A stretch of DNA of 28,645 nt from a virus (Duplodnaviria; Caudoviricetes), in the IMG/VR virus record IMGVR_UViG_3300011335_000330, positions 1 to 28,645 of that record; one strand, written 5' to 3'. The position numbers were made by a program, and so were the translations under genes. Below are positions 1-28,645 of this stretch, one piece after another (position 1 is the first letter of the stretch; each line of letters starts with the position of its first letter). Under the pieces are notes generated by a model. The model had not been told where the DNA came from and searched no databases. It saw only the letters and a list, made by a program, of their open reading frames with translations.

Positions 1-123
1 TGTAAAAGGTAGGTAAGTTGTTTCATAGCCAAGATCGTATCCTTTTGTCTTACAGAGGTTGTTGAAGTTGGTCTCTAACTTGGATCGGTGCTTCCTCAAA
101 GGCCTCTTTAAGCTGCGCTTCAT
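1..123 (-). CDS. T7 endonuclease I-like Holliday junction resolvase, N-terminal part (runs off the window edge)
   Basis: Not in the ORF track. Manual translation from ATG at 123 gives MKRSLKRPLRKHRSKLETNFNNLCKTKGYDLGYETTYLPFT. The RSxLE...YE pattern is typical of T7 gp3-like proteins. It follows the exonuclease gene and overlaps it by 74 nt. Confidence 0.7.
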   Translation of the reverse strand, partial: MKRSLKRPLRKHRSKLETNFNNLCKTKGYDLGYETTYLPFT

Positions 124-781
124 TGGGTGGTTCCCATATCTGGTTAAGGGCTCTCCAGACCCAAAGAAGCTTACAGTTGCTGTGTAGCCTCTCATCGTCG
201 TTATAAGCCTTCTTACAGGCGTTATAGTACTCTTCTGGCAGTAACCCCTCAAGAATCTTCCCAGCCTTCACAGGGCCTATTCCAGCCAGTCCTATGACGT
301 TATCTGTCCTGTCTCCTGTAAGGACTTGGGTATAGAAGTTCTTTAGCCCCTCATTGGGGGATACCTTAGTTAGAAGCTTCTTGACGAAGTTGTAGTGTAG
401 TCCTGGTACTTGTAAAAGGTCTTTGTCTATAGAGCAAATGACCGTGCCAGCTTCTTTTTGATCCATCCCTAGACCGTCATCTGCCTCATACCCTTGGCAG
501 GTTATGGCCCCCCACTGTGTTACTAGGAACTCCTTGGTAGCATCCAGGTGAATTGGACGAACTACGTCTTTCCTGTTTGCCTTGTACTCAGGGTTTACCT
601 TGAGCCTGAAGTTGTCTTCCCTCTTTCCTGAGATAAATACCTTGTGTCCTGTGGCTTGTACTTCTTCCATCATGTCGTTGAGCATGATGTTAGCCCGCAT
701 AAAGGCTATATCTACATCCTCAGTCTCAGCAGATGCTGCACAACGGTAAGCTACAATGTCTCCGTCTACTAAAGCAAGCAT
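50..781 (-). CDS. 5'-3' exonuclease (T7 gp6 / FEN-like)
   Basis: Motifs LVDGDIVAY, YKANR, EADD, SIDKDLLQVPG and GDRTDNVIGLAGIGPVKA (H3TH). Start moved to ATG 781, which follows a GGGAGG RBS. Confidence 0.93.
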   Translation of the reverse strand: MLALVDGDIVAYRCAASAETEDVDIAFMRANIMLNDMMEEVQATGHKVFISGKREDNFRLKVNPEYKANRKDVVRPIHLDATKEFLVTQWGAITCQGYEADDGLGMDQKEAGTVICSIDKDLLQVPGLHYNFVKKLLTKVSPNEGLKNFYTQVLTGDRTDNVIGLAGIGPVKAGKILEGLLPEEYYNACKKAYNDDERLHSNCKLLWVWRALNQIWEPPNEAQLKEAFEEAPIQVRDQLQQPL

Positions 782-808
782 GTTGTTTCCCTCCCTAGTT
801 GTTGTGTT

Positions 809-842
809 GCCCAACCAGTCACCCGTGGGTGCCTGATTGGGC
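809..842 (-). other. Intergenic mRNA stem-loop (processing, stability or weak terminator)
   Basis: Minus strand GCCCAATCAG-G-CACC-CACG-GGTG-A-CTGGTTGGGC. A G-U pair forms only on the coding strand. No U-tract follows. Confidence 0.5.
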
Positions 843-853
843 TGTTTGTGTTG

Positions 854-1396
854 CTAGGCTGCTGCTTTAGTTGCTGCTGCTACTGCCTTATCTTCTACTT
901 CTGTCTCTGCTTTAGCTGCTGCTAGATCCAGATCACCTGCTGTATAGGCTTCAAAACTACGAGCCATACGGATAACCAGGGTAGATGTAGCGTCATCCAG
1001 ATCAAAGGCTTTACCACCTCTTGCTCCTATGTACAGATCAGTAGCACGAGCCAGAGCGTTCTGACGAACTATAGAACGATCTCCGTGCAATGGAGGAATA
1101 GGAAACACTTTGTTGCTGTACCCACCACCACTGCTCGATTTGATACTAGTAACACTAGCAACAGCAACAGCCCCTGGTGCCCCTTTTGCTGTCACTACAA
1201 TGTTCTTTTCCTCCACCCCATACTTACCTTCTTCGCCATCAAACTCAATGGTGTCTCCTACGTTGCAAGGTGGCTTCTTAAATCCGTGTTTAACCCAGTT
1301 GCCATCTACCTTCAAAGAGTAGGTGGGTTTAACACCAAACTTCGTGGTTACATCTTTAGTAGCCAGTTGTTCTACAACACCGTTCATTGCACTCAT
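854..1396 (-). CDS. Putative single-stranded DNA-binding protein
   Basis: Lies between polymerase and exonuclease. Beta-rich OB-fold-like N-terminus (GDTIEFD), a Gly/Ala/Ser linker and a helical C-terminus. Function inferred mainly from synteny. Confidence 0.5.
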   Translation of the reverse strand: MSAMNGVVEQLATKDVTTKFGVKPTYSLKVDGNWVKHGFKKPPCNVGDTIEFDGEEGKYGVEEKNIVVTAKGAPGAVAVASVTSIKSSSGGGYSNKVFPIPPLHGDRSIVRQNALARATDLYIGARGGKAFDLDDATSTLVIRMARSFEAYTAGDLDLAAAKAETEVEDKAVAAATKAAA

Positions 1397-3393
1397 ATTG
1401 TTCTCTCTTTCATTTCAAACCAATTTTTACCTACTGAACACCCTGCACTAAGCTTCAGGGCCAGCGGCTTATCAAACGTCTTCTCATAAAACAGATGTGT
1501 ATTGTTTAGAACATGTGCTATCTCCTTTATAGTTTTATCAATAATCTTTTCATCTCCAAATATATCAAACAATATGGAGTCATGTACTGTATTAACAAGC
1601 TTAAGTCCTACAGTATCTTTAAACTTTCTGAACAGAACACCTAGCATCATTGGCACAATGTCACCTGTAGCTAAGCCTTGTACTGGGTAGTTCTTTAGTT
1701 CTGTAGGGCTGTACCCATACTCTGGTCTGGAAGAATACCCAGAGTCTGCGTACTTGTTCTTGTATTGTTTGAAACAATATATTCTGCTTGTCTCACTCTT
1801 GTGGAGCCAGGTTTTAATAAGTTCGTATCCACTATCAGCAACAAAGTGTATCCCTTCTAGTGCAGCTTGAAGCTGTATTTGTTCGTTCCAAGCTTGTACT
1901 CCTGGGTATCTGCCGTAGAAAGCCTCCATAAACCCCTTAGAAACGTCCAGAGTGCATCCAGCGTTGTCAGCTAGGGTCTTAGCACCAGCTCCATAGATTA
2001 AACCGAAGGTGAGCCGTTTAAACCATTTCCTCTCTTCCTTGGTTGGTTCCACGTGGAACATATCTTTGAAGAGTTCTGTGTGAATATCCTTTCCAGTACT
2101 GATGTCCTCAATTAGTTGTGGATCTTTAGTGAGGTGAGCCAGTACAGCTACTTCAAGCTGTTGGAAGTCAAACTCTACCAAACAGCCTTGAGCACCCCAT
2201 CTGGAAGTAAAGACCTTCTTGATAGGGTTGTTGCTTATGTTTTGTAGATTAGGACTAGAAGAAGACAACCGTCCTGTAGAGGTTGTTACGTGATTGAGTC
2301 TTCCGTGTATTGAATAAGCGTCTTCATCTTTGTGGTATATAACGTGTTTACTTAGACCTTGTATATATGTAGTTAGTTGTTTAGTTAGATCTCTATGCTT
2401 TAGTAATGTACTTACTACTTCTTTTACTTCTTTGTTCTTTGTTTCTTTTTCTATTACTGTTAGTACCTTCTCATCTACTGAGACCTTGCCAGTCTTCTCA
2501 CTCTTCCATTCATCCAGAGGGACTATGTCACAAAAGGCAGAGGTCTTGACTTCAGTGGTGACCTTCTTGGTTTTAACCTTACCATTTTTATAGAGCCCTA
2601 TAACTTCTTTAGTATCTACCTTCTTGGTTCCACCAAACAAAAGTTTGCTCCACTGAGTAGGACTAGCTACATCATCCAAAGGATAGAGTGTTTTATCTAA
2701 AACTACTGCTGCTACGTTATCTTTAAGTTTTTGTTCATTGTCTGCAAAGGTTACAGCTACTTCAGCAGCGTAGTTTTTGTAGTAGTCCATATCAATGTTC
2801 AAGCCGTTGTACATCATCTCAGTCGTACAGTGCAAAGCTTCCATTTGACTGATGATTAGGTTCAATTGACCTGACTCAATAGCCTGCTCAATTTGTTTTA
2901 GAGCTATCTGTTCTGTGTTTATAACGTCCCTAGCTAGATACTCTCGTAACAGATCCAAAGGAATCCTGTCAGATCCAATGCCTTTATCAAAGTAACTTGT
3001 TACCGCAGCATCTTTGACAGGTAAGCCATACTTAACAGACATGCTATCCAAGGAAGGATACTTACTCTGTTGCGCTGTAAGTAGATACTCAGCTATCTGT
3101 ATGTCCCACAATCTTTTACTTTGTAGTTGATGTTTTATTCGTAAAGATCCTGGGTACATATACAACAAGTCAAAAGAAATATTGCACCCAACAATAAAAT
3201 CAATGTCATTGTTATAGAGTTGTTCATAAAGATTGCTTTCCCACAACTCTGGGCCGTAGCACTGTGGGCCCGATTGCCCAGTAATTCGTGTTCCTAGTAA
3301 CACAATGTAGTTATCTGGGTGCATTGGATGAGCTTTATCCAAGTCTCCCGGAGCGTTCATAGTTGTCTCTACGTCTAAAGTGAGTAGTTTCAC
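1393..3393 (-). CDS. polA: DNA polymerase, family A, with 3'-5' exonuclease domain
   Basis: Exo motifs LDVETT, NISFDL and YLARDV; TSTGRLSSSSPNLQN; motif A DFQQLEV; motif B RKWFKRLTFGLIYG; NYPVQG; motif C VHDS. GTG start overlaps the upstream stop. Confidence 0.97.
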   Translation of the reverse strand: MKLLTLDVETTMNAPGDLDKAHPMHPDNYIVLLGTRITGQSGPQCYGPELWESNLYEQLYNNDIDFIVGCNISFDLLYMYPGSLRIKHQLQSKRLWDIQIAEYLLTAQQSKYPSLDSMSVKYGLPVKDAAVTSYFDKGIGSDRIPLDLLREYLARDVINTEQIALKQIEQAIESGQLNLIISQMEALHCTTEMMYNGLNIDMDYYKNYAAEVAVTFADNEQKLKDNVAAVVLDKTLYPLDDVASPTQWSKLLFGGTKKVDTKEVIGLYKNGKVKTKKVTTEVKTSAFCDIVPLDEWKSEKTGKVSVDEKVLTVIEKETKNKEVKEVVSTLLKHRDLTKQLTTYIQGLSKHVIYHKDEDAYSIHGRLNHVTTSTGRLSSSSPNLQNISNNPIKKVFTSRWGAQGCLVEFDFQQLEVAVLAHLTKDPQLIEDISTGKDIHTELFKDMFHVEPTKEERKWFKRLTFGLIYGAGAKTLADNAGCTLDVSKGFMEAFYGRYPGVQAWNEQIQLQAALEGIHFVADSGYELIKTWLHKSETSRIYCFKQYKNKYADSGYSSRPEYGYSPTELKNYPVQGLATGDIVPMMLGVLFRKFKDTVGLKLVNTVHDSILFDIFGDEKIIDKTIKEIAHVLNNTHLFYEKTFDKPLALKLSAGCSVGKNWFEMKERTI

Positions 3394-3551
3394 TTCTCTT
3401 CCTTTCTCAAAGGCGTTGCTTTTTTACGTTCTTCTTCTAGTTGTTTTAGTCTATCTCTTGCTATCTGTTGCCTGTACGTTATTGGTGTTACGTTTTTTAG
3501 TGTTGTTGGATCAGGCAGATGCTCTTTGTACCACTTGTCCATAGATGTCAT
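3390..3551 (-). CDS. Hypothetical protein, 53 aa
   Basis: Not in the ORF track. MTSMDKWYKEHLPDP...PLRKEEK, with an AAGGA RBS. Its TGA overlaps the polymerase GTG (GTGA coupling), and it fills the gap between genes. Confidence 0.7.
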   Translation of the reverse strand: MTSMDKWYKEHLPDPTTLKNVTPITYRQQIARDRLKQLEEERKKATPLRKEEK

Positions 3552-3571
3552 TTGTTGTCCTTAGTTTTTTA

Positions 3572-4837
3572 CTACTCATATCTAGCCCTACGAGCATCTA
3601 TCTTTACAATATATTGCCCGTGTCGTTCACTTTCTATTTGGTACTTACCTCCACCAGGTAGTTTGTTCTTAGGAATATTTATAGTTCTAAGAATATGTTC
3701 CTCAGGTGTAGTTGGTGCCTGATACTTACCAATAGTAATAATAGCGTCAGCTTCACCAGGTTTGTCTGTCTTGGAACCTCTGAGGGAATCCATGCCTATG
3801 AAGGCAGGATCTTTCATTGTATCCACATTACCAGCAAGTTGACTAGCTGCTATTACAGGCCCGTACTCACGAGCACACTCCCTGCCCCATTTGTATATGC
3901 GTCCTAGCCTAAGGTCTTCTCTGTCTTCCTTGTGAAACCCATACACCTTATCCAGTGTGTCAAAGATAATCATTCCTGGATTAACATCTTTAAACAACGC
4001 AGATAAGTTCTTAACGTCGTTGATATCACCTTTAGTGATGATAACTTTTTTAGCGTTACCCCCCATATAGGCTGTGTACTCTTCCATAACCTTGCCCTTG
4101 TCAGCTACCAGCTCCGCTGATGTCTTACCAAGAGCCGCTTGAACCACTCTGAAGAACACCATCTCAGACTCTTCTTCGTTGTTGACCCAGACTATTGGCC
4201 TGTCTTTTGGGATCTGTGGAGCTATAAAGCTTGCCTCACTAGCTAGGAAGGTTGTCTTACCTACCTCAACACGAGCCGCCACAATAACGAAGTTCCCAGT
4301 ACGGAGAAGACCAAGGCTACGATTAAGAGCCATAAGTCTCCACTCATAGCCAGTCGATACAATACGATCAACAATAGTACTGATGTCAGGAATAACGAAC
4401 ATCTCATCTTTATCAACATACCGTTCAACATTTCTTAGAGCCTCTATTGTTAATGAATTAATTGCTTCTATGTTTGAAGCACCCTCACGTACTTTTACAC
4501 ACTCGTCTGCAATCCTTGCCAGGTAGTCCATTTCTATAAGGCTTTTGATTACTTCGTCGTAAGCCAAGGTTGGTTTGAAGGTCTCCATTCTTTTAATTAC
4601 CGTACGAAGAATAGAAATCTTGTCGGCTGTAAGCCGTATAGCAAACGTAGCAAACAAGTAACTACTGAAAGGCTCCCAACTGATATTAGTAACACCTGGG
4701 AAAGCTTTGTAGAAGTCTCCCATTGAGTCCAGGATTGTCACAGTCTCAGGTTGGACTACATGGTTCTTAATGTAGGGCCTGTACTTGTAGTAGTTACCTC
4801 TTGTTTCAGCGCATAAGAACAGTATGTCAAAGTCCAC
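3572..4837 (-). CDS. Replicative DNA helicase (DnaB / T7 gp4-like, SF4)
   Basis: Walker A AARVEVGKTT, NNEE, Walker B-like IIFDTLDKV, ASQL, KPGEADAII and KNK. Adjacent to the primase gene. Confidence 0.92.
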   Translation of the reverse strand: MDFDILFLCAETRGNYYKYRPYIKNHVVQPETVTILDSMGDFYKAFPGVTNISWEPFSSYLFATFAIRLTADKISILRTVIKRMETFKPTLAYDEVIKSLIEMDYLARIADECVKVREGASNIEAINSLTIEALRNVERYVDKDEMFVIPDISTIVDRIVSTGYEWRLMALNRSLGLLRTGNFVIVAARVEVGKTTFLASEASFIAPQIPKDRPIVWVNNEEESEMVFFRVVQAALGKTSAELVADKGKVMEEYTAYMGGNAKKVIITKGDINDVKNLSALFKDVNPGMIIFDTLDKVYGFHKEDREDLRLGRIYKWGRECAREYGPVIAASQLAGNVDTMKDPAFIGMDSLRGSKTDKPGEADAIITIGKYQAPTTPEEHILRTINIPKNKLPGGGKYQIESERHGQYIVKIDARRARYE

Positions 4838-5678
4838 AAAATCTCCTTAGCAGTTCTACTGTAAATACTTTTGGTTCTGGAACATCTCTTCTTGTTTTCT
4901 GGCTAATGTTTACATCATCTAGACAATACCTAAGTCTTTCTATTATTTTCTTTGAAGCAGTAATCCCTGGTTCATCTGGATCTAACCAGATACGAATAGT
5001 TTTATAGTGCAACTTACGTATCATTCCTATTGTGTAGTTAGAGATAGATGTTTTTAGTAACGCCAAAGACTGGTGTCCAGTGTCTCTCCGGATACGATAA
5101 GCACTGGTGTAGTCTTCAGTTATATATAAAACACGTTCTTCTTTTGGCGCAGTATTAAAAAACCAAGACACATCATCTGGTACATTTTTTGTGTAGTGTG
5201 TTGTGTACTTACTATCGCCAAGATTAAAGTGTCTTAGTTGGTACCCATACGTTTTACCACTACCACCACTGTGTAATGGTATAAACAGAGCACTACCCTT
5301 TTGTCTAAAGTACCTGTTATCTAAATGATTTGTTACTGGATTAATATAATATTTATGTAACCAATTAAGAATACGCACACTATCTATGTCATTACCATCT
5401 ACGTCATAGTCTGTGTAGCTTTCTCTATCAACAACAGGGTGGTCAGTACTCTTTCCCATCAACCACTTCCGTAAGAGAGTGCCATCAGTAGATAGCTCTC
5501 TCCAGAATCCGTGATCTCGGCAGTGATGACAATACCCAAGCACACCACCGACTACACGCTTAATGTACAAGCGTTTCTTACTATCCACCCCAGCACTACA
5601 TCCCTCATGGTTCACATTGATCTGGGTACCAAGAGTGAGGGTGCTGGAGTAATCTTTTAAGAGCTGCTTATCAATCAT
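4827..5678 (-). CDS. DNA primase (Zn-binding plus TOPRIM domains)
   Basis: HEGC...CHHC zinc ligands, YQLR, and TOPRIM motifs YITEDYTSA and WLDPDEPG. Confidence 0.88.
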   Translation of the reverse strand: MIDKQLLKDYSSTLTLGTQINVNHEGCSAGVDSKKRLYIKRVVGGVLGYCHHCRDHGFWRELSTDGTLLRKWLMGKSTDHPVVDRESYTDYDVDGNDIDSVRILNWLHKYYINPVTNHLDNRYFRQKGSALFIPLHSGGSGKTYGYQLRHFNLGDSKYTTHYTKNVPDDVSWFFNTAPKEERVLYITEDYTSAYRIRRDTGHQSLALLKTSISNYTIGMIRKLHYKTIRIWLDPDEPGITASKKIIERLRYCLDDVNISQKTRRDVPEPKVFTVELLRRFCGL

Positions 5679-5681
5679 TTT

Positions 5682-6800
5682 CTATACTTTAGTTCCGTAA
5701 ATCTTACGAAACAATTCGTTAGTGACCTTTTGTTGTGTCTCAGTCAGCTTGTTCCCATAAGACAAATCAATGGCTCTCTTTATGGTGTACCCCGTAAGCA
5801 TTTTTTTGCAAACAGACTGTAGAGCACGGGGTGACATTGTAAGAGTTAGTTGATTGGAGGAATATCCTTGCCGAATAAGATTGCCAAACTTAACCAAGTT
5901 CTTAATAACATCTGTTGCCAGCTTAGGAAACTTACCCTCTAGCATCTTGCACTCAACATTTTCCAGCATGTACCCCATACGGATAGTAGTTCCAAACCTA
6001 TCCAGGGTTGCTGTGTTTTGTACGTTGGTTCCGCTGTGTGCTCCTGTGTCATCGCCCTGACCCTGGGTATTACCCAGAGCAACAATGCGAAACCTGTCTT
6101 CTGGAGTAATGAACTTCTCTTCTGAAGACCCAGGCATTTCTTTCAGGAACAGTTTCCCATCCTCTTCTAGGAGCCACTGTAGGCCCATTGTGATCTCAGG
6201 AGGGGTAACGTCCCATTCATCCCACGCAAACACGGCTCCGTAGCGTACAGCCTCTGTAGCAGTGCCATCTACCCAGAAAGTAGACCCATCTTTGGCAGCT
6301 TGTTGCCCAAAGATCATAGAACTGTCCATATCTCCTGTGCAATTCAGCCTGAAGAAAGGACGACCTGTGTGAGCACAGAGTTGCTCGACTATAGAGCTCT
6401 TACCAGCACTGGTGGGCCCATAGATAAGGATCTTATCTTTGCTCTCCCATGCCATCAGGATGTCTTTGGTAACTATCGGATCTAAGACATAGGTAGGATT
6501 TACCTTAGGTATAAACCCTCTGATACGTTCATCCCAATCTTCTGGAACATATTTAGACACTGGAAAATCAATGTCAAACTCAAGACTAGGCAACAGATCT
6601 TTTACGTACACTTGTTTTGTTTCAAGAACTGTTGAAGCAATGTATACCACTGGTTTGATTTTAACAACAGACAAAGCAACAGATTCGTCTACCTCTGCGT
6701 GTACATCCACCTCCTCAACTCCTTTACGCCGTGATATGGCGTCTTTGATTGCTGTTTTAACCAAATCTTCAACAGGAACCACTTCTGATTTAATAGTCAT
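5682..6800 (-). CDS. MoxR-family AAA+ ATPase (CobS/CbbQ/NorQ-like)
   Basis: Walker A GPTSAGKS, Walker B FAWDEWD, FRIVALGNT, ATLDRF and SPRAL. Confidence 0.92.
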   Translation of the reverse strand: MTIKSEVVPVEDLVKTAIKDAISRRKGVEEVDVHAEVDESVALSVVKIKPVVYIASTVLETKQVYVKDLLPSLEFDIDFPVSKYVPEDWDERIRGFIPKVNPTYVLDPIVTKDILMAWESKDKILIYGPTSAGKSSIVEQLCAHTGRPFFRLNCTGDMDSSMIFGQQAAKDGSTFWVDGTATEAVRYGAVFAWDEWDVTPPEITMGLQWLLEEDGKLFLKEMPGSSEEKFITPEDRFRIVALGNTQGQGDDTGAHSGTNVQNTATLDRFGTTIRMGYMLENVECKMLEGKFPKLATDVIKNLVKFGNLIRQGYSSNQLTLTMSPRALQSVCKKMLTGYTIKRAIDLSYGNKLTETQQKVTNELFRKIYGTKV

Positions 6801-8619
6801 TTAGTAACTTCCTCTCTATGAGTTCTAACAATTTAAAAGGAATATCTTCAGGCGTTGCTACTGTAGAGTGATGTTTATAAAAGCGGTTTACTGATTCATC
6901 ACACAGTCCTAAACCATAGATTTCCACTCTCTTAAACTTCTCTATCTCTTGTATTACTTTCAATGTATATGCAGCTAAATCATCACTAGGTCTACTTGCT
7001 GCTGGTTGTCCGTCAGACATTACTATCAACAATCGTTTCTTTTCTTTTCTCTTTAGCAACCTATCGTAAGACCAAAGAATACAATCTCCGTCAGGGTTGC
7101 CTCTCATCCTGCTACTGCTTGCTCCAATGTACTCTAGTAGTTTGTCTTCTGGTGTGTGTAAAGTAGAAAACTCTTTGTACACATACATTAGAGTGTCAGC
7201 ATCGTGTACGTTCTCTGTATCAGTAAAGCCTAGTATCTCTAAAGGAACATTTAATATAGAAAACACACTGTTAAGAAGCAGTGCTGCCTCACAAGCAAAC
7301 AAAACCTTGTCTCCAGACATACTTCCTGACATATCTATTAGAATAGTTACCGCAGCATCTAAAGTAGAGTTGGTTATTTTGTTTTTAAATATACGTTCTG
7401 AAAAGCCAGGTAACTTTAGAGCCAGTCTGGAAAGTCTTGGGTAGTCTAGCTTTCCTTTCTTGACTCCATATTCATACCTAACCTTGGAGCGTATCTGTAT
7501 AAGCCTACGTACTTGTTGAGCAAAGTTATCTACAGATGCAGATTTGTCTCTAACACGTAATTTAAAATTATCCTTGAAGAACCCAACTGATGGTGTATCT
7601 AATCTAAGCATCTTGGTTAGATCTTTTCTTGCAGTGTCTTTAGGATAATTAACTACAGCAAACTCATCTGGAGTAGTTGCTTTCCAGCTATCAGGTTTTC
7701 CTGAGAAGCTAACTGTGTAGAGCAAACCTACTTTGCTCATACGTTCATCTTCCCTGGCTTCGTGAGTAGAAACTAGTTTGTCTTCAATATCTAGTATCTT
7801 TACTCTGGCAATAGACCACTCGTCATCTCCCGGAGGAGCAGGTGGTGCATCTTTTTCCGGGTCATCGCTTGTTTCTTTTTTTGTATCTATTCCTTTAGGT
7901 TTATCTTCTATTGGTTCTCCTTTTTCTTCTTTCTTTTCTCCCTTTCCTTCTTCATCTGTTGCTTCTTTTTTCTTTTCTGGTTCTGGTGGTTTTCCTCCAA
8001 GAGCTTTGAGTATGTCTACTGCCAGATCGTAGGTCATCTTAGACCCAGCTTTCTTTTCTATTTCATCCTGACAAGCTAACAGCCTGGGTGTAAACCGTTC
8101 AAGGATTAGATCCAGCTTGTTATCAGTAACAAACTCTTTTCCAGCCAGCTCACAACTAGGAAACAAAGCAGCACTTGCCCCTGTATCCCACTTGATAAGA
8201 GACCTAAGAAGAATATCAAACTCAGACTTACCGCTAGTTTTTCTGTTGATGTTTTTAAGTAACCTGGGAGTAGATAGATCCCAGAGCTCCCTAAATCCCT
8301 CGTACTCTTTAGCTTCTAGAGCATTGACCCTTGAATCTTCTAGTATGTTCCAGAGGATTCCAAGGGTGCTACTAGCTGTATCCAACTTCTTTTCGTGCAA
8401 GATAGTAAAGTCTGAATACAAATCATGTGCTACCTCGTGATCTGTACTGGACATAATCTCTTGCATCTGTTCCAGCGTTGTGTGTCTGGTTATCTTTGGC
8501 AGATATATAGTTCTGCCATCATGTCTGGGACATCCTTTGTCTTCAAATACCACATTAAGAGATGCCCTACCTGCTGAAGCCTTAACGTACCTAGCTACGT
8601 CCAAGCTTTTAGTTAGCAT
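6790..8619 (-). CDS. CobT-like von Willebrand factor A protein with an N-terminal HExxH domain
   Basis: HEVAH...NILEDSRV at the N-terminus, a charged linker, GKLD, MIDAS motif DMSGSM and IVMSDGQP. Coupled to the AAA+ gene. Confidence 0.88.
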   Translation of the reverse strand: MLTKSLDVARYVKASAGRASLNVVFEDKGCPRHDGRTIYLPKITRHTTLEQMQEIMSSTDHEVAHDLYSDFTILHEKKLDTASSTLGILWNILEDSRVNALEAKEYEGFRELWDLSTPRLLKNINRKTSGKSEFDILLRSLIKWDTGASAALFPSCELAGKEFVTDNKLDLILERFTPRLLACQDEIEKKAGSKMTYDLAVDILKALGGKPPEPEKKKEATDEEGKGEKKEEKGEPIEDKPKGIDTKKETSDDPEKDAPPAPPGDDEWSIARVKILDIEDKLVSTHEAREDERMSKVGLLYTVSFSGKPDSWKATTPDEFAVVNYPKDTARKDLTKMLRLDTPSVGFFKDNFKLRVRDKSASVDNFAQQVRRLIQIRSKVRYEYGVKKGKLDYPRLSRLALKLPGFSERIFKNKITNSTLDAAVTILIDMSGSMSGDKVLFACEAALLLNSVFSILNVPLEILGFTDTENVHDADTLMYVYKEFSTLHTPEDKLLEYIGASSSRMRGNPDGDCILWSYDRLLKRKEKKRLLIVMSDGQPAASRPSDDLAAYTLKVIQEIEKFKRVEIYGLGLCDESVNRFYKHHSTVATPEDIPFKLLELIERKLLNDY

Positions 8620-9062
8620 AGTTTATAAATCTCCTCTACGTGTAGTTTCAATGACTCCTTATCAGCAGGAGTAAGTGTTTCAATGTGCTTACGAATAGAG
8701 TTACAAGCTGATATGCACCGCTTCAAATTGTCCAGTTCAACCAATTCTTTAGCCATTTTTATTTTTGTTTGAATGGTGCTCTTACCTAGTATTTCTCCGT
8801 TAGAGTCGGTGAGTTGTATCAGGTTTTGCATAGCTCCCAAAACAACACTCTTGGCTGATCTCCAGGGGTTGGGCATTGACTTCAGTTTGTATTCCGTTTT
8901 AATCAACTTCTCAACAGCTTTGAGTTCTTTAGCAAACTCTTTTGAATCAGTAAATCCAAAACTTGCTGTTGCCATCTTCGTCCAACAGTTGTCGCCACTG
9001 GCCTCACTAGCCAGACTGTTGGTTGCTGCATCGTAAAGCAGACTGCTGTGTAGTTCACTCAT
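8613..9062 (-). CDS. Hypothetical protein, 149 aa
   Basis: Overlaps neighbours at both ends; GGAGA RBS. Confidence 0.8.
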   Translation of the reverse strand: MSELHSSLLYDAATNSLASEASGDNCWTKMATASFGFTDSKEFAKELKAVEKLIKTEYKLKSMPNPWRSAKSVVLGAMQNLIQLTDSNGEILGKSTIQTKIKMAKELVELDNLKRCISACNSIRKHIETLTPADKESLKLHVEEIYKLC

Positions 9063-9250
9063 TTGGTTTCTCCAAAACGATCTCCAAGACCCAAAGCTAC
9101 TGCCAGGAATACTGCATCTTCTTTAGTAGCTAACCCAGTTGCTACACGATCCAGAGCTTTAATGCACTTCTGCTCAAATTCTATTTGGTCTTCTTCCTGT
9201 TGCGCTTGGTAGTTCTCGTTGTCGTTCAGTTCCTGCCATTGTTTACTCAT
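9059..9250 (-). CDS. Hypothetical protein, 63 aa
   Basis: AAGGAGAG RBS; ATGA coupling to the next gene. Confidence 0.75.
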   Translation of the reverse strand: MSKQWQELNDNENYQAQQEEDQIEFEQKCIKALDRVATGLATKEDAVFLAVALGLGDRFGETK

Positions 9251-9267
9251 GTCACACTCTCCTTGGT

Positions 9268-9281
9268 TGTTATCAATAACA
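9268..9281. promoter_or_regulatory. Palindromic operator-like site TGTTATCAATAACA
   Basis: Variant of the recurrent TGTTA-N4-TAACA motif. Sits in a 32-nt intergenic gap just upstream of an RBS. Confidence 0.55.
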
Positions 9282-9282
9282 T

Positions 9283-9588
9283 TTATTTCTTTCCTATCCC
9301 ATGTGCTCTCTCAACTGCTCTAGCAAATGTTTTTATGGTATTTTGTGCACCTGAATCTGTTAGCGATATATCAAACTCAGACCTGTAACATTCAAAAATC
9401 TCTTTATCCGTCAGCGGCTGCTTGGTTTCGTAACGATAGTTAGCTTTGTAACGCACGTTTTGCAGGTCCTCCGAATCCAGCGTTGCAATTGGTTTGTTGT
9501 AACGCTCCACCTGCTCTAATCTCTTTTCTAAACCGTTTACACGATCTTCAAGCCAGATTATTTGCGTCTTTGATGATGCGGGTGTCAT
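9283..9588 (-). CDS. Hypothetical phage protein, 101 aa
   Basis: C-terminal PLTDKEI...FARAVERAHGI module, a pattern I recognise from small proteins of proteobacterial phages. Confidence 0.75.
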   Translation of the reverse strand: MTPASSKTQIIWLEDRVNGLEKRLEQVERYNKPIATLDSEDLQNVRYKANYRYETKQPLTDKEIFECYRSEFDISLTDSGAQNTIKTFARAVERAHGIGKK

Positions 9589-9589
9589 T

Positions 9590-10138
9590 TCATTTTCCCT
9601 CTACAAAATAGTTACGTGTCGGCGTTTGCCATTCTTTATCCGGGTTCGGTGTAATCCACGATTCATCGTGCCAGACTAGCCGATTGTTCGGGTATGCAAT
9701 CCACGGCCCCGACTCCAGCGCGATGATGTGATGGTTTTTGTGCTGGTGCGCTACCTCACTCCAGCCTGTTTTCATCCAGTCAATTGTAAAAAGATAATTG
9801 CCTTTACGTATAACCTTGTCACGGCCTAGTGCAGTTACGGAATGGTTCTTTAGAAACGGCAGCGCCACTACGGAGAAATCATACCCGTAACTATCCCACC
9901 AGCACGCTTGCTCAATTGGCAACGGCTCGCAGGGTTTGCTGCAAAGCATATGAATTGGCACTCTTGCCCACTGCGCCCCTGACTCAAGCATGACCTGAAA
10001 CATAGGAACACGCGCAGGTTCGGCACGAAACGCAAACGCAATGGCTGGCGTAAATTCACCAAACCCTTTTTGTTCGTCAAACAAAAACTCTTGGCGAACG
10101 TAACAGGGCGTGTAGGGTGTTTCTCCTAACAGTGTCAT
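9590..10138 (-). CDS. Conserved aquatic-phage hypothetical protein, 182 aa
   Basis: CYVRQEFL...GFGEF, GAQWARVPIH, YLFTIDW, HKNHH and YPNNR motifs. ATGA coupling. Confidence 0.8.
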   Translation of the reverse strand: MTLLGETPYTPCYVRQEFLFDEQKGFGEFTPAIAFAFRAEPARVPMFQVMLESGAQWARVPIHMLCSKPCEPLPIEQACWWDSYGYDFSVVALPFLKNHSVTALGRDKVIRKGNYLFTIDWMKTGWSEVAHQHKNHHIIALESGPWIAYPNNRLVWHDESWITPNPDKEWQTPTRNYFVEGK

Positions 10139-10347
10139 TCCTTATCCTCAATCTTCACAGACTCCAGAAACTGCGCCAGCGTGTAAACACAAGGCAATAT
10201 CAGGTCGCGGCAGATAGCATCGTGCACATCTGATTCAGTCATGCTCTGCGCGTAGATTTTAAGCGCACCGATGCGCTCACTGACCAGCATGTCAAGGTGG
10301 TCAAAATCCAGCCGCTTTACTTTTTCAATGTTTTCGTATTCGCTCAT
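10135..10347 (-). CDS. Hypothetical protein, 70 aa
   Basis: Start moved to the ATG in AAGGAGTGCGGGAAATGA (RBS plus stop/start overlap). Confidence 0.7.
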   Translation of the reverse strand: MSEYENIEKVKRLDFDHLDMLVSERIGALKIYAQSMTESDVHDAICRDLILPCVYTLAQFLESVKIEDKE

Positions 10348-10547
10348 TTCCCGCACTCCTTAAAAACTTTTTTGATGGCGGCGATAGCCGGAATTCTGAC
10401 TGCACAAGCCGTTGTGTCTGGATGCATGAATCTCCACACCTCTAGCGCATTAAGCGCCAGCTTTAGCGCAGCTTGCGCGGCGGCGAGTTCGCGCTTGATC
10501 TTGTCAATCTCTGCGACTAGGTGCGCGTATCCCGGCTTGTCTTTCAT
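10344..10547 (-). CDS. Hypothetical protein, 67 aa (coiled-coil-like)
   Basis: Start moved to the ATG in AAGGATTGCGGGAAATGA. Flanked by 18-bp direct repeats. Confidence 0.7.
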   Translation of the reverse strand: MKDKPGYAHLVAEIDKIKRELAAAQAALKLALNALEVWRFMHPDTTACAVRIPAIAAIKKVFKECGK

Positions 10548-10783
10548 TTCCCGCAATCCTTCATCGCCGCGTCAAATTCCAATTCCTTCATGTGCTCAAG
10601 ACTGTTTTCAGCATCTATAACAGCATCAACCATTACTCTATCCATAGTCCAAAGTAGATTTGGAAACTTACAAGAACCTAAATGCTTTATCTTTATTGCT
10701 TCATCCCTACTTTTAAACGCATAACTAAACATTGTTGCATCCATAACACTATCAATGCTTTTTATAAGCCAGATATATTCCAT
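10544..10783 (-). CDS. Hypothetical protein, 79 aa
   Basis: AAAGGAG RBS; tightly packed in the operon. Confidence 0.7.
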   Translation of the reverse strand: MEYIWLIKSIDSVMDATMFSYAFKSRDEAIKIKHLGSCKFPNLLWTMDRVMVDAVIDAENSLEHMKELEFDAAMKDCGK

Positions 10784-10785
10784 CT

Positions 10786-11037
10786 TTACATGTCTCCTTT
10801 CATTGGTTTAACCATCTCAACCGTGTGTCTTCCGTTTGTCAGGGTTAACAAGCAGTATGGTTTGCCCGTAACACTGTCCAAAAGGACTCTAGGAGCCCAG
10901 CTAGGGTGGTCTGCCTTACACTCTCCCCGTAATTGCTCTAGAACCTTGTAGCCGCGTTCCTGGTGTCTTTTGGACATAACGTCGTAAACCAGGATTCCTG
11001 CTGCAAAACTAAAGATAACGAAGAAAGCTGTTTTCAT
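10786..11037 (-). CDS. Hypothetical protein with N-terminal membrane anchor, 83 aa
   Basis: Hydrophobic segment AFFVIFSFAAGILVY; ATGA coupling. Confidence 0.7.
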   Translation of the reverse strand: MKTAFFVIFSFAAGILVYDVMSKRHQERGYKVLEQLRGECKADHPSWAPRVLLDSVTGKPYCLLTLTNGRHTVEMVKPMKGDM

Positions 11038-11294
11038 AACGTATTGAGATATTTCTTCAAGGAAGGAACATCGATCTGGTCAACCAGACGGTGTCCTCCC
11101 GGAGAGATCAGGGTATGGTCGCTCCAGTAACCCCCACTATGTGAGTCATATCTCATCTTCAATCCTCGCCAGCTTGATGTGATCTTTTCCAGGCGAAGAT
11201 CGGGACTACCCCTGGTTTCAAACAGAAATACATCTGAGTACTGCATGTCTCCATTGCGTTCATTGACCGTGCCTATATACGTTTTTGTTTTCAT
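11034..11294 (-). CDS. Hypothetical protein, 86 aa
   Basis: ATGA overlaps at both ends. Confidence 0.7.
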   Translation of the reverse strand: MKTKTYIGTVNERNGDMQYSDVFLFETRGSPDLRLEKITSSWRGLKMRYDSHSGGYWSDHTLISPGGHRLVDQIDVPSLKKYLNTL

Positions 11295-11440
11295 TTGGTG
11301 CAGATCCCTATTGCTGCAACCACAAGCCCTATTACCGTTGTTACTAGTATCATTCCAAGGATGGTGTCAAAGACCCCTGCCTTGTAAGCAGTGTCTCTGT
11401 GCCTTTGGATCAGCATGTCTCGGTCAGTTATTATGTTCAT
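11291..11440 (-). CDS. Small membrane protein, 49 aa
   Basis: Start moved to ATG 11440 (GGGAGG RBS, ATGA overlap). C-terminal hydrophobic helix ILGMILVTTVIGLVVAAIGI. Confidence 0.65.
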   Translation of the reverse strand: MNIITDRDMLIQRHRDTAYKAGVFDTILGMILVTTVIGLVVAAIGICTK

Positions 11441-11628
11441 TCTTTTGCCTCCCAGTAGGTGCCCTCTGCTCCACAAACTCCTGCTCGCATTGAGCTACAG
11501 CTATAAAACTGTATTAGCCTGGTCTCTCCAAATACCAGGTAATCGGCTATTCCACTTTGACCTTTCTCGTGCCCGCAAACAGGACTCTCTTCGGTCATCC
11601 ATTTACAGTCTTTGCAGAACTTGTCCAT
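11437..11628 (-). CDS. Small Cys-rich (putative Zn-binding) phage protein, 63 aa
   Basis: Start moved to ATG 11628 (GAGGA RBS). MDKFCKDCKW...C.H...CSSMR...CGAEGTYWE. Confidence 0.75.
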   Translation of the reverse strand: MDKFCKDCKWMTEESPVCGHEKGQSGIADYLVFGETRLIQFYSCSSMRAGVCGAEGTYWEAKE

Positions 11629-11662
11629 AGATCCTCTCTTTGGTTTGTGTGAACAACTACTC

Positions 11663-11695
11663 CATATCTCACTTAAAGCGTCTAAATGAGATATG
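11663..11695 (-). other. Intergenic mRNA stem-loop
   Basis: CATATCTCA/TGAGATATG 9-bp stem, extended by TTTA/TAAG with a G-U pair on the coding strand. Confidence 0.5.
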
Positions 11696-11704
11696 AAAGG
11701 GTGC

Positions 11705-11923
11705 TCAGTTAGGTTGGTAGTCTTTAAAACGCCAGTAAGAATTGTCAAAGTGGCGTAATAGGCTATCTACTGGCGTTGAGTAGGCTACGTGTGGTTCCTC
11801 CATCTCGTTTGTGATTGCCTCTAACTCAGGGTTAGCGGCTATCTCATCGTCCTCTACAATGATTACTTCCAGGACATCGTCGTACTGTTGGGAAGTAATG
11901 TAATCATACTTACGAAGGCTCAT
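11705..11923 (-). CDS. Acidic hypothetical protein, 72 aa
   Basis: Start moved to ATG 11923 (AGGAG RBS). The longer ORF call runs through a structured intergenic element. Confidence 0.7.
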   Translation of the reverse strand: MSLRKYDYITSQQYDDVLEVIIVEDDEIAANPELEAITNEMEEPHVAYSTPVDSLLRHFDNSYWRFKDYQPN

Positions 11924-11966
11924 GTTTGCATCTCCTAGTTTAATTTCACATTGTGAAAAGCGATTC

Positions 11967-12093
11967 GACGAGCCGCCCTTCGCCCCCAAAGGGGGGCGGC
12001 GAGGAGAACTCGCGTCACTAACTTTTAGTTTTTCCTCCTTTCCTTGTTTGGTTGCAAGCCGAAGGCCCACGTAGTTTGTGGGCCGAGGGTTGC
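11967..12093 (+). other. Structured intergenic element A (two-hairpin module)
   Basis: GCCGCCCTT-CGCCCCC-AAAG-GGGGGCG-GCGAG, plus a 40-nt hairpin at 12054-12093 with a GAA/GA internal loop. Homologous to element B. Confidence 0.75.
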
Positions 12094-12095
12094 TG

Positions 12096-12263
12096 TTAAA
12101 TGGAATGAACATTAACAACACCTACCTTTTTAGGAGCTTTACCCTGGGAAGATATGACCCAGTTCTGAAGCAGACTGAAGTAGAACGGGTATTTGGACTC
12201 AATTGGAGTCCTTAGATCATTGACTACTGGTTCTTGCACGGTTGGGAAGGTATTGGTAGTCAT
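12096..12263 (-). CDS. Hypothetical protein, 55 aa
   Basis: Not in the ORF track. MTTNTFPTVQEP...VNVHSI, with GGAG RBS and ATGA coupling. Stops at the edge of element A. Confidence 0.6.
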   Translation of the reverse strand: MTTNTFPTVQEPVVNDLRTPIESKYPFYFSLLQNWVISSQGKAPKKVGVVNVHSI

Positions 12264-12400
12264 TTCCTATCTCCCAGGTCTTCGCACTCTTGATCGGTGT
12301 GGCAGTCACTGTCCCAGAGTTGGGTATCCAGCATGTGTTTGTTAATAAGTACGGTATTAACTACAGTCAAAAACAATAGCAACATCAATAACTTATTCAT
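12260..12400 (-). CDS. Small secreted or membrane protein, 46 aa
   Basis: Not in the ORF track. MNKLLMLLLFLTVVNTVLI...DCHTDQECEDLGDRK, with AAGGGA RBS. Confidence 0.65.
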   Translation of the reverse strand: MNKLLMLLLFLTVVNTVLINKHMLDTQLWDSDCHTDQECEDLGDRK

Positions 12401-12465
12401 TTTATTCCCTTTGTGTTTAATTTATTTTATTCTTTGTCAGGCACCTCTTCTTCTCTTCCTGGGGC

Positions 12466-12660
12466 TTATCTGACAACCTTTTGTTTCCTGGTGTCGTTTC
12501 CGTTGAACGACTCCCACCAGTAGGCACTATTGCCCGGTGAGTCCCACTCCGCTAGGAAATCGTGGTTGGAAGAACACGCCGCCATCGACATGGCTTGCGC
12601 GGCTTCCTCTGAATGTGCTGCACAAAACTGAAATTGATTTTCCATCAATAAATTATTCAT
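12466..12660 (-). CDS. Hypothetical early protein, 64 aa
   Basis: GAGGA RBS. Its initiation region is nearly identical to that of the gene starting at 12400. Confidence 0.65.
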   Translation of the reverse strand: MNNLLMENQFQFCAAHSEEAAQAMSMAACSSNHDFLAEWDSPGNSAYWWESFNGNDTRKQKVVR

Positions 12661-12686
12661 TTTATCCTCTTTGTTATTTACTTAGA

Positions 12687-12813
12687 GCAGGCGCAGGCTC
12701 GCCGCCCTCACCCCGAAGGGGTGGCGAGACTGTGACTGCGTTCTCGACTCTCGTGTTATTAGTAACAAAGCTTGCAGCTCGAAGGCCACAGCAACACCGT
12801 GGCCGAGAGGTGC
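12687..12813 (+). other. Structured intergenic element B (two-hairpin module)
   Basis: Long stem at 12687-12739 capped by ACCCC-GAA-GGGGT, plus a 40-nt hairpin at 12774-12813 with a GAA/GA internal loop. Covaries with element A. Confidence 0.78.
12754..12767. promoter_or_regulatory. Palindromic operator-like site TGTTATTAGTAACA
   Basis: Exact 14-mer found four times in intergenic DNA. This copy lies between the two hairpins of element B. Confidence 0.65.
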
Positions 12814-12842
12814 GCCAATGCGTATCATTTTAGTTATTTCTT

Positions 12843-13139
12843 TTAGTAGATAGGAGGAGGAGGATTCTTTTCGTTGTCCCATTTGTTGGGTTTTCTGAGG
12901 TTCTTCCAGGCTTTACCTGGTTCGTATTGGTCATCCTGAGTAACCAGTTCAACCAACTTTGACCATTCCACATGGTCGTGAGTAAAAGCCGAGTCAACAA
13001 TTTTGCCTCTGACTTCGTCAGCGGTTAGATCATGGTGCGTAATTCTGCATCCAGCCGACCACATTCTGTCACTGAGCCCTGCCTGGACACGGTTAACTGT
13101 AACCATGTCTTTAAAGGTGATGATGTTGTATTTGGTCAT
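12843..13139 (-). CDS. Hypothetical early protein, 98 aa
   Basis: ATG start; fills the space between the terminator-like hairpin and element B. Confidence 0.7.
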   Translation of the reverse strand: MTKYNIITFKDMVTVNRVQAGLSDRMWSAGCRITHHDLTADEVRGKIVDSAFTHDHVEWSKLVELVTQDDQYEPGKAWKNLRKPNKWDNEKNPPPPIY

Positions 13140-13172
13140 TTGGTTCTCTATTGGTTGGTGAACAAACGGAAA

Positions 13173-13197
13173 GGTAAGGGAGACTAGCTCCCTTACC
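13173..13197 (-). terminator. Putative intrinsic terminator or attenuator
   Basis: Perfect 10-bp stem GGTAAGGGAG/CTCCCTTACC followed by TTTCCGTTTGTT on the minus strand. Preceded by a TAACCC-GCAA-GGGTTA hairpin at the stop codon. Confidence 0.55.
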
Positions 13198-13214
13198 CTT
13201 GTAACCCTTGCGGG

Positions 13215-13430
13215 TTAGTCCTTCTTGGCGGCTTTCTTCGCGTCAGCTTCTTCTTTGATCAGCTTCGCGATCTTGTTTGCTTTCACCATGATCTCCCGAA
13301 CTTCGGAGTGGTGGTCGCTGTTGTAGTCATCCAGCATGTGGCTGTAACGCCGCATGAGGGTAACTGCTGCCCACAGGCAAAGAGGAGTCGGAACTGCATC
13401 CAAGCTATTAAAACTGAATTGATTATTCAT
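13215..13430 (-). CDS. First gene of the early arm, hypothetical protein, 71 aa
   Basis: AAGGGA RBS, helical Lys/Ala-rich C-terminus and a downstream terminator. The frame is intact, unlike its inverted copy. Confidence 0.75.
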   Translation of the reverse strand: MNNQFSFNSLDAVPTPLCLWAAVTLMRRYSHMLDDYNSDHHSEVREIMVKANKIAKLIKEEADAKKAAKKD

Positions 13431-13468
13431 TGTGTTTCCCTTCTTTAGTTAACTGGGGACATCCCCCA

Positions 13469-13627
13469 AAAAGTCCGAGCAAACCAACAGCCCCGAAGGG
13501 CAGGGCACTACATTGGTAGCGGCAAGGCCGGAAGGCCCAACGCCGTGCCACGGCTTTATCGTGGCGCGGGTGCCGCAACCTCGCGGGCTGTAAGAGGAAC
13601 TACCGCAGCCCGCGCACCTAGCGAGGC
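13469..13627 (+). other. GC-rich multi-hairpin element C (apex of the fold-back)
   Basis: GCCC-CGAA-GGGC; GCGGCA/TGCCGC enclosing GGCC-GGAA-GGCC and GTGCCACGG/TCGTGGCGC; CCTCGC/GCGAGG; GCGGGCTG/CAGCCCGC. Confidence 0.7.
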
Positions 13628-13926
13628 TGGGGGTGTCCACAGATAACTACAGAAGGATAAGAAACACAGTGAATAAACAATTCGGTTTTGTTTTAATAGC
13701 TGGGTGGATGCAATTCCTACACCTCTCTGCCAGGTTTGTGGGCTGCTGTTACCGTCTTGGGACGATACAGCCGCTGGAATGACTACGGCTTCAGCGGCTA
13801 CCGCACCTAAGATCGGGTTGGTGGAGGCAAACTTGCTCGGCTTATCAAAGGAGAGGCTGAGGTGAAGATGCCAAGAGGAGACATACCCACAAGGGTAGCA
13901 AGGTAGGGGGGATAGTCACCCATACC
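13628..13926 (+). pseudogene. Non-coding degenerate inverted copy of the 71-aa gene with its flanks
   Basis: ATG changed to GTG, several frameshifting indels, and GAA changed to TAA. Probably structural rather than a decayed paralogue. Confidence 0.6.
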
Positions 13927-13996
13927 AATAGTGGTGTGGTTAAGTGGTACTTACCTGGTAGATGTTATGGATAGTAACAACAGTAGTTGGGCATAT

Positions 13997-14016
13997 GTTA
14001 GTGAGTGCTAACTTAC
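13997..14016. promoter_or_regulatory. Palindromic site resembling an SlmA-binding sequence
   Basis: GTTA-GTGAGTGCTAAC-TTAC. The core matches the E. coli SBS consensus GTGAGTACTCAC at 10/12. Confidence 0.35.
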
Positions 14017-14220
14017 TGAGTAGTAAGGGAGTTGTAATTGCTAATGTTATTAATAACTTACCGTCATGTTGTAAGCTGCATCAACCCCCACAGTTACATC
14101 ACTGCCCCTGCTGTCCTAAGCTACATCAGGTGGGGGAGGGGAAAAGCATGCTTTGCTAAAATTTATATATCACCACATGTAACGATTTTTATAGTTTTTA
14201 AATAGTGGGTAGGTACTCCC

Positions 14221-14356
14221 TATATATATATAACTACTATATAACTACTAATAACAACATATATATAACTACTACCCCCATATATATATATATATAACTA
14301 CTATATAAAAGAACTAATGTTGTTACTAATAACAACTACTATATATATAACTACTA
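14221..14356. repeat. AT-rich region with (TA)n tracts and five ATAACTACTA repeats (candidate origin, packaging or terminus region)
   Basis: ATAACTACTA at 14230, 14241, 14265, 14294 and 14347, each preceded by TA runs. Non-coding and just upstream of terS. Confidence 0.75.
14321..14334. promoter_or_regulatory. Palindromic operator-like site TGTTACTAATAACA
   Basis: Exact reverse complement of the 12754 and 16769 copies. Confidence 0.65.
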
Positions 14357-14513
14357 CTGCTCTTGCTGTTGAATCTCAGTCTAGAGCCTTATAGGGCCTA
14401 TTCTTACAAATGTAAGCGTTTTCATTTTGGCTGTAGGGTTATTAGCTATTGTTCTTTTTCACCCACTGTGGTTTACTTCCGTTCCATAGAGATATGGAAC
14501 GAGTACACAGGAT

Positions 14514-15044
14514 ATGAAGCGAGGTAGATCTAAATACCCCTGGTTTAAGAAAGCTCTCTGGACTCAGAACCAGAAGCTTGAGGCTGTAGCCACCTACGTC
14601 ATGCTTGGCAGTCTTACTGAGACTGCCTTGGTTACAGGCATCCCAAGAGACACCGTTAAGTCCTGGAAACTAACCCCCTGGTGGAAAGAGATACAGGCCC
14701 AGATCAGGCAAGACGATATACAGGCTCTGGACAGCAATCTCCAAAGGGTCATTGGGAAGGCTCTAAAAGCCACAGAAGACCGTCTGGATGCTGGGGAGTA
14801 CCAGTATGACCCCAAGACTGGCAAAGTCATCAGAATCCCCATTAAAGCCTCCGTAGCCCTAAAGATAACAACCGAGCTGCTTACCAAGCAGGACATCCTT
14901 AGGGATGTTCCTGAACGTATGGAGATTGAAAAGACCATTGATGCTCGATTAGCCAAGCTTGCTGAGGAGTTTCAGAAGTTTGCCAAGGCAAAGACAATTG
15001 ATGTGGTGCCGGATGTTATTAGTAGCATTGCTGTTACCCCTTAA
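14514..15044 (+). CDS. terS: Putative terminase small subunit
   Basis: N-terminal HTH-like segment (SLTETALVTGIPRDTVKSW) and a helical middle region. First gene of the late arm, upstream of TerL. Confidence 0.65.
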   Translation: MKRGRSKYPWFKKALWTQNQKLEAVATYVMLGSLTETALVTGIPRDTVKSWKLTPWWKEIQAQIRQDDIQALDSNLQRVIGKALKATEDRLDAGEYQYDPKTGKVIRIPIKASVALKITTELLTKQDILRDVPERMEIEKTIDARLAKLAEEFQKFAKAKTIDVVPDVISSIAVTP

Positions 15045-15058
15045 AACAAGGATTGAAT

Positions 15059-15313
15059 ATGGCTAAGTCTCCTGCATGGCAACGTAAGGAAGGTAAGAAC
15101 CCCAAAGGGGGGTTAAACGCTAAAGGCAGAGCTTCTTATAACGCAGCTAACCCAGGTAAGCCAGGTCTTAAGGCTCCTCAACCTGGGGGAGGTAGTCGTA
15201 AAGCTTCTTTTTGTGCCAGAATGGGCGGAATGAAGAAGAAACTTACCTCTGCTAAGACTGCTAACGACCCCAACAGTCGTATAAACAAGAGTCTTAGAGC
15301 TTGGAAATGTTAA
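15059..15313 (+). CDS. Small basic conserved phage protein (DUF6321-like)
   Basis: KSPAWQRKEGKNPKGGLNAKGR...SFCARM...SLRAWKC. Start moved to ATG 15059. Confidence 0.75.
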   Translation: MAKSPAWQRKEGKNPKGGLNAKGRASYNAANPGKPGLKAPQPGGGSRKASFCARMGGMKKKLTSAKTANDPNSRINKSLRAWKC

Positions 15314-15350
15314 AAATGGGGCTAAAGCCCCTTATTTTTAGGAGATAAAC

Positions 15351-15755
15351 ATGGCTGACACAGTAACGAGTCAAAAGATTGTTGATGGTGAACGTAATTT
15401 AGTAATGAAATTTACAAACATTAGTGATGGTACTGGTGAAAGTGCTGTTACAAAGGTAGATGTTACTACACTGAGTAAAGATGCATCCGGGGCTGCATGT
15501 ACTCGTGTCACAGTGTCCAAAATTTACATTGCTACGCACGGCATGGAAGTCAGAATGTATTGGGATGCCACAACGGATGTGCCGTTCTTCCTTTCATCGG
15601 CTGGTGCTACTCAGACTCTAGACTTCTCAGGCTTTACTAGTATCCCCAACGATGCTGGTGCTGGTGTTAACGGTAACATCGTATTCAGCACTGCTGATGC
15701 TTCTGCTGGTGACAGCTATTGGTGCATCTTAGAGATGATTAAAGGGTATACGTAA
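15351..15755 (+). CDS. Conserved hypothetical (probable virion) protein, 134 aa
   Basis: MADTVTSQ...KFTNISDGTGESAVTKVDV pattern, which I recognise from aquatic phages. AGGAG RBS; beta-rich. Confidence 0.8.
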   Translation: MADTVTSQKIVDGERNLVMKFTNISDGTGESAVTKVDVTTLSKDASGAACTRVTVSKIYIATHGMEVRMYWDATTDVPFFLSSAGATQTLDFSGFTSIPNDAGAGVNGNIVFSTADASAGDSYWCILEMIKGYT

Positions 15756-15943
15756 TGCCAAAAGCCAAGGCTAGTGGAGTAAATGTTTCTGGCAACTACA
15801 CTAAGCCAGGGCTTCGTAAGCGTATTTTCAACAGCGTTAAGGCAGCAGCAGTTCAAGGTACAGGTGCTGGGCAGTGGTCAGCAAGGAAAGCCCAGCTAGT
15901 GGCTAAACGCTACAAGGCTGCTGGCGGGGGGTATAAAAATTGA
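15755..15943 (+). CDS. Small basic protein, 62 aa (GQWSARKAQ...GGGY family)
   Basis: NYTKPGLRKR...GQWSARKAQLVAKRYKAAGGGY; TAATG coupling. Confidence 0.75.
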   Translation: MPKAKASGVNVSGNYTKPGLRKRIFNSVKAAAVQGTGAGQWSARKAQLVAKRYKAAGGGYKN

Positions 15944-16173
15944 AAGCACCACAGCAGTCCCTAAAAGACTGGGGTACCCAGAAGTGGCGTACCAAGTCTG
16001 GTAAACCTTCATCAAAGACAGGTGAGAGGTATCTTCCAGAGAAGGCAATCAAGTCCTTAACCTCTGCTGAGTACGCCGCTACCACCAGGGCTAAGCGGAA
16101 AGGTAGGGCAGCAGGTAAGCAGTTCGTAGCCCAACCTAAGAGCATAGCTAGAAAAACAGCGGGGTACAGGTAA
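15940..16173 (+). CDS. Small basic protein, 77 aa (DUF5872-like)
   Basis: QQSLKDW..QKWRT...GERYLPEKA...GKQFVAQP. TTG start overlaps the upstream TGA. Confidence 0.72.
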   Translation: MKAPQQSLKDWGTQKWRTKSGKPSSKTGERYLPEKAIKSLTSAEYAATTRAKRKGRAAGKQFVAQPKSIARKTAGYR

Positions 16174-16352
16174 TGGCTAAAGGTAACTGGATTGCTGCTG
16201 CTACCAAGAACAAAGGTGGTCTACACCGTAGTCTTGGTGTACCTATGGGTAAAAAGATCCCTGCTTCTAAAATTGCTGCTGCTGCTTCTAAAGGCGGCAA
16301 AGTAGGCAAACAAGCTAGGCTGGCTCAAACTCTTAAAGGTTTTAGGAAGTAG
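16173..16352 (+). CDS. Small basic conserved phage protein, 59 aa
   Basis: Not in the ORF track. MAKGNWIAAATKNKGGLHRSLGVPMGKKIPASK...QARLAQTLKGFRK; TAATG coupling. Confidence 0.8.
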   Translation: MAKGNWIAAATKNKGGLHRSLGVPMGKKIPASKIAAAASKGGKVGKQARLAQTLKGFRK

Positions 16353-16355
16353 GCC

Positions 16356-16742
16356 ATGCCACTACCTGACTATCATCCTATACCTGATGTGGCGCACTTC
16401 TCAATGCCTTGGTCTCCTCTTCCAGAGAAAGACCCTAGCTCTTATCGTCAAGATGGCAGTGTAAAGGGGCCAGGTTGGTTGGGCCCATATAAGAATCCAA
16501 AGGGCCAAATGGTGACTGAATACTCCTTAGGAGTAGAGTTAGATGGCAAAGAGTTGGATATACCCAGCCTTGTTCCTGGACTAACACCTCAAGAGATACG
16601 AGAAGTAGTTCTTGGTAGGGTATCAAAGTCGGTAACGGATAAAGCTATTGCTCACGCAAGGCAACGGATAAAAGAAAATAAGTCGGTCTGGGCAGATGAG
16701 AACGACTATAAGAAATTCATGTCTCCCCCCAAGGGTAAGTAA
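16356..16742 (+). CDS. Conserved hypothetical phage protein, 128 aa
   Basis: RQDGSVKGPGWLG...TEYSLGV...IPSLVP...KAIAHARQR; lies within the operon. Confidence 0.75.
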   Translation: MPLPDYHPIPDVAHFSMPWSPLPEKDPSSYRQDGSVKGPGWLGPYKNPKGQMVTEYSLGVELDGKELDIPSLVPGLTPQEIREVVLGRVSKSVTDKAIAHARQRIKENKSVWADENDYKKFMSPPKGK

Positions 16743-16768
16743 TAGGAAGTGGGGAAGAACTGGATAGT

Positions 16769-16782
16769 TGTTATTAGTAACA
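16769..16782. promoter_or_regulatory. Palindromic operator-like site TGTTATTAGTAACA
   Basis: Exact copy in the intergenic gap upstream of the 16807 ORF and terL. Confidence 0.65.
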
Positions 16783-16806
16783 TTAACCCTTAATTAGGAA
16801 CACAAC

Positions 16807-16944
16807 ATGGCTAAGATGACGATGAAGAAACACCCCGATGAAAAAGAAGACAAAGCTCTTATTAAAAAAATGATAAAGGCTTCTGCTTCAAAGAAACCAA
16901 TGGCTTCTAAAGCAAAGCCCAAAATGGCTAAAAGGGGCTACTAA
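16807..16944 (+). CDS. Small Lys-rich protein, 45 aa
   Basis: Not in the ORF track. MAKMTMKKHPDEKEDKALIKKMIKASASKKPMASKAKPKMAKRGY, with AGGA RBS. Confidence 0.72.
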   Translation: MAKMTMKKHPDEKEDKALIKKMIKASASKKPMASKAKPKMAKRGY

Positions 16945-16953
16945 GCCGCTAAT

Positions 16954-18480
16954 ATGGCTGAAAGCCGCTTATCCGCAGAGGTTCTTGAAGGTTTTGTAAA
17001 CAGCGTACTTCGCAAGAACTTTGATGACCCTGCGGATAATGCCGAGTTTCACAGAGAGATTTGGCAACTAATCTGTTCTGATAGTACCAAGGTAGCTATA
17101 GCAGCCCCTCGTAACCACGCTAAGAGCACCGTAGTAACTCATGCCTACGTACTGGCTTCAGTCCTGTTCAGGGAACAGTCCTACGTAATAATTGCCTCGG
17201 ATACTGTAGGGCAATCTGTTCAGTTTCTTGGGGATATAAAGAAGGAGTTAATGGAAAATGACGATCTCAGGAATCTGTTCGGGGTTAAAGAGTTCATTAA
17301 AGACACTGAAGACGACCTTATCTGCAACATGGATGACGGTCATCTCTTTCGTATCCAGGCTAAAGGATCGGAACAAAAGCTAAGGGGTTTAAAGTGGAAG
17401 AACCGTAGGCCGGGTCTCATTGTCGGTGACGACATGGAGAACGATGAGATTGTAATGAACCGAGACAGGCGGCTTAAGTTCAAGCGGTGGTTTTATGGGG
17501 CCCTGCTCCCAGCCCTGTCAGACAAGGGCAAGATACGCTTGGTAGGTACCATTCTCCACCTGGATAGCCTTCTTGAGAACCTGATGCCTGGTAGCCTCCT
17601 TAGGAACGTCAGGAACGGACACAAGTACCTAGTCCGTGAAGACCTCAAGGAGTACACAGACATGAGGCTTTCCTGGAAGTCTGTTAAGTACCGAGCCCAC
17701 ACCGACGACTTCAAGAAGATCCTTTGGCCTCAAAAGAAGTCAGCAGAGGCCTTTAAAGCCCTGAAAGAAGACTACGCTAGGCAAGGATTGTCTGATGTCT
17801 ACAGCCAGGAGATGCTTAACGTTCCTGTAGATGAGACTGATACCTTCTTTAAACAGCAGGACTTCTTTGCTATGAAGGTAGAAGACAAAAAGAAAAAGCT
17901 GCTTTACTACATCACCTGTGATCTGGCTGTGTCCCAGTCCCAGAAGGCTGACTACTCAGCTTTCTGTGTGGCTGGTACGGATGATGAGGGTAAATTGCAC
18001 CTAGTTCATGTTCTAAAGGAGAGGCTTGACTCTTTACAAATTGTGGATACTATGCTGGCTTTACAGCGTATCTATAAGCCGGTACTCTTCGGCATTGAAA
18101 AGGGTGTCATTCAGAAGTCTATTGGGCCATATCTCAATGAGGCCATGCAAAAACGCAACGAGTATCTCAGCACAGCTTTATTGGCTCCTTCTGCTGACAA
18201 ACTAACTCGTGCAAGAAGCATACAGGCCAGGATGAGAGCAGGTGCGGTTAGGTTCGATAAAGATGCTGATTGGTACCAGCCTTTTGAAGACGAGCTAATG
18301 AAGTTCCCACGGGACAGACATGATGACCAGGTAGATGCCTGGGCATACATGGGTCTTATGTTAGATAAGATGTGGGAAGCTCCTACTGAAAAGGAGGACG
18401 AAGACGAAGAGTACCGACTTATGGTACGCAAGTTTAAAACCGACGACATGGTTGGTAGAAGTCCTACTACAGGGTATTAG
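16954..18480 (+). CDS. terL: Terminase large subunit
   Basis: Walker A APRNHAKST, Walker B IVGDDMEND, coupling motif VGT, and nuclease motifs CDLA, DYSA and HDDQVDA. Confidence 0.95.
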   Translation: MAESRLSAEVLEGFVNSVLRKNFDDPADNAEFHREIWQLICSDSTKVAIAAPRNHAKSTVVTHAYVLASVLFREQSYVIIASDTVGQSVQFLGDIKKELMENDDLRNLFGVKEFIKDTEDDLICNMDDGHLFRIQAKGSEQKLRGLKWKNRRPGLIVGDDMENDEIVMNRDRRLKFKRWFYGALLPALSDKGKIRLVGTILHLDSLLENLMPGSLLRNVRNGHKYLVREDLKEYTDMRLSWKSVKYRAHTDDFKKILWPQKKSAEAFKALKEDYARQGLSDVYSQEMLNVPVDETDTFFKQQDFFAMKVEDKKKKLLYYITCDLAVSQSQKADYSAFCVAGTDDEGKLHLVHVLKERLDSLQIVDTMLALQRIYKPVLFGIEKGVIQKSIGPYLNEAMQKRNEYLSTALLAPSADKLTRARSIQARMRAGAVRFDKDADWYQPFEDELMKFPRDRHDDQVDAWAYMGLMLDKMWEAPTEKEDEDEEYRLMVRKFKTDDMVGRSPTTGY

Positions 18481-18485
18481 AGTCT

Positions 18486-20588
18486 ATGGAACACAAGTAC
18501 AGTCTTAAAACAGATGATCTGATCTACGAACCAAACATCGCAGATCTTCTCTCAGATGACCAGTTAATTACAATTGGTATGGAAGTAGTCAGGCAATTTG
18601 AGGCAGACGTAACTAGTCGCCAATCCTGGGAGAAGAAGATGGAGTCCAGCATGAAGCTGGCTCTGCAAGTCTCAGAAGCCAAAAACTTTCCTTGGCCCAA
18701 TGCCAGCAACATCAAGTTCCCCCTCATTACCATAGCTGCTCTCCAGTATCACGCTAGAGCCTATCCCACTCTCATCAATGGAGACACTCCGGTTAAGTGT
18801 CGGGTGATTGGGGAAGATACTGATGGAGAAAAGACTAGCCGTGCGGAACGTATTGAAACGCACATGAGCTACCAGATTCTTGAGGAAGATGAGGCTTGGG
18901 AGTCTGAGATGGATAAGGCTCTCATTACTCAACCAATCATAGGTTGTGCCTTCAAGAAGAGTATGTTTGATCCTATCAGGGGTCGTAATGTCAGTGAAAA
19001 CGTCTTAGCTAAGGATCTGGTAGTTAACTACTGGACTAAGACGCTAGACACAGCACCCCGTATTACCCACATTTTGTACTACAGCAAAAATGATATTTAT
19101 GAGCGTGTAGTACGAGGTCTCTGGAAAGATGTGGGTGTTGAGAGGCCCACTAACACAACAAACAGTGGAGAATCAAGGACTCTATCTTCAGCTACTATAC
19201 GAGCCCAAGGGTCTACTCCCCCTGAAGCAACTGACCCCAGTACTCCCTACGAGATACTAGAGCAGCACCGCTACTATGACTTTGACGGTGATGGCTATGA
19301 AGAACCCTACATTGTGTACGTACGTAGAGACAATAAGCAGGTAGCTCGTATTGTAGCTAGATACTTTGAGAGCAGTATCCAGCGCAACGAGAAGGATGTA
19401 ATTCTTAACATAACGCCTGAGCACTGCTTTACCAAGTACCCATTCATTCCTTCACCAGATGGAGGCTTCTATGACCTTGGTTTTGGTGTCCTTCTTGGGC
19501 CGCTTAACGAGTCGATTAACACCCTTATCAACCAGCTTGTTGACGCAGGAACAATGTCAGTTACAGCAGGTGGATTCCTTAGTAGAGGAATTAAGGTCAG
19601 GGGTGGAAACTATTCGTTTACTCCTCTTGAATGGAAGCATGTCGACTCAACAGGCGACGACCTTAAAAAAGGAATTCTACCGCTGCCTGTTAGAGAACCT
19701 TCACAAGTCCTCTTCACCCTCCTTAGCCTCCTTATCAACTATGGAGAACGTACGGGTGGAGCAGTAGACATTCTTGTAGGACAAAGCCCAGGCCAGAACA
19801 CTCCTGCCGAGACCAGCCGCACAGTGGCTGAAGAGGGCAAGAAGGTGTTCAATGGAATATTTAAACGTACTTACCGATCTCTTAAGCAGGAGTTCCGTAA
19901 GCTCTACCGACTTAACCAGTTGCACATTACCGAGAACATGACTTTCATAACAGAAGCTACGGATAAGGGCGTAATTCTGGTTAAGGACTATGAAGGGGAT
20001 TCTAGCGACGTAAGACCGTCTGCTGATCCTAGTATCACCTCTGACTCCCTACGGCTCCAACAGGCTATGGCAATGCAAGCCTCAGCTAAAGAAGCTCCAG
20101 GGATGTACAACCGTTATGAAGTTGAGAAGCGGTTTCTTAAGGCTATCAGAATACCTGACATTGATCTTTTGTTGCCTGATCCTAATGGCCCAAATAAGAT
20201 TGAGCAACAACCTAATCTCAAACTTCAAATAGAAGAATTGAAAGCCAAAACCAAACAAGCTGAAATTGACTTGAACATGAAGCTCGGTCTCTTGAAGCTT
20301 ATGAAAGAGGCTGAAGTAGCTCAAGCTAAGATTCGTAGATTGGAAGCAGAGGCCAAGGTACTAGAGATTGAAGCAGGTACCGTCCAAAGCAAACAGAAGA
20401 TTAATGAGATTAATACCTCCATTGCTCTAGAAAGAGAGCGTAGAGAAAGCACGCTACAAAGTATTGAAACTATGACTAGAGCCTTTGATATGATGAAAGG
20501 CAACGATCAGTTTCAACAGCAAGGTCAAATGCAACAAGAACAGCAAATGCCTCCACAAATGGATATGCCACAACAGCCTATGGAATAA
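18486..20588 (+). CDS. Portal protein (P22-like, with C-terminal coiled-coil barrel)
   Basis: 700 aa, directly after TerL. Motifs PWPNAS, FIPSPDGGFYDLG and QLVDAGT; long helical C-terminus. Confidence 0.9.
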   Translation: MEHKYSLKTDDLIYEPNIADLLSDDQLITIGMEVVRQFEADVTSRQSWEKKMESSMKLALQVSEAKNFPWPNASNIKFPLITIAALQYHARAYPTLINGDTPVKCRVIGEDTDGEKTSRAERIETHMSYQILEEDEAWESEMDKALITQPIIGCAFKKSMFDPIRGRNVSENVLAKDLVVNYWTKTLDTAPRITHILYYSKNDIYERVVRGLWKDVGVERPTNTTNSGESRTLSSATIRAQGSTPPEATDPSTPYEILEQHRYYDFDGDGYEEPYIVYVRRDNKQVARIVARYFESSIQRNEKDVILNITPEHCFTKYPFIPSPDGGFYDLGFGVLLGPLNESINTLINQLVDAGTMSVTAGGFLSRGIKVRGGNYSFTPLEWKHVDSTGDDLKKGILPLPVREPSQVLFTLLSLLINYGERTGGAVDILVGQSPGQNTPAETSRTVAEEGKKVFNGIFKRTYRSLKQEFRKLYRLNQLHITENMTFITEATDKGVILVKDYEGDSSDVRPSADPSITSDSLRLQQAMAMQASAKEAPGMYNRYEVEKRFLKAIRIPDIDLLLPDPNGPNKIEQQPNLKLQIEELKAKTKQAEIDLNMKLGLLKLMKEAEVAQAKIRRLEAEAKVLEIEAGTVQSKQKINEINTSIALERERRESTLQSIETMTRAFDMMKGNDQFQQQGQMQQEQQMPPQMDMPQQPME

Positions 20589-20596
20589 CTTGAACT

Positions 20597-20857
20597 ATGA
20601 ACGTACCAGTTACGCAACAAGATTTTGAGGAGTGGTTAACCATTCCAGCAACAAAGAAGTTTTTTAAGAAGATCAGGGACGAGCGCGAACAGATGAAGGA
20701 AGGTTTGATAAATGATGTTTACGAGCGCCCTGAAGTAGTAAAAGGCATGTGCAAAGCTATTGCACTAATTTTAAACATTGAGTACGAGGATCTACATGAG
20801 CAACAGTTCGACAAGCGGAATCAATCCAGTGGGCCACAGGATTCTCTTGCTGCCTAG
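20597..20857 (+). CDS. Hypothetical protein, 86 aa
   Basis: Small helical ORF between portal and GroES. Confidence 0.7.
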   Translation: MNVPVTQQDFEEWLTIPATKKFFKKIRDEREQMKEGLINDVYERPEVVKGMCKAIALILNIEYEDLHEQQFDKRNQSSGPQDSLAA

Positions 20858-21158
20858 AGAGATAGCAGAAAAGACTACTAGCGGTATCATCATTGCTACA
20901 GATTCAATGAGAGAGCGGGAACAGATGTCTAATACCACAGGCGTAGTTGTGTCTATGGGAGATAGCTGTTACGACGATATGAGCACCCCTTGGTGCAAGG
21001 TTGGAGATAAGGTAGCGTTTGCCAAGTACGCTGGGCTCCTTTACCAGGGTAAGGATGGCGTTAAATACAGGATGGTTAATGATGGAGACATCACTGCTGT
21101 TCTAGATTCTGACGTTGAGTTAGTAGATCCCTATCTGGTTACAAAGAAAAGCACCTAG
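20796..21158 (+). CDS. groES: Co-chaperonin GroES (Cpn10)-like protein
   Basis: INPVGHRILL, mobile loop EKTTSGIII, GVVVSMG, KVGDKVAFAKYAG and DGDI. Start moved to ATG 20796 (GAGGA RBS). Confidence 0.9.
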   Translation: MSNSSTSGINPVGHRILLLPREIAEKTTSGIIIATDSMREREQMSNTTGVVVSMGDSCYDDMSTPWCKVGDKVAFAKYAGLLYQGKDGVKYRMVNDGDITAVLDSDVELVDPYLVTKKST

Positions 21159-21184
21159 TTGACTAAGCAAATTTTAAGGAGTAT

Positions 21185-22033
21185 ATGATGACGGAAGAAA
21201 GCAAAGAAGCTTCTGGGGCAGAGAATACTGAACAGGCTGATGAAAAGGTAGTTCAGGAAGCTGTGTCACAGGGATGGGTCTCCAAAGATAAGTATCGTGG
21301 TGACGAAAAGGACTGGGTAAGTGCCGAGACCTTTGTTAAGCGGGGTAGAGAGATTCTTCCAATACTCAGGAAGAATAACGAGAACCTACTCAAAGAGCTT
21401 AACCAGACCAAGGAGAACCTGAAAGAATTCAAACAAGCAGCAGATGAATTCAAAAAGTTTCAAAAAGATTCATACGAACGCAAAGCTAAGGATTTAGAAG
21501 CACAGGTTGAGCAACTAAAGGATGCCCGTGCTGAGGCCATCAGTAATGGTGATGGTAAGAGAGTTAACGCCCTTGATGAGGCAATTGATAGCGTCAAGGA
21601 AGAAGCTAAGGTAGCTAAAGACGAAGGTGCTAAAGTAACTGCTAAACCTACGCCTAATATAACTAGCACAGTAGATCCCAATCTCCAACATTGGTTAGAT
21701 AGAAATCCTTGGTTTGGCAAAGATAAGCGGCAAACAGGAATAGCTAACTCTCTTGGTGAGGCTCTTAGAGAAGAGCAACCCCACCTTAGAGGCGAAGCGT
21801 TTCTAAGTAAGCTTGATGAAGTATTGGCTGAAGAGCTTCCACAAAGGTTTGGTAAACGTACTCCCAACTACACTGCTGAGTCAGGTAGTAACAGGGAGAG
21901 ACCTGGTGGAAACAACGGCAAGAGGTCTTACAGTGATCTCCCTCCTGAAGCTAAAGCTGCTTGTGATAGGTTTGTTAAACAAAAGTTGATGACTAAAGAA
22001 ACGTACGTGTCTGAGTACGATTGGTCTAACTAA
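21185..22033 (+). CDS. Putative capsid scaffolding protein
   Basis: Charged coiled-coil protein with WLDRNPWFG, located between the portal and capsid genes. AAGGAG RBS. Confidence 0.7.
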   Translation: MMTEESKEASGAENTEQADEKVVQEAVSQGWVSKDKYRGDEKDWVSAETFVKRGREILPILRKNNENLLKELNQTKENLKEFKQAADEFKKFQKDSYERKAKDLEAQVEQLKDARAEAISNGDGKRVNALDEAIDSVKEEAKVAKDEGAKVTAKPTPNITSTVDPNLQHWLDRNPWFGKDKRQTGIANSLGEALREEQPHLRGEAFLSKLDEVLAEELPQRFGKRTPNYTAESGSNRERPGGNNGKRSYSDLPPEAKAACDRFVKQKLMTKETYVSEYDWSN

Positions 22034-22055
22034 GAGAGATAAAGGAAGAACTACT

Positions 22056-22568
22056 ATGGCTCGCGCAAAAACACCAGAAGAGAAACGTAATGACTCTATT
22101 GAAACACTTGCTCAAGCACAAAAACCGCTTGCGCCTACTCCAAGTGCTGACGGTGCAGTTCGCCGTAAACGTGGAGTGTTCAACGGAACTAAGGGTAAGC
22201 TGTCAGTAGATACAAATCTTCCAGGTTATCATTTGCACATAATGAATGATGACAAGACAAGGATTCAAGATGCACTGGATAACGGATACGTCTTCGTTAA
22301 ACCAGAAGAAGTTGAGGGTCTATCGGATAATGTAGTTGCCAAAAATGGCGACTTAGGAGATAGCAGGATACGGTTCTTGGTCGGCTCTAGAGATAAAGGC
22401 GAACCAATGTACGGGTACCTGATGAAGATTCGGCAAGAATGGTACGAGGAAGATCAAGCCGAGCTTCAGGCAAAAAACGATAAGATTGATACAGCCATTA
22501 GGACAGGTAAGATCACTGGTAGTGATCCTATGTTGTATGTTCCTAAGGACGGTATCAAACTTTCTTAA
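22056..22568 (+). CDS. Conserved head-module hypothetical protein, 170 aa
   Basis: PGYHLH..ND...GYVFV...LMKI..EWYEED pattern; lies between the scaffold and capsid genes. Confidence 0.75.
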   Translation: MARAKTPEEKRNDSIETLAQAQKPLAPTPSADGAVRRKRGVFNGTKGKLSVDTNLPGYHLHIMNDDKTRIQDALDNGYVFVKPEEVEGLSDNVVAKNGDLGDSRIRFLVGSRDKGEPMYGYLMKIRQEWYEEDQAELQAKNDKIDTAIRTGKITGSDPMLYVPKDGIKLS

Positions 22569-22591
22569 ACCTCAATTTGGAGTAATTTAAT

Positions 22592-23269
22592 ATGGCTAAT
22601 ACCAACAAGATTAACGGGTTCAGTCCCGTTGGCTACTTGAATGGTGCCGCCTACTCTGGTCAAGCTCGTATGTACGCAATACCCACTGCGGATACCACTG
22701 CCTCCTATGCTATTGGCGACGTTGTTCAGTCAGCCCCTGGTTCGGATGCAAATGGTATTCCGTACGTTATCAAAGTTCCGGTTGCTAATGCTTCTAACTT
22801 TGTAGCTCTTGGGGTTGTTGTAGGTGTGAGTGTGGCTGATGCTGGTGTGTCACTGGTCGGTACAACTCTTAGTCTGGAAGTTTCATACCTTGTGTCTGGT
22901 ACTCGTACTGCTGTTCGGTATGTGTATGTTGCAGATGACCCTAACTTGCTTTTTGAAGTTAGTGCAGGCACTACTGCTACGAACGTAACGCTTGCCAAAA
23001 TGCGCTATAACTCTGGCATTGCGTCAAACTATTCAGGTGCAGATCAAACCTACGCTATTAGTCAGAACACGTATTTGGCTCCGTCTTCGCCGTACTCGAA
23101 TATTGTTCTATCGAGTGCTACGATGAATACAACCAATACGCTTCCGATTCAAATGCTAGGCTTGGCCCAAAAGCCCGACAACGCGATTGGAGCTTATGCT
23201 CGAATCCTTTGCCGGTTTAATAATCACGAGTTTGGCGTTGCCACTGGCACGAACTTTACTGGTCTGTAA
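22592..23269 (+). CDS. Putative capsid decoration/cement protein
   Basis: MANTN...GFSPVG, IGDVV and VADDPNLLFEV; beta-rich; immediately upstream of the major capsid gene. Confidence 0.65.
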   Translation: MANTNKINGFSPVGYLNGAAYSGQARMYAIPTADTTASYAIGDVVQSAPGSDANGIPYVIKVPVANASNFVALGVVVGVSVADAGVSLVGTTLSLEVSYLVSGTRTAVRYVYVADDPNLLFEVSAGTTATNVTLAKMRYNSGIASNYSGADQTYAISQNTYLAPSSPYSNIVLSSATMNTTNTLPIQMLGLAQKPDNAIGAYARILCRFNNHEFGVATGTNFTGL

Positions 23270-23281
23270 GGGAAAACTATC

Positions 23282-24202
23282 ATGGCTGGAATTATCACAA
23301 CTGCTAGTCACCCTAAAGCACTTTGGCCTGGAATCAAGGCGTGGTGGGGTCAGGTCTATGACGAACACAAGACCGAATATACTGATTTGTTTGATACGGA
23401 CAACTCGCAGCAAAACTACGAGGAAGACGTTCAACTGACCAGCTTCGGTTTGGTTCCGATTAAGAACCAAGGTCAGGCTGTTACGTACGACTCAGAAGTT
23501 CAAGGCTTTGTTACCCGCTATACGCACATCGCGTATGCAATGGGTTATATTGTTACGAAAGAAGAGTTGGATGACAATCTGTATGAGACGATCTCTCGTA
23601 AACGTGCAGCAGCATTGGCAATGTCTTTCCGTCAAACGAAAGAAAACGTAGCAGCCAATATCTACAACCGTGCCTTCAACAGCACGTATAAAGGTGGTGA
23701 TGCGGTAGAGCTTTGCTCGACTAGCCATCCAAATACGACTGGTGGTACGTGGTCTAATAAACCGGCTGTAGATGCTGACTTGAGTGAAGCTTCGCTGGAA
23801 GATGCCATGATTGCGATCATGGGCTTTCAGAATGATCGTGGTCTCCTGATCTCGGTTATGCCGAAGACTTTGCACATTGCACGTAATGAAGTATTTAATG
23901 CACAGCGTATCTTGAATAGCTCTTACCAAACAGGTAGTGCTAACAACGATATTAACGTCATTAAATCTGGTAACTATCTGCCAGGTGGGTTTTGCGTTAA
24001 CCACTACTTTACCGCAGCACACGCATGGTTTATTCGTAACTCCATTCCTGGTAAATCAGGTATGAAGCACTACGAGCGTGTTGGTGTTACGTTTGACCAA
24101 GACAATGACTTTGATACCATGAACGCGAAAGCTAAGGGGTATGAGCGTTATTCGTTTGGTTGGAGTGATCCCCGTGCTGTCTACGGTAGCAACGGCCCGT
24201 AA
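23282..24202 (+). CDS. Major capsid protein (HK97 fold, Mu gpT-like family)
   Basis: 306 aa. Motifs PKALWPG, TKEELDDNLY, ALAMSFRQTKE, GGDAVELCSTSHP, DLSEASLE and ERYSFGWSDPRAVYGS. Confidence 0.9.
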   Translation: MAGIITTASHPKALWPGIKAWWGQVYDEHKTEYTDLFDTDNSQQNYEEDVQLTSFGLVPIKNQGQAVTYDSEVQGFVTRYTHIAYAMGYIVTKEELDDNLYETISRKRAAALAMSFRQTKENVAANIYNRAFNSTYKGGDAVELCSTSHPNTTGGTWSNKPAVDADLSEASLEDAMIAIMGFQNDRGLLISVMPKTLHIARNEVFNAQRILNSSYQTGSANNDINVIKSGNYLPGGFCVNHYFTAAHAWFIRNSIPGKSGMKHYERVGVTFDQDNDFDTMNAKAKGYERYSFGWSDPRAVYGSNGP

Positions 24203-24210
24203 CAATACTT

Positions 24211-24224
24211 TGTTACTAATAACA
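24211..24224. promoter_or_regulatory. Palindromic operator-like site TGTTACTAATAACA
   Basis: Begins 9 nt after the capsid stop codon. 24208-24226 is the exact reverse complement of 12752-12770 (19 bp). Confidence 0.65.
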
Positions 24225-24251
24225 CGGAGAGGAATAAACCCCTCTTCGTGT
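24222..24251 (+). other. mRNA stem-loop downstream of the capsid gene
   Basis: ACACGGAGAGG/CCTCTTCGTGT 11-bp stem with one G-U pair on the coding strand. No clear U-tract. Confidence 0.55.
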
Positions 24252-24271
24252 ATTACTCAAAGGAGAATACA

Positions 24272-24340
24272 ATGAGTTTTGAACGTGAGAAGCAAAAGGG
24301 TAAGCGTCCTACACCCTCTGTTCCCAAACGTACTAAATAG
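24272..24340 (+). CDS. Putative 22-aa basic peptide
   Basis: AAAGGAG RBS 6 nt before ATG; MSFEREKQKGKRPTPSVPKRTK. Confidence 0.5.
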   Translation: MSFEREKQKGKRPTPSVPKRTK

Positions 24341-24419
24341 TACAACACTCTAATGATGATGCTATCTATTTTAGGTAGTGTTGTTTGTGTAACACATATA
24401 TCAACAAAGGAGAATTAAA

Positions 24420-25409
24420 ATGGCACTGCCTCTTGGCCCAGCTTCTAACTATCCCGGTGGTTTTAATAACGTAACTATCCGTGGTGTTCCACTTACGCAG
24501 TCGCACCCAGGCCAAGTCTATTGGGTGTCTAATGCTGCTACCGTTTTGCCAGGGCAAGTTGGCGGCTCTGATGGCAATCCCGGTACTTTCAATGCTCCGT
24601 TTGGCACTCTTGAATACGCTATTAGTCGTTGTGTTGCTAATCGTGGAGATGTAATTTTTATTAAACCGGGCCACACTGAAACTATTTCTAGTGCCACTGC
24701 TCTGTCTTTTGACGTTGCTGGTGTAGCAATAGTTGGTTTGGGTTTTGGTACTAATCGTCCTAAATTTACTTTTGATACCGCAGCAACTGCTACTATTGCT
24801 GTAAGTGCTGCTAATGTATCAATTCTTAATTGTCAGTTTGTTGCTAACTTTTTGGGCATTACTTCTGCCTTTACTGTTGGTGCTGCTCCTTACTTTACTA
24901 TTGATAAGTGCGACTTTACTGATACAAGTGCAATTCTTAACTTCTTGTCAGCAGTCAAAACTACTGTAACTGTTAATGCTGATTATCTCCAAGTATCTAA
25001 CTGTTACATTAAGTCAGACGCTACAACCAAAGCTGTTGCTCCCATTGTTGTTCTTGGCACAATGACTGGACTTACGTTGACTGGTAACTATGTTGTTCAA
25101 ACTGTTGCTCAGAATAACTTGTCCCAGTTCCTAAGCCATGCAGCACTAGTAATGACCGCAGCTTATATTGCAGATAATAAGGTCTACTGTGTTAACACAG
25201 ATACAGCTACTGGAGCTTGTTTTATTACTACTAGTGCCACCACAGGCTCTGGTATTGTTATTAATAACACTATCCGCGCTCTAGACGTTGCTGCTGCTAT
25301 TTTAGTTACAGCTACTGCTGTTCAATATGGGATGTTTAATAATCTCTATATTGGTGATGGGACGATGAACTCAGGATTTGTACTTCCTGCCATTGGTTCT
25401 GACGCGTAA
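24420..25409 (+). CDS. Right-handed beta-helix (pectin-lyase-like) virion protein
   Basis: GSDGNPGTFNAPFGTLEYAI...GDVIFIKPG cap motif followed by repeated ILNCQF, IDKCDF, VSNCYI and LTGNYV rungs. AAAGGAG RBS. Confidence 0.75.
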   Translation: MALPLGPASNYPGGFNNVTIRGVPLTQSHPGQVYWVSNAATVLPGQVGGSDGNPGTFNAPFGTLEYAISRCVANRGDVIFIKPGHTETISSATALSFDVAGVAIVGLGFGTNRPKFTFDTAATATIAVSAANVSILNCQFVANFLGITSAFTVGAAPYFTIDKCDFTDTSAILNFLSAVKTTVTVNADYLQVSNCYIKSDATTKAVAPIVVLGTMTGLTLTGNYVVQTVAQNNLSQFLSHAALVMTAAYIADNKVYCVNTDTATGACFITTSATTGSGIVINNTIRALDVAAAILVTATAVQYGMFNNLYIGDGTMNSGFVLPAIGSDA

Positions 25410-25417
25410 GTAAAGCA

Positions 25418-26134
25418 ATGGGTTGGATTGACGAAGCAAAGACGCAGATGCAGCGGTGGTTTCAACCAACACCGCTGCGTCCAAGTTATGGAGTTGCAGC
25501 AGGAAGCCCAAGCATAGAAGATGATGCTACGCTTCCTTTTCATCCATCAGACTTGTCTTTACGTCAAGATCCAGAAAAAACACTTAACGCAAGAGAAGTA
25601 GCTAGTATTGCTCGTGCTCGCCGCCTAGCAGAAACTCAAGGAGTACTAACTCCTGAACTAGGAGAATACCTTCTTCCAATGGCTATGACGGAGGGAGAAG
25701 GTGGAGGAATGGGGATAATTGAGGGGAATGAACGCTTCTATGCTTCACGACGTTTTAAGTCTTATCTGGATAAGATGGGTATGAAAGAAGGGGAAGATTA
25801 TACAAAGGTACAGTATAAAGGCGAGCCACACTTTAAGATTGACTCAGCTAGTCCTGCAATGGCAGCGGTAATTCTGGGAGAAAAGTCTCGGTTAAAGCAA
25901 GCAGGCGGTACTATTGAAGGCGCAATAAAGGCTTATAACGGAAAAGGTAAGGCATGGGAACGTGGAGCTAATGCACAGGGAGTAGATATTGAAATACCTG
26001 CTGACGTAGAACTCTATTTGAAAAAAGTACAAAAGGCTAAAGAATTGTTAGAGCATCCAAAAAACTCTTCAATCTACAATCATTTTAATAGCGAGTATGG
26101 AAGATTACGCTCTTATCTTGCACCTGGTAAATAG
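25418..26134 (+). CDS. Hypothetical protein, possible lysozyme-like / lytic transglycosylase fold
   Basis: PMAMTEG (candidate catalytic Glu), AIKAYNG and YLKKV occur in the order expected for SLT motifs. Confidence 0.45.
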   Translation: MGWIDEAKTQMQRWFQPTPLRPSYGVAAGSPSIEDDATLPFHPSDLSLRQDPEKTLNAREVASIARARRLAETQGVLTPELGEYLLPMAMTEGEGGGMGIIEGNERFYASRRFKSYLDKMGMKEGEDYTKVQYKGEPHFKIDSASPAMAAVILGEKSRLKQAGGTIEGAIKAYNGKGKAWERGANAQGVDIEIPADVELYLKKVQKAKELLEHPKNSSIYNHFNSEYGRLRSYLAPGK

Positions 26135-26157
26135 AAACCTAGTAACATTATTTAATT

Positions 26158-26712
26158 ATGTCTAACATAAGCGTATATAGTAAAGGAAATTGGAACGCTA
26201 TCTGCGATGTCTGTGGAAAACAATATAAGAGTACTGACTTACGCAAGCGTTGGGATAACCTTTGGGTTTGTTTTCGAGACTACGAAGAACGTCAACCACA
26301 AGACTTTGTAAGGGGTGTTGCAGATACGCAAGCTGTACCTTGGGCTAGACCACAGGGTGCAGATACTTTTGTTCCAATCAACTACACTACAAGTATTGGC
26401 GAGACTAGTAGCTTAGATGAGGTAGTATCTAAATATGTTACTAAAATAGTTTCTGATGAGCCAGTATACTTACCAGACTTAGCTACAGATGAAGGACTAG
26501 GATTAAGCTTCTTAGGTAAATATACTTTAGCAGGAACAGGAACAATTGTTGGTTCTACTAGTACCTTAGCATTGTCAGAGTCAGTTAATGTTATTCTTAC
26601 TAAGTACATAACTATTGCAGAAACAATTACTATTTCTGAAACTGTTTTACCAACACTCTTAATAAATAGATCAATAGGTTCTGTAGTTTTAGGTGGCACT
26701 ACATTAGGATAA
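26158..26712 (+). CDS. Conserved virion-module protein with N-terminal CxxC motif
   Basis: AICDVCG...WVC..DYEERQPQ...ARP, with a Thr/Ser/Ile-rich C-terminal extension. Confidence 0.75.
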   Translation: MSNISVYSKGNWNAICDVCGKQYKSTDLRKRWDNLWVCFRDYEERQPQDFVRGVADTQAVPWARPQGADTFVPINYTTSIGETSSLDEVVSKYVTKIVSDEPVYLPDLATDEGLGLSFLGKYTLAGTGTIVGSTSTLALSESVNVILTKYITIAETITISETVLPTLLINRSIGSVVLGGTTLG

Positions 26713-26718
26713 TTAAAT

Positions 26719-27165
26719 ATGAATTCTATTACTCCATTAATTCTTACAGGTCGAGTTCATATGGTTTTAACGGACTCTATGGGCAACATCAAGGTGGACA
26801 GGGAGAGCGATAACTTGATTGTTACTGTAGGTAAAGCATTTGTTGCTAGTGCTTTAATTACTGTTCCTAGTATTAGTTTCTTATATATGGCAGTAGGAAC
26901 TAGTACTACTTCTCCTGCTCTTGGACAAACTGCTTTAATTGGTTCTGAGTTGGCGCGTGTAGCTACTACCAACACTAACCCTACTTCTGTAACTACCCAG
27001 TTTGTAGCTAGTTTTGGTTCTGGTGTTGGCACTGGAACTATTGAAGAAGCTGGTTTGTTTAGTGCTGCTAGTGCAGGATCTATGTTTAGTCGGTATCTGA
27101 CTGGAACCTTTGCTAAAGGTGCTACAGATACTCTTGCTGTTACCTGGACTATAACGGTGAGCTAA
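26719..27165 (+). CDS. Putative tail / fibre-attachment protein
   Basis: NLIVTVGK, YMAVGT, ELARV and TIEEAGLF motifs, resembling tail-collar or fibre-base domains. Confidence 0.65.
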   Translation: MNSITPLILTGRVHMVLTDSMGNIKVDRESDNLIVTVGKAFVASALITVPSISFLYMAVGTSTTSPALGQTALIGSELARVATTNTNPTSVTTQFVASFGSGVGTGTIEEAGLFSAASAGSMFSRYLTGTFAKGATDTLAVTWTITVS

Positions 27166-27166
27166 T

Positions 27167-28081
27167 ATGTCAAATATTCAATTTACTAACTTTGCTGCAA
27201 CAACCCTAGCTTCAGGGATTAATAGTGTTGTTACTAGCCTGACTGTAGCTACTGGCACAGGAGCACTGTTTCCAACTCTAGCTGGAGCACAATACTTTTA
27301 TTGTGTTCTGGCTGATGCTGCTACAGGCGTTACTAGAGAAGTTATAAAAGTAACTGCAAGATCTACAGATACTTTTACTATTACTAGGGCTCAAGATGGC
27401 ACTACTGGGCAGACGTATATAACTGGAGACAAGGTTGAGCTTCGTCTTACTTCTGCTGGTATAGCTACTCTAGCAACTACAGAAACAGCCCAGACCTTTG
27501 CTGGTGTTCAGACGTTTTCCTCAGCTCCTGTATTGTCAGCCCCACTAGCAGCTTCTGGTGGTGGAACTGGTGTTGCTAATAATGCAGCAAGCACCATTAC
27601 CATGTCAGGCAGTTTTGCTAGCACTTTTGTAGTAACTGGTGCTTTTTCATACACCCTGCCCGGTGCTACAGATACCTTGGTTAACTTGGGATCAACACAG
27701 ACCCTGACAGCCAAGACACTGACTACGCCAGTTCTGACTAATCCGACCGTAACAAACTACGTCGAATCCGTGGTCGCCATCGGAACGGTAACGAGTTCCT
27801 CTACCTTGTCGCTAACAAATGGCACAGTTCAAACAGCAACCTTGACCGCTTCCACGGCTTGCACGTTTACCATGCCGACTGCTACTGCTGGCAAATCTTT
27901 TGTTTTGTTGCTCAAACAAGCTGCCACTACCGGTAACGGGACTGCGACTTTCACCAGCGTAAAATTTGGCACTGCCGGTGCGCCGACCATTACCGCAACT
28001 GCTGGCAAGATGGATATTCTGACATTTATTGCTGACGGTACAAATTGGTATGGTTCAATCGCTCAAGGTTATACGCCGTAA
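27167..28081 (+). CDS. Putative tail fibre protein
   Basis: Thr/Ala/Gly-rich and modular: EVIKVTARS...RAQDGT, SGGGTG, QTLTAKTLT and DILTFIADGTNWYG. Confidence 0.75.
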   Translation: MSNIQFTNFAATTLASGINSVVTSLTVATGTGALFPTLAGAQYFYCVLADAATGVTREVIKVTARSTDTFTITRAQDGTTGQTYITGDKVELRLTSAGIATLATTETAQTFAGVQTFSSAPVLSAPLAASGGGTGVANNAASTITMSGSFASTFVVTGAFSYTLPGATDTLVNLGSTQTLTAKTLTTPVLTNPTVTNYVESVVAIGTVTSSSTLSLTNGTVQTATLTASTACTFTMPTATAGKSFVLLLKQAATTGNGTATFTSVKFGTAGAPTITATAGKMDILTFIADGTNWYGSIAQGYTP

Positions 28082-28645
28082 TGTTTGCCGCTAAGAATTT
28101 CTTTCTAACTGGAGCGCCTGTTCTTCTTGCCCCAACGGCAGTGGATTATCTAGTCATTGCAGGTGGTGGTGGAGGCGGTAACTCCAGAGGTGGTGGTGGC
28201 GGTGCGGGAGGTTTTCGCACAGCTACATCGTTTGCGGTTGGCTCTGGCGCAATAACTGTTACTGTTGGTGCTGGAGGAGTGGGGGCAACATCAAACACTG
28301 TACGTGGGTCAGCGGGGTCTAATTCTGTATTTTCGTCTATCACTTCTACTGGCGGCGGTGGCGGCGGTAGTGCTGCTGGTCAACAAACTGGTGGCAATGG
28401 CGGCTCCGGTGGTGGTGGTAATCCAAACGGCCCTACGGCTGGAACTGGCACTGTTGGGCAAGGCAATGATGGCGGTGCGGGTAATGGGGCGTCGTCAGAC
28501 TGTGGTGGTGGTGGTGGTGGTGCGACTTCGGCAGGGGCGGCTTCAGTTTCCAGCACAATATCTGGTGCTGGAGGTAACGGGACTGCATCTTCTTATGCTG
28601 CCGGTGTGTAAGTTACCTACGCTGGAGGTGGATCGGGAGGAACGG
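28081..28645 (+). CDS. Glycine-rich tail-fibre-associated protein, interrupted by an in-frame TAA at 28609-28611 and running off the window
   Basis: ATG 28081 (TAATG coupling). VDYLVIAGGGGGG...GGGGAGG...GGSGGG...GQGNDGG; the frame continues as VTYAGGGSGG after the stop. Confidence 0.75.

What the first reader, a model, noticed from the sequence alone, without database searches (positions are those of the whole stretch)
11967..12813. Repeated two-hairpin intergenic element with covariation, folding antisense to its genes
Seen: two 40-nt hairpins 720 nt apart, GCAAGCC-GAA-GGCCCAC-7nt-GTGGGCC-GA-GGGTTGC (12054-12093) and GCAGCTC-GAA-GGCCAC-9nt-GTGGCC-GA-GAGGTGC (12774-12813). Both keep a C-GAA-G/C-GA-G internal loop, one G-G mismatch and the same length while the stem sequence changes. 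Each has a partner GCCGCCCT-C(G/A)CCCC-loop-GGGG..GGCGAG motif (11972, 12701) in which two C-rich tracts compete for one G-run, like a switch. These partners lie 41-49 nt upstream of a minus-strand start codon. The G-T and G-A pairs and a C-GAA-G triloop work only on the plus strand. Known: GNA triloops and sheared G-A pairs are especially stable in ssDNA. I do not recognise this as a described family.
Basis: partly seen in the sequence, partly recalled or inferred. Interest (0 to 1): 0.8.

Follow-up and report, generated by a model that had tools for sequence, protein, structure and literature searches.

The report
Template-strand fold-backs heading phage early genes
An uncultured phage and dozens of relatives carry a conserved two-hairpin DNA element in front of early genes, whose mismatches favour folding of the template strand, plus a mirror copy of the first gene; these likely act as single-stranded-DNA start signals for the host polymerase, which is untested.

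Summary
The two hairpins are real, co-vary and have no Rfam match. They are copies of a ~140-nt element (hairpin P1, AT-rich linker, hairpin P3) in front of early-gene ribosome sites in a clade of ~45-kb phages: 36 of 39 terminase-anchored loci have a strong hit on the template strand. Mismatches are G·A/A·A rather than T·C/T·T (165:25), G·T bias is weak, and GNA triloops are enriched: a DNA-like fold of the template strand. A third, larger copy (13467-13628) tops a 300-bp fold-back whose right arm is a non-coding mirror of the first early gene. The mirror co-evolves with the gene, ends at its terminator and has G·T:A·C 252:54 (14 loci). No phage RNA polymerase or sigma factor was found, and no conserved sigma70 boxes. 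Best reading: folded single-stranded-DNA start sites, Frpo-like in topology but not Frpo or N4 members. The route to single-strandedness is unknown. The 'switch' is only a local register slip. P1 also folds well as mRNA before a U-run, so an RNA role remains a rival. The scan noted similar hairpins and mirrors earlier on other phages.

The parts
11705..11923 (-). 72-aa acidic early ORF headed by element A; its homologues in L154/L155 are headed by the same element
11960..12013 (+). Element A, hairpin P1 (GA/GA internal loop, two C-tracts and one G-run)
12014..12053 (.). Element A, AT-rich linker; strain variants fall here, not in the stems
12054..12093 (+). Element A, hairpin P3 (GCAAG..TTGC base, C-GNA-G/C-KA-G internal loop, G·G mismatch)
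12466..12660 (-). 64-aa early ORF headed by element B
12687..12739 (+). Element B, hairpin P1 with CCCC-GAA-GGGG top
12755..12766 (.). Linker palindrome GTTATTAGTAAC; member of a genome-wide dispersed motif found on both strands
12774..12813 (+). Element B, hairpin P3; related strains switch to other sequence right after its last base
13170..13200 (-). Intrinsic-terminator-like hairpin after gene 1; marks the outer end of the fold-back's left arm
13215..13430 (-). Gene 1, conserved 71-aa three-helix protein of unknown function; its template strand is the left arm of the fold-back
13467..13628 (+). Element C (type II core): multi-branched, with a P3-like helix at 13519-13576 sharing the YGCCA/TGGCR core and the RGCTTTATC loop
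13629..13926 (+). Mirror: non-coding, degenerate inverted copy of gene 1 with its leader and terminator; pairs with 13173-13466 on the plus strand
14129..14212 (.). G-run / AT-rich / G-run block conserved a few hundred nt right of the mirror in relatives; candidate genome end or packaging site (inferred)

Best explanation
The two hairpins are copies of a conserved two-hairpin element whose mismatches favour folding of the template strand, and they likely work as folded single-stranded-DNA start sites that let the host RNA polymerase transcribe the phage's early gene blocks. Shown: conservation, covariation, position in front of early ribosome sites, strand bias, the co-evolving mirror of gene 1, and no detected phage polymerase or sigma factor. 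Inferred step 1: the folding molecule is DNA, not RNA. Inferred step 2: the early region is the end that enters first, and its template strand, which would carry the 3' end there, becomes single-stranded after 5'-strand resection or displacement. Inferred step 3: a protein, most simply host RNA polymerase, reads the invariant YGCCA/TGGCR helix and the GCA/TGC helix about one turn below it, and starts RNA towards the gene. Inferred step 4: for gene 1 the mirror would act as a substitute non-template strand that peels the transcript off the template. The same structure could prime DNA synthesis, as Frpo does.
For: Covariation: 92.6% of cells paired and 13 of 29 pairs with two-sided change in 25 relatives, with 0-1 of 500 shuffles as high; 13 of 25 pairs in 9 window-type copies. 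Spread: 36 of 39 terminase-anchored loci with a hit at E<1e-10, all on the template strand; in the three complete genomes searched whole, hits lie only in the early region. Strand-neutral counts in 34 elements: G·A 111 vs T·C 21, A·A 54 vs T·T 4. DNA-parameter folding favours plus in 53 of 56 regions, RNA parameters in 40 of 56; GNA triloops plus 58, minus 18, shuffled 13, whereas GNRA tetraloops are plus 10, minus 17. Mirror: long arms in 15 of 39 loci; G·T 252 vs A·C 54 and purine-purine above pyrimidine-pyrimidine in 14 of 14; arms track each other within genomes, 45:5 and 43:7 columns; arms end at the gene-1 terminator. Sigma70-like sites are not enriched: 0 vs 5.2 in the window, 11 vs 21.8 over 31 loci. 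No Sigma70_r2 in 5 records while 11 of 14 controls rang. The large virion protein resembles LPD38-type ejection proteins, not a polymerase.
Against: No known step exposes several kb of one strand in such a phage, and no strand-specific nick motif was found. The canonical -35/-10 boxes that define Frpo are not seen in the stems. G·T vs A·C inside the short elements is only 39:24, p=0.08, and G·G vs C·C 27:20. P1 folds better on the mRNA strand in 21 of 34 with RNA parameters and is followed there by a U-rich run. Purine-rich loops also suit a plus-strand RNA. A>G and C>T excess in the mirror could come from strand-biased mutation rather than selection. A leftward TTGACA promoter-like site near terS exists in some relatives (10 of 27 loci with any site, against 15.9 expected) and could drive early RNA conventionally. 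In a compact operon any spacer lies upstream of a gene, so position alone is weak. The cross-hits linking window-type and distant-type elements are weak (E 5e-4 to 0.4; model R2 misses A and B).
Confidence: 0.4

Rival explanations
1. The elements act in the early mRNA: P1 plus the U-rich run is a terminator or attenuator, or the hairpins are RNase III-type processing sites before each gene block as in T7 (recalled), and the mirror locks the start of gene 1.
For: P1 folds better on the mRNA strand in 21 of 34 with RNA parameters and is followed by U-rich sequence. GNRA and cUUCGg loops are commoner on that strand, 23 vs 10. The elements sit directly before ribosome sites.
Against: On the mRNA the conserved mismatches become U·C, U·U and A·C. 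P3 favours plus in 30 of 34 even with RNA parameters. The mirror would give 252 A·C against 54 G·U pairs in mRNA. The terminator scan did not list P1 of A or B.
Confidence: 0.2
2. The folded template strand is a replication or end-protection signal rather than a promoter: an ssi-like priming site for primase, or a fold-back that caps and re-primes a resected genome end, which would also re-copy the mirror.
For: Same strand evidence as the best explanation. GNA mini-hairpins occur at G4 and RSF1010 ssiA priming sites (passages of PMC13037366). DnaA-box-like sites lie right of the mirror in 12 of 31 loci, 23 in 33 kb vs 0 in 106 kb of late genes. Arms co-evolve. The same P3 occurs in a non-coding GCGNAGC-rich repeat outside the clade (L327).
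Against: The phage has its own primase and helicase. There are 2-4 copies per genome, each heading a gene block. The mirror ends at a transcription terminator. None of the 13 arm pairs inspected is near-perfect (about 70-84% identity), as fresh re-copying would give. The window has no DnaA box there.
Confidence: 0.17
3. A plus-strand (antisense) structured RNA of about 140 nt is made from each element and regulates the overlapping leader or binds a protein.
For: Tandem G·A pairs and A-rich loops are common in RNA; plus folds better in 40 of 56 with RNA parameters; the near-invariant T·G pair (24 of 25) suits RNA.
Against: No conserved rightward promoter or U-tailed terminator on plus; weak G·U bias; triloops instead of GNRA/UUCG loops on plus; no Rfam match.
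Confidence: 0.13
4. They are double-stranded promoter cassettes, sigma54-like (TGGC-N-TTGC) or PeSL-like, whose similarity also drives gene shuffling; the hairpins are secondary.
For: Both window copies read GG-N10-GC towards their gene, close to TGGCACnnTTnTTGC (section 20 of PMC8743547). Strains switch gene content at element borders 12005, 12686 and 12813 (L235 and L242).
Against: Correct spacing towards the gene at the conserved place in 17 of 34, in the opposite direction in 10, in neither in 9 (read). No sigma70 boxes as in PeSLs. It does not explain covariation or strand bias.
Confidence: 0.1

Closest known systems
Frpo1/Frpo2 and ColIb-P9 ssi single-stranded promoters of plasmid leading regions (passages of PMC9849209)
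   Same: Repeated, non-coding, fold on the template strand, head the first-expressed genes, would use host RNA polymerase.
   Different: Frpo rebuilds canonical -35/-10 boxes, which are not seen here; plasmid DNA enters single-stranded, whereas this is a tailed dsDNA phage; the papers I read describe no gene-length mirror.
Coliphage N4 early promoters read by the virion RNA polymerase (passages of PMC13492108 and PMC13037366)
   Same: Template-strand DNA hairpins with GNA loops in front of early genes.
   Different: N4 hairpins are 5-bp stems with a 3-nt loop and need a 3500-aa T7-like polymerase; here the hairpins are 40-80 nt with internal loops, and no such polymerase was found.
PeSL cassettes of T4-type phages RB49/phi1 (passages of PMC2839356)
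   Same: Repeated intergenic stem-loop cassettes before small early genes, G/C-run stems, borders where gene content changes.
   Different: PeSLs carry strong sigma70 boxes and act as terminators on the RNA; these lack the boxes and favour the template strand.
G4 and RSF1010 ssiA priming hairpins (passages of PMC13037366)
   Same: DNA mini-hairpin motifs such as CCGAAGG on a strand that could be copied from the hairpin.
   Different: Those are single origin signals of ssDNA or strand-displacement replicons; here there are several copies, each heading a gene block.

Membership tests
Frpo/ssi single-stranded promoter | Folds on the template strand upstream of early genes | tested here: met
   (predicted folding and mismatch bias only)
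Frpo/ssi single-stranded promoter | Stem reconstitutes canonical -35 and -10 boxes | tested here: not met
   No conserved TTGACA/TATAAT pair in alignments A1, A3, A4 (read by eye) or in scans
Frpo/ssi single-stranded promoter | DNA is single-stranded when read, and RNA polymerase initiates on it | not testable with these tools
   needs in vitro transcription and an infection
N4 virion-RNAP promoter | Phage encodes a T7-like virion RNA polymerase | tested here: not met
   PF00940 absent in 5 complete relatives, but the control was also empty; 1502-aa virion protein has no polymerase family or motif and resembles LPD38 clusters; it was not folded
N4 virion-RNAP promoter | 5-7-bp stem with C-GNA-G triloop at a fixed distance from the start | tested here: not met
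   Present in B's P1, absent in A's; loops vary across relatives
PeSL | Strong sigma70 -35/-10 within the cassette | tested here: not met
PeSL | Gene content changes at cassette borders | tested here: met
   loose ends at 12005, 12686, 12813 in run X5; L235, L242
sigma54 promoter | GG and GC exactly 10 nt apart, pointing at the gene | tested here: inconclusive
   Met in both window copies and 17 of 34 elements, not in the others
sigma54 promoter | Enhancer-binding activator and its site | not tested
   host unknown
Any Rfam family | Match at gathering score | tested here: not met
RNase III early-mRNA processing site | Cleavage of the mRNA hairpin | not testable with these tools
   needs RNA end mapping

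The most novel reading that the evidence does not exclude
A tailed double-stranded DNA phage with no polymerase of its own starts infection from single-stranded DNA: the entering end is stripped to its template strand, which folds into promoters for the host polymerase, and a co-evolving mirror rebuilds a duplex over the first gene so that its mRNA is released.
Probability: 0.25. Interest if true: 0.88.

Novelty: new variant of a known kind. Interest (0 to 1): 0.62.

Why it matters
Single-stranded-DNA promoters are known from conjugative plasmids and from N4 with its own polymerase. A clade-wide, covarying template-strand structure plus a maintained gene mirror in a polymerase-less dsDNA phage would mean that such phages pass through an unrecognised single-stranded state early in infection and use it, possibly turning host end-resection to their advantage. 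The elements are short enough to test with oligos and purified enzymes even though the phage is uncultured.

Tried and rejected
Rfam at gathering and E-value thresholds: nothing on the elements. The loose pattern scan was swamped by chance hits (about 8000 estimated). Of 4 hits to the tighter pattern, 3 were clade members and L210 lacks the outer stem. Of 119 metagenome hits, 9 had the GCA base: 6 clade members, L327 and 2 chance. Both genome-contig hits lack the hairpin. No DNA match in cultured phages. The nearest named phages OK172329 and MW202796 (terL 48-52%) have no model hit and no mirror, so no cultured model was found. No RNA holder listed. tf-type nick motif TACTRTGMC not enriched, and TAGTAAC is on both strands, 150:143. 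Gene 1 folds as three helices and matches only uncharacterised phage proteins. The 180-aa ORF at 854-1396 matched only unnamed clusters. The 1892-aa virion protein of G002 was checked by motif only. Riboswitch-like switch rejected. L327's contig could not be read further. Paper searches listed no description of this element or of gene mirrors in phages; one search returned 0 papers, and subscription journals are largely missing. No supplements were read.

Full report
Setting. The window is 28.6 kb of a tailed phage: exonuclease, family-A polymerase, DnaB-like helicase, primase, CobS/CobT-like genes and small ORFs on the minus strand, diverging near 13.4-14.5 kb from terminase, portal, GroES and capsid genes on the plus strand. 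Complete relatives are 44-50 kb. The nearest named phages by terminase are MW202796 and Alcaligenes phage OK172329 at 48-52%. The plus strand is the template of the early genes.

Observation. Both hairpins and partners are where stated. The shared core occurs twice against 0 in 100 shuffles, and an independent run confirms the sequence. Rfam has no match on the elements. Strand preference is clear for A, but for B only with DNA parameters.

A family. Loci fetched through terS and terL carry the same unit: hairpin P1, a short AT-rich linker, hairpin P3, 15-45 nt from a ribosome site. Nine window-type copies give 13 of 25 pairs with two-sided change, for example T-A to G-C beside a retained G·G, with GAA varying to GTA. 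Twenty-five copies from more distant relatives give 92.6% paired cells and 13 of 29 pairs with two-sided change, with 0-1 of 500 shuffles as high; these controls ignore relatedness. Two models hit 36 of 39 terL-anchored loci at E<1e-10, always on plus; L141 and L195 hit weakly, and L130 starts beyond the site. Twenty-five of the 30 loci hit by the second model were in its training set. The two subtypes cross-hit only weakly, so joining them rests on position, architecture and the shared core: a YGCCA/TGGCR helix with a GCA/TGC helix about one turn below, G·A-closed internal loops and a C-run in P1.

Which strand, which polymer. Aligning the arms of 34 elements with Watson-Crick-only scores gives G·A 111 vs T·C 21 and A·A 54 vs T·T 4, but G·T 39 vs A·C 24 (p=0.08) and G·G 27 vs C·C 20. 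In 56 non-redundant leader regions plus folds better in 53 with DNA and 40 with RNA parameters; GNA triloops number 58 on plus, 18 on minus and 13 in shuffles, whereas GNRA loops number 10 and 17. Those regions came from 63 candidates picked on plus-strand energy, minus 6 dropped by eye and near-duplicates, plus some added by hand; nearly all also passed the threshold on minus, so the bias is small. Against a pure plus-strand reading, P1 folds better as mRNA in 21 of 34 with RNA parameters and is followed there by U-rich sequence. That comparative methods cannot reliably tell ssDNA from RNA motifs is stated in PMC5737381 (passages).

The switch. The two registers of P1 are within 0.1-2.4 kcal in five window-type copies but only shift the top of the hairpin; L154a and L159 have no alternative within 3 kcal. 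I do not read it as a switch.

The third copy and the mirror. A larger element (13467-13628) heads the first early gene, a conserved 71-aa helical protein. It tops a fold-back: 13173-13466 pairs with 13629-13926 (DNA -230 plus vs -205 minus). The right arm is a frameshifted inverted copy of gene 1 from leader to terminator. Fifteen of 39 loci have such arms at a neutral score of 60 or more, where control regions reached at most 48 even with wobble allowed; several others have 45-100-bp arms. In 14 of them (one near-duplicate dropped) G·T outnumbers A·C 252:54 and purine-purine exceeds pyrimidine-pyrimidine in all 14; pairs opposite a left-arm C are the least often broken, the order expected for DNA mismatch stability (recalled). 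Arms resemble their own gene more than the mirror of a relative (45:5 and 43:7 columns; 0:76 between two very close genomes), so the mirror is maintained or re-copied. Strand-biased mutation could contribute. A conserved G-run/AT-rich block lies a few hundred nt further right and is a candidate genome end by analogy with tf/LUZ24, which have convergent gene sets and short terminal repeats (passages of PMC3517423).

What could read it. No T7-like polymerase family in five complete relatives, though the control was also empty; no sigma region 2, with controls positive; the 1502-aa virion protein resembles LPD38-type clusters. Sigma70-like sites are not enriched, although a leftward TTGACA recurs near terS in several relatives, beyond the candidate end. 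The core resembles the sigma54 motif (PMC8743547 section 20) with correct spacing towards the gene in both window copies but only 17 of 34 overall. No one-strand nick motif was found (PMC11780129 passages).

Mechanism. I commit to folded single-stranded-DNA start sites on the template strand (0.4). The mirror ending at the terminator fits a substitute non-template strand. Rivals are mRNA terminator/processing (0.2), priming or end-capping (0.17), antisense RNA (0.13) and duplex cassettes (0.1). Strains change gene content at element borders, so the repeats probably also serve as recombination joints, whatever their main role.

Known systems. It would work like Frpo/ssi (PMC9849209 passages) but lacks their boxes; it shares GNA hairpins with N4 promoters and G4/ssiA origins (PMC13492108 and PMC13037366 passages) but lacks the polymerase; it shares cassette behaviour with PeSLs (PMC2839356 passages) but lacks sigma70 boxes. 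It is a member of none. Nine paper searches listed no description; papers were seen as passages or one section only. Earlier unchecked scan notes report template-strand hairpins and gene mirrors on other phages, none on this sequence or genome; they are leads, not support.

Verdict. Real, clade-wide and undescribed in what I could search; new variant of a known kind; interest 0.62.

Noticed in passing
window 12755-12766, 14046, 14322, 16770, 24212, 25257; G001, G003: Dispersed quasi-palindrome GTT(A/C)(C/T)TAGTAAC; the core TAGTAAC occurs 20-29 times per genome on both strands, also inside genes; possible protein-binding site.
   Followed up: partly
L327:1-570: End of a 2.7-kb metagenome contig: GC-rich non-coding repeat of about 340-nt period, with 10 GNA mini-hairpin motifs on one strand near the match and none on the other, holding a hairpin almost identical to P3 of L134; no plasmid, phage or Rfam match.
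   Followed up: partly
L127 (OK172329) 27896-47879: TGATCGACC occurs 11 times on one strand and never on the other in the early half of this cultured Alcaligenes phage; candidate nick motif like those of tf.
   Followed up: partly
L154 ~8800, L155 ~7100 and 10 other loci, right of the mirror: Mostly paired DnaA-box-like TT(A/T)TNCACA sites in 12 of 31 loci and none in 106 kb of late genes; absent from the window.
   Followed up: partly
window 14221-14361: TATATATATAACTACTA-type repeats next to the conserved G-run block; possible origin or terminal region.
   Followed up: no
window 12383-12424 and 12643-12684: 42-nt direct repeat of ribosome site plus first codons (MNKLL/MNNLL) shared by two neighbouring small ORFs, echoed at gene 1 (13423-13442).
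   Followed up: no
L213:14694-16022: ATP-grasp (GARS-like) protein next to the large ejection protein in relatives.
   Followed up: no
L155:7645-8280: ORF that looks like a cytosine methyltransferase (by eye, not searched) inserted just before terS.
   Followed up: no
window 5682-8619, 20778-21158: CobS/CobT-like AAA+/vWA pair and a GroES homologue, conserved across the clade.
   Followed up: no

Follow-up and report, generated by a model that had tools for sequence, protein, structure and literature searches.

The DNA analysed here (the window) comprises 28,645 bases of an uncultured podophage-like genome. Genes for replication (exonuclease, PolA, DnaB, primase and a MoxR/vWA pair) run leftward, genes for terminase, portal and capsid run rightward, and a long fold-back sits between the two blocks (Table 1). 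An earlier note had read this fold-back as an inverted copy of the first early gene, referred to below as gene 1. Self-blastn recovers the copy, aligning 13173-13466 with 13926-13629 over 316 columns at 71.8% identity (E 2.9e-37); it is the sole self-match in the window at E<=1e-3 and is missed by an ungapped repeat search. Leader, SD, the whole 71-aa ORF and the terminator-like hairpin all fall inside arm 1, as the note had listed. A strand-neutral alignment of the two arms holds 229 identities and bears out the earlier hand counts: the longest perfect run is 12 bp, bulges of 1-5 nt are present on both arms, and like-with-like mismatches number 20 (A.A 10, T.T 7, G.G 3, C.C 0). The reading frame of arm 2 is broken by 13 indels.

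Table 1. Features of the fold-back locus, in window coordinates
Feature	Position	Strand	Basis or detail
Intrinsic-terminator-like hairpin of gene 1; arm 1 stops here	13170..13200	-	outer end 42 nt past stop
Arm 1, template strand of gene 1 with leader and terminator	13173..13468	+	self-blastn, alignment
Gene 1, product of 71 aa, predicted to form a two-helix hairpin; family conserved but unannotated	13215..13430	-	pLDDT 83.7
Gene 1 leader: SD-like stretch and short hairpin; inner end of arm 1	13431..13468	-	sequence
Branched core, rich in GC, the family's conserved unit	13469..13627	+	92.5% identity to L002
C(GAA)G mini-hairpin motif in core	13492..13500	+	sequence
Core helix B: 13519-13524 with 13571-13576	13519..13576	+	DNA fold
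Three-way junction with small hairpin 13526-13537, C-GGAA-G loop	13519..13576	+	DNA fold
Core helix A: CCGTGCCA (13543-13550) with TGGCGCGG (13562-13569), recurring T.G pair	13543..13569	+	cross-locus comparison
Arm 2, non-coding mirror of the gene 1 unit that evolves fast	13628..13926	+	alignment
G-rich motif common to the wider family, candidate genome-end marker	14132..14145	+	205 nt right of arm 2
Putative small terminase TerS, start of late arm, anchor	14514..15044	+	precedes TerL; weak HTH match

Smaller repeats and hairpins occur elsewhere in the window. Hairpins lie upstream of other early genes at 12054-12092, 12687-12739 and 12774-12813, and two of them share a plus-strand GAA/GA internal loop; their plus and minus z-values are -5.1 vs -2.9, -3.9 vs -1.1 and, for the third, -1.6 vs -1.8; possible roles are as additional ssDNA elements or as sites of RNA processing. 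A 42-nt direct repeat (12383-12424 and 12643-12684, 83%) spans the SD and the opening codons in two small early genes and resembles the start of gene 1. An exact 19-bp inverted repeat with an internal TGTTA/TAACA palindrome, a possible operator or promoter motif, is found before an early gene (12752-12770) and, 11.4 kb away, after the capsid gene (24208-24226), with a similar sequence near 14318-14335.

The fold-back is unlikely to be an assembly artefact, because an X12 contig from a variant strain, differing from the window at 40 letters and 4 gaps, crosses 13170-14230, a contig from X2, which may be the source of the record, also crosses it, and relatives carry a fold-back at the same place with unrelated arm sequences. 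This sequencing-run evidence comes from contigs of 7 of 22 runs, and the runs that contain the fold-back are recorded as river, lake, sediment and virome samples. The only RNA run, X20, gives zero cover on the fold-back and carries no weight either way.

Folding of 13150-13950 with RNA parameters gave -443.2 kcal/mol (z -22.0) for the plus strand and -391.0 kcal/mol (z -18.7) for the minus strand, and DNA parameters gave -231.6 (z -20.3) vs -206.2 (z -18.5) kcal/mol; none of 20 shuffles matched any of the four energies. The strand comparison that the note had proposed as a check thus comes out in favour of the plus strand, the template strand of gene 1, under both parameter sets. The wobble bias reported by hand count also holds in the strand-neutral alignment, with 17 plus-strand G.T pairs vs 4 A.C (binomial p 0.0036); the other plus-strand mismatches are G.A 2 and C.T 5.

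Relatives were collected by TerL, which matched 172 viral contigs; 80 were kept, giving 46 rows with at least 1.5 kb upstream of TerS. The set used below comprises 39 loci, the window and 38 others, each with gene 1 and core. Rows left out were L057 (the same element as L054), the distant L005 and L086, and L028, L038 and L063, whose contigs end before the element. L011, a close TerL relative, was also left out; at the same place (6060-6498) it has a branched GC-rich stem-loop of about 330 nt, with neither a gene 1 match nor the core motif. No fold-back was found in L005 or L086 (scores 30 and 36). The search for equivalents that the note had suggested therefore divides in two: gene and core recur in all 39 loci, which mark a widespread set of uncultured freshwater phages, whereas a long, near-whole-gene mirror arm is present in only 15, the other 24 having short or weak arms. 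In 13 of the 15, the inner end of the long arm is 38-65 nt upstream of the ATG, and outer ends fall between -47 and +78 nt relative to the stop. When wobbles are allowed in the scoring and the search is widened, 12 of the 15 still run from leader to terminator, and L002, L004 and L058 run past the terminator. Short arms typically span the SD and first codons. The long/short label changes 8 times on a quick TerL tree, at least 6 of these being forced, and arm length differs between L017 and L018, whose TerL is identical, and between L052 and L058, whose TerL is near-identical.

A second search, anchored on gene 1, gave 57 loci, of which 32 lie on contigs of the first set and 1 starts inside the gene, leaving a fresh set of 24 loci that includes several near-duplicates; the query P0063 returned no locus. 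The core motif lies 146-185 nt upstream of gene 1 in 23 of the 24, the last being truncated, and the plus strand pairs better than the minus strand in 22 of 23.

Gene 1 belongs to a conserved family of 71-84 aa, with 131 clusters at E<=0.001 in a large library. Searches of Pfam, PHROG and PDB gave no informative match to its function: Foldseek against PDB returned nothing at E<=0.001, the best Atlas match (0.83) is an uninformative lead only, and BFVD returned only uncharacterised proteins of uncultured phages. With the window gene 1 itself as query no viral contig was matched, and blastn and tblastn against isolate phages gave no matches. In GTDB genomes, three 17-residue matches were judged spurious, and no prophage or host was found. 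The leader is presumed to be the region of transcription start.

The earlier note had taken the fold-back itself as the element. The fold is confirmed; the conserved unit, however, is the branched core within what the note treated as the loop and had overlooked. Across the family this core is about 200 nt long, branched, and adjoins gene 1. It starts with a recurring helix, TG(C/A)CA with TGGCG(C/T), in which a T.G pair is kept. A three-way junction comes next, its small hairpin on the 5' strand, and then a second helix in which covariation is visible; only in part of the loci does the energy model yield this layout. In the window, the GAA mini-hairpin can also be read as UUCG on the opposite strand. 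The distant locus L156, with a 144-aa gene 1, has the same branched design on a base stem of about 20 bp and no mirror arm; an expected scaling of arm length with gene length failed in this locus. The core is the constant unit and the whole-gene arm an optional, labile extension. A long arm is not essential, because arms are short or weak in 24 of 39 loci, absent in L156 and mismatched in L157.

Where a long arm is present, it tracks the gene beside it, as the note had asked to be tested: across 14 long-arm loci, the scores of arm 2 are 66-286 with the arm 1 of the same locus, compared with no more than 47 for any arm 1 from another locus. Between the window and L002, identity is 92.5% in the core, 92% in the right flank and 95.7% in TerS, compared with 70.9% in arm 1 and 62.5% in arm 2, which is the fastest-evolving part. 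Against the L001/X12 strain, arm 2 of the window has 27 changed positions and three insertions; 13 of the changes become Watson-Crick pairs, four go to G.T and a few break pairs. At 13263/13840 and 13461/13634 both sides have changed with pairing kept, and two changes in arm 1 break pairs. A second strain in X5 carries different sequence in both arms, which are covered to a similar depth (3.7 and 3.9). Contig L157 combines a window-type gene with an arm of the L002 type, and its own pair scores 43 vs 199 and 224 crosswise; it may be a natural recombinant or a chimeric assembly, the strains sharing a near-identical core. No near-perfect young arm copy was found among the 15 long-arm loci, although such copies may assemble poorly.

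The mismatches between the arms are not placed at random. The note's suggestion that long perfect runs are avoided stands: the longest runs measure 8-13 bp, and all 14 loci fall under the mean of their permutations, 9 of them individually at p<0.05; the loci are related, so that p-values overstate independence. Mismatches are also spread more evenly along the arms than by chance, and may guard against SbcCD or RNase III.

The kinds of mismatch bear on which strand folds. Pooled over 14 long-arm loci, plus-strand counts are G.T 269 vs A.C 67, G.A 135 vs C.T 36 and G.G 49 vs C.C 9, with A.A 87 and T.T 52, whereas a null from flank composition gives 202/134, 99/83 and 52/27 for the three contrasts. 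The flanks are C-poor, and the bias exceeds their skew. Together with the wobble bias in the window, this agrees with the note's claim of selection for a folded plus strand. The G.T bias is absent in L008 (9/9), L045 (8/9) and L039 (5/5), and the minus strand is equal or better in L039, L043, L045 and L048. A preference for G.A over C.T fits DNA mismatch energetics. Cores folded alone favour the plus strand in 36 of 39 loci with DNA parameters and in 30 of 39 with RNA parameters.

A parameter-free hairpin count in the cores gave 26 C(GNA)G triloops on the plus strand vs 0.8 in shuffles; these use all four N (GAA, GCA, GTA, GGA), comprise 16 distinct instances and occur in 19 of 39 loci, and the reverse-complement form numbers 4 vs 1.8 expected. 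Other core loops are GNRA (8 vs 1.7 expected) and UNCG (2 vs 0.4), and GCTA/GTTA tetraloops violate the GNRA rule. A looser mini-hairpin motif is found 94 times on the plus strand vs 27.2 expected and 17 times on the minus strand vs 11.5; it is also raised on both strands of other early intergenic DNA and depleted in late genes. By strand it numbers 59 vs 5 in 23 fresh loci, 7 of which lack it, and six vs zero in L156. C(GNA)G-type mini-hairpins are far more stable in DNA than in RNA and are found at the G4/St-1 origins, RSF1010 ssiA and N4 promoters, according to passages of PMC13037366; excerpts of PMC3201870 confirm the effect of C:G closure and describe one similar RNA triloop. Sense-strand UUCG loops were seen by eye in the gene 1 terminators of 7 of 15 loci, and RNA hairpins of these genomes thus follow RNA vocabulary. 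It is probable that one strand folds as DNA, a conclusion better supported than what the fold does. Among the roles that the note had listed, loop and mismatch evidence thus favours a self-made duplex template over a rod-like RNA.

Searches for a promoter in or near the core were largely negative. A linear scan for sigma70 -35/-10 pairs gave no plus-strand and 1 gene-sense match in 39 cores, and none in the window. Sigma70-like sites on the gene-sense strand show no excess in the cores (1 vs 1.7) or in arm 2 and flank (18 vs 29.8), nor do rightward sites left of the core (19 vs 41.2). A recurring TG-extended -10 precedes TerS, and L005, which has neither arm nor core, has by eye an extended -10-like site before its first gene. 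The core motif resembles the sigma54 box: a TGGCAC-like box with GC ten bases after GG occurs in 26 of 32 distinct core instances, the cores having been located by nearly the same pattern, and this pattern is not present in L156. A sigma54 promoter was largely dropped as a candidate, with no sites in the window and 4, 7 and 9 in three genomes vs 1-7 in shuffled sequence. Sites in these genomes lie mostly inside ORFs, and some early ones are coding coincidences inside gene 1 and a neighbour. Matches to PF00158, expected of a cognate activator, are weak and in the relative G001 fall within a MoxR-type ATPase gene. The distant L005, which has no fold-back, carries a textbook sigma54-like site on the plus strand (10096-10111) at the position of the core motif, roughly 925 nt ahead of TerS. 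No phage RNA polymerase was seen, although a very diverged enzyme may exist; the largest proteins of G001 and G004 (1502 and 1386 aa) show no polymerase motifs and no Pfam or PDB match, and are LPD38-like by Atlas. Beside the LPD38 ejection-type gene of G001 lies a GARS-like ATP-grasp protein (L087:14700-16022), possibly for DNA modification.

The position of the element relative to a genome end was assessed from the G-rich motif and from contig ends. Arm 2 ends 128-283 nt before the motif in 10 of 15 long-arm loci and at it in 1; the motif was not found in the other 4. Three early-side contigs (L109, L125, L146) terminate on the motif or slightly beyond it, and three late-side ones (L013, L022, L049) begin on it or slightly ahead of it. 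Of 41 left contig ends, 30 lie no more than 2 kb from TerS. Because right-hand ends cluster too (13 of 26 in one kb, 5-6 kb past TerL, L006-L085), which suggests a hypervariable or hard-to-assemble site after the capsid gene, contig ends are weak evidence for a terminus. Depth in X5 doubles at 13963-14526, and coverage gaps over arm 2 occur in X4, X6 and X11; a terminal repeat, a single-stranded gap, strain mixture or filtering may account for these. If the early terminus were here, the plus strand would be the 3'-ended strand, left single by resection. Between the G-rich motif and TerS, 14221-14345 is AT-rich with a 24-nt perfect direct repeat and TATATA palindromes, and is a candidate origin or packaging signal; similar low-complexity palindromes occur in L005 and L086. 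A Fur-box-like palindrome lies right of arm 2 or at the equivalent place in L002 (1426-1441) and L005 (about 10230), and is absent from the window.

Several described systems share parts of this design. Single-strand priming signals of a related kind include the M13 minus origin and plasmid sso. At Frpo/ssi, as excerpts of PMC11541004 present them, one strand likewise folds as a duplex mimic upstream of first-expressed genes, with an imperfect long stem and host polymerase presumed; the predicted fold and strand bias here give such a stem-loop upstream of early genes. Unlike Frpo/ssi, the present element is carried by tailed dsDNA phages, for which single-stranded entry is not known, and lies among phage terminase, portal, capsid and PolA genes in place of a conjugative leading region; no sigma70 -35/-10 consensus was found in 39 cores or the window, the core is branched with mini-hairpins, and the stem can cover a whole gene as a co-evolving mirror. 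N4 early promoters, in passages of PMC4496689, share the template-strand GNA triloop with C-G closure, which is present here, as well as strand asymmetry, a location at the first-entering end and the difficulty of releasing RNA from ssDNA. Their hairpins, however, are of 5-7 bp, supercoil-extruded and read by a virion RNA polymerase, whereas the present folds are of 200-750 nt and no such enzyme was found in G001 or G004. In its proposed workings the element is like Frpo and in its loops like N4, and it lacks the defining marks of both. The G4/St-1 origin and RSF1010 ssiA likewise form a branched ssDNA fold of 150-250 nt with mini-hairpins, active on one strand (excerpts of PMC13037366), but belong to ssDNA phages and plasmids and have no gene mirror; priming by the present element would be by analogy only.

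The mirror itself recalls two further systems. In the hok fbi and T4 gene e leaders a mirror covers SD and start codon; these locks are short and on the mRNA strand, whereas here pairing is best on the opposite strand, with a few loci neutral. The template repeat of a DGR is likewise a non-coding copy beside a fast-changing gene, but the differences here are not adenine-specific, all mismatch classes and many indels being present, and the ORFs examined revealed no reverse transcriptase. Rfam gave no match at gathering score or E<=1 for the window and 20 loci, and searches of the open-access literature yielded no phage element with a gene-length mirror arm.

We tentatively favour a model, which we rate slightly short of an even chance, in which the element, located near the early end of the genome, is a Frpo-like ssDNA promoter whose mirror arm acts as surrogate for the non-template strand. 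The plus strand, as template of gene 1, would fold into the branched core on its long imperfect stem, most likely while the DNA is transiently single-stranded near that end; single-strandedness in vivo could arise from a packaged 3' tail or gap, from host 5'-to-3' resection or from displacement replication. The core would then likely be the start site for host RNA polymerase, the presumed binder, with transcription beginning in the leader. Transcription of ssDNA leaves an RNA:DNA hybrid in the N4 system, for which this is a documented problem (passages of PMC4496689). Here the mirror arm would replace the missing non-template strand, so that gene 1 could be transcribed and the message could leave its template. 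Short arms, which reach over the leader and start codon, may contribute to this in part, and the even scatter of mismatches would prevent the duplex genome from forming a recombinogenic palindrome. Against an ssDNA promoter, the family looks like ordinary dsDNA podophages and the fold has no evident -35/-10 pair. In a broader form, which we consider possible but more doubtful, abundant dsDNA podophages would expose the 3'-ended strand of the entering end as ssDNA and bootstrap infection from a folded promoter studded with mini-hairpins and, in many lineages, a co-evolving decoy arm, the first gene being transcribed only from refolded ssDNA, possibly in answer to host end resection.

Rather unlikely, in our estimate, is that the core is an ssDNA signal for replication or end handling, either a site of priming by primase or RNA polymerase or a hairpin that primes itself and caps the 3' end left by resection, with the arm as a by-product of fold-back copying, kept imperfect and serving mainly as protective duplex. 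DNA-type loops and plus-strand bias are equally expected under such a scheme, the core persists where the arm is missing or flips in length, the element is near a presumed genome end, and priming sites of G4 and RSF1010 bear mini-hairpins (passages of PMC13037366). The ends of most long arms, however, match the leader and terminator of gene 1, the phage has its own primase and helicase, and a young, near-perfect copy is missing from the 15. We give still less weight to an RNA fold, whether a rightward rod antisense to gene 1 (a decoy, polymerase mimic or processed regulator) or an arm-2 RNA that invades the template. RNA tolerates G.U well, and L055 and L074 have 54 and 48 wobbles; RNA parameters and the GNRA excess are also compatible with it. 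Against it, C(GNA)G triloops dominate, including GCA, GTA and GGA, some tetraloops break the GNRA rule, the G.A bias over C.T is as strong as that of G.T over A.C, and neither an Rfam match nor an excess of rightward sigma70-like sites was obtained.

A translational lock is a poorer prospect again. In the manner of hok fbi or T4 gene e, a leftward early mRNA from right of arm 2 would pair over SD, start codon or whole gene, which agrees with the typical reach of short arms, with a minus strand that also beats its shuffles and with the four loci in which that strand folds at least as well. The mRNA-sense strand, however, holds the destabilising A.C, C.U and C.C mismatches and no special loops, no conserved leftward promoter was found right of the core, and a lock over a whole gene would be hard to open. 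Least probable in our assessment is an old inverted duplication whose functionless arm is kept alike by occasional arm-to-arm conversion and strand-biased mutation, only the core mattering, perhaps when extruded by supercoiling as at N4 promoters. The speed of arm 2 evolution, the C-poor flanks, the lability of the arms and, if L157 is real, its tolerance of mismatch are in keeping with such neutrality; a bias above flank skew, over-even mismatches and single-site compensations between strains argue against it, as do transversions and transitions of 368 vs 336 in arm mismatches compared with 33 vs 121 among strain variants in X5.

Tailed dsDNA phages are assumed to start transcription at duplex promoters, and N4 at tiny supercoil-extruded hairpins. 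A conserved DNA-type fold of one strand, up to 750 nt long, implies either a single-stranded stage at the entering end or a new DNA-structure signal. It also offers a natural design rule for stable gene-length fold-backs, with no perfect run above 13 bp, and marks the gene 1 family as a likely first-acting host-takeover or counter-defence factor. Both the expression of a first gene without a polymerase of the phage's own and the survival of the entering end against host exonucleases become testable. If the Frpo-like promoter in its broader, ssDNA-bootstrap form is true, it could be a general strategy of early expression not described so far.
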